From the IMG/VR virus record IMGVR_UViG_3300032007_000010: 64,000 nucleotides of DNA; one strand, given 5' to 3'. Below the pieces are notes generated by a model. That model saw nothing but the letters and a program-made list of their open reading frames with translations. It ran no database searches and was not told where the DNA came from. Positions 1-64,000 of this stretch are shown here, piece by piece (the stretch's first letter is position 1; each line of letters starts with the position of its first letter). The position numbers were made by a program, and so were the translations under genes. The stretch comes from a virus. Taxonomy: Duplodnaviria; Caudoviricetes.

Positions 1-315
1 TACGTTGGCGATGATCCAGTCGATACCGTCGAAGCGCACATACGAACCCTTGGTAAGAGTACCCGAAATTCTATCTGAACCATATTCACCAGCTGGTTTC
101 CCGGTAATTAGTTGACCGTACGCATCCCAGGCATATATACCATACTCAAGATCATCCACTGTTACATTTGCCCCAGAAAAATCGAAAGTCTTCTCATTGT
201 ACATTTGTTCCCAGTACGCAGCCTGTTGCTGTGCTGCCGTCAACTGCGTTCGCAATGTTCCGATCTCGGCATTGAGCTCAGAGATCTTCGAAGCATTTGG
301 CTTATTATAGATCAT
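1..315 (-). CDS. Putative tail-fibre/receptor-binding-type protein, N-terminal part (runs off the window)
   Basis: Not in ORF track. Manual translation from ATG at 315 after GGAGG: MIYNKPNASKISELNAEIGTLRTQL...SGANVTVDDLEYGIYAWDAYGQLITG...GSYVRFDGIDWIIANV, open to the window edge; coiled coil then fibre-like motif. Confidence 0.55.
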   Translation of the reverse strand, partial: MIYNKPNASKISELNAEIGTLRTQLTAAQQQAAYWEQMYNEKTFDFSGANVTVDDLEYGIYAWDAYGQLITGKPAGEYGSDRISGTLTKGSYVRFDGIDWIIANV

Positions 316-360
316 GTCTGATCCTCCATGCGCTACAGCCCTACCCTCTGTGCGCTTATC

Positions 361-372
361 TATAACCATGTC
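361..372 (-). promoter_or_regulatory. Late-type promoter motif GACA-TGGTTA-TA within a perfect inverted repeat (TATAACCATG T CATGGTTATA)
   Basis: Matches the recurrent ACA-N6-TA motif; upstream of the 315 start. Confidence 0.45.
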
Positions 373-390
373 ATGGTTATAGATCTCGAA

Positions 391-411
391 CCCCTCCCGA
401 ACCGGGAGGGG
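391..411 (-). terminator. Putative terminator hairpin CCCCTCCCG/CGGGAGGGG
   Basis: GC-rich inverted repeat just after the stop of 417..1049. Confidence 0.5.
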
Positions 412-416
412 CAGGA

Positions 417-1049
417 TCATTTGAAGGACTTCAGTTTTTCGGCCACATCGAAGAGGCCGCTGTCGGTCATTTCGCCACGATGCTTCTCGGCGAGCTTAAT
501 ATACTTTTCCACGCGCTGCCAGTGATTGTCTTCCATTCCGTCATACCATCGATCGATGAAACGGTCCACACGACCGACCGTGGCCTTGATGTCGATGAAG
601 ACTGCATCACCCTTGTGCACCGCCTTGTGCGCGGTCTTGGTGAGAAAGACCACCTGCACGTTATCGAGCTCATGCTCGGTCAGCACCTGATCAGCCACAT
701 CGAAGCTGCACAGGTCCTTTATCTTCCCACGGCGCATGGATGCCTTGAGCACAATATCGCAGTAATCGAACAGTGTGAACAAACTGCCGTGGTGCATCTC
801 CAGGTCCACGTTGTCATTCTTTTCCACCACATGACCGATGATGGCGCAGTGATCAAAGCCTGCCTGGCGCACCTTGCCCACGTACTTCTTGTATCGATCA
901 TCCTTGCGCACCGCAAATTCACAGGCCTTCACAAATTTGACATAGGAATCGTAGTCGTGAAGAAGCACCTCCGGATCCGCGCCGAAGGATATGAACTTAT
1001 CCTCGTTGCGTCCGGTTCCATATATCCGAATCACATCGCTCTTGGCCAT
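417..1049 (-). CDS. Hypothetical protein with His-rich HNH-like motif
   Basis: 210 aa; C..IG...LEMHHG.LFTLFD and H..VH motifs; GGGGGTG RBS. Confidence 0.6.
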   Translation of the reverse strand: MAKSDVIRIYGTGRNEDKFISFGADPEVLLHDYDSYVKFVKACEFAVRKDDRYKKYVGKVRQAGFDHCAIIGHVVEKNDNVDLEMHHGSLFTLFDYCDIVLKASMRRGKIKDLCSFDVADQVLTEHELDNVQVVFLTKTAHKAVHKGDAVFIDIKATVGRVDRFIDRWYDGMEDNHWQRVEKYIKLAEKHRGEMTDSGLFDVAEKLKSFK

Positions 1050-1067
1050 TTATTTTTACACCCCCAT

Positions 1068-1087
1068 AACATTATTATAGGATCGTT
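1068..1087. promoter_or_regulatory. Overlapping divergent late-type promoters: AACATTATTATA (+, 1068-1079) and AACGATCCTATA (-, 1076-1087)
   Basis: Both fit the ACA-N6-TA motif seen at many other sites (the minus-strand copy has ACG). Confidence 0.5.
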
Positions 1088-1400
1088 GAATGTTTTCGAT
1101 TTCGACGACCCATGAATCACAAGGGGGGGGTTTGACCCCACCAAAAACAACCGTCGATCGTGAATCGACACAACAACCTCACTTCGCTACAATCATACTC
1201 GTTTGAACCTCCTACACAATACAAATTCGGTAACCAGCCAAAAACATCCTTTCTTAGCAATGGGGAAAGATCTCGGATTTGACCGAGCCGTAAACCATGC
1301 TCACAACACGTGATGCTTTCTTTTTATGTCTTTCGACACGTGGTAGTGAAACTCCTTTCTAAAAGCATAGCACGCTCCCCGGGTTGATTCCCGGGGAGCC
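1079..1400 (+). ncRNA. Putative ~320-nt non-coding RNA with four anti-Shine-Dalgarno segments
   Basis: No ORF of 60 aa or more starts here; upstream promoter motif; short hairpins separated by A/C-rich linkers; ACCTCAC, ACCTCCT, TCCTTTCT, CTCCTTTCTA; 10-bp terminal hairpin 1374-1399. Confidence 0.4.
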
Positions 1401-1419
1401 GTCGTTTCATATGACCGCG

Positions 1420-1431
1420 AACATCCTTATA
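1420..1431 (+). promoter_or_regulatory. Late-type promoter AACA-TCCTTA-TA
   Basis: Motif upstream of the structural/RNAP operon. Confidence 0.6.
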
Positions 1432-1479
1432 AGTTGGAGAATGACCTATTTTTATGCCAGGAAAGGCGGTGTATATTGA

Positions 1480-3690
1480 GTGACCTACGAATTTCTCCAA
1501 AGTCTGTACAGCGATATTCTGCTCATGCTCGAGCGCATCGTCGTCAAGCGCGATGATCTTGCGTACGAGAACGAGACCGCCGAGACGGCGCGGGCCTTTG
1601 ATCTATATCTAAGCTGCCTCAATGGCAGCCGCTATTTCTACAACTTCAAGAACTTCGACATCGATATTCTTCAGAAGTACCTTGATCCGGCGGCTGTCAA
1701 CGAGTGCTACTATGATTCCAATAAGATTCCGGAGGAATACAGAGAATCGATCGTCGAGGACCAGTCGAACAGGGTCATCAACAACTTCGAGGAAAAGAAT
1801 AACTACTATCGGATGCTGATGGGTCTTCCCAACGTGGAGGATACCCAATGGATCTACCTCACCGACACCGAGGGGATTCCGAGCGACGTGCCGGTGCACG
1901 AGCTCAGCGTCGAGCAGATCAGCTACCTCGATGCGTCCGGCATCATCGACAAGCTCAAGCTTCTATACCCCGATGCGGCCTACCTCGACTATCTCGGCGC
2001 CAACTCCATCGACCATCTGACGGCGCGGCTCGCAAAGCCCTTTGATATCCTTCGGCTCGGTGTTCCGACCCGAGCCTCGGCAACCCTCGTTAAGGAGATG
2101 TTCGAGCGCGAATATTACTGTGCCCGACGCTATGTGATGGCAAACATCTATGACACAACACTCTTCAACAATCGCACACTCTACGAGCCGGTGATCGGTG
2201 TGCTTATGCTGACACTCGCCGTGCGGAACACGCTTGTTCCGGACGAGGCCGCATATCTGAACTTCGAAGAGATTCTCGACGCGATCCTCGAGTCCTATGG
2301 CATGCTCAAATACTTCGAGAATTTCCCGTTCATCTTCAAGCGTCGGCTTGTCATGGCCATGGATAAGATCCTCACCATAAAAGGCACCGACAAGGTCCTC
2401 GTCGATGTGTGCAAGATCTTCTCCATGGATAACTTCATAGCCAACAGATACTACCTCATGAAGTATCAACCGAAGACCACGGACGGGACAATTCCGGTGA
2501 GTGGAGATCCCACCAAGGACTATGATCTCAAGTTCGTCAAGGTTCCGATCGTTGATGATGATATCGGGTTTGGTACAGAGGACGTGACCGACTATGAGAC
2601 CGTCACAAAGCCGGACTATCTCTGGCAGCTCAGCGACGAGGAATATCGGAAGATGCTCGCCGATGACTTTAATCTGCGCATGACCAAGTATGTGGATGTT
2701 GAGGCTGCCTATGATGTATCTGCGCTCAACTTCGAGGTGTGTTACTTCCTCAACATGATTCTCCAATCGAGACCCTACGAATCTAAGATCTTCTGCACCA
2801 ACCAATACACAACCGCCGGCAAGAGCGACATCTATACCATGATTGTTTTTCTGCTCGCCGGTCTTGCCAAACGATCCGGCTTCGATGGCAACATTGTGTA
2901 CGAGGCAGAGGACATTGCGGAAATCATGCGCTTTGATTCTGGAGCTGTCGGCGAGGAAATCCAGCGCATCGTAAACTCATACGAATCGCTCATCGATGTG
3001 GATGCCGGAACAACACTGGTACCGGGCTATGATAGTCCTCCCGCGCTTTCGCTTCCACACCGTGCCGGCACCACAGATCTTGAGATGATCGAAATGTATG
3101 TGCACAATCGTGCGATGTACAACGCCATCGTCAAGGAGATGAACTCCACCAATGACATTCGTCGATACATCGCACTCCAACATGCGCGCGACTGTCTCTA
3201 CATCTCGCACATGGAGCACGAAAATTTCCGCAAAGTTGACGGTAGCTATGCCACGACCTACCATGAGATGCTCGAGGAGCTTGACCCGAAGCTCGCGGAG
3301 AAGCTCGATTCCATAGACATGGACGAGAATGCCAACGAACTCGATGTGGTTCTTGTCTATGCGCTCGAAAAGCTCGAGGACCTGTTCTCCTCCGAAGAGC
3401 TCAAGTATCTATTCATCAACACATCCTCTGCCTATGGCGCACTGATCGAAAAATATCTGCGCATGGCGATCAATGTATTCAAGGCGTCTTCGGTCCAGCT
3501 AGATTCGATCAATGTGATCTTCACGCTCGGTGACGATATACCGATTCGAGTGATTGACCAGCTCGAACACCACGAGACAGAGGCGCTCGACGATACGGTC
3601 TATGTTTCCGACGAACTGGCGTTCCACCGCAGCATCGCGATCGATGATGTGGTGAGGGTTGAGACGAAGGCGTATAACAATATCCAATGA
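1480..3690 (+). CDS. Putative virion structural protein (baseplate wedge-like)
   Basis: 736 aa; NNYYRMLMGLP and IKGTDKVLVDVCKIF motifs recalled from jumbo-phage virion proteins; follows late motif. Confidence 0.55.
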   Translation: MTYEFLQSLYSDILLMLERIVVKRDDLAYENETAETARAFDLYLSCLNGSRYFYNFKNFDIDILQKYLDPAAVNECYYDSNKIPEEYRESIVEDQSNRVINNFEEKNNYYRMLMGLPNVEDTQWIYLTDTEGIPSDVPVHELSVEQISYLDASGIIDKLKLLYPDAAYLDYLGANSIDHLTARLAKPFDILRLGVPTRASATLVKEMFEREYYCARRYVMANIYDTTLFNNRTLYEPVIGVLMLTLAVRNTLVPDEAAYLNFEEILDAILESYGMLKYFENFPFIFKRRLVMAMDKILTIKGTDKVLVDVCKIFSMDNFIANRYYLMKYQPKTTDGTIPVSGDPTKDYDLKFVKVPIVDDDIGFGTEDVTDYETVTKPDYLWQLSDEEYRKMLADDFNLRMTKYVDVEAAYDVSALNFEVCYFLNMILQSRPYESKIFCTNQYTTAGKSDIYTMIVFLLAGLAKRSGFDGNIVYEAEDIAEIMRFDSGAVGEEIQRIVNSYESLIDVDAGTTLVPGYDSPPALSLPHRAGTTDLEMIEMYVHNRAMYNAIVKEMNSTNDIRRYIALQHARDCLYISHMEHENFRKVDGSYATTYHEMLEELDPKLAEKLDSIDMDENANELDVVLVYALEKLEDLFSSEELKYLFINTSSAYGALIEKYLRMAINVFKASSVQLDSINVIFTLGDDIPIRVIDQLEHHETEALDDTVYVSDELAFHRSIAIDDVVRVETKAYNNIQ

Positions 3691-3707
3691 AAGGGAGGTT
3701 CCAGCCA

Positions 3708-4562
3708 ATGAATCCAAAGAATGAACACGTGCACATCGGCGAGATTCTCGATGTGAATGGTCGTCGCTATGATGGTGAAGCGGGACGCATCATCGGTGAT
3801 GTGACCGTTATCCATAGATCCAAACGTGGAAATGTCATGTTTACTCGCACGCTCCACGATCACAATGATCTTCTCGTCACGGGTGCAGTCTTCCTCTCCG
3901 AGAAGGCCAACAACATGCGTTCAGGTTTTATCACCACCGCCAATGACGTGTCCCTCGGAGTGCACACGGCCGATCAGCTTGTCATCGATGATACGACGAT
4001 CCCCGAAGAAAAGATTGCTGGCATCATGGTTGGCAACGGCGGGTCCGGAGACACCTACAACACGGTGTACAAGGTCGATCGTTCTGCGCTCACCGTTCCA
4101 TCTCCGGTGCCCTTCCGCGTCGTTCCGGTCGCCGAAGACCTCAGCGGCGAAACATGCAAGAAATACTTCCTGCGCGTGGTCCGCGGTGACTATGCGTATT
4201 ACTATGGCAAGACCTTCGACATCGACCGTGAGATATGTGTCCTCTATGAGGATGGGACCACGGTTCCGGTGGATGCCGATACATCCTCTTCCTCCGGCAA
4301 GTTCGTGCGAGTGTTTTCTCGCTACCGTGCGGTGCTCGATGCCGAGGATATCCGTGAGTTCTTCAAGGTGAACTATGGGTCCACGCTGCGCTCGCTCATC
4401 AACTCGGTCGGTCTTGTTACCGGCTATCCGGGCGTCGCCAGCGATGGTTCCTATGATGAATTCTTCAATGTGCGCACCATGACCACCATGAACATGGAGA
4501 ACCAAGAGCTAAAGGATTCCGAGTCCACGGTCACCTTTATATACAGACTCTTCATCCAGTGA
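3708..4562 (+). CDS. Putative virion structural protein
   Basis: GGGAGG RBS; MVGNGG and VPFR motifs; same operon as upstream structural gene. Confidence 0.5.
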   Translation: MNPKNEHVHIGEILDVNGRRYDGEAGRIIGDVTVIHRSKRGNVMFTRTLHDHNDLLVTGAVFLSEKANNMRSGFITTANDVSLGVHTADQLVIDDTTIPEEKIAGIMVGNGGSGDTYNTVYKVDRSALTVPSPVPFRVVPVAEDLSGETCKKYFLRVVRGDYAYYYGKTFDIDREICVLYEDGTTVPVDADTSSSSGKFVRVFSRYRAVLDAEDIREFFKVNYGSTLRSLINSVGLVTGYPGVASDGSYDEFFNVRTMTTMNMENQELKDSESTVTFIYRLFIQ

Positions 4563-4581
4563 TAGAAAGGAGTGTTGGTCC

Positions 4582-5796
4582 ATGGCTCGTGATCTGAGAG
4601 GCACTCCGAAGGAACAGCAGTTCTTTGCGCTGCTCAAGACCGTCGATCTCAATAATCCGACCGCGGATTTCTTTGACAAAGCTTTTGCGGCGCACCTGGA
4701 TGGTCCGGAACTCTTTCATCCCGACGATGTGATTCGCATCGGTCCCGAACACTCCAGGTTTGTGAAGCCAGACTCCGATACCACCATAGGCATCTTCATC
4801 GTGAATAAGTTCATCTTCGAGATGCTCGAGGTATTCGGTTATCTGAATGTGGAGTTTGGCAAGGTGTGGAAGAAGCTCGATGCGAAGGTCGCAGAAGCGC
4901 TGGTGGCCGGAGACATAACCACCGAACAGTTTGGAGAATACATTGACCGCTGCCAGTTTCTCTTCGGTGGAACACTCGCGCACATCATCAATCCATCACT
5001 GTCTTCGACCATCATCAAACTGCCACCCGCCGCCAAGAAGCAGAAAAAGGAACTCATGAAAGAGAATGCCGAAGCCCTCGCCGCAAACGATACCGAGGCA
5101 GCGTCGCGCGTCGAACGTGCGGTCACAAAGACCGCGGTCGATGAGATGCGCAAGGCCGGTGACCCCGCCATCTCAATCTTCGATTCCGGAGCAGTTGACC
5201 CGTACAACAACATGAAGACCATGCTCGTGATGAAGGGTTCTGTCGAAGATCCCACCGGCGAATCTCCGACCGGATACAAGGTTGTCACCAGTGACTACAA
5301 CGAGGGCATCTCGAAGAAGGATATGCCAGCCATTGCGAATGCCGTGGTGAACTCGTCCTATTCATCCGGCGTTAAGACACAGGATGCTGGTTACATCGGC
5401 AAGAAATACAATGTGCTCATGCAACGCGTGACCATCGGTCCCAAGGGCTCCGACTGTGGAACCGGTGATACGATGACGGCGGTTGTAACCTCCCGCTTCC
5501 TCCATCGTTTTATGCTCGAGGGCAACAAACTCGTGGAACTCACCGCAGAGAACCTCGATCAATACAAGGGCAAACGCGTGAGGTTCAGATCTCCGCTGCA
5601 CTGCAAGATGAAGGATCCATGCTATTGCAACGTGTGTGTGGGTAATCGATTCTATAATCTTGGCATCAACAATGTCGGTCTCAGCATGAGTGTTCTGAGC
5701 GGATCTCTGCTGAATGCGTCGCTCCAGAGCAAGCACAACTCGGTATTGAGCTTCTACAAGCTGACATCGGATGACCTGATGAAATACGTGAACTGA
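4582..5796 (+). CDS. Phage multisubunit RNA polymerase beta' subunit, C-terminal fragment (probably virion RNAP)
   Basis: Bridge-helix-like TQDAGYIGKK, SDCGT, RSPLHCK and CNVCVG zinc-site motifs typical of the RpoC C-terminal half. Confidence 0.88.
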   Translation: MARDLRGTPKEQQFFALLKTVDLNNPTADFFDKAFAAHLDGPELFHPDDVIRIGPEHSRFVKPDSDTTIGIFIVNKFIFEMLEVFGYLNVEFGKVWKKLDAKVAEALVAGDITTEQFGEYIDRCQFLFGGTLAHIINPSLSSTIIKLPPAAKKQKKELMKENAEALAANDTEAASRVERAVTKTAVDEMRKAGDPAISIFDSGAVDPYNNMKTMLVMKGSVEDPTGESPTGYKVVTSDYNEGISKKDMPAIANAVVNSSYSSGVKTQDAGYIGKKYNVLMQRVTIGPKGSDCGTGDTMTAVVTSRFLHRFMLEGNKLVELTAENLDQYKGKRVRFRSPLHCKMKDPCYCNVCVGNRFYNLGINNVGLSMSVLSGSLLNASLQSKHNSVLSFYKLTSDDLMKYVN

Positions 5797-5807
5797 TCAA
5801 AGCAACA

Positions 5808-5833
5808 GCACACCCGGTCGATTCCGGGTGTGC
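5808..5833 (+). terminator. Terminator-like hairpin GCACACCCGG/CCGGGTGTGC
   Basis: Inverted repeat followed by TTCTCTT after RNAP gene. Confidence 0.6.
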
Positions 5834-5876
5834 TTCTCTTCGTTCCGCTCATTTTCTCGGAGCATTCTCATCGATG

Positions 5877-5888
5877 AACATTACTATG
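5877..5888 (+). promoter_or_regulatory. Late-type promoter AACA-TTACTA-TG
   Basis: Motif match. Confidence 0.45.
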
Positions 5889-5935
5889 ATGCAGTGCAGG
5901 AGTGTATCTATCCGAGCAAAATGGGGGGTGTTCCA

Positions 5936-6445
5936 TTGAAGACATTTGAATTAAAGGTTACAGCACCCCCGGTGGTAGGGGCTCTGACCTCTCAAGACCT
6001 TGAATATGTGGTGAGTCGCATCGGGCATCACAGGTTTCTGTCCAGCTCATCGTCCAGCCTTACGGTGCTACGCTCCAAACTATTCGAAGCGTGCAAAACC
6101 ATGGCGTATATTAGCCAGATACTCCACAACTTCTTCGAACTCTCATCGCTGAATATTTGCATGGATGAGGATGGACGATCCTCGATCGGAATAATCCGTG
6201 TGCTATCGTTCATATCACGTCATAGCCTCGAAAGCTTCGATGATAATTCGTATGTGGAAATTAAATTCGATGCAAGGTCCGAATCTAGGGAATACTACCG
6301 GGTACGTGTATGGCGCGGCGACAGGATGTGTGTAGATCGTGTCTACGAGGTAAAGGACCATATCTATTCGTATGATATGAATTTTCCAACACCGAGCGAA
6401 TTCGCATACATGATCGCAAGAGCGCTTACCGAAGAGAGAATCTAA
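5936..6445 (+). CDS. Hypothetical protein
   Basis: ORF; TTG start after GGGGGTG RBS. Confidence 0.55.
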   Translation: MKTFELKVTAPPVVGALTSQDLEYVVSRIGHHRFLSSSSSSLTVLRSKLFEACKTMAYISQILHNFFELSSLNICMDEDGRSSIGIIRVLSFISRHSLESFDDNSYVEIKFDARSESREYYRVRVWRGDRMCVDRVYEVKDHIYSYDMNFPTPSEFAYMIARALTEERI

Positions 6446-6459
6446 CAGAGAAAAGACTG

Positions 6460-6492
6460 TGACACCCCTGAATCAGGGGTGTCATTTATTTT
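6460..6492 (+). terminator. Intrinsic terminator TGACACCCCTG/CAGGGGTGTCA plus T-rich tail
   Basis: Inverted repeat then TTTATTTT. Confidence 0.65.
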
Positions 6493-6505
6493 ATGAAATG
6501 GAACC

Positions 6506-6519
6506 TACATATGTATAAT
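6506..6519 (+). promoter_or_regulatory. Promoter candidate for the RNA-gene cluster (TACA-TATGTA-TA, also containing TATAAT)
   Basis: Motif match upstream of tmRNA. Confidence 0.45.
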
Positions 6520-6627
6520 GCTGCTTTCATTCATCCTATCCATGGGGATGCTCGGAGTGATTTTGGAATGTGCGATCCGATCTCACTCCGATATCCTTAT
6601 GCCGAAAGCAACATCCATTTTATCTAT

Positions 6628-7044
6628 GGGGGCGAAATGGTTTCGACGGGGGTTGATTCCGAGGATTGCATCGGCTGGCGGAATCCAGCATAAAAGTCCG
6701 ACTCATAAATTAAACGCGAACGATTACTACGTTCCTGCTCAGGCTGCTGCCTAATTAGGCGGTAAGCCCGAGACGAGCCCGAGTACTCTTTGGCGGTTCT
6801 CTTGAGAGCTCGGTAGTTAAGCAAAATCGCCCACCTCCATGGGATAGTTGTGTCACCTAACCATCGTTTTTGAGTAATCAAAACAGAGGTGCAAAGAAAG
6901 ACACGAACAGGTGGGACTGTCTAAAATTCCTATCTACCGGCAAAGTTGCCCGTGCTTAGCCGGTGATTAGGTGATCGGGATAACGATGTAGATATCCAGA
7001 GATAGATGCTTCGGACGCCGGTTCAATTCCGACCGCCTCCACCA
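6628..7044 (+). ncRNA. ssrA: tmRNA, 417 nt; tag peptide ANDYYVPAQAAA (6716-6754)
   Basis: GGGGGCG...CGCCTCC-ACCA acceptor stem with G3.U pair, GGTTTCGAC 5' motif, GGTTCAATTCC T-arm, resume context TAAATTAAAC-GCG, tag ending AAA*. Confidence 0.95.
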
Positions 7045-7133
7045 TAAACTCCAATGCTCGGTAAGAACAGGCTGAGTATTGTTGTTCTTTAATTTGCCCA
7101 CCATGGTAGTAAATATCATGGTGGGCCCAATAT

Positions 7134-7209
7134 CCGGGTGTAGCGAAGTTGGTATCGCGCTTGCTTTGGGAGCATGAGGCCGTGGGTTCGAGTCCCACCA
7201 CTCGGACCA
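7134..7209 (+). tRNA. tRNA-Pro(TGG)
   Basis: Cloverleaf CCGGGTG/CACTCGG, anticodon loop TT-TGG-GA, GGTTCGAGTCC, encoded CCA. Confidence 0.92.
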
Positions 7210-7235
7210 GCTCGCTGCGCAGCGAGCAAAATCAT

Positions 7236-7626
7236 TCTGACACATGGGCATGAATCGGAATCGCCGACGCGATAGGGAGTCCCGCCTGGCGACTCCGTCC
7301 CGTGGTCAGACAAAACGTTGATTCCCTACCACTAGATTGCGATCGCAGGATCGCCGAGGGTGGGGTGGAGTTAGTCCGTAGAATTCCGGGCATCGGCGTC
7401 TGGTAGCTATCCGCCCGATGCTGGCCGTACGACGTCTATCGGTTGGCAAGGTGCCAATCGGGCATATCATTGATGATACCTGTCAGATGACCGTCTCGAA
7501 TATGCTCCGAATCTAATGGATTGACGAAAGCGGGCCGAAAGGTGCTACCGCCGCGTGGTGGACAAAGCTGCATCACACGTTTTCTGGGCGCCGGGGCGGT
7601 GTAATACACGATCCGCCTCGGCAGCC
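7236..7626 (+). ncRNA. Unassigned structured RNA element(s) between tRNA-Pro and tRNA-Leu
   Basis: Non-coding; many nested helices (see findings). Confidence 0.45.
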
Positions 7627-7637
7627 GTCAAACATAT

Positions 7638-7722
7638 GCCGGTATGGCGGAATTGGTAGACGCGCCGGATTTAGGTTCCGGTGTCATATGACGTGTCGTT
7701 TCGAGTACGACTACCGGCACCA
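7638..7722 (+). tRNA. tRNA-Leu(TAG)
   Basis: GCCGGTA/TACCGGC acceptor, CCGGA-TT-TAG-GT-TCCGG anticodon arm, long variable arm, encoded CCA. Confidence 0.92.
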
Positions 7723-7727
7723 ATCAT

Positions 7728-7803
7728 GGGCAATTAGCTTAGCGGTTAAAGCAGCCGGCTCATAACCGGTCGACCCTCTGTTCGAATCAGAGATTGCCCA
7801 CCA
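7728..7803 (+). tRNA. tRNA with CAT anticodon, most likely tRNA-Ile2 (lysidine type)
   Basis: GGGCAAT/ATTGCCC acceptor, GCCGG-CT-CAT-AA-CCGGT arm; paired 1:72 and no GGG/CCC anticodon stem, so not initiator; resembles Bacillota Ile2. Confidence 0.85.
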
Positions 7804-7996
7804 ACCATCTTCGAGAAGGCTTGCCAGCTCACCGCGATAGTCGGATTGAAATCTTTGATCCGATGAAGAAATGGAGGGACAGAAGCCTCACCAAAGCTGG
7901 CCCAACATAGGGCGGAACCACTACCGACGGTCCGCCCGGGATAATTATCACCGAAAGGCACGAACATATTCTTTGATGACAGGGAGGATATCTAAC

Positions 7997-8701
7997 ATGA
8001 GCAACTATCCGGAAGGTAATTTCATCGTGAGGTTTCTCGTCTGGATTCTCGGAAAGCTTGGCTGGTGGAGCTGCTCTCTCGAGCAACACGATGCCGAGTG
8101 TGAGAGATATGACGATCTCAGGGTTGAAAAGGAATCGTTGGTCGAACGCAACAAGGAACTTAACCGGCGATTGAACAAGGCCAACAAAACTCTCGACACG
8201 GTCCAAGCCACATCCATAGAAGAGCAGATGGAGATTAACCGGAAGCTTGAGCTCGAACAGGATCGCATCAATGCGGCGATGCAAAAAAGCGAAGAATACT
8301 ACAAAACTGTTCAGGAGGCTCTAAATAAGGCTCTCCAGGAGAATGGTGTGTATAAATTCGATGACAGATTGGCCTTCCCCGGGAGCACATCCTTCAACGG
8401 TGGTGAATATCGGGAAAATGATGAAAAATACATCATCGTGACCGGTAGAACCATCATGACAGATGAAGATACATCCCGCATGAAAACCATGCCGGATGTT
8501 CGTGACAAGTATCAGTACGCATACAACCACCTGCTCCAATGGGGTCTCGTGGAGAAGATTGCGAAGACGCTTGTTACCTCCGGTGGCGTAGCCTTCACGA
8601 TTGCTTTCAATCCCGAGTGCACTTCGGCGGAGGTGTACTATAACATCAGAGTAAAGAAGCCTGACAATGCTCTGATCATCGATGTGAATATGAACAAATG
8701 A
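7997..8701 (+). CDS. Hypothetical coiled-coil protein
   Basis: GGGAGG RBS; hydrophobic N-terminus followed by coiled coil. Confidence 0.65.
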   Translation: MSNYPEGNFIVRFLVWILGKLGWWSCSLEQHDAECERYDDLRVEKESLVERNKELNRRLNKANKTLDTVQATSIEEQMEINRKLELEQDRINAAMQKSEEYYKTVQEALNKALQENGVYKFDDRLAFPGSTSFNGGEYRENDEKYIIVTGRTIMTDEDTSRMKTMPDVRDKYQYAYNHLLQWGLVEKIAKTLVTSGGVAFTIAFNPECTSAEVYYNIRVKKPDNALIIDVNMNK

Positions 8702-8708
8702 ACACAAA

Positions 8709-8736
8709 GATCCCCTCCCAGTGTTGGGAGGGGATC
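8709..8736. terminator. Bidirectional terminator-like hairpin between convergent genes
   Basis: GATCCCCTCCCA/TGGGAGGGGATC. Confidence 0.65.
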
Positions 8737-8739
8737 ATA

Positions 8740-9090
8740 TCATTGGTTATTTTTCTCGGCGGCATCGAAGAGCTCATTCTGCACGCCCTGGCTCTCATCA
8801 ATCTCCGCATCGCGGCCTTCCTTGATGGCAGAGATGACCTCGCTCGCCTCCTGCACAACCTTGATGGATGCTTCGACCGACTTGGCATCGATTCGGCCCT
8901 CGCTGATGACATATGCGAGCACCGATGCGATCTCGAGTATGATGAACGCGACCGTTGCGATCGTATTGTCGGGGACCGCAAACATGCCAAGCACGCCGAC
9001 GATAACACCGACGAGAGACATGATAAACTTGCGAGAGGTGTACTTCTTCAGCACGCTCGTGTCGTTGGTGACAACCCTGTTTTCCTCCAT
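8740..9090 (-). CDS. Putative holin (two TM helices)
   Basis: TSRKF motif followed by two hydrophobic helices and YVISEG..D; GGAGG RBS. Confidence 0.65.
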   Translation of the reverse strand: MEENRVVTNDTSVLKKYTSRKFIMSLVGVIVGVLGMFAVPDNTIATVAFIILEIASVLAYVISEGRIDAKSVEASIKVVQEASEVISAIKEGRDAEIDESQGVQNELFDAAEKNNQ

Positions 9091-9180
9091 GATGCTTACC
9101 TCCTTGAGTAGATTCCTCACAAAGAATTCAATGAATAGTTTCCATGGGAACATGTTCATGTGGCCGGCTCCAATTCTTCG

Positions 9181-9657
9181 TCAATCGAGACGAGTTGGAT
9201 CCACATAAAGATTCTGTGTCGACTCATCCTGAGCATCTTCCACGGGTTCGACAAAGCTCTGTGCCTGGGCCTGTGCCTGGGCAACCGCGAACTGCGCCTG
9301 TGCCGTCGCGGTTTCTCGCGTGATGATATCATCCGGGAAGGTCGAATCGCCACCGAACTTTGGATTGTAGCGGAAGACGTTTTCGATGGTCTTGGTGAGC
9401 AAGAACGTCATGAGTTCACCGAGGATCACGGTGCACACATTGCTCGAGAGGCTCTCGGCGATCTGTTCGCGCCCGAGCAGCGCAAGCAGATACGACATCC
9501 AGATCCATAGACAGCCATTGATGGTGAGAAGCCACACCAGCTTTTTGCTTGCGTTATACATGAATCGTTCGAAGCCCTTTGCGCTGTCAGGAGTTGTCTG
9601 AGCCTTTGGAACATTGAGTTCCTGTGGAGCAGCATCCTTGATGTTTTGGGTAGACAT
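9181..9657 (-). CDS. Two-TM membrane protein, holin-like
   Basis: SKKLVWLLTINGCLWIWMSYLLALLG and a second hydrophobic helix; AAAGGAGG RBS. Confidence 0.55.
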   Translation of the reverse strand: MSTQNIKDAAPQELNVPKAQTTPDSAKGFERFMYNASKKLVWLLTINGCLWIWMSYLLALLGREQIAESLSSNVCTVILGELMTFLLTKTIENVFRYNPKFGGDSTFPDDIITRETATAQAQFAVAQAQAQAQSFVEPVEDAQDESTQNLYVDPTRLD

Positions 9658-9688
9658 TGAGAATCCTCCTTTCTTGAACGGATTTCAT

Positions 9689-9700
9689 TATAGTGATGTT
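9689..9700 (-). promoter_or_regulatory. Late-type promoter AACA-TCACTA-TA
   Basis: Motif match upstream of holin-like genes. Confidence 0.6.
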
Positions 9701-9740
9701 TGCAAAACCCCTCCCCGGACAAGGGGAGGGGTTCGTTTCG

Positions 9741-11846
9741 TCAGATGAGGTCCGTTTGCTTGAGCACCACGAACTGAAGCATTTCACCGTAGTCCAGATC
9801 GAGGGTGAGGAGATTGATTCCGTTGTGCTCCTTATCGATTTCGTAATCGATGCCAGGACGCAGAATCGTTTGGTTAAGATTGACCACCAAACGATCGCGA
9901 TATGCATCGTAGTTCGAGATATTAACGATGTTCACGGTTCCATCCGCGACGGACTCATAGGTCGAAGCGTAGGGCACGATCTTTCCAGGAGCTTCCCTGG
10001 CTTCTTCGAGCTGATCATCGATGTAGCTGCGAAGATCGTTGTTCTTATCCTGGGTCGACACGCTCCACGCAAACTTGGAGGTGGAGGTTCCGCTATTACC
10101 AACGTAGAGATATGTCTCGTCGGCATGCGTCCAGATATCTCCGATGGGTTGAAGCTTACCATCCGAATCGGTCGTGGGTGCTTCGCAGGGGTGCACATTG
10201 ATGGTCTGCGGTCGCGCACCGAGATTATGAGGGATGATGGTCTCATAGATCGTTCCGGTTTCCGGATCAACACCGGAAAACTCACCCTCACCGCTGCTGG
10301 TTAGATAGGTGGGAACCAGCTGGCTCACATCGACCTTGCCGTGCATGAGCGAGAACCAAACCCGCTTGCTCTCGTTATACACCACCCACAGATAGGTTCC
10401 GGCACGGAATCCTCCGGTGATTGGCATGTCAAACACATCACAAACCGGCAGCGCAGGACCATCGACAAACTTGATGGTTGGGTAGTTCTTCAGCCTATTC
10501 TTCAGCTTTATGAGCAACACATAGTTGTCACAGAGCGTGGAGTGAGAGATGTTGAAGAGTAGATGCTGGCCATCGTGGTCGCGGGATTCGGCAACATTGA
10601 AGTTTGGCACATCAAGCATGGCACCCTGGAGAATCGTGTAGAAGATTTCCTCTCCGGATGCAAGTGTCTTTTGCAGCAGAACAATGCCACCGACCTCATC
10701 GATCGTGTAGTCCACATCGAGAATGAGCAGCGAGTTATCCTGCATGATCGAAATGTCGTCGCGTCTGTGGTCAAACTCGGGGACCAGGAAGTATCCGGTC
10801 TCGGTGTCTGCGGTGTATGATCCATGGATCACGTTGAGCTTATAGCGATAGTTGCCGGTGGCTCCCCAGTTGTTTGGAATGAGCTCGCCGGGGCATTCCA
10901 CAAACTGTGTGATTACGAAATGAAGCACATCGCCCTTTGATAATACGATGTTGTGCAGAGTGATAATGCACTCTTCGGGATCATAGTCATAGTCTAGGCC
11001 ATTGCGCAGAATTGTCTGGTTGAAGTTTACAACCATGCGATGTGCGCCAATTACCTCGCCTGGAACAGGTACCACCGTGGTATTGTCTGCGGTGATCTCA
11101 ACATCTTTGACGATGTCCTTGAGCTCGTAGCGGTAGTGGCCGCTCTTTGCTGTGGTGACGTAGCTGATGATTGTGAATTGGAGAATTTCACCCTCACTCA
11201 GTCCAAATCCGATGAGTCTGATGCTATTGTTCACCGACTTCGTATATTCGTAGTCGGTACCGAACCTCAGAATGGTCTGGCCGTAGTTTACCACCAGTTT
11301 ATCCGTTCGTTTATTGAAGCCGGGGATGACGATGGTTTGGGTATCATCGGCGTCGGCCTCAAAGGTATAATCAGTCTCAACCGGCAGCACAACCTTGGTG
11401 ACATCAACAAAGCTGTTGGTGCTCATGAGGATCCACTTGTCCAGAGACTCATTCCACACGAGGAAAATGGTGGCGTCGGCCATCTGTCCACCTGGGATAC
11501 GTTCACCGTTCGCGCTGATGATCTGCTTATTCTCTCCACCGTTGAAGCTAAGTGTTGGTTCGGCCTCGAGGGTCTTGCTCAGCGTAACCATGAGAGGAAG
11601 ACCGTCGGAAAGAGCGGTACCCCGAAGAGTAACCTTCAGGGCCCGCTCGGTTCCTTCGGCAAGGACATGATTCAGATGAACCGTTTTGTCCTCGAGATGG
11701 CGGTCGTACCGGATCAGATCAGATTCCAGTACGCCGCCATTCTCAGATCTCAGAATATTTTCGGTGATCCCCTGGGGGAACAACACATCATATTCACCGG
11801 AAGAGGACGAGGAGTTGAAATGTCTCATTCGTATGAGCCTATTCAT
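9741..11846 (-). CDS. Tail/baseplate-associated structural protein with repeated beta-rich domains
   Basis: Four copies of a V..NQTILR.G.DY...L..G..LQF-like unit. Confidence 0.6.
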   Translation of the reverse strand: MNRLIRMRHFNSSSSSGEYDVLFPQGITENILRSENGGVLESDLIRYDRHLEDKTVHLNHVLAEGTERALKVTLRGTALSDGLPLMVTLSKTLEAEPTLSFNGGENKQIISANGERIPGGQMADATIFLVWNESLDKWILMSTNSFVDVTKVVLPVETDYTFEADADDTQTIVIPGFNKRTDKLVVNYGQTILRFGTDYEYTKSVNNSIRLIGFGLSEGEILQFTIISYVTTAKSGHYRYELKDIVKDVEITADNTTVVPVPGEVIGAHRMVVNFNQTILRNGLDYDYDPEECIITLHNIVLSKGDVLHFVITQFVECPGELIPNNWGATGNYRYKLNVIHGSYTADTETGYFLVPEFDHRRDDISIMQDNSLLILDVDYTIDEVGGIVLLQKTLASGEEIFYTILQGAMLDVPNFNVAESRDHDGQHLLFNISHSTLCDNYVLLIKLKNRLKNYPTIKFVDGPALPVCDVFDMPITGGFRAGTYLWVVYNESKRVWFSLMHGKVDVSQLVPTYLTSSGEGEFSGVDPETGTIYETIIPHNLGARPQTINVHPCEAPTTDSDGKLQPIGDIWTHADETYLYVGNSGTSTSKFAWSVSTQDKNNDLRSYIDDQLEEAREAPGKIVPYASTYESVADGTVNIVNISNYDAYRDRLVVNLNQTILRPGIDYEIDKEHNGINLLTLDLDYGEMLQFVVLKQTDLI

Positions 11847-11877
11847 ACCCCTTCATCCTTTCCGATATGCGTTGATA

Positions 11878-14532
11878 TTAGTTGGCGCTGATGGCCTCGA
11901 GCACGAGCTGCTCCTCGTCCGCATCAACGGGCAGAGCACCAGCGTTGACAACCTGCAGAGAGCCGAGAGCAACCTGATCGAGCTCGGACTTGTAGGCCAG
12001 GCCCTCGCCGTCATAGGTCGGACGACCATTGGCATCCTCGCCAAGCTTATCGAGCACCGCGCGGTTGGTGTGCGTCGCCTTGCTGACAGCATCATCGATG
12101 GCTGCAACCGTGGAGGACGGCTTGTCGTTGATATTGGCCCAATCAACGGTGCCGGTGATATCAACGTCGAGCTTACCATTGGAGTTGAGCACCAGGATCT
12201 TACCAGCGTTGGCCGCAGACGCCACGGTGACCTTCTCGCTGGCGTTCACCGCGTCGGTGATGCCGTAGCCGGCCAGAGTGGTGGGCTTGTTCTGAACGCC
12301 GCTCCAGTCAACACTGGAAGCCGCACCGGCCTTGTAGACCTCGTAGCCATCCTCGCTGCTGAGCTTGGTGTCGTCGACAATGAAGTACATCTTGTCGGTG
12401 GCCGTGACCTTGACCGTGTCGCCGGTCTGGGCGGTGGCGGTGGTCAGCGCGAAACGCGCGGCGTCATCCGCGACAACGATGCAACGCTCGAGCGCGCCGT
12501 GAGGCAGACGAGCGATGTCGATGGTGCCGCTGGTGATCCATGTGGCGTCGATGGCCCGGATGTCGGTCTGGAGCTGAGCGATGTCACCGAGGATGGTGTC
12601 AGCGGTGGAATCATCACCGATCACGTCGTCAATGCCGTCAGCCCAGGACTTGGTCGCGAAGTACTCAGAATCGTGACCATCGAGCGTATTCGCATCGCCG
12701 GTCACATCGACATCGAGTTTGCCGGCAGCGTTCAGGACCAGGATCTTACCAGCATTTGCCGCCGAAGCCGTGGTGACCTTCTCAGCACTGTTCACGGCAT
12801 CGGTGATGCCGTAGCCGGCCAGCGTGGTCGGAGTGCCAGTGATCTGGCTCCACAGAATCTGGGAACCGCCGACGTTGACGATCTCCTCGTAGCCCTGAGC
12901 ATTGTCAAGGTTCGCGGTGTCGACAACAGCATAGACAGCACCAGCATTGGTCTTGACCAGATCGCCAACGGAGGTGTTGTCCGCGGTGCGGGTCGTGTAG
13001 GCCGTGGCCATGTCAGCAACCTTGATCATACGGCCGGAGATATCGGCGGGCAGCTGGCTGCGGGTCAGGGTACCGGTGATCTTGTTCGCGGCGAGCGCGG
13101 TGATGGCAGTGCCAGCCTTGAGCTGAGCGATGTCGTATTTGATGGTGCCGGTGGTATCCGCATCACCGATGGTATTCTCGATGGCGCCAACACGATCAAC
13201 CAGACCGGTGGTCGCGGTATCGACGGTGGTCTCGAGGTCAGCGATGCGCTTGGACAGACCAGACTCATCGTTCATGCCAACGCGATTCTGCAGCGCAGTG
13301 ACGTCGGCGGCGGTGCCGTAGTAGCTGGGCGCATTGCCACCGAGGGACGCAGCGTCGCCGGTGATGGAGGTGTCCATCTTGCCGGTCGCGTTGATCTTCA
13401 GCAGCTTGCCAGCGTTGGCAGCGCTTGCGGTTTCGACAAGGTCGGAGGTATCAACGGCGTCGGACGCGTAGTTCTTGATCGCGGTGGGCTTGTTCTCAAC
13501 GCCGGACCAATCGACGGCCGCAGCCTTGGAAACGGTGTACTCCATGTAGGCGCTCTCCCAGTCGGCGGTGCCGAGCTTGGTCTCGTCAACAACGAAGTAC
13601 ATGAGATTCGTGGCGGTAACCTTGACGGTATCACCATTCTGAACCTGAGCGGTGGTCAGAGCCGCACGCGCAGCATCATCAGCCGCAACATAGACGGTCT
13701 CAACGGCGCTCGCGGGCAGACGGTCAATGCTGATCGTGCCGCTGGTGATCCATGTGGCATCGATGGCCCGGATCTCACTCTGCAGGGTGTCGATTTCGCC
13801 CTCGGCGGTATCGAGACGACCCTCGGCGTTGGTCATGGCGGCGGCGGTCGCATAGTAGGACTTACCCTCGCCACCGAGTGTGGCGGCATCGCCCGTGATG
13901 TCGACATCCATCTTGCCAGCGTTGTTCAGGACAAGAATCTTGCCGACGTTCTCGGCGCTGGCCGTGGTGACTTTCTCAGCGCTGTTAACGGCGTCGGTGA
14001 TGCCGTAACCGGCCAGCGTGGTCGGAGTGCCAGTGATACGGTTCCATGCCACGGTGGACGCGCTGTCGGAGAGCTCCATGTAGGTGGGAGTCGTGCCGGT
14101 GAAACCGGTCACCAGATAGACCTTACCACCGGTGACCTTGACCAGATCGCCGATGTTGACGTCGTCCTTGTCGAGCTCAGCTTTGGCCGCCTCGGAGGCA
14201 ACTTCGACGCCCTTGCCGCCAACATCCTCGGGGAGGTTGGCACGGGAGACGGTACCGGTGAGCTTGTTCGCAGCCAGAGCAGTGATGCTCTCGCCGGAAA
14301 CAATCGCCGGAACGGTGACCTTGTCGAGCTTGGTGAGATTGTTGATGGCCTTCTGCAGGAGCGCATAGACGCTGCTATCCGCGGAGATAGTTTCGTCGAT
14401 GGTCCAGCCGTCGCCGGCGGCAACGTTGAAGCCTGTGCCAATGTAGGAAATGTCGGCGCTGTTGGCAAGGTAAATGGGATCCCAATCCGTGCCATTATAG
14501 CGCTTCAGAGTAGTTTTCTGTACAGTAGCCAT
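11878..14532 (-). CDS. Long tail fibre protein with internal repeats
   Basis: Repeated W..ITG.PTTLAGYGITDA fibre motifs, coiled-coil linkers, Ala/Thr-rich. Confidence 0.8.
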   Translation of the reverse strand: MATVQKTTLKRYNGTDWDPIYLANSADISYIGTGFNVAAGDGWTIDETISADSSVYALLQKAINNLTKLDKVTVPAIVSGESITALAANKLTGTVSRANLPEDVGGKGVEVASEAAKAELDKDDVNIGDLVKVTGGKVYLVTGFTGTTPTYMELSDSASTVAWNRITGTPTTLAGYGITDAVNSAEKVTTASAENVGKILVLNNAGKMDVDITGDAATLGGEGKSYYATAAAMTNAEGRLDTAEGEIDTLQSEIRAIDATWITSGTISIDRLPASAVETVYVAADDAARAALTTAQVQNGDTVKVTATNLMYFVVDETKLGTADWESAYMEYTVSKAAAVDWSGVENKPTAIKNYASDAVDTSDLVETASAANAGKLLKINATGKMDTSITGDAASLGGNAPSYYGTAADVTALQNRVGMNDESGLSKRIADLETTVDTATTGLVDRVGAIENTIGDADTTGTIKYDIAQLKAGTAITALAANKITGTLTRSQLPADISGRMIKVADMATAYTTRTADNTSVGDLVKTNAGAVYAVVDTANLDNAQGYEEIVNVGGSQILWSQITGTPTTLAGYGITDAVNSAEKVTTASAANAGKILVLNAAGKLDVDVTGDANTLDGHDSEYFATKSWADGIDDVIGDDSTADTILGDIAQLQTDIRAIDATWITSGTIDIARLPHGALERCIVVADDAARFALTTATAQTGDTVKVTATDKMYFIVDDTKLSSEDGYEVYKAGAASSVDWSGVQNKPTTLAGYGITDAVNASEKVTVASAANAGKILVLNSNGKLDVDITGTVDWANINDKPSSTVAAIDDAVSKATHTNRAVLDKLGEDANGRPTYDGEGLAYKSELDQVALGSLQVVNAGALPVDADEEQLVLEAISAN

Positions 14533-14571
14533 AGTGATACAACGATCCTTTCTATAAAATATGGAGTCGTA

Positions 14572-15834
14572 CTACGACTCAGGGTCGGCCTGCTTGAATA
14601 CGATGAACTGGAGAATGTCCCCAGCGTTGAAACGAATCTTCTGGAACACGAGACTTCCCTCTTCTTCGATCACGAAGTCTGTCGTAGGTTGCAGGATAGT
14701 CTGGCCAAAGATAACGATCAGCTTATCGAAGTTCGGGTCGAAATCTTCGACGTGGTTGATCGTATCCGTGCTGTCAATCGCTATCGTTTGGGTGGACATC
14801 CGGGCATCGATGAGACCGGGTCTGGCCTTGAGCAGGCTCACGGCATTGCTGATGGTGGTGTTGAGACGTTCCTCCATCTGCTCAATGGTATTCGCCATGT
14901 CCGTGAAACGTTGCTGATAATCCTGGATTGCCCATTCGAGACGCGTGTTGGCGGCATTGAGGCGTTGACAAACCAACTTCATGACCTGCATGACCGTTGA
15001 AGATGCGGCGTCGCACACAACAAAGGATTCGTTCTGCTCATCGTAGATCAGCATTATAATATTGTTTGCTAAAATGGGGTACCCCCAGGAATCACCATTC
15101 ACATCCACAAGGGGTTTCTCGGATGCACCGTTTACTCTGAGCGTGGCATTCTCATCGATATCTGCCGTAGCATAGAGGCAGAGCACGTCGAGGTCGGCAA
15201 GACTGCCAGAGATCACACAGCTGATAGATGACCCACTGCTTGTGGTTTCGGCATAGTAGCTCGACGGTGAAAGCGAGGTCCAGCCAACGAAGAGATTCTG
15301 CTGTGTGTTGTACCTCCCGGTGTAGGTAATCATCGAATGATTATCGTAGTATTGGCAAAGCACTGCCTCGGGAGACGATTTGAACACCGTCACGATTCCA
15401 GAGTTGGAGGGAAATCCCATGGTTTCATAGTTCTCATATTCAACCAATGAGGTTAGAATGGCCGGCTCCTCCATCTGACGGATGATGCTATCCATGGAGA
15501 GGGACACACCGAGCTGGGTGAGCTGGGAGATGGACGAATAGAGATGAATGCCGTTCACCATGTCGGAGTTTAGCAGCTTGGTGTCCGGATCGAACTTCGA
15601 AGTAATCTGACTGATGTGTGCAACCGAATTTGGACAAAATAGTTCACCGGTGGTCGGATTCTTCACATAGAAACAACCTTCGGTGTAACTCACACCGATC
15701 TCACCCGGCGCCAGAAGATTCTTGTCCTCGTCGGATTTAATTTCTTTGACGATGATTCTGAAGATCTGCGCGAGGAGCGCCATCTGATAGTCTGTCATCG
15801 TTCGCTGGGCGGTCATGGAACTGGCTGGATTCAT
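14572..15834 (-). CDS. Tail-associated structural protein
   Basis: LAPGEIG fibre-like N-terminal motif; C-terminal domain paralogous to that of 9741..11846. Confidence 0.55.
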   Translation of the reverse strand: MNPASSMTAQRTMTDYQMALLAQIFRIIVKEIKSDEDKNLLAPGEIGVSYTEGCFYVKNPTTGELFCPNSVAHISQITSKFDPDTKLLNSDMVNGIHLYSSISQLTQLGVSLSMDSIIRQMEEPAILTSLVEYENYETMGFPSNSGIVTVFKSSPEAVLCQYYDNHSMITYTGRYNTQQNLFVGWTSLSPSSYYAETTSSGSSISCVISGSLADLDVLCLYATADIDENATLRVNGASEKPLVDVNGDSWGYPILANNIIMLIYDEQNESFVVCDAASSTVMQVMKLVCQRLNAANTRLEWAIQDYQQRFTDMANTIEQMEERLNTTISNAVSLLKARPGLIDARMSTQTIAIDSTDTINHVEDFDPNFDKLIVIFGQTILQPTTDFVIEEEGSLVFQKIRFNAGDILQFIVFKQADPES

Positions 15835-15867
15835 GGAATGTCACCCCTTGTTTTCAATGTATTTGAT

Positions 15868-15879
15868 TATATGGATGTT
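15868..15879 (-). promoter_or_regulatory. Late-type promoter AACA-TCCATA-TA
   Basis: Motif match upstream of the fibre operon. Confidence 0.6.
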
Positions 15880-15936
15880 CCAGCCATTGGATCGCCGCGA
15901 CATTAGTGAAAACGGGACCCGAAGGCCCCGTTTTCG

Positions 15937-18900
15937 TCAATTATTTGCGCCGATTTGATAGGTTGGATCATCGCCGTTACCGCTGATCACGATTCGCGAT
16001 TGATCAAAGGGCATACCCGAGAGATCAATGTCGGATATCGCGTGGAACTTGCGCACCAGATCAGTGCGGAATTCCTCTGCCTCATCGGGATGTTCCTCGA
16101 GATAGTTGAGAATTCGCTCGAGTTTTCCGCTATAGATATACTCCTCGAGAAGCACATCGTAGTATCCGCGCTTTGTGCGATCGATGACCTTGATCGGCTC
16201 CATCGTGTTGTAGCGAGACGGTCTGCTGATCTTTCGTGTGGCGATGTCGATCTGGTGATAGACCAGCGCTTTCTTTTTGAGGGTCATGAGCGCCTCGTCT
16301 CTCTTGGAATAGAGAATGTCGACGGTGGAGATGATCTCGTCAAAGTTCAATAGTCGCAGGCGACCGTCGGCGAGTTCCTCGTACTCGTTGGTGGGAATAT
16401 ATCTACCATTCACGAAGAGAAGCATCCGTCTGTTCAAAAAGACGAAGTCTCGCTCGTGAAAATCAATGATGTGCTCGTAGGCTGCCTCTCGTTCTTCGGT
16501 GCTCGTCGTATCTTCGGAGTAATATAGACGGAACCGTCCAACGTTGGTCGAGAAGTGAACCGCACAATCCGTCGTGTCGATGTCAGCGGTGGCAACCACA
16601 TGTGATGTTCCGGTGTAGAGACGCTTGAGCGCTGGATCAAAATCATCACCATGCGTCACGAGGCGTTTGTAGAACAGATTCACATCATCCAGTTTAATTT
16701 CACCCGAATCCAACAGATCCGCAATGATCGAGAGATACTTCACCCCGAGTTTTCCCTTGAAGTTGATCATGATATCATCGAACATGAACGCCTGGATATC
16801 AGGGCAATCAAAGCGCACCATGACGAGACGTTCGTCGACTCGAATGATCATGGTGTTTGGATCGGAGTAGGCAACGCGGTTATCGATGTCATCGAGGAAT
16901 TCGTACCAAAGAATATCCTTGTCACCGGCACCGATGTCTGGCTGTTCGCCGCCATAGTGAACTGGATAAAGTGTCGGGTCGAGTCGTTCGCGGAATATCT
17001 CACCGAGTCCCTCGGTTCCCTTGTCGTGTGGCACATAGTCGAGACCGGTGGAAGCATAGGTTTCCGTCTCGGTTTCGAGATAGTATCCATCGGGCATCTT
17101 GTGTCCGATCTCGTATGCATAGGCGGTGACGACGTCCTTGATGATGTTTTCTTTGATGGAAGCTGGAATCGCAAGCCAGAGAGTTCCCACCTCGAGATCC
17201 GCAGCATCCGGTTCATGGATATTCATGATATACTTTACCGCCATCTCGGTGATCTTCGCATAGTCCGGAATCGGAACGCCCTCCTCATCGAAATCGGTGT
17301 GGAGAATGATCTGATTGTTGCGGAGGTGCGAAGAGTCTGGGCCGAGCACGATCTGATCTTCCTCGTCGGCGAGAAGCGATTCAATCTCCATGGCGAGCAT
17401 TCCCTCAGTCGGATCACCGATGTTGAGGATATGTCGTGCGAGAAGAATGCGATACACCACATCATTGAGTACCGATGGATCATCGCTGGAAGCATAGTGC
17501 AGCCAGAGATCACCGACATCCTTTGCCACCGGCTCATCGTCATCATTGTTGATGAGATAGTTTCCGACGATCGAAAGTTTAACATCGGTCGAAAGCTTTG
17601 CGACATCGTCCATGCTAAGCTGCTCACCTGTGGTCTCATCCACAAAGGATATGTTATCCAGCGCAACCTGGCCGATCGTCGGATCCATGATGGAGTTTAT
17701 CGTGATATTCTTGGAAACGGCATTCTGTACCTGATCCAGGAGATCTCCGGACGGATCGACACCATCGTCATCGCCCAGATCATCGACACCGAGGAGATCA
17801 TCCAGTTCGTCCGTGGATGTGGCACTCGCATCATCACCGGTTTTGAATTCGGTGTGAATATCATATTCACCCTCTTCGGACTCGGGAATATCATCGTTGA
17901 TGGCATCGAATGCGTAGTTGCCTGTCTCGCTGGTTTTGCCCGCGGTGTCGTTGGTCACCAAAACGCGTGTGCCATCATTGGTGGAATCGAGACTATCTTT
18001 GTACGGAAGTCGATCTCCCTGCGGAAGTTCGAGCCAGAGTGTCTTCTCGCGTTCCTCGGTCGGAGTTATGAAACCCTCTTCGATGCGCTCGAAGGTCTGG
18101 TTGACATCCTCCGGATACTCCGGATACGGAGATTGAACGTAGAGATCGCCATCTTCATAGTTCGGAACCTTCGGTGGCGGTGCATCCACATAACCGTGTG
18201 TTATGCTGGTCTCATCGCGTGCTGGGTTCGGGCTATCAAGCTCGATGAGGACCTGGTTCATCTCATCCTCGGTCGGAAGATCTCCAACCTTGATCTTGTT
18301 CATCACCTTGACGCGAGGGTCGTCGATGCCATCCCCATACTGGAGAACGAGCTGATCCTTGTAATAGTCGGTGAGTTTGAAGTAGGTCATCACAAGCTTG
18401 TTGTACGATTTTGGACCGGCGGATGGATCAAGGTCGATCAGATAGGCACCCTCCTTGATTTCCTCCGGGACAGTGTCCGGATCGAGACCGAAGAGGTTGA
18501 TGGTGTCGACGGCCTTGGTCGCAAACATCTCTGGCACCGCATTGATCAGGAGCTCGAACCACAGGTAACCATCCTTTATGTCCGGTTCCTCCGTGGCAAT
18601 GCGAACCTTGTCCTGATCCTCTTGATCGAGAATCTGCGTGCGCAGGACCATGAGATTTCGATAGAACCGATTGAGTTTGCGATGGAGCTGGAGCACATTG
18701 TTCTCATCGAAATATTCACCAGCATTGACGATCACCGTGTCTTCGTTCGCATTGAACTTGATGATGCTGAGCTTTGAGATATCGTAGGATGGATCAATCA
18801 CGTACCGGTCAATGCCGTTCGTCGTGTTTTCACTGTAGTGATCGGTGCTACGATTGTGATACATGCTTCGAATCTCATAGTCGCTGAACACATATCCTTC

Positions 18901-20016
18901 GTAGAATATGAGCTCTCGGTGAGGTTCTGCCGGAACGAGCGAAATGATGCGATCCACGGACCCTTCGACGAGGTCGATATCTGTTCTGAGAAAGGCCTTG
19001 TCCGCGAGTCTTGTGTTGTCGCAGATGATGAAATCCGATTGTTCGGCGGTATTGATTGGATATTTCTCCCAGAGACGGTAGAAATAGCTGGCCATGGTGC
19101 TAAACTTCTGAAGGATCTCATCGTCCGTGTCGCTCGCCAGTATGTGATCATCCAGAACTGGCAATGACCTGAGATACTCGTTGTCGCTGTTGTACGGATC
19201 ATCGATGTCGAGAAATTCTGGATAGAGCAGCAGACGACAGATTTCCGGGTACAGGATCGTATGGTAGTTATCGTCAAAGACGCGAACCACGCAATTCTTA
19301 TCCACGCTGATATATGGATAGAATCTGGCATCGATGGGATAGCTCGGGGAATCGTCGACAAAGATGCGATGATAACAACGATTCGACTGCAGGTGATCAA
19401 GCAGCGCCGATTCACCGGCCTTCACGCTCTGCACCGTAACAAGGTTGGAACAGATGAAGAAATCGATGTCATGCTTGTAGGGAGCGCTGAAACGAAGTAT
19501 GGTATGCTCATCATCCATCCATTCGTGCTCCGGCACATGATATGCGTTTTCGCTGATGTAGTATGCGCAATATTCAATGTGATCGATTTCGGCATACATG
19601 ATTTCGGTGGTATCGATGCTCACCGTGTGAGTGTATTCCGCATCGTCGTCAACCACCTTGCTGTAGCGATGGATGATCCCTGGGTTTACGAAGGCATGCA
19701 CGGGTTTTGTGTCATCCACCTTGTGGTCGAGCACGGCGTGCAGCTGATTGGCTGTCTTGATCCATTCGAGGCTCTCCGGGTTCAGATAGGTACCTTCGTA
19801 CCAAAGCTCGGTCACTCCTTCGTAGGACAGGGGCATGCTCACATGCGGGTGAAAATAGCCGACACGATCGATGTCATCATAGTTCACATCGAGATCAACA
19901 TATCGATCGAAGCTGGAAGAGCGCACCTCTCTGATGCGATATTCCTCCGTGGAGAGCAAACCCATCCATGCGAGTGTATCATAGAGTTCAGATTTTCTTA
20001 CTTCCGTGGATATCAA
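15937..20016 (-). CDS. Large acidic putative virion structural protein
   Basis: 1359 aa; LLFVNGRYI motif; TTG start after AAAGGAGG; in structural block. Confidence 0.6.
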   Translation of the reverse strand: MISTEVRKSELYDTLAWMGLLSTEEYRIREVRSSSFDRYVDLDVNYDDIDRVGYFHPHVSMPLSYEGVTELWYEGTYLNPESLEWIKTANQLHAVLDHKVDDTKPVHAFVNPGIIHRYSKVVDDDAEYTHTVSIDTTEIMYAEIDHIEYCAYYISENAYHVPEHEWMDDEHTILRFSAPYKHDIDFFICSNLVTVQSVKAGESALLDHLQSNRCYHRIFVDDSPSYPIDARFYPYISVDKNCVVRVFDDNYHTILYPEICRLLLYPEFLDIDDPYNSDNEYLRSLPVLDDHILASDTDDEILQKFSTMASYFYRLWEKYPINTAEQSDFIICDNTRLADKAFLRTDIDLVEGSVDRIISLVPAEPHRELIFYEGYVFSDYEIRSMYHNRSTDHYSENTTNGIDRYVIDPSYDISKLSIIKFNANEDTVIVNAGEYFDENNVLQLHRKLNRFYRNLMVLRTQILDQEDQDKVRIATEEPDIKDGYLWFELLINAVPEMFATKAVDTINLFGLDPDTVPEEIKEGAYLIDLDPSAGPKSYNKLVMTYFKLTDYYKDQLVLQYGDGIDDPRVKVMNKIKVGDLPTEDEMNQVLIELDSPNPARDETSITHGYVDAPPPKVPNYEDGDLYVQSPYPEYPEDVNQTFERIEEGFITPTEEREKTLWLELPQGDRLPYKDSLDSTNDGTRVLVTNDTAGKTSETGNYAFDAINDDIPESEEGEYDIHTEFKTGDDASATSTDELDDLLGVDDLGDDDGVDPSGDLLDQVQNAVSKNITINSIMDPTIGQVALDNISFVDETTGEQLSMDDVAKLSTDVKLSIVGNYLINNDDDEPVAKDVGDLWLHYASSDDPSVLNDVVYRILLARHILNIGDPTEGMLAMEIESLLADEEDQIVLGPDSSHLRNNQIILHTDFDEEGVPIPDYAKITEMAVKYIMNIHEPDAADLEVGTLWLAIPASIKENIIKDVVTAYAYEIGHKMPDGYYLETETETYASTGLDYVPHDKGTEGLGEIFRERLDPTLYPVHYGGEQPDIGAGDKDILWYEFLDDIDNRVAYSDPNTMIIRVDERLVMVRFDCPDIQAFMFDDIMINFKGKLGVKYLSIIADLLDSGEIKLDDVNLFYKRLVTHGDDFDPALKRLYTGTSHVVATADIDTTDCAVHFSTNVGRFRLYYSEDTTSTEEREAAYEHIIDFHERDFVFLNRRMLLFVNGRYIPTNEYEELADGRLRLLNFDEIISTVDILYSKRDEALMTLKKKALVYHQIDIATRKISRPSRYNTMEPIKVIDRTKRGYYDVLLEEYIYSGKLERILNYLEEHPDEAEEFRTDLVRKFHAISDIDLSGMPFDQSRIVISGNGDDPTYQIGANN

Positions 20017-20096
20017 GGAGATTCCTCCTTTCCGATTTCATGATAGTGAATGACGGGAAGGGAGCATTGTCCCCTCCCGTCATGTTGGCCACAGCA

Positions 20097-21143
20097 TCAG
20101 ACGAGCTGTTGGAAATACTTGTAGAGATCACTGCCGCGGGATTTCTCGAGCACAGGCTCCAGCGCCGAGCGGGTGATCAGCGGGCTCTCGAGGAGCACCA
20201 TGCAGATGGTGTACAGATGGTATCCGAAGTAGTCCAGGCTCATGGCCGTCGCAGAACCATAGGTACGGATCCATTTGTCGTAGATCAGATAGGTCGTGAG
20301 ACCCTTGAGTGGGCTGATGTGTTTCTTGAGTTCTTCGACGAAGAGCGAGATGTCATCAAAGGCATCCACATTGAACTGATTATCGAGCGTCTCCTGGATG
20401 ATGTTGGTGAGCTTGGGGAAGTTGCGCTTCTTGGTCGCATAGAAGCGCTTGGTGCCAATCTCGGTCCCGAACATCTGGATCGAAGCGAACTCCCAGCAGA
20501 GATACCGGATTTTCTCCGACGTGATCGGATCCACATGCACCATGCCGGTGATGATGCGCGAAAGCATCGATGCGTACATGCTGCACATGCCGTCGATGGA
20601 AGAGCTCGTTATCGCAGCGTTCATGCTGGTGATGCGCTGGGCTAGACAGGCCGCGAAGAGCACCGCCATGAGCGCGGAGTAGTTGCGAGCGCTGTCGACA
20701 TTGAACACGCCAAACTGATCCATCGTGACAAAGTCTGTGATGTTCACGAAGATCCTGTTTCCATCGGCCGTCGTCTGTACGATGTACGGAATAGAGGTCG
20801 GCAAACGGTAGGTCTCCGAATAGACCATCTGCACGAGACCGCGGCTGAGCATGTCACGCATGTTTTTCTTGCAGCTGAGATGGAATCGATTGGATTCGAA
20901 GAGTTCGTAGCTCAGGGTCTTGTCGAACATCGAAGGATCGACATGGATGAATCCCATGTCGGGCACAACCATGCGCGGAATCACATCGACGAGACGCAGC
21001 CCGCCGATCATCACATGATTGTTGGCGTAGCTGAAGATCTCAGATTCTCCGAGACGATAAAAAATCGAGCGTGCGCCCACGCTCTCGTCCAGGCCCTCGT
21101 CCGAGACCTGTGGCAGATAGATGTTGGCCATGTTTTCGATCAT
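20097..21143 (-). CDS. Hypothetical protein (possibly virion-associated)
   Basis: 348 aa from ATG after GAAGGGGG; strong codon bias; late motif upstream. Confidence 0.65.
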   Translation of the reverse strand: MIENMANIYLPQVSDEGLDESVGARSIFYRLGESEIFSYANNHVMIGGLRLVDVIPRMVVPDMGFIHVDPSMFDKTLSYELFESNRFHLSCKKNMRDMLSRGLVQMVYSETYRLPTSIPYIVQTTADGNRIFVNITDFVTMDQFGVFNVDSARNYSALMAVLFAACLAQRITSMNAAITSSSIDGMCSMYASMLSRIITGMVHVDPITSEKIRYLCWEFASIQMFGTEIGTKRFYATKKRNFPKLTNIIQETLDNQFNVDAFDDISLFVEELKKHISPLKGLTTYLIYDKWIRTYGSATAMSLDYFGYHLYTICMVLLESPLITRSALEPVLEKSRGSDLYKYFQQLV

Positions 21144-21170
21144 ATGAAAGATCCCCCTTCTTGTCGGTTG

Positions 21171-21209
21171 GACACATATATAAGGTATCAAGGTGTATAT
21201 AGTAATGTC
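21171..21209. promoter_or_regulatory. Divergent promoter pair GACACATATATA (+, 21171-21182) and GACATTACTATA (-, 21198-21209)
   Basis: Both fit ACA-N6-TA at a strand switch. Confidence 0.5.
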
Positions 21210-21260
21210 ACCTTGTTCCTTTTTAATATGCGAACAACAACGAAATAATTGGAGGTAGCT

Positions 21261-21722
21261 ATGGGAACCCATGGAGGATCATCCGGTGTAGGCTTTGTGG
21301 ACAACGCCATTACGGCAATCCAGACCGAGGAGAAAATGAAGAAGTTTCGGTCGAACAACGTCACATGCATGAACTGCGGGAATGCGGAATTCGAAGAACT
21401 CGTGCTCGAATCGGATGAGCATGAATTCATCTCGGAGCAGCCCATTCGCCGTTTGTACGATCTTCGTGTGATCTGCGCACACAACAAGATCGGATCACTC
21501 AAGCTGTCGTGTCCCAACGGCGTGAAGAGCGGTGACCATGGAAGATGTGATCGTTGCCGACATGTCAATCGTGTGATCGATGTTAAACGCAGTGAGAAAA
21601 CTCGAGGAGCACACAGCAGCATTACGATAAAGACTAAACTATATCACTGTGCCAATCTGGGAAGAGACGAGTACTGCCTCCCATATTTTCACTGCGATAA
21701 ATTTGATGCTTTTGGAGAATGA
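21261..21722 (+). CDS. Cys-rich putative zinc-binding protein
   Basis: CxxC pairs; GGAGG RBS. Confidence 0.6.
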   Translation: MGTHGGSSGVGFVDNAITAIQTEEKMKKFRSNNVTCMNCGNAEFEELVLESDEHEFISEQPIRRLYDLRVICAHNKIGSLKLSCPNGVKSGDHGRCDRCRHVNRVIDVKRSEKTRGAHSSITIKTKLYHCANLGRDEYCLPYFHCDKFDAFGE

Positions 21723-22819
21723 GCATGATCTATACCACATACTATGCCGCGGCGCGAAAGCTTCCGAAGGATATCGTGCCGGTGGCCATCAGCACAAAGG
21801 TTCCGGAGGAGTGGAAGGGTCCGGTGTATCGACCGCTTGCTCCATCCGGATCGATATTCTGGCAATATAAACGTCAAGGACAAGATGAGGAACTGTACAC
21901 CCAGCGCTTCAGAAGAGAGGTGCTGGGTGTCCTTGATCCACACCAGGTCGTGCGTGAACTCATGGAGCTCTCCGGTGGCAAGGATGTTGCGCTCTGTTGC
22001 TACGAGCGCACCGGTTCGTTCTGTCATCGAACCATCGTGGCGGATTGGCTCGGCGAGGCAGGATATGACGTGAGCGAGTGGAAGAAGAAGGGTTCGAAGG
22101 GGAAGAATGATGTGAGAGGGTATCGATACTACATCAACGCCGACGGTGAGAAGGTCATGCGAGTCAGCGACGTGATCAAGATGATCGGCAAGGAATCGCT
22201 CATGGTCTGGGCAAACATGCTCGGTCTCAAGGGTATCGATTATAAGGAAGAACTCGATCGCACCGCCAACATCGGTTCTCTTTGTCATTCGGTGGTTGAA
22301 AACTATTTCAATCCAAAGCGCATGGCCTTTGTGGATTACGAAGAATTCGGCATCGATGATCCCGATGATGTGCAAGAGGTCAACAATGCGCTGGACAACT
22401 TCTTCGACTGGTTCGAGGAATTCAGCAAACATCGAAGGTATCATGTCAAATTCACCGAGCAGGTTGTGGTGGGCAAGGAGCTAGGCGGAACCATCGATTG
22501 TGGAATCGATGGCTGGGAAGATCCTGACAAGGTGATCTTCGTGGACTACAAGACAGCCAAGGATTTCTTCCTCACCCAGTTTCTCCAGCTCGCCGCATAT
22601 GCGATGCTCTATGAAGAGGTCCACGGCCCTGACACGGTAGAGGGTGTCATGGTGATCCTCATGAGCAAGAAAAAGAACAAAAAGACCAGAGCACGTTTCA
22701 TCTCTCGCAAGGATCTGGACCCATTCATCGTCTGTTTCCAGTGTCTATTTGATGTGACGAGGGGAGTAAATATCCTCACCGCAAGTCTTCCGGAACTCAG
22801 TCAAATCTTTGAATACTAG
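21719..22819 (+). CDS. DUF488-like domain fused to a PD-(D/E)XK exonuclease
   Basis: N-term IYTTYY, LAPS, LCCYE...FCHR; C-term GGTIDC, DYKT, QLAAYA. Confidence 0.75.
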   Translation: MSMIYTTYYAAARKLPKDIVPVAISTKVPEEWKGPVYRPLAPSGSIFWQYKRQGQDEELYTQRFRREVLGVLDPHQVVRELMELSGGKDVALCCYERTGSFCHRTIVADWLGEAGYDVSEWKKKGSKGKNDVRGYRYYINADGEKVMRVSDVIKMIGKESLMVWANMLGLKGIDYKEELDRTANIGSLCHSVVENYFNPKRMAFVDYEEFGIDDPDDVQEVNNALDNFFDWFEEFSKHRRYHVKFTEQVVVGKELGGTIDCGIDGWEDPDKVIFVDYKTAKDFFLTQFLQLAAYAMLYEEVHGPDTVEGVMVILMSKKKNKKTRARFISRKDLDPFIVCFQCLFDVTRGVNILTASLPELSQIFEY

Positions 22820-22830
22820 GAGAGTGTAAC

Positions 22831-23502
22831 ATGGACTTTATGGCAGCGGATAGTAGTCGGTTCAGCGATGAGGATATTCAGCAGATGATTGGCATTACTG
22901 AGCCATACTCATCTCATGGATCCGCAGAAGCAACCTCCGGATACATCCAGGAAACCGGACCGGTATTCGATTTCAACAAACCGAAACCCTGCGAAGAATA
23001 TGGGAGTCCGGTGGTGCTGCTCCGGCACTATCGGTTTCCATTGGTAGCCTCGGATGATCAGGAATCATTCGAGAGATACTTCAACATGCTGAGGATTCTG
23101 CCGACCTATGTCTCCTACTTCGGGGGAACATATCGGATCGATCGCGCGTTCAAGATCCATGACAGCTTCAGCTTTTCGTCGATGGATACCGTAACCCAGG
23201 AGATCACGGCGCTCCTAGGCAATGATAATCTCGATAGAACAGCTCGCGGAGTCATCACCGGAGTCATATTCATCTACAAGAACGAGGATCGTTGCCGTGA
23301 GCTTGGATACGACGAACTGCGCTACATGCGTGCGGTGTATTCCATCTGCGATGTTTTTGTGAGCAACCATCCTCGTGTGGGACTATCGAGAACCAGCATA
23401 TTCAGCGCCGGCATCAATATCAATCATCTGACAGACGAAGAGATCAGAGAAAAGCTCGAAAAATACAATAATACCAAACTGCCGTTGGAGGGAATCATAT
23501 GA
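22831..23502 (+). CDS. Hypothetical protein
   Basis: ORF with AGGAG RBS in operon. Confidence 0.6.
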   Translation: MDFMAADSSRFSDEDIQQMIGITEPYSSHGSAEATSGYIQETGPVFDFNKPKPCEEYGSPVVLLRHYRFPLVASDDQESFERYFNMLRILPTYVSYFGGTYRIDRAFKIHDSFSFSSMDTVTQEITALLGNDNLDRTARGVITGVIFIYKNEDRCRELGYDELRYMRAVYSICDVFVSNHPRVGLSRTSIFSAGININHLTDEEIREKLEKYNNTKLPLEGII

Positions 23503-24134
23503 GCATCATCGGAAAGCTGACCGTTGGAGATACCGCAATCAGCCGAAACGGTAATCATGTCACCGTTCTCGTGCAAAATGTTCCCGTGAAAGAAGTGTTC
23601 CGTTCTGGTGAGCCGGAGGTGATCAAACCGAACGTCTCCGACTTCATTCTCTATTTTGTCGGACCGGATCCCAATTCGCGCCCCGTGCCTGACACGGCGG
23701 TTGTCACCGTCGAGCGTGTCATGGAATACTCGATTTCGGAGGACAATCTCTACATCGACACGCTGAAGTTTGTGTATCTCGACACGATCTCCAGCCTCGA
23801 CAACATCATCACAATCAATCCGGTCATCAAGGATGTGATCTGCTATGGCACCGCCATGATCATGATCTACGCGGTGCCCGAGAATGCGCAGGATTTCTTC
23901 TTCAACTACATCAGCACGCGCCGCTCGACAATCTCGTACTGCGGAGAAACCTACCATTTCCATACCATGTCATTCATCGGCGCAACGAACTACGATCTCA
24001 CACCGGCCGGCATTCCGGATGCCGGATGTCTCAAATTTGCGCAGGCCGTGGCCTACTCCACCACCGTACCGGCGGTAGCGACGGACCAGGAGGCTATCAA
24101 ACAAATTTGTCTCGCAAGGCTCTCAAAGCTGTAA
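23499..24134 (+). CDS. Hypothetical protein
   Basis: ATGA overlap with upstream gene. Confidence 0.6.
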   Translation: MSIIGKLTVGDTAISRNGNHVTVLVQNVPVKEVFRSGEPEVIKPNVSDFILYFVGPDPNSRPVPDTAVVTVERVMEYSISEDNLYIDTLKFVYLDTISSLDNIITINPVIKDVICYGTAMIMIYAVPENAQDFFFNYISTRRSTISYCGETYHFHTMSFIGATNYDLTPAGIPDAGCLKFAQAVAYSTTVPAVATDQEAIKQICLARLSKL

Positions 24135-24157
24135 TCATAGAAAGGGGGAAGGTAAAT

Positions 24158-24373
24158 ATGAACGCGAGAGATTTACTGAGCTGGCTCCAGGGACTGACCG
24201 AGGAAGAACTGGAACTGAATGTCTTCGCCGGCAAGCCCGATGAAGATGGTAATTACGATTCCGTGGAAAAACTCGCCATCGTCGGGACCACGGATGGCGG
24301 CAAGGCCATCTTCATGGAACCGCTCTCCGAGGACAAAGAGGCAGACACAGAACCCAACACCGACAACAACTAA
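24158..24373 (+). CDS. Small acidic hypothetical protein
   Basis: AGAAAGGGGG RBS; 71 aa. Confidence 0.55.
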   Translation: MNARDLLSWLQGLTEEELELNVFAGKPDEDGNYDSVEKLAIVGTTDGGKAIFMEPLSEDKEADTEPNTDNN

Positions 24374-24395
24374 AAAAAAATGGAGGACAATAGCA

Positions 24396-24953
24396 ATGGA
24401 AGAGCTCGTATACATGAATGATCAGGACAAGGAAGGCGCTCCGACCATCTCCGCACCCTGGATTGCCTATGCGCACAAGGTCATCGCCGCCTTCGGTGAC
24501 GATCCCGAGATCGCCGTTGACATTGGTGACGCCGATGTCTCCGAGGGTTTCCTGACCATCGAAATCATCTGCATGAACTATGTCAAGTACAAGGCTCTGC
24601 AGGAGATCGTGAATGCCCCCGACGAGATCTCCGGTGTTCGCATCGATATGCGCTTCACCTACACCGGCACGGACCGCGACAAGAGAACATCCCTGTACGA
24701 GGCCGCCCTTCGCGGCAATCCCTATTTCAACTCGGTGATCCAGCTCAGCGATCCCCGCGACGAGAACGTCAAGTACACCTTCGCACTGTTCAACAACGAG
24801 GTCGTCCAGTATTTCGACGACGACATCAGTGACTACTACGGCTGCAACAACATGGTCCCTGAGGACCTGTTCCGTGAGATTCTGAAGGACGATCCCGAGA
24901 TCCGGCTGTGCCAGGTCCACAAGGATACGGACGATGAGCAGGTCGATGGCTGA
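24396..24953 (+). CDS. Hypothetical phage protein
   Basis: GGAGG RBS; strong codon bias. Confidence 0.65.
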   Translation: MEELVYMNDQDKEGAPTISAPWIAYAHKVIAAFGDDPEIAVDIGDADVSEGFLTIEIICMNYVKYKALQEIVNAPDEISGVRIDMRFTYTGTDRDKRTSLYEAALRGNPYFNSVIQLSDPRDENVKYTFALFNNEVVQYFDDDISDYYGCNNMVPEDLFREILKDDPEIRLCQVHKDTDDEQVDG

Positions 24954-25005
24954 TGATTCAGCCATCGTATCCGCACGATGTTGCTAGGGGAGGAGGTAAT
25001 CCGAG

Positions 25006-25569
25006 ATGATACCGACCAGTTTCAAGGTAAAATGCAATGCCCTGCGAAGATGCAAGAAATGTGGGAGTATGCCCGTTGTCAGGCTAACCGCCGTCGAGAA
25101 GTATACACTCGCCATGGACGGCGATGAGCTAACGGTCATCGATCAAAACGATTCCTACCTCCCCAATAGCAAAATAGAGATCAGATGCCCAACCGAGAAT
25201 TGCGGCTCCAGCAGCATTTTTAACTACACATGGGGATCGCTCGATGCCGCATCGGAGGACTGGAATAATAGGAACGGCATACCGGAAAGGAAAACCGTGA
25301 CCCTGCTTGAGGAGATGCAGCGCCTGGACAGCATACGAGGCTACGGACAACCGAGGTTCATATTGAACATCATCATGGATCGCGATAACAGTGCCACGGT
25401 TTCTGGGACTCTCACGGAGATGCGCGATATTCTCAAGGTATTCACCAAGGACATACTATCGGTGCATCACTGGAACACCAAAACGGATGATGACAAATCC
25501 CATCTCGTCGCATGCCCCTATGCAAACATAGACGTATATTGGTTCCCGGGTGTTCCCGAAATCGATTAG
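25006..25569 (+). CDS. Lar (restriction alleviation)-like zinc-ribbon protein with C-terminal extension
   Basis: LRRCKKCG...C...CG...A.EDWNNR pattern. Confidence 0.45.
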   Translation: MIPTSFKVKCNALRRCKKCGSMPVVRLTAVEKYTLAMDGDELTVIDQNDSYLPNSKIEIRCPTENCGSSSIFNYTWGSLDAASEDWNNRNGIPERKTVTLLEEMQRLDSIRGYGQPRFILNIIMDRDNSATVSGTLTEMRDILKVFTKDILSVHHWNTKTDDDKSHLVACPYANIDVYWFPGVPEID

Positions 25570-25585
25570 GAAAGGAAATTTGAAA

Positions 25586-26644
25586 ATGAGCTACGCAGAT
25601 CATCTCTTTGTACAGAATTGTACAAAGATCATCAACGAGGGCTACTCGGACGAGCTGTTCGACGTTAGACCCAAGTGGGCGGACGGGACCCCTGCCCACA
25701 CCAAGAAGCTGCTCTACGTGAAGGACAGCTACGATCTTCGGAAGGATCCCATCCCGACGATCACCCTTAGGCAGCAGTTCTTCAGAGGCGCCGTGGACGA
25801 GATCCTGTGGATCTACCAGCGCCAGACCAGCAAGCTGTCCGAGCTGAATTCCAAGGTCTGGGATTCCTGGGACGTTGGCGACGGTACCATTGGCAAGGCC
25901 TACGGATACCAGATCGGCGAGCTGTCCAAGCATCACAAGTACAAATCCACTGACAGGATGGAACTCGACTCCGGGTTCTACGGCAACTTCAAGGTGGATC
26001 CGGTGGACGGCTATGTTTATCTGAACCAGATCGGCGCGGTGCTCTGGGATCTCAAGCACGATCCTGGTTCCCGTCGCATCATGACCAACACCTATAACCA
26101 TGCGGACCTCTGCGAGATGGGCCTGTCTCCCTGCGCCTACTCCGTCATGTTCAACGTCACGAAGGATGCCGACGGTACATATCTGAATGCCATCCTGTTC
26201 CAGCGCTCCCAGGACATGCTCACCGCCAACGGCTGGAACGTGATGCAGTATGCGGCTCTGGTCCAGATGATCGCCCAGGTCGTCGGCATGAAGCCTGGCC
26301 GCTTCGATCACATGGTGGCGGATATGCACATCTACGATCGTCACATCCCCGTGGTGCAAGAACTCATTGACACCTACTGGGATAGGGCATCACTCGATGC
26401 CACCAGCTATGAAGAGCGTGTTACGGCCGGAGATGTTAACGCTAAGATCCGTCGGGTTCCAATCAGTACCTTAACAGGAGACTACGAACTTCCTTACAGC
26501 AATCCGGAGTTCTGGATCAATCCGGACGTGAAGTCCTTCTTCGACTTCAAGCCGGAAGATCTGAAGCTCATCAACTACGTGGCCTGCAAGTTCGACCACA
26601 GGATCGGCAACGGGCCCGGATGCGACATCGAAGTGGCGGTGTAA
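25586..26644 (+). CDS. thyA: Thymidylate synthase
   Basis: EILW, GKAYG.Q, SRR, PC, QRSQD...N, HIYDRH motifs. Confidence 0.95.
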   Translation: MSYADHLFVQNCTKIINEGYSDELFDVRPKWADGTPAHTKKLLYVKDSYDLRKDPIPTITLRQQFFRGAVDEILWIYQRQTSKLSELNSKVWDSWDVGDGTIGKAYGYQIGELSKHHKYKSTDRMELDSGFYGNFKVDPVDGYVYLNQIGAVLWDLKHDPGSRRIMTNTYNHADLCEMGLSPCAYSVMFNVTKDADGTYLNAILFQRSQDMLTANGWNVMQYAALVQMIAQVVGMKPGRFDHMVADMHIYDRHIPVVQELIDTYWDRASLDATSYEERVTAGDVNAKIRRVPISTLTGDYELPYSNPEFWINPDVKSFFDFKPEDLKLINYVACKFDHRIGNGPGCDIEVAV

Positions 26645-26655
26645 TCAAACGAAAT

Positions 26656-27210
26656 ATGAGTATCGAGTATAGACTTCTCAACGATGCATACGGTCAGGAC
26701 GCCAACGCAGTGAAACAGGTTGCCGGGATCATGTACGACTGGTGGGCCGAAGAATGCGGAATGACCATGAACGATACGATATTTCTGTGTACGAGAGATG
26801 TCGGATTCTACCCCACCGCGCTTTCATCCAGTCTCCCTCGCACGTGGGTGGCGCTGGATGGTGAGAACGTGGTGGGTTGCATCAAATTGGTAACCAACGA
26901 CACCACCTTTCGTCAGGACCTATATCCGGTGCTCTCCTCGTTGTATGTGACCGAGGGCCATCGCAAACTCGGTATTGCATCAAATCTAATTGGAGCTCTG
27001 CTCAACTATGCTTTCCGCTCCTGTAACATCGATGCGGTGCATCTTTGTACTGGACTGGTTAGGTTCTACGAGCGGTTCGGCTTTCAATTCATGTGTGAGG
27101 ACTACGCCTTCTTCGAGACCTCCCACGGAATTTACAAAGACCGCAAGAAGGATCGCATTTACCGTATTACCCGAGACAGATGGGAAGAGCTGCAACGAGA
27201 GAATTGTTAG
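26656..27210 (+). CDS. GNAT-family acetyltransferase
   Basis: LSSLYV...HRKLGIA acetyl-CoA motif; FYERFGF. Confidence 0.85.
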   Translation: MSIEYRLLNDAYGQDANAVKQVAGIMYDWWAEECGMTMNDTIFLCTRDVGFYPTALSSSLPRTWVALDGENVVGCIKLVTNDTTFRQDLYPVLSSLYVTEGHRKLGIASNLIGALLNYAFRSCNIDAVHLCTGLVRFYERFGFQFMCEDYAFFETSHGIYKDRKKDRIYRITRDRWEELQRENC

Positions 27211-27251
27211 CTTCGATCGATTAAACCATATGTCAAACGGAGACAAATGAT

Positions 27252-27671
27252 ATGACAAACAACGGCTCATTGATTACGGTTCCCAGGCTCATAAAGGCCT
27301 GGGAACCTAACATTAACAACGGGATCCTATACTATAAGCTGGAAGCGGCCATCATGCGGTATTTGTATGCCCATAGCACCCTCGGCGTCTTCGTCCAGCT
27401 TGGCGAAGATCTGAACACTGCACCCCTTATAGAGAAGATGTGTATCAGACCAGAGAAGATTGTCGGTTATATCACTGATATCGGCGACGATTACGTTTGT
27501 CTCGATGTTGCCAATGATATGATTGATCTGGTACGGAAAAATATCGAGACCTGTCGCGTTGGGTTCATGTATGCAACCACCGATACCAATGATCCAATGA
27601 GTGACATTCGGATACTGAAGCCAATTCTCTATTTGAATCCGATTGCAGGTAAGAGGCAAGACGTATCATGA
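27252..27671 (+). CDS. Hypothetical protein
   Basis: ORF in operon. Confidence 0.5.
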   Translation: MTNNGSLITVPRLIKAWEPNINNGILYYKLEAAIMRYLYAHSTLGVFVQLGEDLNTAPLIEKMCIRPEKIVGYITDIGDDYVCLDVANDMIDLVRKNIETCRVGFMYATTDTNDPMSDIRILKPILYLNPIAGKRQDVS

Positions 27672-27931
27672 TTTACTACGTACTTGCATGTGCTCTCATA
27701 CTGGGGTTTCTGGTATTACCTATTCTCAATGCTGTCTTCATGCAGATAACACAACGGATGCACCAGGAGGAATACTCATATACGGGCACAACGTTCATGC
27801 CGGATGATGACCGGACATGGGATATGCTTAACCGCATGGCCGAGTACGAAGATTTATCCGCGGATGAACCGCCCGTCGTTGATGTACCCAATCTGGCAGA
27901 GGAAACGGAGGTTGCTACCGGTGAGCGATGA
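27668..27931 (+). CDS. Small membrane-anchored protein
   Basis: N-terminal TM helix, acidic tail. Confidence 0.5.
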   Translation: MIYYVLACALILGFLVLPILNAVFMQITQRMHQEEYSYTGTTFMPDDDRTWDMLNRMAEYEDLSADEPPVVDVPNLAEETEVATGER

Positions 27932-28316
27932 GTTGAATTACAGGTTTGGACCGAAGGTCGATAGCGTGGACGTGATGGGTGTTACCTATAGAATCCATGT
28001 GCGCAAGGTGAACGATGATAGTTACCTCAAAAAATTCGGCGTGGATGCCTACTGTTGCAGCAATGGTAAATTCATCGTTCTGTCGGATCACCGGGTCAAA
28101 GAGGATTATCCTCGGGATATCCCGGAGAAGTATGATGGTATCTGGAAACACGCCCTACGCCATGAGCTGGTGCACGCGTTTCTAAACGAGTGTGGTCTGG
28201 ACAGCCAGGCCAAGGAACACTATGGACCGTGGTCAAAGTGTGAAGAAATGGTCGACTGGTGGGCGATAGTTGGCCCACGGGTTGCAAAGGCCTGGAAAGA
28301 CTGCGGTTGTATATGA
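27921..28316 (+). CDS. Zincin-like (HEXXH) phage protein
   Basis: LRHELVHAFL.E.GL...EE.VDW; GTG start after GGAGG. Confidence 0.7.
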   Translation: MSDELNYRFGPKVDSVDVMGVTYRIHVRKVNDDSYLKKFGVDAYCCSNGKFIVLSDHRVKEDYPRDIPEKYDGIWKHALRHELVHAFLNECGLDSQAKEHYGPWSKCEEMVDWWAIVGPRVAKAWKDCGCI

Positions 28317-28331
28317 GGAGAAACAGGATCC

Positions 28332-29294
28332 ATGGAGATATTAAGCGACAACAAGACCTGCAAGGTGACAGTCTGGGATAAATTCTCTACCTGGATCTAC
28401 ACCAGTCGCGGCTGTCGATTCAGAAGAACCGGGTCGTGCATCATGTGTAACTATGGCGAAGGTGAAACCCTGCGGCCATTGGAGGCATATCGCACCACAC
28501 GGCGCAACGTGAAGTCCCTTGATGGTAAGGTGACCGCCGTTCTCATTGGATCCTACGGAAGCATCCTGGATCCATACGAGGTGCCGACAATATGCCTGAG
28601 GGCAATCTGTCTGGCCCTGGCAAAAAGCCACATTCCGACGATCATCTTTGAGACCCACTACACAACCATCACCGACAAGATTCTTCGTAACCTCAAGCGC
28701 TGGCTTCCCGGCAAGGACATTGTCATTGAAATGGGCTTCGAGTCCGCGTCGGAACGTTCGAGGAAGACCATACGAAAATCCATCGATGATTTTGGGCTGT
28801 TCCGTCGAATGGAAATGATTCATGACCACGGAATGGAGGTCATCCTCAACGTGCTTGTTGGCATTCCCAAACTTACTCCGAGCGAGCAGCTGACCGATGC
28901 GGTGATGTCCGTCAAGACGGCCTTCTTCCGTGGTGCAGACGAGGTCACCCTGTTCCCGATGAACATTAAACCGTTCACGGAACTGACCACAAAATACCTG
29001 CATCATATGTATTCGCCGCCTTCCAGCTGGATACTCATCGAGGTGCTGAATAGGCTGGAGCCTCGATTGCTGGGACGCGTGTCGTTTTCCTGGTACGGTG
29101 ACCGTCAGTACCACGGTGAATGTACCGATGTCATACCGCCGAGAACCTGTCTTGTGTGCAAAACCCCGCTCCATGAGTTCTTTACGGAATGGAACAGCCA
29201 CCGGGACCAGAAATATAGAGAGACCTTGCTCGAATCCATCAACCACACATGCTCCTGTAAGTGCCGTTTACTTTATGAGGAGGAACCATCATGA
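28332..29294 (+). CDS. Radical SAM enzyme, TIGR01210/RaSEA-like
   Basis: SRGC-x7-C-x2-C cluster motif, GSILD..EVP, IFET, IEMGFES. Confidence 0.75.
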   Translation: MEILSDNKTCKVTVWDKFSTWIYTSRGCRFRRTGSCIMCNYGEGETLRPLEAYRTTRRNVKSLDGKVTAVLIGSYGSILDPYEVPTICLRAICLALAKSHIPTIIFETHYTTITDKILRNLKRWLPGKDIVIEMGFESASERSRKTIRKSIDDFGLFRRMEMIHDHGMEVILNVLVGIPKLTPSEQLTDAVMSVKTAFFRGADEVTLFPMNIKPFTELTTKYLHHMYSPPSSWILIEVLNRLEPRLLGRVSFSWYGDRQYHGECTDVIPPRTCLVCKTPLHEFFTEWNSHRDQKYRETLLESINHTCSCKCRLLYEEEPS

Positions 29295-29800
29295 TCATCA
29301 TTGGATACCAGGGCATCGGCAAGTCTACGCTCGCCGAGCAATACTACAACTATCTCGACCTCGAGTCCACCAACACCTGGTTCGAGGAGAACGGTGTGCG
29401 CAAACGCTGGCCGAACTGGGAAGAGATCTACGTCAACTTCGCCGTGGATCTGTCCACAACCCAGCATTATACGGTGTTTACCTCCAGCCATGCCGGCGTT
29501 CGCCGCGAGCTTCTTTGTCATAGGGAAGAAACACCAATCGCCATGTGCTGCCCGAGGCCAGAACTCAAGGAGCCGTGGATTGAACGACTCAGGGATCGCT
29601 ACGGCGAGTCTGGCAAAGACAAGGATTATCGGGCCCTCATGAACGCAGTTGCCCGTTACGAGGAGAATATCTCCGAGTTGGCGAACTCCGGGTTCCCGGT
29701 CATCTGGATCGAATCCATGAATTATGATCTGGCAAAGGTGATTGAAGACGGCGCCAACCGGATATGGCCGCCGCGGACGCCCATGGAGGTGATCCGATGA
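29291..29800 (+). CDS. P-loop nucleotide kinase-like protein
   Basis: GYQGIGKST Walker A. Confidence 0.7.
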   Translation: MIIIGYQGIGKSTLAEQYYNYLDLESTNTWFEENGVRKRWPNWEEIYVNFAVDLSTTQHYTVFTSSHAGVRRELLCHREETPIAMCCPRPELKEPWIERLRDRYGESGKDKDYRALMNAVARYEENISELANSGFPVIWIESMNYDLAKVIEDGANRIWPPRTPMEVIR

Positions 29801-30345
29801 CATCCGATACCATGAATCAGGCTGTACGCCTCGCCTGGGCAGGCTACGGCATTTTCATCGATGAGGAGTCGCCGTATACAGATCCGCCATACATTAAGTT
29901 TTCTGTTCCGGAACATAGTTTCCATCGCAATGCCAACGGTGTCGAAATGGCCGGCGACTTTCTGGCAAAGCGGATCAAGGATACGGCCATCGAGTCCGGA
30001 TTTCCGGCAAATACCAAGTTCATGTACAAGATTCGCCATTGGGACAACTGGACGGAGGGCAACAAGAACCAGGCCCAGATTGCCATGCGTGCGTGCTTCC
30101 AGTCCAGAGACTCACGGCCGTTTGATCTATTCCGACGGTATCATGACAAAGAATGGTCGTCTCCAACCTCTGAGGGCAGCCGCATATATGAGTACCATGC
30201 GGAGCATGCCACCGGCAATTCTTCGAATAGTTATACCGCGGACGATCTTCGCCGCATGTTCAACGAGAAACTCCATGCGAACGAATCACATACGAATGCT
30301 GCCGCAATTCTGGATGTTACAAACTACGCGGAGGATCATGGATGA
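29797..30345 (+). CDS. Hypothetical protein
   Basis: GGAGGTG RBS; ATGA overlap. Confidence 0.55.
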   Translation: MTSDTMNQAVRLAWAGYGIFIDEESPYTDPPYIKFSVPEHSFHRNANGVEMAGDFLAKRIKDTAIESGFPANTKFMYKIRHWDNWTEGNKNQAQIAMRACFQSRDSRPFDLFRRYHDKEWSSPTSEGSRIYEYHAEHATGNSSNSYTADDLRRMFNEKLHANESHTNAAAILDVTNYAEDHG

Positions 30346-30866
30346 ATGCTATTGTGCTATGTGATGCCAAGAATGGCATTGCCAAGAACGGTGATCAGCC
30401 AATTCACATACCAAACGATATGAAACGACTTCGCGCTCTGATAAAGGATCACACCGTTGTCATGGGTCGCAAAACTGCGGAGATCATCGGAAAACCCCTC
30501 AAAGAATGCACAAACATCATAATCACCAACAATCCGGAGAATATTGGTCCACAGTTCGCCGATTGCCAATGCATGACACTGCGCAAACTCCTCGACGATT
30601 GGTACCAATATAACCAGGAGCCGAATTCGTGCTGGCTCCTCGGTGGCGGCATTCTATACCGTGCCCTGATCTCGCACTGTGATCGCATATATCTGACCAG
30701 AGTTGATGAGGATTTTGATTGTGATCAATACTTTCCGCGAATATCATGGCTTCACTGGAGTCTCGAGATGGAGGGACATCCGATGATCTATGTTGATGCG
30801 GATGGTGTGGAGCATGTGTATCACTTCGACATCTATCGAAGGAGAGGAGTTCCGAGTTTCAGATGA
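30342..30866 (+). CDS. folA: Dihydrofolate reductase
   Basis: GI.KNG..P, D.K, VVMGRKT, LGGG..Y, YLTRV, CDQYFP. Confidence 0.92.
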   Translation: MNAIVLCDAKNGIAKNGDQPIHIPNDMKRLRALIKDHTVVMGRKTAEIIGKPLKECTNIIITNNPENIGPQFADCQCMTLRKLLDDWYQYNQEPNSCWLLGGGILYRALISHCDRIYLTRVDEDFDCDQYFPRISWLHWSLEMEGHPMIYVDADGVEHVYHFDIYRRRGVPSFR

Positions 30867-31501
30867 TAAGCCAAGATGATAAACGCTGGTGCGATGATCT
30901 CATCGCTCGGGTGCTCAGCGAAGCAGACAAAAATGCCACCAGAATAGATGGCTATGACATGTCCGTGGATATTGCGGCCGAATGCTATTTTAGAGCATTG
31001 TCTGAGGTAACCACACCAAATCCAAATACCACGGATGAGGAACTGCGCATTATCGTGGAACATGCGATGGATCGAGCCCTCGAGTACTGGGACAGCATCT
31101 GTGCAACGCTGGACGCAACCTACGACGGCCTCAACTGCCAGCGCTGCGGTCTGATTGTCACCATGCTCATGATCGCCATGGGAACACCGCAAGTTCCCCA
31201 CAATCGCGCACTCAGAGACTATCTCATCGGGGATGGAGCAAAGAAATATGAATCCCGTTTCATCACCGACATCAATCCGGGCGATGAGACACTCACCGAC
31301 GAAGAGATCGATGAACTGACGAAGGACATTGATCAGAACCTTCTCGCCGAGTTTTTTGAGTGCTTTGCCGAACTGCGCATGTTCCACAGCAATGCGAAGG
31401 ATTATGGAGACGACAAGGAATCCGTGGAAAAACGACGCAAACTCCTTGCGATCTATGACAAAATTCTCAGGTCCAATAATACGGATAAAGCGAAAAATTG
31501 A
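30863..31501 (+). CDS. Hypothetical protein
   Basis: ORF in operon. Confidence 0.55.
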   Translation: MISQDDKRWCDDLIARVLSEADKNATRIDGYDMSVDIAAECYFRALSEVTTPNPNTTDEELRIIVEHAMDRALEYWDSICATLDATYDGLNCQRCGLIVTMLMIAMGTPQVPHNRALRDYLIGDGAKKYESRFITDINPGDETLTDEEIDELTKDIDQNLLAEFFECFAELRMFHSNAKDYGDDKESVEKRRKLLAIYDKILRSNNTDKAKN

Positions 31502-31502
31502 A

Positions 31503-31513
31503 TATATATCATA
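31503..31513 (+). promoter_or_regulatory. Early-type promoter motif TATATATCATA
   Basis: Recurrent motif; followed by a 13-bp hairpin. Confidence 0.55.
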
Positions 31514-31576
31514 GATTCGACGAGGGAGATTTGACTCCCTCGTCGAAATTTTGACATATGAAAGGGGCAACCATCA

Positions 31577-32851
31577 ATGAAAAGCATTTCGCAGGGGGAC
31601 ATTTTCTTGACAAAATCACCCATCCAATCCGAAGACATGGCCATCACCAAAGCATTGAACAGCGCGCTCATGCTCATCGGCTCTCGTCCCGTGCTCATTG
31701 TGCGTCCGCCTATGAGCTGGGATAGTTTCAGCACCGTTACCGTGATTCCCGCCTACAACAACACAAACCCATCCATCTGTGTTGATCAAGAGGATAACTA
31801 TGGTGCAGTTACCACCACCTTTAGCCTGGTCCCTCACATCATTCAAACCATACCGGTTGTCCTGCTTTCGCGTCATCTCGGACACCTTGACTATTCGGAG
31901 ATGCACGAGATTGTCAAGACCATTCACTGGCTCACGGGCGATGATGCATACCGAAATAACGAGGGACATCCAATTCCAGAATGCCTGTCGCCAAAGGTTG
32001 TCGACAAAATCACTCCGTCGAGACGATCCTATGCCACGGTTCTCATCGATTCCGATGGCCGCATCAGCTTTTCGGAGGATCAACCGGCCAGGAAGAGCAC
32101 AACATCGACGAAACCTTCGAATGTCGCAAAGCCAACCGCGACAAAGGATGAAATACCGGTACCCCAGACCAAAAACCCGGAGCAAACCGCCGCGAAGCAT
32201 AACACGAAGCATAACACATTGTTCCCCCAATCAATATTTGCGCGCGAGGATCTTTGTGAGGTGGCAGACCGGTTCACCATAGCCCCGGAATTCTATGAGG
32301 ATGCCGGCGATAAGCTCAAACGACCGATCGAGCTTCTCGAGGACAATGAGATCCAGCGCATCTGCGAGGAACTCAACCCGATGTCCATGAGATGTGTGCT
32401 CGATGTCTACGGGAGGATGCATTCTGTCGATGCTCTGATCTTTGGCCCACTTCTGCCCACGACCGTGCTGGCAAGGCTCTGCTTCCTCAATCACCAAGAA
32501 ACAATCGCACTCAAGAAGATCTGCTCCAAGCTCAAGATTCTCAGCGATGAGGAAATTGAGGCTCGCAAGCTCCGCATGATCAAGCTCCCGGAACTTCCCG
32601 AAGAGCCGGTTCAGGTCGAATCGGAGGCACCGGTCGATCCATATGCACCCTATACTGATCCCAATGAAATTAAATCGGCACTGTTGAGGCTTCGTCCCTA
32701 TCTGAGCGAGGCCGGAATGCGGCAGCTTCCCGCGAAGCTCTACGGAGACTTCATCAGAGTCCCGGAGCACTATCTGCGCCGAGCATATTCTGGCAAATGT
32801 TTTGCGAAAAACTACGAGCATCGCTGCCAGATTATTCGTGATCGTATCTGA
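31577..32851 (+). CDS. PemK/MazF-like N-terminal domain fused to a long C-terminal region
   Basis: QGDIFL...GSRPVLIV...TVTVIP...IQTI...LG.L...M..I pattern. Confidence 0.65.
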   Translation: MKSISQGDIFLTKSPIQSEDMAITKALNSALMLIGSRPVLIVRPPMSWDSFSTVTVIPAYNNTNPSICVDQEDNYGAVTTTFSLVPHIIQTIPVVLLSRHLGHLDYSEMHEIVKTIHWLTGDDAYRNNEGHPIPECLSPKVVDKITPSRRSYATVLIDSDGRISFSEDQPARKSTTSTKPSNVAKPTATKDEIPVPQTKNPEQTAAKHNTKHNTLFPQSIFAREDLCEVADRFTIAPEFYEDAGDKLKRPIELLEDNEIQRICEELNPMSMRCVLDVYGRMHSVDALIFGPLLPTTVLARLCFLNHQETIALKKICSKLKILSDEEIEARKLRMIKLPELPEEPVQVESEAPVDPYAPYTDPNEIKSALLRLRPYLSEAGMRQLPAKLYGDFIRVPEHYLRRAYSGKCFAKNYEHRCQIIRDRI

Positions 32852-32913
32852 TATGATGAGACGGGACCCGATGTGGTCCCGTCTCTTTTTCTGATTCCAT
32901 GGATGCGATGGAT

Positions 32914-32924
32914 CATATACTATA
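32914..32924 (+). promoter_or_regulatory. Early-type promoter motif CATATACTATA
   Basis: Variant of recurrent motif, after a terminator. Confidence 0.5.
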
Positions 32925-32965
32925 GAACTGAAGAGAATAAAATATTGAACGGAGGTACAACACAG

Positions 32966-33526
32966 ATGAATCAAATGCTCTTCAGTCTCAATGCGGAGGC
33001 CATCCGTGATGAAAAATCGAAGGATGGGTTTGTTCCCGGGCGCATCGACAGCACGCTCATGCCCGTCGATATCTATGACGGTTCGATGTATCACATTCGC
33101 GGCAAATATGCGGTCGCACACTCTCCGGCGAACCTCGAACATTTCGGTGGGAAAGGTTGCTGCATCACGGTCATCTCCGGCAATGGGATCAACGGACTCA
33201 TGCCGCTCCCGCTGCTCATCACCGACGAATATTTTGCTCATCTCAGCACCAATGCTCAGCGCTATCTGATATGTCATGAATTCGGCCATCTCGTTAATGG
33301 TCATCTCGATGACATCATCAAGGCCGTGCGCGAGGGTCGCATCATCAAGTTTGCTCCGGTGAGATCCTTTCGCGAAGAATGTGAAGCTGACATGAACGCG
33401 GTGCGTCTCCTCGGCAAGGATAACACACTCGCCGCCATGCGAGAATGCATCGCTATCTTCGAAGACGTTGCGAACGTCAAGGAGATGGGGGAACGTGCTG
33501 AGTATGTCAAATACAATGCACGCTGA
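32966..33526 (+). CDS. HEXXH metallopeptidase-like protein (M48/ImmA-like)
   Basis: CHEFGH...EECEAD..A. Confidence 0.65.
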   Translation: MNQMLFSLNAEAIRDEKSKDGFVPGRIDSTLMPVDIYDGSMYHIRGKYAVAHSPANLEHFGGKGCCITVISGNGINGLMPLPLLITDEYFAHLSTNAQRYLICHEFGHLVNGHLDDIIKAVREGRIIKFAPVRSFREECEADMNAVRLLGKDNTLAAMRECIAIFEDVANVKEMGERAEYVKYNAR

Positions 33527-33603
33527 GAAAAGCCTCTCGGGGCTTTTCTTTTTGAGTCCATTCGCTACAGCACTATATAAATGATTGAAATGGAGCATCA
33601 CCC

Positions 33604-34791
33604 ATGAGAGATTACAAGATATTTGTCTCCATCGCAGATATTCACATCGGAAGGAGAACCATCACCGCGAAGGAGATGAAGCGACAGCTCAAGACCCAGT
33701 TCTTTGATGTGATCAATCGATTCTCGAGGCTCGACGGAATCTTCGTGCTCGGAGATACATCGCACTGCATTCTTTCGTTGAACTCCGACTATTCCAACGT
33801 CTACCTCTGGTTCTTTGATCAGCTCTACAAAACTGCGAAGAAGAAGAATGCGACGGTCGTCGTGGTCAAGGGAACTCCGGCCCACGAGAATGATCAGCTG
33901 TCGAATGTTCATCATTATATCAACAACGACGACGGGGTGGACTTCCGCATCTACGAGACCTACGAAGAAACCACGATCTGGGATGACTATAAAGTTCTGA
34001 TACTCCCCGATGTGCACGTGAAGAACACGTCGGAGATAACAAAGTATCTAACCAAGGACAAGCACTATGATTTGATCCTTGGTCATGGTCTTACCTCGTC
34101 GATGAAGTTCTTCGTGCAGGAATCCGAATCCATGCCCATGAAGACCTACGAGTATGAGGTGAAGGATCTCTGCGACTCCTGCAAGGGTCCGGTGATGTTT
34201 GGCCACATTCATCAGCACCAGATCTTCCGAAAACAGTTTTACTATGTTGGGAACTTCACGGTGCTCGAACGCGGCATCAACGATGGTGGATATCTGGTCG
34301 GTGGAATCTGCGACAGTGATCGGAGCAAATGGAAACTGGAGCGATATATCAATCCAGAATCGGCGACATACCATGAGTTCAAGGTCGGACGATCCATTCT
34401 CTCCAACTATTCCATCGATGAGATCATCGATGCCATCGACGAACTCCTCGAAGGCACAAAACCCAACGATCTCATCACACTGCGCATCACACGAGGGGAT
34501 GCCCTCGAAGAATCGGATAAGGTATACATGCTCGAAGCTCGCTATCGCAAGGATCATCGCATATCCATCGTCAAAAAGGTGAAAACCAAGAAGGAGGAAG
34601 AGCATGAGGAGGAGAACAAGGCTCGTCACGATAAGTATGCCTATACTATGGATCGTAACCTTGATATGTCTGAGATCCTATATCGCTACTACGAGACGGA
34701 CATCCTACCAACGCTGGCTGAGGAATACAATAAGTCCCGTAAACTTACGTTAGAAGATTTCAGAAGGGTGCTAAAGGAGGACAAATCATGA
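33604..34791 (+). CDS. SbcD/Mre11-like metallophosphoesterase nuclease
   Basis: ADIHIG, LGD, KGT..HE, GH, FGHIH motifs. Confidence 0.85.
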   Translation: MRDYKIFVSIADIHIGRRTITAKEMKRQLKTQFFDVINRFSRLDGIFVLGDTSHCILSLNSDYSNVYLWFFDQLYKTAKKKNATVVVVKGTPAHENDQLSNVHHYINNDDGVDFRIYETYEETTIWDDYKVLILPDVHVKNTSEITKYLTKDKHYDLILGHGLTSSMKFFVQESESMPMKTYEYEVKDLCDSCKGPVMFGHIHQHQIFRKQFYYVGNFTVLERGINDGGYLVGGICDSDRSKWKLERYINPESATYHEFKVGRSILSNYSIDEIIDAIDELLEGTKPNDLITLRITRGDALEESDKVYMLEARYRKDHRISIVKKVKTKKEEEHEEENKARHDKYAYTMDRNLDMSEILYRYYETDILPTLAEEYNKSRKLTLEDFRRVLKEDKS

Positions 34792-35003
34792 GCATCTGGT
34801 CCAATCTGTTTGGAAAGGATCGGATCGAGCCGGTTATTCCACAGAGAAAACCGATGACGATCCCACCGGAGCCCGAGCAACCAGCCGTCGATGCTGACTA
34901 TATTCCTATCAGTGATGATATCTATGTGAGTGAGGATGGTAACAAAGTATTCTATCGCAGCAGAAACGGCACATTTATCATGATCGGAGATCTACAATCA
35001 TGA
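34788..35003 (+). CDS. Small hypothetical protein
   Basis: AGGAGG RBS; ATGA overlaps on both sides. Confidence 0.55.
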   Translation: MSIWSNLFGKDRIEPVIPQRKPMTIPPEPEQPAVDADYIPISDDIYVSEDGNKVFYRSRNGTFIMIGDLQS

Positions 35004-35422
35004 AGACAATAGATCGTTTCAGGGGGAAGTATTATTTTCTTTCCAACTTCTACGGAGCACCTGTGATGTATGGCGGCATCGAATATCGCAATAACGAGGC
35101 TGCTTTTCAGGCTCAAAAAGATCCGGATAGAGCCGTGGAGTTTGCGTTGCTCCAGCCGAATGAGGCTAAGCGTCGTGGACGCCATGTCAATCTTCGCAAG
35201 GATTGGGAAAATGTCAAGGACGACATCATGTACGCCATTGTCTTCGATAAGTTCAATCGTAATCCAGAGCTTCGTGAGGCTCTCCTTGCAACCGAAGACG
35301 CCGAGCTCATCGAAGGTAACGATTGGGGTGATACCTACTGGGGTGTATGTGAAGGCAGGGGAAAGAATCACCTCGGCAGAATTCTCATGCGCGTGCGCGA
35401 TGAACTAAGAGACGATAAATGA
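35000..35422 (+). CDS. NADAR (YbiA-like) ADP-ribosylhydrolase/N-glycosidase
   Basis: FLSNFY, E.AFQA.K, KF..N..L...LL.T, E.N..GD.YWG, G.N.LG.ILM. Confidence 0.92.
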   Translation: MKTIDRFRGKYYFLSNFYGAPVMYGGIEYRNNEAAFQAQKDPDRAVEFALLQPNEAKRRGRHVNLRKDWENVKDDIMYAIVFDKFNRNPELREALLATEDAELIEGNDWGDTYWGVCEGRGKNHLGRILMRVRDELRDDK

Positions 35423-35424
35423 GC

Positions 35425-35435
35425 TATATACTATA
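35425..35435 (+). promoter_or_regulatory. Early-type promoter motif TATATACTATA
   Basis: Exact recurrent motif. Confidence 0.6.
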
Positions 35436-35470
35436 TGAGTGAAACCAAAATAAGAAGGAGGATTCACTCA

Positions 35471-35812
35471 ATGAACAACAAAGAACTGATGAACAATTTG
35501 CACTATGCGGCGGATAACTTCGGCCTGCTTGCGAACACCGCCGTGAGCTCCGCGAGCAAGGTCATCAAGCGCAATGCACGTCCCATGCTCGCCACCGCCG
35601 GACGCTTCGTCGATAACGGCATGGAAACCTTCCTGGGTATCAAGACGGGTGTCATCTCCAAGCCGGATCGCACGGTGGTACGCATCAAGAGCGTCACGAA
35701 GGGAAAAGGCGTCAAGGTCGGCAGCAAGCATGCCAAGGGCGTCAAGGCGCATATGGATATTGTGTATGCAGAGGACGCGGTTGACGTGAAAAATCACGCG
35801 GAAAACAGCTGA
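35471..35812 (+). CDS. Basic hypothetical protein
   Basis: AAGGAGG RBS. Confidence 0.6.
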   Translation: MNNKELMNNLHYAADNFGLLANTAVSSASKVIKRNARPMLATAGRFVDNGMETFLGIKTGVISKPDRTVVRIKSVTKGKGVKVGSKHAKGVKAHMDIVYAEDAVDVKNHAENS

Positions 35813-35846
35813 ACCTAGATTGGTTCAGTTGTTTTGGAGGTTTGAC

Positions 35847-36026
35847 ATGGCAATCAAAACATGGATAGCTACGGCAGAGGTGAATATGGACGCATCACGC
35901 CATGATACGGTGATCGTGAAAGCTAACACGGAGCGTAAGGCGAGGATCGTGGCAGAGGAAGCGTTCGCTAAGAAAGGTTACTTCTTTGTGACCAATCTAG
36001 TTTTGGAAAGAAAGGATGACGAATAG
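35847..36026 (+). CDS. Small hypothetical protein
   Basis: GGAGG RBS. Confidence 0.5.
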   Translation: MAIKTWIATAEVNMDASRHDTVIVKANTERKARIVAEEAFAKKGYFFVTNLVLERKDDE

Positions 36027-36421
36027 TGTCAAGTTCGGTAAATAATCTATGCCGGCCCAAGATAGACGAGATTCGCATCATGCTAACCAAACCGAACGCC
36101 AAGCAAATACATTTCTATGAGTACGATCCCAAGAATCTCGATGAGATAGGACTCGTCAAACATTCCTGGTACGACACACTCGATGCCATAAACATTGGTG
36201 TTCATGAGATTCACACAACCCAGATGGGACTCATGGACGTGAATCTTTGGCGCAAAGGTTATCGAATCTTTGTGCATAGTAAAATCAATGGCGAAACGCT
36301 GACCAATGAGTTGGTATATGGATCCCACAATGACATATTTGGCCGCACTCTGAACTTCCGCGCCAGACTATTTATGACCTGGGTTCAATGGTCTGCGATG
36401 CAATTTAGAAGGGAGCTTTGA
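36026..36421 (+). CDS. Hypothetical protein
   Basis: ORF in operon. Confidence 0.5.
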   Translation: MSSSVNNLCRPKIDEIRIMLTKPNAKQIHFYEYDPKNLDEIGLVKHSWYDTLDAINIGVHEIHTTQMGLMDVNLWRKGYRIFVHSKINGETLTNELVYGSHNDIFGRTLNFRARLFMTWVQWSAMQFRREL

Positions 36422-36423
36422 TC

Positions 36424-36930
36424 ATGGAGCTTGGTATGAATGGACACCACTGTGCACTCATATGGGAGCCGGCCTTTGGAGGACGCATTGTCACTCCGGG
36501 CGACAGCCTTCCTGACTGCATCGAGCGTGCGCGCAATAGACATGGGATTAGTTTCGTGGAGCGCAATCAGGAATCCGATCGCTTCAGCACAAATGCCAGG
36601 CTCGTGTTGGAACACATCGGTTCAGCATCGAATTCCGTCGCTCCGGGCAAACAGATCCAGGATCGCATTGATGTCACGGCAGATGCTGTGCAGTCGGTCA
36701 AAGACGAAGATTTTCCGAAGCTCGGAAAATGGCTCGAAACTCTGGAGCCGGGAAACCTGGTTCACATCTATTACTTCGACAAGAAAGTCGGCTTTGATGG
36801 CATCTATGGCACACCGTCACAATGTCTTGTAAATGTCAAGTTTCGCAAACTTGACAACTGGCACATTGCGCACGTGTATCGAGACCAGTCATCGCCGTGG
36901 CTGCTCGCATGTGAAGTGGTGCGAGAATGA
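36424..36930 (+). CDS. Hypothetical protein
   Basis: ORF followed by terminator hairpin 36931-36959. Confidence 0.55.
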   Translation: MELGMNGHHCALIWEPAFGGRIVTPGDSLPDCIERARNRHGISFVERNQESDRFSTNARLVLEHIGSASNSVAPGKQIQDRIDVTADAVQSVKDEDFPKLGKWLETLEPGNLVHIYYFDKKVGFDGIYGTPSQCLVNVKFRKLDNWHIAHVYRDQSSPWLLACEVVRE

Positions 36931-37013
36931 GAAAGGGCCCGTATGGGCCTTTTCTTTTTCCACCCAGATCAGTACAAGACTATACTTAGGAACTCTGAAA
37001 TCGGGGTGAATGA

Positions 37014-38816
37014 ATGAGCGTCGATTATATAAAGATGCTGAAGCAGACGGACAAGCTCCAGATTCATGCAGATCTGGATACACTGGATCTGTACTGCGAA
37101 TATTTGCTCAACTATGAAAATCGCAACATCAATTTCTCCAATCTGTCGAACCTGAAGGAATACTTCAGTCGTGTGAGCGAGGATAGTTTCAAACAGAACG
37201 AGGCCAAAATGGCCCGTTATTTTTTCATCCATTATTATCTCGAGGGTAGGCTCGACAAGGGGATTGTCTCTCCGAAGATATGCATGCAATATGTGCTTGA
37301 TCATGTATCAAAGAAGTACGCGGCCATAATCAAGCGCGATGTGATGGAGGGGATCCAGCACAATCGCATGAGCAAGAAGGACATCGAGTTCATGAACGAC
37401 ATGATCTTCAGTCAGCTCAACACCTTCTTCCTCAACGATTATAAAGAACCCATCATGAAGATGTTGGCGGATCTCAACAACAATGAGCTTGGTCGAGATG
37501 CGGAGGACTGTGACAATGTGATCAGGCTATTCCAGTCCATGATGAACAAGCTCACGACGGCTCGGCGCAAATCACGCCAAGAGAATCGTTTTGATCTGGT
37601 GGATGAGGATCATTTCAACGCGGTGATGATGGAGGCGGCGGAACGCGCACTTTCGACGGCACACTATCTCATCACCGGTTGGCAGGGTCTGAACAAGATG
37701 CTCGGCGGTGGTTTCGAAGATGCTCGTGTCTACAACTTCATCGGTGCGACGGGTGGTTTCAAATCAGGTCTGCTGCTGAACATCATGAAGCAGATCAAGC
37801 TCTACAACAAGGGCAGAGCCCACAAGGATCCGACCAAGCGACCGACGATACTGTTTCTGTCCCAGGAAAACAACATCTGGGAAACCTTCCTGCGCATCTA
37901 TGGCATCTTCGGCGGAACCGACATCAAGGCTCACAGCGTCAAAGACATCCTCAAGATCATGCGTGATGGCGGATTCCGTGTGGTCCAGGATGAACTCGAT
38001 ATCAACATCGAGTTCAGATACTATGGCAACATGGACATCGGTGTTCCGGACATCAAGGGCATCGTCGAAGAGCTGGATAACTCCGGCAAGGAGGTTATCT
38101 GCATCATCCAGGACTACATCGAACGTCTTCGTCCTCCCTATTCTGGCGTGGAGAAACGCAATGCACTCGCCGACGTGTCGAACCAGATGCACGATCTGGC
38201 CATCGAGCTTGACATTCCGATCATCACCGCATCACAGTTCAACCGCGAGGGCGTTGCAACCGTGGAAGAAGCGCGAGAAAAGGGTCACGTGGACATCGGT
38301 AAGAAGGTGGGTACCGGGAACATCTCGGAATCCTTTGGCATGCTCAAGAACTTCGATGCCAACATTGCCATCGTGGTTGAATATGATTCGAGCGAGCAAC
38401 GGTACTATCTGTCCTTCAGACGCTTGAAGTTCCGCGGCGATACCACCGATGGCATGGATTACTTCCTGCAACCGTTCATGGGACAGAACACCATGATTCG
38501 ACTCATGGATGATATATCCACCGGACCTGTCTATCGTCTCAGTCTCCTCGACGAGCTTGCAGCGCAGATCCAGGAGGACCGCGATGCAATCATCGACATC
38601 ACTCGTCGAGAGGTAAGCTTCCTGGATCAGATCACCGACGATCCGCAGGATGTGGATGCCGCAGAGTTCATGAATCTGGTTCGCCAGGATGTGGAGCAAT
38701 CCGCGGTTCCGCAGGACGACATGCTTCGTGATGCGGACGGTTTCTGGATTCTCATTCCGCGGATGCAACAGCTGGATCTCAGCGGTCTCAACGTGGTTGG
38801 GGCCATGTCGCACTGA
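37014..38816 (+). CDS. Replicative DnaB-like helicase
   Basis: TGWQGLN..LGGGF, Walker A GATGGFKS, QDYI, IITASQFNR. Confidence 0.9.
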   Translation: MSVDYIKMLKQTDKLQIHADLDTLDLYCEYLLNYENRNINFSNLSNLKEYFSRVSEDSFKQNEAKMARYFFIHYYLEGRLDKGIVSPKICMQYVLDHVSKKYAAIIKRDVMEGIQHNRMSKKDIEFMNDMIFSQLNTFFLNDYKEPIMKMLADLNNNELGRDAEDCDNVIRLFQSMMNKLTTARRKSRQENRFDLVDEDHFNAVMMEAAERALSTAHYLITGWQGLNKMLGGGFEDARVYNFIGATGGFKSGLLLNIMKQIKLYNKGRAHKDPTKRPTILFLSQENNIWETFLRIYGIFGGTDIKAHSVKDILKIMRDGGFRVVQDELDINIEFRYYGNMDIGVPDIKGIVEELDNSGKEVICIIQDYIERLRPPYSGVEKRNALADVSNQMHDLAIELDIPIITASQFNREGVATVEEAREKGHVDIGKKVGTGNISESFGMLKNFDANIAIVVEYDSSEQRYYLSFRRLKFRGDTTDGMDYFLQPFMGQNTMIRLMDDISTGPVYRLSLLDELAAQIQEDRDAIIDITRREVSFLDQITDDPQDVDAAEFMNLVRQDVEQSAVPQDDMLRDADGFWILIPRMQQLDLSGLNVVGAMSH

Positions 38817-38830
38817 GAGGAGTATTTGGT

Positions 38831-39115
38831 ATGCCGTTGTTTAATAAGGTTATCAATGCCGATGGCACAATCTGCAACCCTCCAACCAACCCACTTATCA
38901 ACAAGTATCCACCAATACCAGATGGAACCACCGTTTGTGATGGCTACTCATGCATGTGGTGTGGTCGTTGCCCCATGGGTGAATATTGGAAGGTTCCGGA
39001 AGAAGATCGCGATACATATGAAGGATATGTCAAAGAACTTGATTCATACATTAGAGAACATAACGGTTCGGCAGGTATACTTGGCCTGACACTTGTTATC
39101 GGTCAGAATGAATGA
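38831..39115 (+). CDS. Small Cys-containing hypothetical protein
   Basis: GAGGAG RBS; C..C..C cluster. Confidence 0.5.
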   Translation: MPLFNKVINADGTICNPPTNPLINKYPPIPDGTTVCDGYSCMWCGRCPMGEYWKVPEEDRDTYEGYVKELDSYIREHNGSAGILGLTLVIGQNE

Positions 39116-39134
39116 AATGAATGGAGGGAATTGT

Positions 39135-39587
39135 ATGAGACAAAGATTAACCAAGAAGTTTGAGAACGCCGAGCATCGCGCCAACATCGCCAACATCAAC
39201 AAGAACATCGAGCGGATGAAGGAGCTTCATCCGCGCTATTCCGCGGGTGAGGTCAGCGACGGTTTTCATACCTTCAACGAGCTCTACGATCATCGAGCAC
39301 TGCTCTTCGCCGCGTTGGTCAACAGCACGCTCAACAGCGTCGCCTGGAAATCCAGGCAACATGCTGACCCTGCCTATCCCATGTACGAGGGCATGTTCAT
39401 CGTAGGTATCGACACTCCGATCGGGCAGGCCACCTATCACTACGATATCGACCCGTACTGGGACATGTTCCATTGCAAGGAACTCGAGCGTGCGCCAAAG
39501 TATGACGGTCACAGTCCCACCGATGCGGTCGAGCGCATTTTCCAGATGGCAAGCGGTGAACTTGGCCCGCAGGTGGATGCCCAATGA
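39135..39587 (+). CDS. WDGH-domain-like phage protein
   Basis: SDGFHTFNELYDHR, GQATYHY, APKYDGH. Confidence 0.7.
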   Translation: MRQRLTKKFENAEHRANIANINKNIERMKELHPRYSAGEVSDGFHTFNELYDHRALLFAALVNSTLNSVAWKSRQHADPAYPMYEGMFIVGIDTPIGQATYHYDIDPYWDMFHCKELERAPKYDGHSPTDAVERIFQMASGELGPQVDAQ

Positions 39588-40129
39588 ATGATCTCTTTCA
39601 AAAGTATGTGTTCTGGGATTTCGACGGTGTTCTGTGCACCTACCAGGCTCTGCCGGATCGGTGTCACATTATGACCGATGAATACCTCAAATCCTTCATA
39701 ACCAAACCAGACCAGCCATTTTCATGCAGTCGAGCGCCAAAGACGCTGGTAGAACTTCAGCAGAGTCTTGACGTGGACAGACAATACGTTCTCACCGAGG
39801 AAACCTCTTCGCTGGAACATGCCGCCAAACTTTCATTCCTCCGAAAGAACCACTATTGTTTTAACCCGGACAGAGTCATCGGTGTATCCTCAAAGGATCA
39901 GAAGGTTGTGGTCATGGAAGCGATCTATGAGCGTGAACTGGCGCACATGACGAAGTTCTGGAGCGATGAATTGCTCGGGGTCGATCCTTTCCTGTCCACG
40001 GAGATCATCAAGCAACGCACGGCTAAGCTTCGGAAAGATTTCGTGCTCATCGAAGATACCGTGAGTAACATCAACGCCGCCGAAGATGCTGGGTTTTCGG
40101 CGATCCACATCACATCACTCATGCCATAA
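39584..40129 (+). CDS. HAD-superfamily hydrolase
   Basis: FWDFDGVL motif I; LIED...N motif IV. Confidence 0.8.
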   Translation: MNDLFQKYVFWDFDGVLCTYQALPDRCHIMTDEYLKSFITKPDQPFSCSRAPKTLVELQQSLDVDRQYVLTEETSSLEHAAKLSFLRKNHYCFNPDRVIGVSSKDQKVVVMEAIYERELAHMTKFWSDELLGVDPFLSTEIIKQRTAKLRKDFVLIEDTVSNINAAEDAGFSAIHITSLMP

Positions 40130-40152
40130 TTTATCAACAGGAGGAAATAGTC

Positions 40153-40803
40153 ATGACAGATATCAACAAGCTCAATCTTCGCATCGACGAAAATGGTCTC
40201 CTCGCGGAGATCGAAGCCAACGACTACTACCAGGGAGGAGTCGACCCTGAGCGGGATGCGCACAACGAAGAGTTCATGGAGAAACAGGTCAAGGGTGAGA
40301 TCCTCAGACGCTTTGCTCCGTGCCCCTGCCAGATGGGCAAGATCCAGGAACGTCTGATCCGTCGTGCCCAGCTCCTCGGCATCGCTCCGGGACAGCCCAT
40401 CAGCATGGACATCGAGCAGGAGGATCTGGACAACTACAACTTCTCGGCCTGCGTTATCTCCAAGGATGGCCGCATGCAGCGCATGAGTTTCTACATGCGC
40501 GAGTGCAAAACGTGCCGTCGGGTCGAATACTTCGGCGACATCCATGCGCTCACGGATCTCTTCGCCGAAGCCATGGCCAAGCAGGTTACCGCCGAATTCA
40601 TGGCCGAACCGGTGCCCGAGAATCTCGAATCGAAGGACGATGTGGTCATCGATGAGACCAATGACAAGGTTCCCGAGAACTTCCAGTCCGCCGAGGACAT
40701 CCTTGGCCCTGGGATGTACATCGAGAATCTCGAAGGTGGATCCGCCGAGTCCAACGATTCTCCCATGGAACTCGTCACCGAGTCGGTATCCTCCGAAAAC
40801 TGA
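40153..40803 (+). CDS. Acidic hypothetical protein
   Basis: AGGAGG RBS; strong codon bias. Confidence 0.65.
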   Translation: MTDINKLNLRIDENGLLAEIEANDYYQGGVDPERDAHNEEFMEKQVKGEILRRFAPCPCQMGKIQERLIRRAQLLGIAPGQPISMDIEQEDLDNYNFSACVISKDGRMQRMSFYMRECKTCRRVEYFGDIHALTDLFAEAMAKQVTAEFMAEPVPENLESKDDVVIDETNDKVPENFQSAEDILGPGMYIENLEGGSAESNDSPMELVTESVSSEN

Positions 40804-40846
40804 GAAAACAGAAAAGAGGGAGGGCAACCATGCCCTCCCTCTTCGT

Positions 40847-41272
40847 TCACTGGTCAATCGCAGGAAGATATCTGTTCCAGTTTTCCTGCAGGCGCATGTT
40901 GCTCCGTGTCACGATCGTATCATACAGCTCCGCAAGCGAATCGGATGGTATGAGTTTTACCGTGGACTTCATGCGAAACTTGCTTGCGCATTCCTGATCA
41001 TTGATCATGAGTATGAGCCAGTCGAGATCGGGTGTCCCATACACATCGGCGCTCAGCAGCTTTGGTTTTGTTAGGTATCTGCGACGCTGTTCCTTGGTCA
41101 CCGAGTAGGTGCCAATGTAGGGGAGCATGTACCGTCTGTATATCTGGAATAGATCAGTATCTTTGATGAGCAGTGATTTGTCATCGGTGAGCGCATAGAA
41201 GGTGACATTGTTCATGTCATAGCGCGAATCCCTTGAATCGATGACATCCTGCAGAGTCACAAGCGTTGCCAT
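40847..41272 (-). CDS. Baseplate wedge protein, T4 gp53/LysM-like
   Basis: KPKLLSADVYGTPDLDWLIL..N motif. Confidence 0.75.
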   Translation of the reverse strand: MATLVTLQDVIDSRDSRYDMNNVTFYALTDDKSLLIKDTDLFQIYRRYMLPYIGTYSVTKEQRRRYLTKPKLLSADVYGTPDLDWLILMINDQECASKFRMKSTVKLIPSDSLAELYDTIVTRSNMRLQENWNRYLPAIDQ

Positions 41273-41284
41273 GCGTGCACCTCC

Positions 41285-41638
41285 TTAGATGTAGAGTAGA
41301 TAACCCTCCTCGATCTTCGCGGTGGGTGTGAAAAGTAGAAACGCGGTCCCCTTGTCCATGTAGATTGGACATGTTGTCCCGCGCAACAACGGAAGCTTCA
41401 TGGAGTGAGAAAGCGTGGCTACTCTGGTGGTGATTGGAAAGTTGCTGTTGGCAAAATAGTTTGGTGCCATGGAAACGGTCTCTTTCTTATCATCCTTTGG
41501 GACGGTTGGTACATATTCCGGCGCATTGATCTCGACCTCATTGCTAAGGCGAGGATTCTTTTCGGTGTAGGCTCTGGCGGTGTAGACCTTCATCACCTGC
41601 TTGCTCTGTGCATTCAGGGCAGTGTTGGTATTGGCCAC
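41285..41638 (-). CDS. Putative baseplate hub/spike-associated protein
   Basis: Late motif upstream; adjacent to gp53-like gene; GTG start after GGGGTG. Confidence 0.45.
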   Translation of the reverse strand: MANTNTALNAQSKQVMKVYTARAYTEKNPRLSNEVEINAPEYVPTVPKDDKKETVSMAPNYFANSNFPITTRVATLSHSMKLPLLRGTTCPIYMDKGTAFLLFTPTAKIEEGYLLYI

Positions 41639-41670
41639 GAAAATCACCCCTGTCAATGATAAATCTTTGT

Positions 41671-41682
41671 TATAAGGATGTT
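41671..41682 (-). promoter_or_regulatory. Late-type promoter AACA-TCCTTA-TA
   Basis: Identical to the motif at 1420. Confidence 0.6.
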
Positions 41683-41688
41683 TTCCCA

Positions 41689-43053
41689 ATGAGTAAGAAC
41701 ATGACAATCAAAGCCCCGAAGAAACGTGAGAAGAAAAAGAGACCAGGAGACCTTCTCATCAAGATTCGGGATAAGATAGAATACGACGATCTCACCGCTC
41801 AGCAGAAAGAAGCGTGGAAACTTTTTTGTGATTGGTACTATTCTGAGAAGCATGCCGATTCTCAGATTCTTCGCATCGGTGGCCTGAGCGGCGTTGGGAA
41901 GTCGTTCTTGCTCAGATTTATCATCGAACAGATGGACTTTGACGAGGAGGAGTGCGCGGTGGTCGCATACACCGGTCAGGCGGTGAACGTGCTTCGCCAG
42001 GATGGGATTCTCGCGAAGACCATACACTCCACGTTCATGCACACCACCGACGAGATCATTCTCAACGAAGATGGTCGTCCTATCACACGATCTGGCATAC
42101 CCCTCACGAAGCTCAATTTCACACCGGTGAGAAGTCTTCCGGATCGCATCAAGTTGATCATCTGCGATGAGGCTTCATTTCTTCCCGAGAGTCTCCAGGA
42201 ACTCATGACCAAATACAACACTCCCATTCTGGAGACCGGAGATCCGCTCCAGCTCCCGCCCGTCACCGGAAAACAATGTTTCACGATGGACAATCTGGAC
42301 TATTTCATCACCCAGATCATGCGTCAGAACCTTGATTCGGAGATCATCAAGCTGGCCACCGCTATTCGTAACTATGAACCGGTGAACCTCGCCGACTATG
42401 GCCGCGAGGTGACCTTCCTCTGGGCACAGAACGACAATCTCGAGACCTTCATGAGGTTCATGCCGTTCTTTCGCGGCGTCGATCTCATCGTATCCAGCAC
42501 AAACAAACAGCGTCGCGAACTCACGGACTACTATCGGAAATACATCATCAGAACAAACTCACCCTATCCCCAGCGTGGTGAAAGGCTCATATGTCGACGC
42601 AATGACTGGAACATGAAGCTCAACCAGTTCCCACTCACAAACGGCACCATTGGCCGAGCACTGTACACAGTCTCCGGTGCGGATGTGAACACGAGCGCCG
42701 ACACATTTATAATGGACTTTCAGCCCGAGTTCATAAAGAATGATTACTATGACGGTCTTCTCTGCGACGCAAAGTTCCTCCGTGCTCCATTCGGAGACAA
42801 GGATATGACGTACTATGAGAATATGAATCCGGGTAAGAAGTTTGAGTATGCACACGTGATCACCACACAACTCTGTCAGGGCGCCAGCGCCAACTCGGTT
42901 CTGTTCATGGATAACTTCGCACACGATGAAGAGTATCACATGCGCCTGCGATACACCGCGGTGACGCGTGCGCGCCAGAGACTCTACTACATGCTCCCGA
43001 AGTCGCGCTACGGTAAATACACAGATCTCACATCTGGAGGCAGATCCCAATGA
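41689..43053 (+). CDS. RecD/Dda-like SF1B helicase
   Basis: GLSGVGKS, AYTG.A, TIHS, DEAS, GD..QLPP, QG, YTAVTRAR. Confidence 0.9.
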   Translation: MSKNMTIKAPKKREKKKRPGDLLIKIRDKIEYDDLTAQQKEAWKLFCDWYYSEKHADSQILRIGGLSGVGKSFLLRFIIEQMDFDEEECAVVAYTGQAVNVLRQDGILAKTIHSTFMHTTDEIILNEDGRPITRSGIPLTKLNFTPVRSLPDRIKLIICDEASFLPESLQELMTKYNTPILETGDPLQLPPVTGKQCFTMDNLDYFITQIMRQNLDSEIIKLATAIRNYEPVNLADYGREVTFLWAQNDNLETFMRFMPFFRGVDLIVSSTNKQRRELTDYYRKYIIRTNSPYPQRGERLICRRNDWNMKLNQFPLTNGTIGRALYTVSGADVNTSADTFIMDFQPEFIKNDYYDGLLCDAKFLRAPFGDKDMTYYENMNPGKKFEYAHVITTQLCQGASANSVLFMDNFAHDEEYHMRLRYTAVTRARQRLYYMLPKSRYGKYTDLTSGGRSQ

Positions 43054-43235
43054 AGTTCATACGCCTGGATACGGCCACGCTGATCACCGCTGGTCTGCTT
43101 GCGATCATGCTTCTCACGATAAACATCAGAGTTCGAAGAGGTAGACGTGTCGGCAGAATGTTCCTCGGACTCACGGTCTTTATCTGGGCATCAACGATTG
43201 TCCAGTGCATATTATTCTTTATCAGAGGAGGATAG
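43050..43235 (+). CDS. Small two-TM membrane protein
   Basis: Two hydrophobic helices; GGAGG RBS. Confidence 0.55.
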   Translation: MKFIRLDTATLITAGLLAIMLLTINIRVRRGRRVGRMFLGLTVFIWASTIVQCILFFIRGG

Positions 43236-43243
43236 AAACCAGT

Positions 43244-43795
43244 ATGACTCATGATATGGTGCAACATGCGGCGGCCGACACTCGGCGAGAATTTTCATAT
43301 CTCGCCATGGCCAAGGCCGTCTCGCGCAATTCTAATTGCCTGCGCAAACGCTTTGGCGCCGTGATCGTTCGCGATGACCAGGTCGTATCCATCGGTGCCA
43401 ACACCACCCCCAAGAACTGCCAGACCTGTGCCGAGCGTGGCGGATGTCATCGCATCATCCACAATATTCCGCGTGGCACCGACTACACCACGGCGTGCCG
43501 TTCGGTTCATGCGGAGATGAACGCGCTCATCAATGCTGATCCGGAAAAGCTCCGCGATTCCATCCTATATCTATATGGCTGGGACTGTGAAAGCAATGAT
43601 CTGGTGCAGCACATGGACTGCTGCGCACTCTGCAAGCGCATGATCATCAACGGAGGCATATCCCGTGTTGTGTTTGCGGACAACGATCGGGGTGTTCCGG
43701 ACCCGGATGGTGAAGCATCCTATCGGGCAGAGCATGCGCGCGTCGACGATTGGTCCGGAGAAAACTGCGATCAATATATCATGGGTGCCTACTGA
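43244..43795 (+). CDS. dCMP deaminase
   Basis: S.C....GAVIV, HAEMNA, C..CKR.IIN.GI. Confidence 0.88.
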   Translation: MTHDMVQHAAADTRREFSYLAMAKAVSRNSNCLRKRFGAVIVRDDQVVSIGANTTPKNCQTCAERGGCHRIIHNIPRGTDYTTACRSVHAEMNALINADPEKLRDSILYLYGWDCESNDLVQHMDCCALCKRMIINGGISRVVFADNDRGVPDPDGEASYRAEHARVDDWSGENCDQYIMGAY

Positions 43796-43802
43796 ACCTC
43801 GA

Positions 43803-43814
43803 AACAATACTATA
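43803..43814 (+). promoter_or_regulatory. Late-type promoter AACA-ATACTA-TA
   Basis: Motif match. Confidence 0.5.
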
Positions 43815-43877
43815 ATGAAATTGTTATGATCGGCCACTTCCAGGCCGAATCACTGAGCTAAGGAGGAATTTCAACCC

Positions 43878-44618
43878 ATGGCCGATAATAAGGTTTATTC
43901 TCTCTGGAGAGATATCTTTTCCAAGACCAACTGGCTTGGCTTCAATAATCTTCTCTTTGATTGCAACTACCTCATGAATGTCCAGAATTCTCGCGGATAC
44001 ATTGCGCATTCGCCCAGCCGCGAATGCTTCTTCATGATCAACCCCATCGATTCCGCCGACAGCGAGATCATCGAGGAAAAGTTTGCCTACATGGACTCCA
44101 AGTTCATCGGACCCAATACGGCGATCACCGTCGTGGACGCAAACCTGCTCTTCCACTTCGACATAGCCCAGTACGCAAACCTCAACTGGTACAAACCCGA
44201 TGTGCAAACCAAGGTTCCATATCCGCGCATCCCGAGCCGAGAAACCATCGAAGGTCTGGAGAAGGACGAGACAACCGGTCTCTATCCCGGCACCGACGAG
44301 GCCATGCTCCTGCGCGGCAATCTTGTCACGGATGCCGGCGTCGAGATCAACAAGCTCGGTTTCGACAAGGTAAAGGATGGGGATGTTGGCATGATCAGCA
44401 TGGAACTCCGTAAGAATCACGTCGAGCACAAGTTTGTTTCTGCCATCGGTATGTTCCCGCGCGAGGATGGGGAAGCACAGGTCGTCGATGCGAATACCGG
44501 CGCGAAGGTCTGGAGATACTCCGGCGTAAATGTGGATGGTTGGAAGAAATTCTACAAAATCCAGAAACGTTTCTGCGTCATGCTCGGCGAAGCATATGGC
44601 GTTGATGACGCCGAGTAA
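43878..44618 (+). CDS. Hypothetical protein
   Basis: AAGGAGG RBS. Confidence 0.65.
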   Translation: MADNKVYSLWRDIFSKTNWLGFNNLLFDCNYLMNVQNSRGYIAHSPSRECFFMINPIDSADSEIIEEKFAYMDSKFIGPNTAITVVDANLLFHFDIAQYANLNWYKPDVQTKVPYPRIPSRETIEGLEKDETTGLYPGTDEAMLLRGNLVTDAGVEINKLGFDKVKDGDVGMISMELRKNHVEHKFVSAIGMFPREDGEAQVVDANTGAKVWRYSGVNVDGWKKFYKIQKRFCVMLGEAYGVDDAE

Positions 44619-44639
44619 TTCATGCGACCGAAAACGACG

Positions 44640-44650
44640 TATATACTATA
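44640..44650 (+). promoter_or_regulatory. Early-type promoter motif TATATACTATA
   Basis: Exact motif; 12-bp hairpin downstream. Confidence 0.6.
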
Positions 44651-44732
44651 AGATCGAACACAGGGGACCGAATGTGCAAATGCATTCGGTCCCCAATAAC
44701 TATTTCCAGACATGAAAGGGGTTATTGTAACC

Positions 44733-45155
44733 ATGAGAGATTTGTTTAAGCTTCCGGAGAAGGTCGATATATATGCCGAATTCGAAGCGAACGTTAAGAA
44801 GGCAGCCATGGCACTCTACGGGCTCACGCTCGGGACGATTGCGACCGAGACAAACCTTGTCAAGGTGGATCCGGGCGAGGAGCTCGAAGATCTTGCGATG
44901 TCCATCGGCTGCGCAAAACTCGCACAGATCGTCGCCGCCGGCGATGCGAGCGAACTGCATTTCGGTTCCGTGAAGATCGACACGAATCTGGCGGTGCTCA
45001 TCATGTGCTGCTATCGCAGGCTTGTGACGGACGATGACTTCAACGGATTTCACATCCCCGACAATCATGTGCCCGAGGGATTCCGCGAAGGATTACCGCA
45101 GCAAGTAGAAAATGAAGCGTACAACATACCATTAAATGCCGCAGCATCCGTATAG
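44733..45155 (+). CDS. Hypothetical protein
   Basis: AAAGGGG RBS. Confidence 0.6.
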   Translation: MRDLFKLPEKVDIYAEFEANVKKAAMALYGLTLGTIATETNLVKVDPGEELEDLAMSIGCAKLAQIVAAGDASELHFGSVKIDTNLAVLIMCCYRRLVTDDDFNGFHIPDNHVPEGFREGLPQQVENEAYNIPLNAAASV

Positions 45156-45181
45156 TCGATGGCGCACGAATCTTCGTGGGC

Positions 45182-45192
45182 TATATACTATA
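45182..45192 (+). promoter_or_regulatory. Early-type promoter motif TATATACTATA
   Basis: Exact motif; structured leader downstream. Confidence 0.6.
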
Positions 45193-45310
45193 ACGATGAT
45201 TTCGAGGTGTGGTTGGACAGCTCATCCGCCACACCTCCCAATCTATTCGAACTCTGGCGCCAAGGTTCGAAGATCATATCTTCAATACATCACAAGGAGG
45301 ATTACCAGAC

Positions 45311-45961
45311 ATGAGCAAGAAAAAGAACAAGAAGATCAAGAGCTACTACGACTACCAGTTTGGCAAGAAGGAGAAGAAGGCCAAGAAGGAGCGCAAGTCC
45401 GCCTATGACGAGCCGACCATGAAGACGGTCAAGCCGTCGATCAAAAAGAAGGACGCGAAGGCTCAGCTGAAGGACCTGCAGAAGCCCATCAAGGTCTCCA
45501 AGGCCTTCAAGGAGCGCCGCAACACGTGCAACCATGCCGGCAAGCTCATCAGCGTTCAGGACTTCAAGAATCTCACGCCGACCTGGGCGGCCTACACCCC
45601 GATGCTTGATCAGATGGTCGAGACATTCGGCGAGGAGAACGTCATGGTCTGCAGCTACTGCTTCGATGTGGTCGTCCGTCCGTCCTGCACCACCTTTGCG
45701 GAGGTCAAGAAGGCCATCGCGGTCCTCTATGCGGCATCGAACACCGCCGTCTCCAGCAAGCGTCTCAAGGACAAGGAGATCGAACGCTTCAACAAGATCA
45801 AGGACAACCTCGGCGACTGGAACTTCGTCGTCGACGCCATCGGCAAGCTCGAGAAGAAAGGCGCCATCTCCGAGTCCACCGATGCCGACGAGGTTTCCTC
45901 CATGACCGAGGAGCAGCTCGCGAATCTCAGCAAGGGTGTCAACATGGGCACCACCTACTGA
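45311..45961 (+). CDS. Lys-rich hypothetical protein with C.H/C..C motif
   Basis: AAGGAGG RBS; strong codon bias. Confidence 0.65.
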   Translation: MSKKKNKKIKSYYDYQFGKKEKKAKKERKSAYDEPTMKTVKPSIKKKDAKAQLKDLQKPIKVSKAFKERRNTCNHAGKLISVQDFKNLTPTWAAYTPMLDQMVETFGEENVMVCSYCFDVVVRPSCTTFAEVKKAIAVLYAASNTAVSSKRLKDKEIERFNKIKDNLGDWNFVVDAIGKLEKKGAISESTDADEVSSMTEEQLANLSKGVNMGTTY

Positions 45962-46049
45962 GTCGGCGAAACGAACATACTGTTTACGGGGGCGTGGGTC
46001 TATATGATCCACGCCCCATATTTCTTTTTCCGAATGGAGGTGACCCAGC

Positions 46050-46583
46050 GTGAGCCGTTGGATCGATCGTGCCCTTCAAATATGTCGCACAAACTATCGT
46101 GTTCCGACCGGGTACCACGGTCGGATCAATTTTCTATACATCGGAATGATGATCACCAACACCGAACAGATTCTGAGTCTGATGAAGTATCTCGCAACCT
46201 ATGCGGATGCCTTCGTGCCTCGGTTCATATATAGATACAGACAAAATGATAGGTATTATGTCCAAACACAAATGCCGACCAAGCTCCTCACCGAATGTTT
46301 TCCGGATGAATTTGCGCTGGATGGTATGGTGATGATAGACGCGGTTGACTACCCAATTCTCTGCGAGCATGAGATTCCCGTCCATGCTCTGCTGGAACTC
46401 GATTCGAAGACCGTTGTGAAGGGCATGCGGCTGGTGCCACTGACGAAGCCCCCATTTCGATCTCAGTTCATGTCATACTCATCGGCACCGACCGAGCTGC
46501 GCGGGCAGTTTCGCCTCGCCTACGATGAGGCGAGGGCCGCGCTGTTTGTGCGCATGGCCAATTCCGGAGGCATATCCGGGTAG
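46050..46583 (+). CDS. Hypothetical protein
   Basis: GGAGGTG RBS. Confidence 0.6.
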   Translation: MSRWIDRALQICRTNYRVPTGYHGRINFLYIGMMITNTEQILSLMKYLATYADAFVPRFIYRYRQNDRYYVQTQMPTKLLTECFPDEFALDGMVMIDAVDYPILCEHEIPVHALLELDSKTVVKGMRLVPLTKPPFRSQFMSYSSAPTELRGQFRLAYDEARAALFVRMANSGGISG

Positions 46584-46670
46584 ATGCCTTTAGACAGTAA
46601 AAATAACACGTACATGAATATAGAGTAGTCGTGGAGGCCCAAATAGAGCCCCGTGAAATGATGTTTGGGG

Positions 46671-46681
46671 TATATACTATA
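46671..46681 (+). promoter_or_regulatory. Early-type promoter motif TATATACTATA
   Basis: Exact motif upstream of topoisomerase operon. Confidence 0.6.
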
Positions 46682-46741
46682 CTCCTGAAGAACACAACAA
46701 CCACGACTAGACAATACTAAGATAAAAAGTAGGAGGAAACA

Positions 46742-49108
46742 ATGGCGCGCATATATACTGCCGATCAAATAGAGGTAATAGAGTCGGATCGCCTTCGCGT
46801 ACGCTCCTCTCCGAGCATGTACGTCCCCGACATCTATCTGGCCGGCTACTATCATTTGCTATGGGAGCTCATCTCAAACTCCATCGATGAGCTCATGGCA
46901 CCGGACAGCACATCGCGCTCGGTGACCGTCTATTTTGACAAGAAGACCCACACCTTCGGCGTGGACGACGACGGTGCGGGAATACCGCTCGAGAAGCTCA
47001 GGGACGTGCTCACCAAGCTGGCCGCATCCGGCAAGTTTCACAACGGAGACGGTGGTGCATATCTCACATCCGGCGGACGCTGGGGACATGGTCTCAAGGC
47101 CTGTGTCTTTCTGGCAAAGAACGCCACCTTTAGCAGTTTCAGGGATGGAAAGTACATCACCTACACCATCAAGGATGGCGAGATCGTGGACGAGAAACAT
47201 GGCAAGAGTGACCAGCATGGTACATCCTGCCGCTTTGACATAGATCCGGCCATCATCAACCACAGCGATGCGGATGTGAAGGAGATCGAGGAACGTCTCC
47301 AGCTCACATCCTACATATATCCCGATCTCAAGATCAAGCTCATCGTGCTCGAGAACGGCAAAGAGGTCGAAAAGATCAAGTATGGCGGCAAGGATATTGT
47401 TGACAAGGTCAAGAAATGGAAACCGGACACTCCAATCCTTAGAATCACCAAGGACCAAAAGGTTACCTACCTCAAGACCATCACCGACGACGATCTCACC
47501 ACCGAGACGGTATATATCGACCTGGCTTTCGCCTACTCCGAGGCATCGCTGGACAAGGAAGCCAATAGCACCATACTCACTATCTGCAATGGTATCAATA
47601 CCTATCTGATGGGAACACACTGGGATGGTCTGAAGCTCGGTATTCAGAAATTTTTCAAGGAAAACGTGATTCCCAAGTTCAAGGGAAAGGACAAGGACCT
47701 CAACATCCTTCCGAGCGATATGACCACCGGTATTGCTGCATTCATCACTGTTCGTGTGGTAGATCCGATCTTCACCGGACAGGAAAAGGCCATGCTCATG
47801 AACCAGGAAGTTAAAACCGCGGTCAGGGATGCCGTCTATGAGTATCTCTGCAATGCTAAATCCTCGGAGATAAACTCCATGGTAGATTTTGTGAAGCGTG
47901 TCACCCGTGGGCGCATCTCTTCCAAGAAAACTCGCAAGAAGGATGTATCCAACGCCTTTTCAAAGGACGCGCTCGACAAATTCTACGACATCACCTACAA
48001 TCTTAAGACCGAGGCTCCCGAGCTTCTGCTGGTGGAGGGTGATTCGGCACTGGACAATGCGGCGCTGGCTCGTGATCAGTATAATCAGGCACTGTATCCA
48101 ATCAAGAGACCAAAGAACGTTTTCGATATGGATGCTGCGGTGGTCAACCGAATGAAGACCACCTTTAATGATGTGCTGGATATCTGCGGCATTTCCGCCG
48201 GCAAAGATTGTGATCCTGGCAAGTCACTCATGACCAGAATTCTCGTGCTCACTGATGGTGATGTGGACGGCGATGATATCTGCATCGGCGTGGTCTGTCT
48301 GCTCTGGAAACATTGCAGACCCATGATCGATGCTGGAATGGTTGGACGCATTTTGCCACCGGCCTATGCAATTCCAATCGGAAAAGATCGCTACGAGTTC
48401 GTACGTTCCCAGCGCGAGTTCTTTGGTCAGATTGTGAAAAAGTTTATCAAGAAGCACACAGTCTTCTATCTTGGCAAAGAGCTTAAGGGTAAGGATCTTC
48501 GTCAGTTTATTGAGATCAACTTCGAATATGACACAACCCTCGAAGCATTAGCCAACCGCTACTGCTGTGACCCCAAGGTGATGGAATACATCGCCTGGAA
48601 CTATCATGGTGATTGGAAGGATCAGAAGAAATCCAACTGGCAGAAAATCATGCGGCGCTACTCTGGTATTCGCGTGCTCGAGGAGAATGGAACGCTTGTG
48701 CTCGATGGCGATATCCCCGGCGCAGACTATATGAATCTGGCCCTGGACAAGCACTTCCATAAGCATGTGAATCGTTTCAAGGAACACCAGAAACAGAACG
48801 GTTCGCTCGGCGGTTACACCATCGACGGCGAGAAGGAGAAGACGCTCTACGATGTGATGCACACCGTACGTGACGAAATCCCCAAGTCTGTGCGGAGATT
48901 CAAGGGACTCGGTGAGCTCGATCCGGATGAAATCAGAGATCTCTGCCTCGATCGCGAGAAACGTACCGTGGTCGTTTTCAAGTCCGATGACTTCGAAAAG
49001 GATGAGGATAAGATCAATGTCATGCTCTCATCTAAGAAGGAGTGGGCAGATGCTCGCAAGGACCTAGTATTCAAAAGCGAACTAAGCCTGATTGATCTAG
49101 ACACATAG
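46742..49108 (+). CDS. Type IIA topoisomerase B subunit (GyrB/ParE-like)
   Basis: E.ISNSIDE, DDGAGIP, SGKF, EGDSA, TDGDVDG, RFKGLGE. Confidence 0.93.
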   Translation: MARIYTADQIEVIESDRLRVRSSPSMYVPDIYLAGYYHLLWELISNSIDELMAPDSTSRSVTVYFDKKTHTFGVDDDGAGIPLEKLRDVLTKLAASGKFHNGDGGAYLTSGGRWGHGLKACVFLAKNATFSSFRDGKYITYTIKDGEIVDEKHGKSDQHGTSCRFDIDPAIINHSDADVKEIEERLQLTSYIYPDLKIKLIVLENGKEVEKIKYGGKDIVDKVKKWKPDTPILRITKDQKVTYLKTITDDDLTTETVYIDLAFAYSEASLDKEANSTILTICNGINTYLMGTHWDGLKLGIQKFFKENVIPKFKGKDKDLNILPSDMTTGIAAFITVRVVDPIFTGQEKAMLMNQEVKTAVRDAVYEYLCNAKSSEINSMVDFVKRVTRGRISSKKTRKKDVSNAFSKDALDKFYDITYNLKTEAPELLLVEGDSALDNAALARDQYNQALYPIKRPKNVFDMDAAVVNRMKTTFNDVLDICGISAGKDCDPGKSLMTRILVLTDGDVDGDDICIGVVCLLWKHCRPMIDAGMVGRILPPAYAIPIGKDRYEFVRSQREFFGQIVKKFIKKHTVFYLGKELKGKDLRQFIEINFEYDTTLEALANRYCCDPKVMEYIAWNYHGDWKDQKKSNWQKIMRRYSGIRVLEENGTLVLDGDIPGADYMNLALDKHFHKHVNRFKEHQKQNGSLGGYTIDGEKEKTLYDVMHTVRDEIPKSVRRFKGLGELDPDEIRDLCLDREKRTVVVFKSDDFEKDEDKINVMLSSKKEWADARKDLVFKSELSLIDLDT

Positions 49109-49132
49109 GGAATCAAAAGGAGGTATATCATC

Positions 49133-49507
49133 ATGGTACCAGTTGAAATTGCAGCGTCTTCCAAGGTGCCTGGCAAGGGACTCATGTCCGTCACACTTCG
49201 GCTCAGGGATCCCGAAGACATCAAGATATACAAAGCTTTCCTCAAGGATGAGCCTGGCCTTGCCAGGTGCCCGTTCTGTGACAATGCTAACAATGTCGCT
49301 GAGGATGATCTTCGGATGGAGATCAGCAACCCGCTGGCAAACTCCTTCCTCAAGATGGCGAGAGCCATCGTTGTCTGTGATCACTGCGGCAAGGAGATTC
49401 CGATGGTCTCGATGATGGACTACAGCGCCTTTAGGAGCGTCGATACCTTCATCAAGCAGCTCAAGGCGCGCAATAATCAGATTAAGAAGGAAAAGCAGGG
49501 AGGCTGA
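49133..49507 (+). CDS. Zinc-ribbon protein
   Basis: CPFC...CDHC; between the topoisomerase subunits. Confidence 0.65.
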   Translation: MVPVEIAASSKVPGKGLMSVTLRLRDPEDIKIYKAFLKDEPGLARCPFCDNANNVAEDDLRMEISNPLANSFLKMARAIVVCDHCGKEIPMVSMMDYSAFRSVDTFIKQLKARNNQIKKEKQGG

Positions 49508-49508
49508 C

Positions 49509-52151
49509 ATGCCAAAGAAGGAAACGGTCAAGAAACCTGATTCCGAACCCAAGAAAACCAAAAAGGGTCGGGACGAAGAAGGTTTTATTGTGCTTAGACC
49601 AATCCCCGGAGGCCAGTTTGACCTCTACATGAAGAAATCCAAGCACAGGAAAACCAAAAAAGAAACCAAGATTCCAAAGAATTCCAACAAATTGCTCGAA
49701 CAGATCGACAAGAAGGAGCTCTTTGATGAGGCCTATGGCATGGACACGGAGAATATGACCGAGGTTCAGCTTGGTAAATATGTGCTCGAGAAAGGTCTCA
49801 ACTATGCGCTGAACGTGAACATCGGTCGTCAGATTCCGCGCATCGAGGATGGGCTCAAACCCGTCGAGCGCCGAATCCTCTACACCATGTATCTCAACAA
49901 AAACTACAATGGTAACGCCGACAAGGTGGCCACCGTGGCGGGCAGTGTCATCGCACACTTCCATCCTCATGGCGATCTGTCGCTCTATGATACCATCTAC
50001 CGACTGGGTCGTCGCTACGCAATGCAGATTCCATACATACGTGCCCATGGTAACTATGGTTCCATGACCGATGCTAAGCCGGCGGCACCGAGGTATGCAT
50101 CCGCATCACTCATGCCATATTCCATGGACTGTTTCTTCAGTGAGATGGGAGCCCGCTATCCGATATTTGAGGTTACGGATAACTACCACTACTCGGAGAA
50201 GGAACCGATCTATCTCACCAGTAGATATCCGAATATTCTCATGCAGTGGAACCAGGGAATTGGCAAGGGTGCAGCGGCCTGGCTCGGAGCGTTCAATTCA
50301 AAGGATGTCTTCGACGCCACGCTCAAGCTCATGGATGATCCAAACGCGAAGATCAATATCTATCCAGATGTACAGATGCCGGTGGACATCATCAACAAGA
50401 AGGAGCTCAAGGGCTGCTTTGATATGAAGAAGTTCTCGGTGAAGATGCGCGCCCAGTATAAAATCGTGGCCGACAAGAAGCGCGATGCCAATGGCAAGGT
50501 GATCGACAAGTTCTGCATTGTCTTCACTTCTCTACCAATCAATGTCATCGGTAAGACGGTCAAGAAAGAGATCCAACAGATCAAAGAAGACGATGCCAAG
50601 CTTCCTAGTGGCGAGAAGAAACTGCCAGAGGTAATCAACATCGAGATGGATCCGAATGCCAATACCCTTGGTGGCATCGAGTTCACGATCGAGTACGAGA
50701 AGGGCTACGATCCCATTGCTCTGGCCGAAAAGCTCTTCCGCATGACAAGCCTGGCAGTCACTGCCGGTGTACAGTACACGCTTGTGGTGGACAATAAGCT
50801 TGAGACCTTCACACCGAGACAGGTGCTCAACTACTGGATTGACCAGCGCTATGACCAGAAACGTCGCTTCTACCACCAGATGGCGCTCAAATGCGCGAAG
50901 GATCGGGCGATCCTCGAAGCCAAGTGCACACTCCTCGAGGCCAATGCCATTGACAAGGCCATCAAGATCATTCGTGCTTCCGCAAATGATGATGACGCGA
51001 TCGGGGAGCTTATGAAGGTCTTCGGGTTCACCCAATTCCAAGCATACTGGGTCCTTCGCATTGAGCTCAGAACGCTCAACCATGCGAACATTAGAGATCT
51101 TCGTGAACAACGCGACCGCACCATTGCTGACTACAAACGCTACCGCAAACTCCTCTCTGATGAAACCGCCATCAAGGATGCAGTGCGTGACGATCTCATT
51201 GAGGGTCGAAAGAAGTATGCGAAGGATCGCATTGCACCGATCTTCGATCTCGGAGACCTCAGTTCCCAGGCTGACCCCGACGAGGAAAAGACCATCTACT
51301 GGAATAGTACCACCTTCTATTCGGTGCAGTCTGATACGGATCGCAAGGCCATCCGAGGCCAGCTCGACAAGTCCATGCATGGTCTCCACATCAAGAATTC
51401 TGATCGTATTCTGGTGATCAGCACACGAGGGGAGCCCAAGGTTCTGGATGGATTTGCCTTCGGAAGCACAACCGCCGGCATCAACTTCTCGCAGGTTGCG
51501 CATCTGGAGGTCGCCGCGTTGATCAAACTCGACAAAAACATCGATGCGCTTGCGATGGTTACCGGTGCTGGGTTTGGCAAGATTGTTCCCATGGCGGACA
51601 TCATTTCGAACATCAAGAGTCGCATGATCAACCTGAACGATGGAGACAAGCTCGTCGCGGCGATCCCGCTGACCAAGAAAGCCAATGGAATGATTTGCAT
51701 GATTCATGGCGAAGAACTGCACTGCGCCAGAGTGAGCGACTTCCCGGTGCTCAAACGTTCCGCCGCCGGCAATCGCATCGCAAAGGTTGACAATGGGTAC
51801 TTCACGGGTGCATGCCATGTTCCCGAGGCGGACAACCTGGTCTACTACGGAGAGTTTGGCTATGCCAAGGTGATACCGACAACCATCATGAAATTCCCGA
51901 AATCCAAGAAGTGCTGTGTACTCAAGCTTGGAAAGGATGTGTTCGGTGCTCTTCCGCTTTCGAACAATGGTGGCATGCTCAACTATGACGATGAGCTCGG
52001 AACCGAGGAGGTAAAACTTGCGGTGGATAAGATGGTGCATCTCATCTCCGGCAAGAACGAGACCAAGTTCCGCATCGGAACCTCCATAAGCTCAGCAGTC
52101 AAGCTCTTCAAGATTGGGCGCAATGAATTCTACCAGCTCTCGATCAAGTGA
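49509..52151 (+). CDS. Type IIA topoisomerase A subunit (GyrA/ParC-like) with C-terminal beta-pinwheel-like region
   Basis: DGLKPVERRIL, HPHGD, GNYGS, AAPRY catalytic Tyr. Confidence 0.93.
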   Translation: MPKKETVKKPDSEPKKTKKGRDEEGFIVLRPIPGGQFDLYMKKSKHRKTKKETKIPKNSNKLLEQIDKKELFDEAYGMDTENMTEVQLGKYVLEKGLNYALNVNIGRQIPRIEDGLKPVERRILYTMYLNKNYNGNADKVATVAGSVIAHFHPHGDLSLYDTIYRLGRRYAMQIPYIRAHGNYGSMTDAKPAAPRYASASLMPYSMDCFFSEMGARYPIFEVTDNYHYSEKEPIYLTSRYPNILMQWNQGIGKGAAAWLGAFNSKDVFDATLKLMDDPNAKINIYPDVQMPVDIINKKELKGCFDMKKFSVKMRAQYKIVADKKRDANGKVIDKFCIVFTSLPINVIGKTVKKEIQQIKEDDAKLPSGEKKLPEVINIEMDPNANTLGGIEFTIEYEKGYDPIALAEKLFRMTSLAVTAGVQYTLVVDNKLETFTPRQVLNYWIDQRYDQKRRFYHQMALKCAKDRAILEAKCTLLEANAIDKAIKIIRASANDDDAIGELMKVFGFTQFQAYWVLRIELRTLNHANIRDLREQRDRTIADYKRYRKLLSDETAIKDAVRDDLIEGRKKYAKDRIAPIFDLGDLSSQADPDEEKTIYWNSTTFYSVQSDTDRKAIRGQLDKSMHGLHIKNSDRILVISTRGEPKVLDGFAFGSTTAGINFSQVAHLEVAALIKLDKNIDALAMVTGAGFGKIVPMADIISNIKSRMINLNDGDKLVAAIPLTKKANGMICMIHGEELHCARVSDFPVLKRSAAGNRIAKVDNGYFTGACHVPEADNLVYYGEFGYAKVIPTTIMKFPKSKKCCVLKLGKDVFGALPLSNNGGMLNYDDELGTEEVKLAVDKMVHLISGKNETKFRIGTSISSAVKLFKIGRNEFYQLSIK

Positions 52152-52211
52152 TCCGAAAGAAACGATTCCGTCGCAGGGATCGTTTCTTTTTCCTATGATG
52201 GATGAAGGGAG

Positions 52212-52868
52212 GTGATCGTCATAGAAAATGAAAAGAGGCACGTGAGCAATCGTTCACTGCTCGGAGGCAGCATCTATGCCGGCGCAGCCATCGGTCTCGG
52301 TGCCATCGCCAACATTCTCGTGGGTGGACTTTTCGGAGCATTCATATTCACCATAGGTATCATCATCGTGTGCTATTTCAACCTCGATCTATACACCGGA
52401 AGGATATGCTACCCGAGGCGCTACTCCATCTCCAACTACATCATGATATACTGCTGCAACTTCGTTGGCGCGGCGGCCACGGCCGGTCTGATTCGTTGCA
52501 CGAAGCATGGACGTCAGATCATGCTGGCCGCCACCGAGATCATGCTCCACAAGACCGAAGATCTATGGATCAGCCTCTGCATCCTTGGGTTTTTCTGCAA
52601 CTGCTGCATATTTATCGCCGTCGAAGTGTTCAGAACCCATGTTGGCGTCGAGCGTGTTGTGATCATCATCCTTGCGATCATGGTCTTTGTGCTCTGTGGC
52701 TTCGAACATTCCATCGCAAACTTTGCATATCTGATCATGTCGAACGAAGAGGCGCTAGATTTCTGGAAGGTGATAAAGGTGATCATCTGTGTCACCGTCG
52801 GCAATACCATCGGAGGTCTAACCATGTCGCTGGGCATAAGCGGATATCACCATCACACCTATCGCTGA
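52212..52868 (+). CDS. Formate/nitrite transporter (FNT) family channel
   Basis: Six hydrophobic segments; LYTG, N.VG, CN..I, GFEHSIAN, GN.IGG. Confidence 0.88.
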   Translation: MIVIENEKRHVSNRSLLGGSIYAGAAIGLGAIANILVGGLFGAFIFTIGIIIVCYFNLDLYTGRICYPRRYSISNYIMIYCCNFVGAAATAGLIRCTKHGRQIMLAATEIMLHKTEDLWISLCILGFFCNCCIFIAVEVFRTHVGVERVVIIILAIMVFVLCGFEHSIANFAYLIMSNEEALDFWKVIKVIICVTVGNTIGGLTMSLGISGYHHHTYR

Positions 52869-52892
52869 TCCGACCATATTCGAAGCTTGAAC

Positions 52893-52903
52893 TATATACT
52901 ATA
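52893..52903 (+). promoter_or_regulatory. Early-type promoter motif TATATACTATA enclosed by inverted repeat TTCGAAGCT/AGCTTCGAA
   Basis: Exact motif. Confidence 0.6.
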
Positions 52904-52923
52904 GCTTCGAAAGGAGGGTCAAT

Positions 52924-53316
52924 GTGATGATAGATAGCTACCGATTGGATGAGGTTAGATATAGTCGCGAAGACAGGAAACACCTTGCCACCTTTGTGAC
53001 ACTCGATGGTTGCGAACTTGGTCTCGATATCCAGTGGGAACTTCGAGGTCTGCGCTTCACCATATTTCGGAAACATAAGCGCGACAAGCTTGCGACAACC
53101 AGGTGGATCAGCTTTGCGTCTAGTCAGGAAACGATGTACAACACACTCTACGAATTGGTACTAGACTATTATCGGGAGCACGGGAAGACACTCGAAGACA
53201 ATGGGTTGCCAACCTTCACACGCATAGAGCTTCGGGTCCCGATCTCCCATCTTCATTTTCATATCAACGCGGGAACATTGAGCGATCTCCTGCAGAAGGA
53301 GATAATCTACAACTAG
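52924..53316 (+). CDS. Hypothetical protein
   Basis: AAAGGAGG RBS. Confidence 0.55.
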   Translation: MMIDSYRLDEVRYSREDRKHLATFVTLDGCELGLDIQWELRGLRFTIFRKHKRDKLATTRWISFASSQETMYNTLYELVLDYYREHGKTLEDNGLPTFTRIELRVPISHLHFHINAGTLSDLLQKEIIYN

Positions 53317-53337
53317 GTTCAAGGAGGCCTGGATTAA

Positions 53338-53523
53338 ATGTCTTTCAAAGTTAGAGTCCCTGGCCCGACCAACTACAAGGCGCAGCGTGACTTTTGCAAG
53401 GCCAATGGGATCAAGTACAATCCCTCGAAATACGCAACTGCGCTCAAGGGTTTTGATATTCCCAATGGAGGGCTCCTCGATGCGGCACGCATACCGGTGC
53501 TGAGAGCATTTATGAAGGGCTGA
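53338..53523 (+). CDS. Small basic hypothetical protein
   Basis: AAGGAGG RBS. Confidence 0.55.
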   Translation: MSFKVRVPGPTNYKAQRDFCKANGIKYNPSKYATALKGFDIPNGGLLDAARIPVLRAFMKG

Positions 53524-53717
53524 GCTGATACTTTCTCGCTCGAGAGGAGGTTGATTCGTGGGTGACATGGACCACTCCACCATTGGAGTAGGGTTCTTTG
53601 GCTGAACACGAAGGCATCATTTGATTTGGAGGAAAGAAACGAGGACCACCCACCTTCTCGTTTCTTTTTGCCCGACGGTGCACCAGTCTGGTAGATGCCC
53701 CGAAGATTGCCGTCTCG

Positions 53718-53729
53718 AACATCCCTATA
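53718..53729 (+). promoter_or_regulatory. Late-type promoter AACA-TCCCTA-TA
   Basis: Motif match upstream of operon with RNAP fragment and spike genes. Confidence 0.6.
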
Positions 53730-53752
53730 ATGATAAATGAAACAACAAAGGG

Positions 53753-54913
53753 GTGATTCTAGTGATTAGGGATCATCTGGTTCCCCGCATCGAGGCGAAC
53801 CTGACAATGGCCCGTGCGACGGTGATCAACAAAGGCATCGTGCGCTATGTGGACAAGAACTCCGACATCCTCATGAAGATGAACTGGTCGGAGCGCTATT
53901 CCTTCGCAGACCAGGATCGTGCGCTCATCTATGATAACATCGGAATCGATGAACGTACTTTCCAGGAGGAGATTCGCGAATCGAAGCAGATCTACTCGGG
54001 CAACAAGATCCAATCAAATCCTTTCTACTGTTCGGTGATGCTCACCGCCCACGTGCTTCTCGAGCAGAAGAACGAGAAGCTTGCTCAGCTCATCATGACA
54101 TACATGTGCATGCAGATGTACACGTCTGCGCACAAAGGTTTCTTCAAATACGGCGTCAATGATAAGATCATGAACTACACCATCGCTCACCTGGACAATT
54201 CGTTCCGGGTGCGTTCGGTTCCGTCGCTCTTTGCCTGGATCGATGACAATGCCGAACAGACATTCAATGCATACAAGGATCGCATTGAACGCTGCGATGA
54301 TGCGGACATATCCTGGGTCGTCAATGCCATGTGGGATCGCATCAAGGGCAAACTTCGCAAGATAGCAAACCTCTATTACAAGAACCATGAGGCTGGCAAC
54401 TATCTCAACGAGGATGATGACCAGACCCAGGATTCCGAAAACTACCACGAGGCGGACAACAATTCCTACATGGTCGAGCGACTCGCCAATAAGGTCTATA
54501 TCAAGCTGCTTAACCATCAGTTCGACGAACGATTTTTCAAGTATGCGATCACGAGATCCGATACCTCGCTACAGAAGCTCAAGAATCTCACCTATGATAT
54601 CATCGATAGCGACAACGGTAATCTTCTGAAGTCGTATCTGATCTCGAACATCGAATACTTCCTCATCATGTCTGGGCGAGGGTTCGAATATATACCACGC
54701 GGAGAATACATCGCATACATGAAGGCGGCCTACGCCTCGAATACCGAACTCAAGCAGATGGTGAGCATCAAGGACCAGCTCGAAAAGTGGCTCACCGAGC
54801 ACATGACCGTGGTAGGACGCCAGAACTATGGTAAAACCGCACGGCTCGGCTACAAGAAGGCGCTCTACATGTTCTTCAACTTCATAATCAATCGTGAAGC
54901 AAAGCTCAGCTGA
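53753..54913 (+). CDS. Hypothetical protein, probably virion-associated
   Basis: 386 aa ORF directly after late motif. Confidence 0.6.
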   Translation: MILVIRDHLVPRIEANLTMARATVINKGIVRYVDKNSDILMKMNWSERYSFADQDRALIYDNIGIDERTFQEEIRESKQIYSGNKIQSNPFYCSVMLTAHVLLEQKNEKLAQLIMTYMCMQMYTSAHKGFFKYGVNDKIMNYTIAHLDNSFRVRSVPSLFAWIDDNAEQTFNAYKDRIERCDDADISWVVNAMWDRIKGKLRKIANLYYKNHEAGNYLNEDDDQTQDSENYHEADNNSYMVERLANKVYIKLLNHQFDERFFKYAITRSDTSLQKLKNLTYDIIDSDNGNLLKSYLISNIEYFLIMSGRGFEYIPRGEYIAYMKAAYASNTELKQMVSIKDQLEKWLTEHMTVVGRQNYGKTARLGYKKALYMFFNFIINREAKLS

Positions 54914-54928
54914 GGAGGTAATCACGCA

Positions 54929-55180
54929 ATGCCATCGTACACAGTTCTTGAACAATGCATCCTCGATGAGCTCGAACGTGCGTTGAGCGAATACTATTCC
55001 ATCGAACGCAATGATCATCGTGGCACAGACGACGAGCGGGCCAGCTTCGAGAAGGCCATCGCGGACGCCAAGGCCGTGGTGCATCGACGCGCCATTGCCA
55101 GAGAGGAGGCGAAATGTCAATGCATATCTACGAAAAACTCACCCCAGCCATCAGCGTTGTCCCAATCCCCAATTTCGTGA
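54929..55180 (+). CDS. Hypothetical protein
   Basis: GAGGAGG RBS. Confidence 0.5.
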   Translation: MPSYTVLEQCILDELERALSEYYSIERNDHRGTDDERASFEKAIADAKAVVHRRAIAREEAKCQCISTKNSPQPSALSQSPIS

Positions 55181-55284
55181 TACAGGAAGCTTCGATTCTT
55201 TTTGAGATGGAAGTTCAGGCAACTACCGAGATCATCGACCTCCCGCAGGCCATCGCCGGTAGAATGGAGGGAAGTGTTGTATGA
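55114..55284 (+). CDS. Small hypothetical protein (56 aa)
   Basis: Not in ORF track; GAGGAGG RBS; stop overlaps the ATG of the RNAP fragment (ATGA). Confidence 0.45.
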   Translation: MSMHIYEKLTPAISVVPIPNFVIQEASILFEMEVQATTEIIDLPQAIAGRMEGSVV

Positions 55285-56027
55285 GTGTCAGGGACGAACT
55301 CAACGAGGAACTCTTTGATTTCCTCGACGATATGGATCCATCGGGAAAGAACACCGAAAGGCTTCGCAGCTTTCTCATCGGCATGACCGATCAAGAATAC
55401 TACGAATACATGGACGACTTTCTTAACGACGATCGAAAGTATATCCAGGTTGCCTATGAGCCGTACAACAACCCGGTCAGCATCGAATTCATCGAGAAGA
55501 TTGCCAAGAAGCACCACATCATCTTTTATCATAAGGTTGCAAAGCCCTATGTGAATGGGAATCCGCAGAATCCAACGGTGACACCGCACGAGATCATGGT
55601 GATGTATCTGCCTATCAAACGCCTCAAGCAGATGGTTGCGACCAAGAGTCACACCTCGGTCACCAACACCAAGCGCGATGCGCGCACCGGACAGGTAACG
55701 GGATCCGACAAGACCGCCAGGGTAACCGATGTCGAGGGATACTCGCTCATCGTGCAGGAGCTCTACGCGAGTGCTCGTGAATCCTTTGGTCCCATGGCAG
55801 ACAACGAAGCGGCATTCTTTGAAATGCAGCGTCAGATCCAGAAGAACGGTGAGGTATCTCTCGCCGATCTTCCGAATGATCCGCTTTCGCAGAAAACCAC
55901 CAACACGGTCTTCTACCTCATGCTCGGATCCTGCATCTCCACAAATCTCATCGAAGATACCGGATATTTGCTACCCATCACGCTCAGATCACAGGAGCAG
56001 CATAGCAGCACCGTCGATCGCGAATGA
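55281..56027 (+). CDS. Phage multisubunit RNA polymerase beta subunit, C-terminal fragment (probably virion RNAP)
   Basis: YLPIKRLKQ...K...RD.RTGQVTG.DK..R..D.E resembles the RpoB C-terminal YxxKLxH...TQQP.GG...R.GEME region. Confidence 0.75.
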   Translation: MSVRDELNEELFDFLDDMDPSGKNTERLRSFLIGMTDQEYYEYMDDFLNDDRKYIQVAYEPYNNPVSIEFIEKIAKKHHIIFYHKVAKPYVNGNPQNPTVTPHEIMVMYLPIKRLKQMVATKSHTSVTNTKRDARTGQVTGSDKTARVTDVEGYSLIVQELYASARESFGPMADNEAAFFEMQRQIQKNGEVSLADLPNDPLSQKTTNTVFYLMLGSCISTNLIEDTGYLLPITLRSQEQHSSTVDRE

Positions 56028-56043
56028 AGGAGGATTCAGCCGT

Positions 56044-56316
56044 ATGAGGAAGGACCGTTTCATCGCGATGGCCGAGCCCGGGGATTTCAGGTTCATCTTC
56101 GATGATCCCGGCAAAAACTATGTGGACTATGTCGGTGGCACATTGACGATCCATCTGGCCGGAGATGTGAATGTGAACTGCGCGAACATCAATATCGAGT
56201 GCGGGAATCTGACTGTCAAGTGCGCCGGTGCCAACATCACCGCCGGAGGAGCCATCACAATCACCGCGGGTGGCACCCTTAGCCTCAATGGCTCCAGGGT
56301 TGACATCAATGGTTGA
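56044..56316 (+). CDS. Tail spike beta-helix protein (gp5/gpV C-terminus-like)
   Basis: Short beta-strand repeats ending LSLNGSRVDING; directly upstream of PAAR gene. Confidence 0.65.
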   Translation: MRKDRFIAMAEPGDFRFIFDDPGKNYVDYVGGTLTIHLAGDVNVNCANINIECGNLTVKCAGANITAGGAITITAGGTLSLNGSRVDING

Positions 56317-56341
56317 TCGACGATAGAGGAGGTGACTTCGA

Positions 56342-56680
56342 ATGCCACAGGCTGCGCGTCTCGGAGATTCCATCGTTGGCATAACCGCCGGCGAACATTC
56401 CAATCATGAGGAGCCACATCCACCGCTCCAGATCACCGGAAGAATTGTCAACAACGTATCGTCGAATGTGTTTATCAATGGACTGCCGGCCGCTCACGTT
56501 GGAAGCATAACCATGGAAAACGACGCCTGCTGTGGAACATCCTATGGATCCATAGCAACGGGAAGCAACAGCGTGTACATCAACGGAATCCCAGCTTCTA
56601 GATTGGGTGATGCGCTGAGTGTGCACAATCCCGGAAGCGGCATTGTGGATTCGGGCAGTCCCAACGTGTTCATCGGATAG
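56342..56680 (+). CDS. PAAR-repeat spike tip protein
   Basis: AARLGD, NVFINGLPAA, NGIPASRLGD, GSPNVFIG. Confidence 0.9.
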   Translation: MPQAARLGDSIVGITAGEHSNHEEPHPPLQITGRIVNNVSSNVFINGLPAAHVGSITMENDACCGTSYGSIATGSNSVYINGIPASRLGDALSVHNPGSGIVDSGSPNVFIG

Positions 56681-56708
56681 GGCACATGATGTAGAAAGGA
56701 GAGATTCC

Positions 56709-56861
56709 ATGGATCGCGAACAGATGCAGCAGAATATGCTGAAGAATCTTCAGGCCCAGGGCAACGTCTATCTCAGCGAGGTTGCAACTCCGGGTGCCGT
56801 TCCAACGGCGGTTAACCCCGACGAGGTGCAGCGTGATGAAGACGAATGGGCACAGCGTTGA
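56709..56861 (+). CDS. Small hypothetical protein (50 aa)
   Basis: AGAAAGGAG RBS. Confidence 0.45.
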   Translation: MDREQMQQNMLKNLQAQGNVYLSEVATPGAVPTAVNPDEVQRDEDEWAQR

Positions 56862-56941
56862 CCATCATCATAGGCCAGTTCGGGGGCTCATGTCTCCGAA
56901 CTGGCCCATTCGTACAGAAACGGACAGGGCCTCCGATGGAT

Positions 56942-56952
56942 TATATACTATA
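56942..56952 (+). promoter_or_regulatory. Early-type promoter motif TATATACTATA
   Basis: Exact motif. Confidence 0.6.
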
Positions 56953-56977
56953 GATATGCAAAGGAGGTATTTACCAA

Positions 56978-57865
56978 ATGTACACCAAAGAAATGACAGT
57001 TTCGTTATCGTCAAAACGACACGATGCGCGTGGACATCATGCACCAAAGAGACTCATGAGTAGCAGCGAGCGCATCGACAGATTCTTTACCCTGAGCAAG
57101 CGCGAAGAGCGACTTCTCTATGCCGGACTAATCATTGGAGTGATGCTGGCGGCTGCGATCGGTCTTGCCTTCATTAACTGGATGTCGATCGAGTATGGCG
57201 AAGAGGTGAATGGGTTGAGCATGCGCAATCGTTTTCTCAACAGCCGCCTCGAGACCGTGACCGGAGAATACACCGCCCAGATTGAACAACAGCGGGAAGA
57301 GTATGATCTTCGCATCGATGAGCTCGAGCGCGAGCTCGAATCCTATGAGGAGGAAATGGCTTCGGTGAACATGCAGCTCGAGGAGGAAAGTTCACTTACA
57401 TTTTCACTCATCAGGAAATATAAATATATAATCGATGGGGTTGATACCAGCAACGGTTTCACCTGGGATATGCTCGTGTATTTGGATGCTCAATGCAAGG
57501 AATATAATCTAAACCCGCACATGGTCACGGCCATCATCACCAAGGAGTCGCATTTTGATGTGGATGCCCAGAACCAAACCAGCAGTGCCCGTGGCCTTGG
57601 ACAAACTTTGGCAAGCACAGCGAAAACCGTCTACGAAAACATGCTCGGGAACGGAAATGGATCCTATAGCCATGCGATGGCAGACAATGGATACACTAAC
57701 ATCTCCATCGTTTGTCGGTATCTCAAATATCTCAAGGATAACTATGACAGTGTGAATGCGATGATCAACGCGTATTCCGGAGATCAGAGTGGATCGTACT
57801 ATTCCGGATGGGTCTCTATCATGCGCAGCTATGGTCAAGATCCATCGATCAATCATTATGTGTGA
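56978..57865 (+). CDS. Membrane-anchored lytic transglycosylase (SLT domain)
   Basis: TM helix, coiled coil, then AII..ES.F...A.N..SSARGLGQ...AY. Confidence 0.82.
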   Translation: MYTKEMTVSLSSKRHDARGHHAPKRLMSSSERIDRFFTLSKREERLLYAGLIIGVMLAAAIGLAFINWMSIEYGEEVNGLSMRNRFLNSRLETVTGEYTAQIEQQREEYDLRIDELERELESYEEEMASVNMQLEEESSLTFSLIRKYKYIIDGVDTSNGFTWDMLVYLDAQCKEYNLNPHMVTAIITKESHFDVDAQNQTSSARGLGQTLASTAKTVYENMLGNGNGSYSHAMADNGYTNISIVCRYLKYLKDNYDSVNAMINAYSGDQSGSYYSGWVSIMRSYGQDPSINHYV

Positions 57866-57877
57866 TGGAGGAGCACT

Positions 57878-58093
57878 ATGAATTGTCCAGACCTGATTGA
57901 TGTGAATGCGGTGAGAGTTCTCATGGATCGAATGCATGTGGATCCAACCAGCATTCACCGTTCTCGGGACATGCTCGAAAAATTTAGCCACGCCATGAAC
58001 CTGTTGCACAAGCAGCCGGGCGATTCGCTCTCTGATCTGGATGTGCATGTGATCAGGAATCTCATGGAAACGCTTGTCGTGACCGGGAGGTGA
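57878..58093 (+). CDS. Small hypothetical protein
   Basis: GGAGG RBS. Confidence 0.5.
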   Translation: MNCPDLIDVNAVRVLMDRMHVDPTSIHRSRDMLEKFSHAMNLLHKQPGDSLSDLDVHVIRNLMETLVVTGR

Positions 58094-58317
58094 TGTCGAT
58101 GATGCGCATAACCCTCTGCTATGTGCTCTTTGTGCTTGTGGCATTGGGCAGTCTGCTAATCATCCTCGGCAGAATCATACACCTGAACAGAGCTGACACG
58201 GTGGATGAGAATGTAGACCCGTCGGAGCATTGCGAGGATGACTCGATTCTGCAGGTTATCATGACCATCGCGTATCTCAACATGAGAATTCTTGGCCAAC
58301 GATTGGAGATATTATAA
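58090..58317 (+). CDS. Small membrane protein
   Basis: N-terminal TM helix. Confidence 0.5.
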   Translation: MMSMMRITLCYVLFVLVALGSLLIILGRIIHLNRADTVDENVDPSEHCEDDSILQVIMTIAYLNMRILGQRLEIL

Positions 58318-58469
58318 CTCAATGCCACGCACATGTGGCTTCGTGCGCGCCTATTCATAGTAAAGCATTTACAATAACAATCAAAAGAAAAGAATCACCA
58401 GCCGTCTACGGTGATTCTTTTTATTGAATATGGATCACAAACATTTTATACAAGGAGTGAACATCTAAA

Positions 58470-59714
58470 ATGGCAACCGTGAAGAAAACCAAGACCAAGC
58501 TTCCCATCCGTGGCATGCGGCGCATAAACACAACCAGCGACAAGGTGTCTGCGCCGGTGAGAAAATTCGTGGCAGACGTCGAAGATGCCTACCGCGATCA
58601 GCTCAAGAACTGCAACATCCCCGTATTCCGGCTCATCTACGACAATCCCGAGATGGCCACCATCAACTCTTTCTTTCTCAACCATCTCGAGTATGAGGCC
58701 ATCCTCGGCATCCATGTTGATATCCTCGATCGCATGATGATGACCGCCATCGCGGATCGGATCAGCCATGATATCATCGCGAGCATCGAAGGGTCCGAGA
58801 TGGTCTATCCCGGCATCTGGGATATCCACACGGTCTACTCGATCGTTGGTGCCGCCACCACGTTCATGAAGCACGACACACTTCCCGAGCGTTATTTTAC
58901 GCCGCTGCAGTTTGACACGATCTCCCAGGAGGATCTCGACGAACAGCCCGTGGCGTCGTACATGCCGTTCTCGCAGTACAATCCGAACCGCTTCGTCGAG
59001 ATTGCCATGGGCATCCGCCAGCTGGCAATCAATACCATCGCTAGCATCATGCAGACGAAGATGCCGAGAGCCTTCCTATCCTCCAAGGATCTCCCTCTCT
59101 GGCAGCGTTTCTTCGATCGGTACAACGCGAATCTCGCTCCGGCCATCGAGGACCTGACCGATGGCAACATCGAGGCCTTTCTCGATCGCGATGGAACCGA
59201 GAACAGCATCGAAGCCTTCGTGACCAGCTTCGAGCATCCATTCCTCACGCTCATGATCGACCTCATGCTCGACTCCGGCATCTCCCCGTATCTCATCAAC
59301 ATGATGCTCCGTGATTCCACCGTCAACGTCGTCTACGACGACAACGTTGACGAGGAAGGCAACTTCAAGAAGCTCGGCGATATCGGCATCACCTACATGA
59401 TTTCTCTCACCGCCGATAATAAGCGCACCAACTGCAGCTTTGCCATCAATGTTCGTGATGCCATCGAGGTCGGAGCCAGCGGCGCGGACATCGACAAGTC
59501 TCGTCGCGAGGCGTTTGGCAAATCGCTGCGCAGTTTCCTCCTTTCGATCTGTGCCCACACCATCAACGTCTTCGCATACAACGTGGAGAAGAATCCCGAA
59601 ACGATTTTCCCGGACAATGCTCGCAACGAAGAGACCGTCAAGATCGAGAGTGCTCCGAAGGCTGTCACCAGCGATGGTGGCACAAAGGTGCACAAGCTCA
59701 GGCGCTCCGAGTGA
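58470..59714 (+). CDS. Hypothetical protein
   Basis: 414 aa; AAGGAG RBS; strong codon bias. Confidence 0.7.
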   Translation: MATVKKTKTKLPIRGMRRINTTSDKVSAPVRKFVADVEDAYRDQLKNCNIPVFRLIYDNPEMATINSFFLNHLEYEAILGIHVDILDRMMMTAIADRISHDIIASIEGSEMVYPGIWDIHTVYSIVGAATTFMKHDTLPERYFTPLQFDTISQEDLDEQPVASYMPFSQYNPNRFVEIAMGIRQLAINTIASIMQTKMPRAFLSSKDLPLWQRFFDRYNANLAPAIEDLTDGNIEAFLDRDGTENSIEAFVTSFEHPFLTLMIDLMLDSGISPYLINMMLRDSTVNVVYDDNVDEEGNFKKLGDIGITYMISLTADNKRTNCSFAINVRDAIEVGASGADIDKSRREAFGKSLRSFLLSICAHTINVFAYNVEKNPETIFPDNARNEETVKIESAPKAVTSDGGTKVHKLRRSE

Positions 59715-59726
59715 TACAAAACGGGC

Positions 59727-59737
59727 TATATATTATA
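59727..59737 (+). promoter_or_regulatory. Early-type promoter motif TATATATTATA within inverted repeat GGGCTATA-TAT-TATAGCCC
   Basis: Motif variant. Confidence 0.6.
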
Positions 59738-59799
59738 GCCCAGAAGACAGAAGGGTACCCTGTCTAATACCAGTTTAACGAAAGGAGAATTCTCACACC

Positions 59800-60750
59800 A
59801 TGAGCAAGAACAAGAATGGCGAGTTCAACAACCTCGCCGCCAAAAAGTTCAAGGACGTCGAGAAGATTGACCTGATGTCTCAGCAGGAAATCTTCAAGAT
59901 CCTGGACGGAGACGTTTCCGTGATCCTTGAACAGATCACCGCTTCCAGGAACCATACCGGCCGATATCCTCAGTATGCGGCCAATGCCTTCGCGAATCTG
60001 TCCACCTGTGTGTGGCTCAAGCAGTACGTGAAGGAACATTGCAAGATCACCAAGAAGGGCAAACTCAAGACCGATCTGAGCAAGGACGAGCTCGAATCTC
60101 TGCGCGCATGGGTCTGTGACGGCTATAAGCGCTCCGCCACGAACCAGTTCTCTCGCCAGACGCTCGAGTTCGAGGACCGCATGCGCTACATCCAGAACGT
60201 CTTCGCGATCATCTATCCGAAGGTGTTCCGTCTCACCAAGAAGCTGAAGCTCGACGACAGCGAACGCAAGGATCTCACCATCCAGGTGTATGGCGATCCG
60301 ACCTCGAACTTCCGCTTCGTGCATAAGCTCATCAACGCATCGAGCGTCAGCAACAAGAAGAAGATCAAGATCCTTCGCGCCATGTACGGCAAGCGTTTCG
60401 AGGCTGCGGTCGGAGCCGCGATGACCATCGACTCCAACAACAGCGATTGCCTGTCCATGCTCTACGACTTCATGATGGGTCTGAAGACCAAGGATCGTGC
60501 GCCGATCGTATATGAGTATGCCAAGGCGTTCAAGCGCAACAAAACCTACAACTTCCGACTCAAGTCCGACGGCGAATTCTATCGCAAGAACAAGCGTCTC
60601 ATCAAGGAGCTCCGGAAGGGCGACATTGGCATGAAGAAGGCATTCAAGCCGCTCCGCAAGAAGAAGAACAAGGATTTCGAGGTAGGAGCAAAGAAGAAGT
60701 CCAAGAAGGAGAAGACCGAGGTCAAGCTCCCCACGGACTTCAAGATCTGA
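59800..60750 (+). CDS. Basic (Lys-rich) hypothetical protein
   Basis: GAAAGGAG RBS; strong codon bias; terminator 60760-60795. Confidence 0.7.
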   Translation: MSKNKNGEFNNLAAKKFKDVEKIDLMSQQEIFKILDGDVSVILEQITASRNHTGRYPQYAANAFANLSTCVWLKQYVKEHCKITKKGKLKTDLSKDELESLRAWVCDGYKRSATNQFSRQTLEFEDRMRYIQNVFAIIYPKVFRLTKKLKLDDSERKDLTIQVYGDPTSNFRFVHKLINASSVSNKKKIKILRAMYGKRFEAAVGAAMTIDSNNSDCLSMLYDFMMGLKTKDRAPIVYEYAKAFKRNKTYNFRLKSDGEFYRKNKRLIKELRKGDIGMKKAFKPLRKKKNKDFEVGAKKKSKKEKTEVKLPTDFKI

Positions 60751-60821
60751 ACAACAGTGAATCACCCCCGATTTTGGTCGGGGGTGATTTTCTTTGTTTT
60801 CACGAAGGAGTATAATGTGTC

Positions 60822-61307
60822 ATGAAACAGGACATGCGAGAAATCTATAAAATTGTGGGATTGTGGTTTGTTATCGTCATAGTTCCGGTCATTGCTGCAA
60901 TATACATTGACAACATCCTGATTGATGATAACCGCGATAGGATGACGGAGAATACGATCACACCGGAGGAAAATGTGATCACATCGGAGCTGACGATGCC
61001 GGTCTCGAACGATGATGAAACGGACAAGATAAACGCTTATCCATTGGACAACGACATTGTCGATGTGATTGTTGAAAAACTTGGCGAAGAGCATCGATAT
61101 TTTGTGCAGAGCGTTATCGCCGACGGCACCGAACGGATGCGCATACATATCACATATACTACGCTGTTTCCAAGACTCTTCACTGTTGAAGGAATGGGAG
61201 AAACACTCTCCGGTGAGAGATATCAGTTCCAATTCACCATGGCGAAGGATACATATGAGCAATGGTACATCGTTGATATGTTTCGATGGGAACCGGTGAG
61301 CCAATGA
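60822..61307 (+). CDS. Membrane-anchored hypothetical protein
   Basis: N-terminal TM helix. Confidence 0.55.
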   Translation: MKQDMREIYKIVGLWFVIVIVPVIAAIYIDNILIDDNRDRMTENTITPEENVITSELTMPVSNDDETDKINAYPLDNDIVDVIVEKLGEEHRYFVQSVIADGTERMRIHITYTTLFPRLFTVEGMGETLSGERYQFQFTMAKDTYEQWYIVDMFRWEPVSQ

Positions 61308-62131
61308 TATTGATACCAAAACAGGGCGGAAACTACGATCGTTACATGATGAGACACCAAAAGGTGACAGAATATCATTATCCGGAAGAAAGATATGTCG
61401 GTGTCATCCTCGATAGACCGAATCGTTTCATCATGGATGTGGAGGTCAACGGTGAAACCGTCAGAGCCCATTGCCCAACCCAAGGTTCGATCGGATCGAT
61501 CAAGCTTCCGGGCCGACCGGTCCTATTGTCATATCATCCTGATCCAAAGCGCAAGCTCAAGTGGACCGCCGAAGCATTATCCTACGATAGACCCGAGAAT
61601 AGACATAAAGAATGGATCGGGTTTTACCAAGCCGCGTCCAATCGATATGTGGAACACTATCTTCGCCAGGGAGCATTCTCTGGCATGATCATGACCGAAG
61701 GTTATCAGGTCGAGCGTGAAAGAAAGCTTGGGAATTCCCGCATTGATCTCAAAGTGGGTGATACCTACATCGAGGTGAAGACCTGGATCCAGGTGATCGA
61801 GAAGAAGGTTCCGAGCTACATAGAGCAGCGTCCGAAGAAGCTCCATGGTTTCTCCGGCGGAGAACGTCTCATCAAGCATGCCAACGAACTCGCAGACGCA
61901 CTCAAGGGACATGAGAGATGTATCATGCTATCGTGCTATCAGTACATGCCTGACCCCGACGAGGAGCTGGATCGCTACGACTACGGTGAGCTCTACTCGG
62001 ATACCACACAGATCATCGAAGCCTTTGATCGTGCCCATGCGGCCGGAGTAGAATCCTGGAACTGCTATTTCAAGCTCACTGAGAAGGGTGTAAAGCTGAT
62101 ACGCTACGAAAAAGAGGAGTGGAAACGATGA
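61304..62131 (+). CDS. sfsA: SfsA-family DNA/RNA nuclease
   Basis: RPNRF, AHCP..G, P.RKLKWT, SRID, IEVK, R..KH..EL, A..AGV. Confidence 0.85.
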   Translation: MILIPKQGGNYDRYMMRHQKVTEYHYPEERYVGVILDRPNRFIMDVEVNGETVRAHCPTQGSIGSIKLPGRPVLLSYHPDPKRKLKWTAEALSYDRPENRHKEWIGFYQAASNRYVEHYLRQGAFSGMIMTEGYQVERERKLGNSRIDLKVGDTYIEVKTWIQVIEKKVPSYIEQRPKKLHGFSGGERLIKHANELADALKGHERCIMLSCYQYMPDPDEELDRYDYGELYSDTTQIIEAFDRAHAAGVESWNCYFKLTEKGVKLIRYEKEEWKR

Positions 62132-62529
62132 GCTATGTGACCCATTCCAAGGAATACGAGGATAAAATTCTCGAAGGCATAACCAAGAGCACCGCCGATG
62201 ATTGCTATGTGCCCGCATATGGAAAGGCAAATGATCTCTCGTTTAATTCCACCCTCTGCGAGACCATAGAAGCTGCCATCATGAGATCCGAAAAGCATCT
62301 TGGCAAAGAGCTGCACCTGTTACCAACAGCCTTCGCAGACTATCTCTTCGAGCACTATCATGTCTCGGACGTGGACTGCGAGTTTCTGACCATGATGTAT
62401 TATCGGCTCATGACCAGAACAGCGGCACAGGTCGGCAACGATCTCGGGAAGAAGATCATCAAGGAATATGCCTCGTACATTGATTGGGATGCGTACCGCA
62501 GGGACCATCCTAGTATGGAGGAAGGGTGA
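62128..62529 (+). CDS. Hypothetical protein
   Basis: GAGGAG RBS; ATGA overlap. Confidence 0.55.
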   Translation: MSYVTHSKEYEDKILEGITKSTADDCYVPAYGKANDLSFNSTLCETIEAAIMRSEKHLGKELHLLPTAFADYLFEHYHVSDVDCEFLTMMYYRLMTRTAAQVGNDLGKKIIKEYASYIDWDAYRRDHPSMEEG

Positions 62530-62635
62530 ATATTCAATGAAGCGCATGGGTAAACAGCTTGGTCGGATGAATGCTTCCATCCGATCCAAAAGAACACAAC
62601 CGGAAATTTCGACACAAAAGGAAGGAGAACGTATC

Positions 62636-62941
62636 ATGGAGACTAATAAGATTGCATATCGCGTCATCATCACACTCATCCTCGATAGTGGTCGCAAGAT
62701 CAACTCTCGTCTGGGGATCATCACCGACGATATCAATGGGACACTGGAACGCGTTGATAATGACATCAAGAATATCATCAACAGCACCTCCGATGGATGG
62801 ATGACACTTCGCTACGGCGAGCTGTTCCACGAGGAGGGAGACGTTGTTGGCTGCACCAGCGTGTTGCGCAAGAAGGTGATCGGCTACAACATTGACGCAT
62901 TTGGCCTCCATCCATTCACCAAGAATACCACGAGCAACTGA
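62636..62941 (+). CDS. Hypothetical protein
   Basis: AAGGAG RBS. Confidence 0.5.
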   Translation: METNKIAYRVIITLILDSGRKINSRLGIITDDINGTLERVDNDIKNIINSTSDGWMTLRYGELFHEEGDVVGCTSVLRKKVIGYNIDAFGLHPFTKNTTSN

Positions 62942-62949
62942 AAACGAAC

Positions 62950-62960
62950 TATATATCATA
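62950..62960 (+). promoter_or_regulatory. Early-type promoter motif TATATATCATA
   Basis: Identical to the motif at 31503. Confidence 0.55.
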
Positions 62961-62989
62961 GCTCTGGGTATCGCAGAAAGGGTATCGTA

Positions 62990-63313
62990 ATGCTAGAATC
63001 ACACTTTCGCGAAGATTACCTGGAATGTGAAGAACGTTTTCACAGGTTTCAAAAACGTAGAGATTTCTTGGAAAGATCTCTGCCACTCATCACCGGAGGA
63101 TCCGCCGTTCGTGTGGATCGAGGATGGTTCGACAAGGTCGAGAGAGCTCTCGATGACTATGATGATAACATCATGTCTCTACCGGAGCTGCTCACCGAAC
63201 CGGAGTTTGATCATCTGAGCAAGATATCGAATCGAATTCACGAGTTGCTGGATCATCCTCCGGATGTCCCGGCAGGACTCGAAGCACTGTGGAAGGAAGA
63301 AAGGCCCGGTTGA
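62990..63313 (+). CDS. Hypothetical protein
   Basis: AGAAAGGG RBS; terminator hairpin at its 3' end. Confidence 0.55.
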   Translation: MLESHFREDYLECEERFHRFQKRRDFLERSLPLITGGSAVRVDRGWFDKVERALDDYDDNIMSLPELLTEPEFDHLSKISNRIHELLDHPPDVPAGLEALWKEERPG

Positions 63314-63385
63314 TCCGGGCTTTTCTTTTTCCATCATCGGAGCTACATTCATATACATAAACATCCCGAAAGGAGATTATCATCC

Positions 63386-64000
63386 ATGCCGATGATGGAT
63401 TTTGCTGACTTTCTCGCCGAGAGCGCAAAGGCGAACAAAAAGGACACAAACTTCAAGCCAACCACAACCATACCGCTCCATGCGACCGGCTACGTCTATC
63501 TCGACTATGCGGCCGGAAACTATGTCACCGTCTACAACGATGACGAGATTCCGCTCTATCAATACCACAATGTCGGCGTGCCGGCAGGATCTGTCATCGG
63601 GCTCATTTCCAAGACCCAGGGCGGAAAAACAACAACGGCGATCCAAATGGCAGCGTCGATCATCGAGCCGTATTTCTCACCTCTCTACTGGAATCGCTAT
63701 ATCAAGGAAAATGAACAGCGTCTTTCCAAGGATGATCTCAAGAAGATTATGACCGATGCGAGCAATGGCATGCCGTTCATTCAGATCGCCGATGTCGAGG
63801 GAACGCTGCCCCTCGACTATGTCAAGAAGCTCGGACATTATACGAACAAGCAGCTCAAGAATCGCGTAATCATCGATCACATCACCACCGACAATGATCT
63901 GATCGCATTGCTCGAAAAGCATGCGAGATACAAGTCAACGCACATGAATCAGACCATCTACCCAATGCTGGATCTCTACGGAAATCCGATCGTTGACTAT
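63386..64000 (+). CDS. RecA/UvsX-like recombinase, N-terminal part (runs off the window)
   Basis: Not in ORF track. Manual translation: ATGYVYLDY...GVPAGSVIGLISKTQGGKTT.A.Q...IADVEG; GAAAGGAG RBS. Confidence 0.8.
   Translation, partial: MPMMDFADFLAESAKANKKDTNFKPTTTIPLHATGYVYLDYAAGNYVTVYNDDEIPLYQYHNVGVPAGSVIGLISKTQGGKTTTAIQMAASIIEPYFSPLYWNRYIKENEQRLSKDDLKKIMTDASNGMPFIQIADVEGTLPLDYVKKLGHYTNKQLKNRVIIDHITTDNDLIALLEKHARYKSTHMNQTIYPMLDLYGNPIVDY

Follow-up and report, generated by a model that had tools for sequence, protein, structure and literature searches.

A conserved and abundant non-coding RNA with anti-Shine-Dalgarno-like boxes in an uncultured jumbo phage of the cattle rumen

We describe an uncatalogued phage RNA, encoded by an uncultured jumbo phage of the cattle rumen that is distantly related to phage AR9. 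In the 64,000-nucleotide stretch of viral DNA that was analysed (IMG/VR record IMGVR_UViG_3300032007_000010, hereafter the window), we are confident that positions 1079–1408 of the plus strand are a real, stand-alone RNA gene. The RNA is expressed and abundant, as seen in unstranded contigs from two rumen studies. On sequence comparison, the most conserved feature of the RNA family is a set of short boxes resembling the anti-Shine-Dalgarno (anti-SD) sequence.

Results

Judged by protein similarity, which reaches 22–32%, the phage stands closest among sequenced phages to the uracil-DNA jumbo phages AR9/PBS1, the Staphylococcus S6 group and Yersinia phiR1-37; at the DNA level, positions 1–6000 of the window matched no sequenced phage. 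The RNA lies wholly inside the gap at 1050–1479, overlaps no gene and has its own promoter and terminator (Table 1). The gap, which the original prediction had put at ~320 nt, is in full 430 nt long and divergent, with a minus-strand gene on one side and a plus-strand gene on the other; the promoter motif that opens the unit and the hairpin that ends it were found as described, and every other sequence element that had been named proved to be where it had been placed. The 210-aa protein belongs to no Pfam family and matches only unnamed viral clusters. No relevant Rfam match, RsaE/RoxS included, was found in positions 900–1600 at E values up to 10, and at the gathering score the whole window gave nothing except tmRNA and tRNAs. 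Other long gaps in a crude gene map of the window (10826–11394, 39588–39924 and 52869–53160) contained no promoter-RNA-terminator unit.

Table 1. Features of the RNA locus and its flanks, in window coordinates.
Feature	Position	Strand	Basis or remark
Flanking 210-aa gene	417–1049	-	phrog_12252
Late-type promoter P1 (AACA-N4-TATA), AACATTATTATA	1068–1079	+	exact motif; in every relative
Candidate back-to-back late promoter of the 210-aa gene, AACG-N4-TATA	1076–1087	-	shares TATA with P1; predicted from sequence
Non-coding RNA, ~325 nt	1079–1408	+	promoter and terminator bounds; RNA contigs; no conserved ORF; no Rfam match
5' hairpin, 8 bp with one G-U pair, 4 nt past the transcription start	1083–1108	+	fold; orthologues
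Variable segment, two small hairpins (1127–1139, 1153–1169)	1127–1169	+	fold
Anti-SD-like box 1, ACCUCAC	1176–1182	+	sequence; start-region pairing 3 kcal/mol stronger than gene-internal controls
Anti-SD-like box 2, ACCUCCU	1207–1213	+	predicted unpaired probability 0.92; strongest start-region preference, 5 kcal/mol
Anti-SD-like box 3, TCCTTTCT (RNA UCCUUUCU)	1247–1254	+	partly sequestered in a weak G-U-rich hairpin; predicted unpaired probability 0.36
Weak fifth box, CUUUCU (DNA CTTTCT), between the arms of the 1307–1342 hairpin	1316–1321	+	sequence; predicted pairing
Anti-SD box 4, CTCCTTTCTA (RNA CUCCUUUCUA), conserved signature	1352–1361	+	12 nt ahead of the terminator stem
Terminator hairpin, 10-bp GC stem (1374–1383/1390–1399), then weak U tract to ~1408	1374–1399	+	sequence; fold
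Late promoter P2 of the 736-aa gene, outside the RNA	1420–1431	+	strict late motif; present in relatives
Flanking 736-aa virion structural protein gene	1480–3690	+	phrog_20751

The mapped late promoters of AR9 have the form AACA-N6-TA/G, the last base of which is the start site (PMC5312081). P1 fits this consensus, and transcription is expected to start at A1079. The strict motif AACA-N4-TATA[AG] occurs eight times in the window against 0.42 expected, a 19-fold enrichment, and six of the eight copies are followed at 32–64 nt by the Shine-Dalgarno (SD) sequence and start codon of a long, co-directional ORF. Among these six is the copy at 1420, which belongs to the structural gene; no ORF follows the copy at 1068. 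A complete relative, G001, has 39 copies of the motif, 27 of which precede genes. Another orphan late motif in the window, 15066(-), was considered as a paralogous RNA gene and discarded, as it sits inside a minus-strand ORF.

The terminator hairpin of the window RNA lies 295 nt downstream of A1079. The corresponding hairpins of the relatives have clear T runs on the plus strand, for example in L012, L009, L016 and L022. The weakness of the U tract that follows the hairpin in the window is an observation that counts against reading the locus as an RNA gene. Given its promoter, the RNA would be transcribed late by the phage non-virion RNA polymerase, a timing read from the promoter type alone.

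The minus-strand motif AACG-N4-TATA probably serves the 210-aa gene, which would place the two promoters back to back. It lies 38 nt from the ATG at 1049, within the 32–64-nt range given above, and relatives carry (A/G)AC(A/G)-N4/5-TATA at the same position, with a perfect AACA in L009, L010 and L027. The ribosome-binding site of the 210-aa gene is at 1060–1066 and its start codon at 1049. A cis-antisense RNA directed at this gene was considered and rejected, as the predicted start at 1079 is upstream of both elements and the RNA runs away from them.

More than 100 homologues of the structural protein are known from metagenomes, and their loci were fetched by an alignment-based scan of IMG/VR; a peptide scan with the single protein matched nothing. 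In L001, the closest relative (89% identity), the sequence extends just 55 nt upstream, and the orthologue set was made up of distinct relatives of at least 46% identity that keep a gap of at least 230 nt. The order is the same in all of these orthologues: the minus-strand gene, P1, a hairpin at the start of the RNA, a C/U-rich body of 147–341 nt, a GC hairpin with a T run, P2 and the structural gene. P1, the 5' hairpin, the C/U-rich body, the plus-strand T-run terminator and P2 were present in all 18 distinct relatives examined, and the architecture recurs at this position in 16 non-redundant relatives, where the compensatory changes and G-U pairs are those expected of a plus-strand RNA. Two relatives (L025 and L026) are without the RNA and have a gap of ~140 nt, and three others (L028–L030) have a protein gene in its place. 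Many loci of clades at 25–30% identity keep the divergent pair ~200–350 nt apart in alignments, the true gap being 80–130 nt as estimated by eye. Together, its absence from L025 and L026, the protein gene in L028–L030 and the short gaps of the distant clades indicate that the RNA gene is an accessory insertion of one clade.

The window RNA has a predicted folding energy of -90.6 kcal/mol (z = -2.0). Beyond the elements in Table 1, it has further hairpins at 1272–1287 and 1307–1342. Of the five internal hairpins that had been predicted, four are reproduced by the MFE and centroid folds; of that at 1307–1342 only the inner stem is recovered, the outer pairing of two CACGTG copies having been read by eye. 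Nearly every orthologue has a hairpin within the first 48 nt despite differing sequences, and the 5'-terminal and 3' terminator hairpins would probably stabilise the RNA. In an alignment of seven sequences from a sister subclade (A3), 92.6% of cells were paired, compared with 35–43% with slid partners, a score somewhat favoured by the derivation of the structure from the same alignment. Thirteen pairs in A3 are changed on both sides and many are G-U; in one helix, five of ten pairs are compensatory and pairing is 100%. Since G-U pairs become A-C mismatches on the other strand, their number argues for the plus strand, and 16 of 19 RNAs fold more stably as the plus strand than as its reverse complement. 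Promoter, terminator and G-U pairs all point to plus as the strand of the RNA.

The boxes are predicted to be mostly unpaired; box 3 pairs weakly, in the predicted fold, with the segment GGGGAAAG. Box 4 reproduces 10 nt of the 16S tail in its Bacillota-type form. Words of five nucleotides from this tail occur 17 times in the window RNA, against 4.2 ± 2.4 in dinucleotide shuffles, and the density of tail 6-mers reaches its plus-strand maximum for the window at the RNA locus. The plus strands of 19 RNAs contain 177 such 5-mers, where shuffles give 76 ± 10 and the reverse strands 20; relatedness inflates this total, but the direction is uniform. The anti-SD motifs on which the original prediction turned are conserved in relatives: TCCTTT is found in 14 and CTCCTTT in 11 of the 16 non-redundant orthologues, these being the most widely shared words, whereas no 6-mer was common to more than 10 of 16 in shuffles. 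The last box is also conserved in position, lying 2–28 nt ahead of the terminator in 15 of 16 orthologues. The array of four boxes is present in the window as predicted but does not hold as a trait of the family: the window RNA has the largest set, most relatives have one or two boxes, several have only a 6-mer, and one orthologue (L022) has none.

It had also been suggested that each box, together with a CAC, CAT or CAA 5–12 nt upstream, is the complement of an SD sequence, spacer and start codon. These triplets are present here, but their occurrence in the orthologues is that expected by chance (14/40 against ~32% expected). The same count bears on the alternative that the minus strand carries a chain of micro-ORFs or leader peptides, in which the boxes, ahead of the 210-aa gene, would serve as genuine ribosome-binding sites. 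In that orientation the boxes do look like ordinary ribosome-binding sites with good SD sequences, their density is similar to that found where small genes cluster, start codons follow a few of them, and in L004 an ORF of 69 aa was called; this likeness is a point against the plus-strand RNA reading. Given, however, that a start codon at 4–11 nt follows only at the chance rate, that the relatives have no peptide in common among their minus-strand ORFs, the lengths of which vary between 1 and more than 65 codons, that no ORF on either strand is common to the orthologues, that a 1-nt indel within the longest minus-strand ORF separates near-identical relatives and that close relatives and strains differ by indels that are not multiples of three, that the plus strand is indicated alike by promoter motifs, by the T runs of terminators and by G-U pairs, and that the abundant RNA described below stops short of the 210-aa gene, we consider a micro-ORF chain highly improbable and have rejected it.

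Expression of the locus was evident in rumen metatranscriptomes. Run X1, from bovine rumen, contained a 265-nt contig identical to positions 1093–1357, with a k-mer depth of 93; the sole other contig on positions 800–1800 lay inside the structural gene and had a depth of 3.7. This step of ~25-fold between adjacent stretches is unlike contaminating DNA. Run X3, from a second study, contained a 205-nt contig over positions 1161–1365. The contigs of X1 and X3, which carry neither strand nor exact RNA ends, did not cover the 210-aa gene or positions 1366–1736, and run X2 had no contig on the stretch. The prediction that the plus strand specifies an expressed non-coding RNA, bounded by a promoter of late type and a terminator, is thus supported. 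A further run of unrecorded library type, X8, contained a strain 95–99% identical to the window that is without ~30 nt within 1128–1172, where the two small hairpins lie, which indicates that the segment 1127–1169 is dispensable. This strain has one substitution in 1173–1400 and five in 1480–1800, so that the box-bearing part is at least as constrained as the coding flanks.

These observations also bear on whether the RNA acts in trans or is simply a by-product or cis element. P1 could be the second face of a bidirectional promoter of the 210-aa gene, with a terminator that shields the structural gene; in a variant, the RNA would be a read-through leader that regulates the 736-aa gene. P1 does share its TATA with the minus-oriented late-type motif, divergent late promoter pairs with start sites 34–52 nt apart are common in AR9 in the part of Table S3 available to us (PMC5312081), and the relatives without the RNA, those with a protein gene instead and the ~80–130-nt gaps of the distant clades could all be accommodated. 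However, in a by-product one would not expect 150–340 nt to be maintained with compensatory changes and a conserved 7-mer, nor strain substitutions to be rarer than in the coding flanks, and the structural gene has its own P2 past the terminator in all relatives. We therefore give the by-product explanation, variant included, little probability.

Five segments of the window RNA pair 3–5 kcal/mol better with the translation start regions of the phage's own genes than with gene-internal controls; duplexfold energies for the whole RNA were uninformative (-26.6 for start regions vs -26.5 for internal controls). Searches for gene-specific targets in the 64-kb window gave complementarity of only 10–11 nt, to generic ribosome-binding sites and near chance for exact matches of at least 10 nt. 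The match to the RNA polymerase gene at 4563–4573, to which the original prediction had drawn attention, is generic SD similarity, the same 10-mer being found again at 56692. The idea of a multi-guide array with specific targets likewise found no support, as neither the window nor the complete 260-kb relative G001 offered anything beyond generic matches of 10–13 nt; in G001 the boxes match three ribosome-binding sites over 12–13 nt. A 16-nt match in G001 was rejected as a target, being internal to a 263-aa ORF and having no counterpart within three mismatches in the sister genome G002. In two complete relatives, the complement of the 12-mer at the pre-terminator box is exact only at the RNA's own locus. 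Finally, the possibility that late genes escape through a different type of SD sequence was dismissed, since late-gene ribosome-binding sites pair as well or better. It follows that an RNA directed at SD sequences in general would act on the late mRNAs of the phage itself too, and that a selective sparing of late mRNAs is unsupported.

Discussion

Based on our observations, we tentatively propose, at somewhat less than an even chance, that the RNA masks or titrates SD sites generically and at many places through its accessible boxes. First, the non-virion (late) RNA polymerase would transcribe the RNA from P1, and the RNA accumulates to high levels. Its single-stranded pyrimidine-rich boxes, as copies of the 3' tail of 16S rRNA, the anti-SD sequence, would then pair with the purine-rich SD regions of many mRNAs. 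Ribosome-binding sites would in this way be masked or titrated late in infection, and the RNA would act as a generic riboregulator and not as a set of gene-specific guides. Both the pairing with SD sequences and any effect on translation are predictions from base complementarity. Several observations go against masking: the boxes, at 6–10 nt, are shorter than typical duplexes between sRNAs and their targets, the searches gave no specific target, the model does not account for selectivity, and L022 has no box while several other orthologues have only a 6-mer.

The same boxes could instead act as a decoy. If they mimic the 3' end of 16S rRNA, the RNA might sequester a protein or nuclease that recognises the tail, for example bS21, a factor of 16S maturation or decay, or a ribosome-targeting defence toxin. 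In favour of this, stretches of up to 10 nt in the boxes match the 16S tail exactly, the high abundance of the RNA suits titration, and the same RNAs contain G-rich segments able to pair with the boxes, such as the invariant CGGGG loop of A3. There is also a precedent in OLE RNA of Bacillota, of which helix P6 holds an exact copy of the 16S anti-SD sequence in an SD/anti-SD-like helix that is bound by bS21 and has a demonstrated biological role (PMC12054373). OLE RNA nevertheless differs from the window RNA in being a host RNA of ~600 nt with a complex conserved fold, in which the anti-SD copy is base-paired for protein binding, and the two have no structural or sequence similarity. Moreover, the conserved core UCCUUU lacks the GAUCA that precedes it in the tail, the pairing between box and G-rich loop does not covary consistently in A3 as judged by eye, and three related genomes encode no bS21, which led us to discard a phage-encoded bS21 as the partner. 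We judge a decoy of the 16S tail to be unlikely.

A third function would make the likeness to the anti-SD sequence incidental, with the C/U-rich body acting as a sponge for proteins that bind pyrimidine tracts. Cold-shock proteins, S1 and Rho prefer pyrimidine-rich single strands, and the bodies, which are predicted to be largely unpaired, are 52–69% pyrimidine and poor in G in several relatives (L027: G 13%, Y 69%). Composition does not account, however, for the fact that 11 of 16 orthologues keep one particular word, CTCCTTT, which shuffles preserving composition fail to reproduce, and a sponge of this kind appears distinctly improbable to us.

Among the systems known in Bacillota, masking of SD sites by the window RNA would resemble RsaE/RoxS and the 3' domain of RNAIII, which use exposed C-rich motifs to pair with SD regions and so keep ribosomes from loading. 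Like these, the window RNA is a stand-alone sRNA with a terminator and C-rich seeds, and it has the marks of the sRNA class, being a discrete unit with no conserved coding capacity and a conserved, accessible C/U-rich seed. RsaE/RoxS are, however, host-encoded, with UCCC in loops and defined regulons, and RsaE is ~100 nt long. In contrast, the window RNA is phage-encoded, has a phage-RNAP promoter and is two to three times longer than RsaE; its boxes copy the 16S tail (CUCCUUUCU), sit in linkers and are unrelated in sequence to RsaE/RoxS. Among phage factors, the endoribonuclease RegB of phage T4 is an early protein that cleaves the SD sequence (GGAG) of many mRNAs and so reprogrammes translation. 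The analogy with RegB is functional only, as RegB is a protein that cleaves its targets whereas the window RNA could only mask or titrate them.

We found no description of such phage RNAs in the literature. The closest parallels in design are two late transcripts of AR9, 75478(-) and 115851(+), which share with the window RNA an AR9-type late promoter, the lack of an ORF, and an anti-SD-like word, C/U-rich and single-stranded, that precedes a terminator-like hairpin. In the first, a single-stranded CCUCCU at the very start leads into a 16-bp hairpin, and the tail is U-rich; the second has CCCCUC and, as read by eye, a terminator-like hairpin. Output from the start site at 75478(-) is very high, its step height of 3757 exceeding all others in part 1 of Table S3 (Lavysh et al., 2017, mBio, PMC5312081). 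Both transcripts are given there solely as antisense, with no function assigned. Unlike the window RNA, the AR9 RNAs are ~75–90 nt long, have one box and are without a 5' hairpin. They also lie elsewhere in the genome, beside g090/g091 and g141/g142, so that the likeness is one of design and not of demonstrated sequence homology.

The rumen phage and its relatives thus have a conserved, structured and very abundant RNA, late by promoter type, whose only conserved words copy the sequence with which the ribosome docks on mRNA. To our knowledge, the non-coding RNAs of RNAP-bearing jumbo phages are almost unstudied, the known takeover of the host by these phages is protein-based, and the small RNA at AR9 75478(-), whose late start site is the strongest listed in part 1 of Table S3, has never been followed up. 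As AR9 is in culture and has a small RNA of the same design, the hypothesis is directly testable in Bacillus subtilis. Should such RNAs turn out to mask ribosome-binding sites or to act as mimics of the 16S tail, they would represent a new, RNA-based viral control of host and viral translation, and also a natural template for generic translation-blocking RNAs. A wider extension, speculative and in our view rather unlikely, is that AR9-like jumbo phages as a group use hyper-abundant late 16S-tail RNAs to re-partition translation initiation throughout the infected cell, either by soaking up ribosome-binding sites stoichiometrically or by acting as a decoy of the 16S tail. Were this so, these RNAs would be the RNA counterpart of protein host-shutoff factors, and the four to five boxes of the window RNA would be their most expanded form.

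Strain variation and gene neighbourhood

Within the RNA, a co-occurring strain (95-99% identity, from the sequencing run X8) lacks about 30 nt of window 1128-1172, lost through several small indels that remove two hairpins and leave the boxes, the copies of the 16S rRNA 3' tail, intact. The flanking 210-aa protein is common to AR9/PBS1, the Staphylococcus S6-like phages, phiR1-37 and Listeria phage LPJP1, and among metagenomic relatives, down to ~25% identity, its gene is often the divergent partner of the gene for the 736-aa virion protein. Neither a Pfam family nor a named structural neighbour was found for the 210-aa protein. In three relatives (L028, at 880-1440, L029 and L030), the RNA gene is replaced by a plus-strand ORF that occupies most of a 640-680-nt gap. 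The conserved motif upstream of this ORF is of another kind, AT-rich and GACATTTGATTAATTACA-like, and may represent the early promoter type of this lineage. The phage also carries tRNA genes and a tmRNA gene, the latter encoding the tag peptide ANDYYVPAQAAA.

Protein and RNA genes of the phage
Feature	Window coordinates	Strand	Assignment
210-aa protein gene	417-1049	-	phrog_12252
tmRNA	6628-7044	+	Rfam, 108 bits
tRNA-Pro	7134-7209	+	
tRNA-Leu	7638-7722	+	
tRNA-Met	7728-7803	+	

Complementarity and further late transcripts

The L006 orthologue of the RNA is perfectly complementary over 16 nt, in the segment 3' of its 5' hairpin, to L117:1501-1520 (-), which is 138123-138142 of G001, the complete 260-kb genome of a related phage. 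By chance, ~0.02 such matches would be expected. The site lies inside a 263-aa ORF, close to its C-terminal end, and a search of the sister genome G002 for the pattern, allowing three mismatches, found no counterpart.

In Bacillus phage AR9, two uncharacterised late 'antisense' transcripts (L115:490-579, minus strand; L116:252-345, plus strand) look like short, stand-alone RNAs in which an anti-SD-like word, C-rich and exposed, is combined with a terminator-like hairpin. One of the two has the top step height within the portion of the AR9 start-site table considered here (Table S3 of PMC5312081).

A minus-strand ORF contains a perfect late-type motif, AACAATATTATA (window 15055-15066, minus strand), and the same motif recurs at G001 37710 (+) with nearly the same downstream sequence; this makes it a candidate for a conserved late promoter internal to a gene. 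A further orphan late promoter lies on the reverse strand of G001, at index 118562, with a small hairpin and CUUUCCUCCUUUUU downstream of it. Since the transcript from this promoter is antisense to the RBS and start codon of a divergent gene, phages of this group may also employ true cis-antisense anti-SD RNAs.
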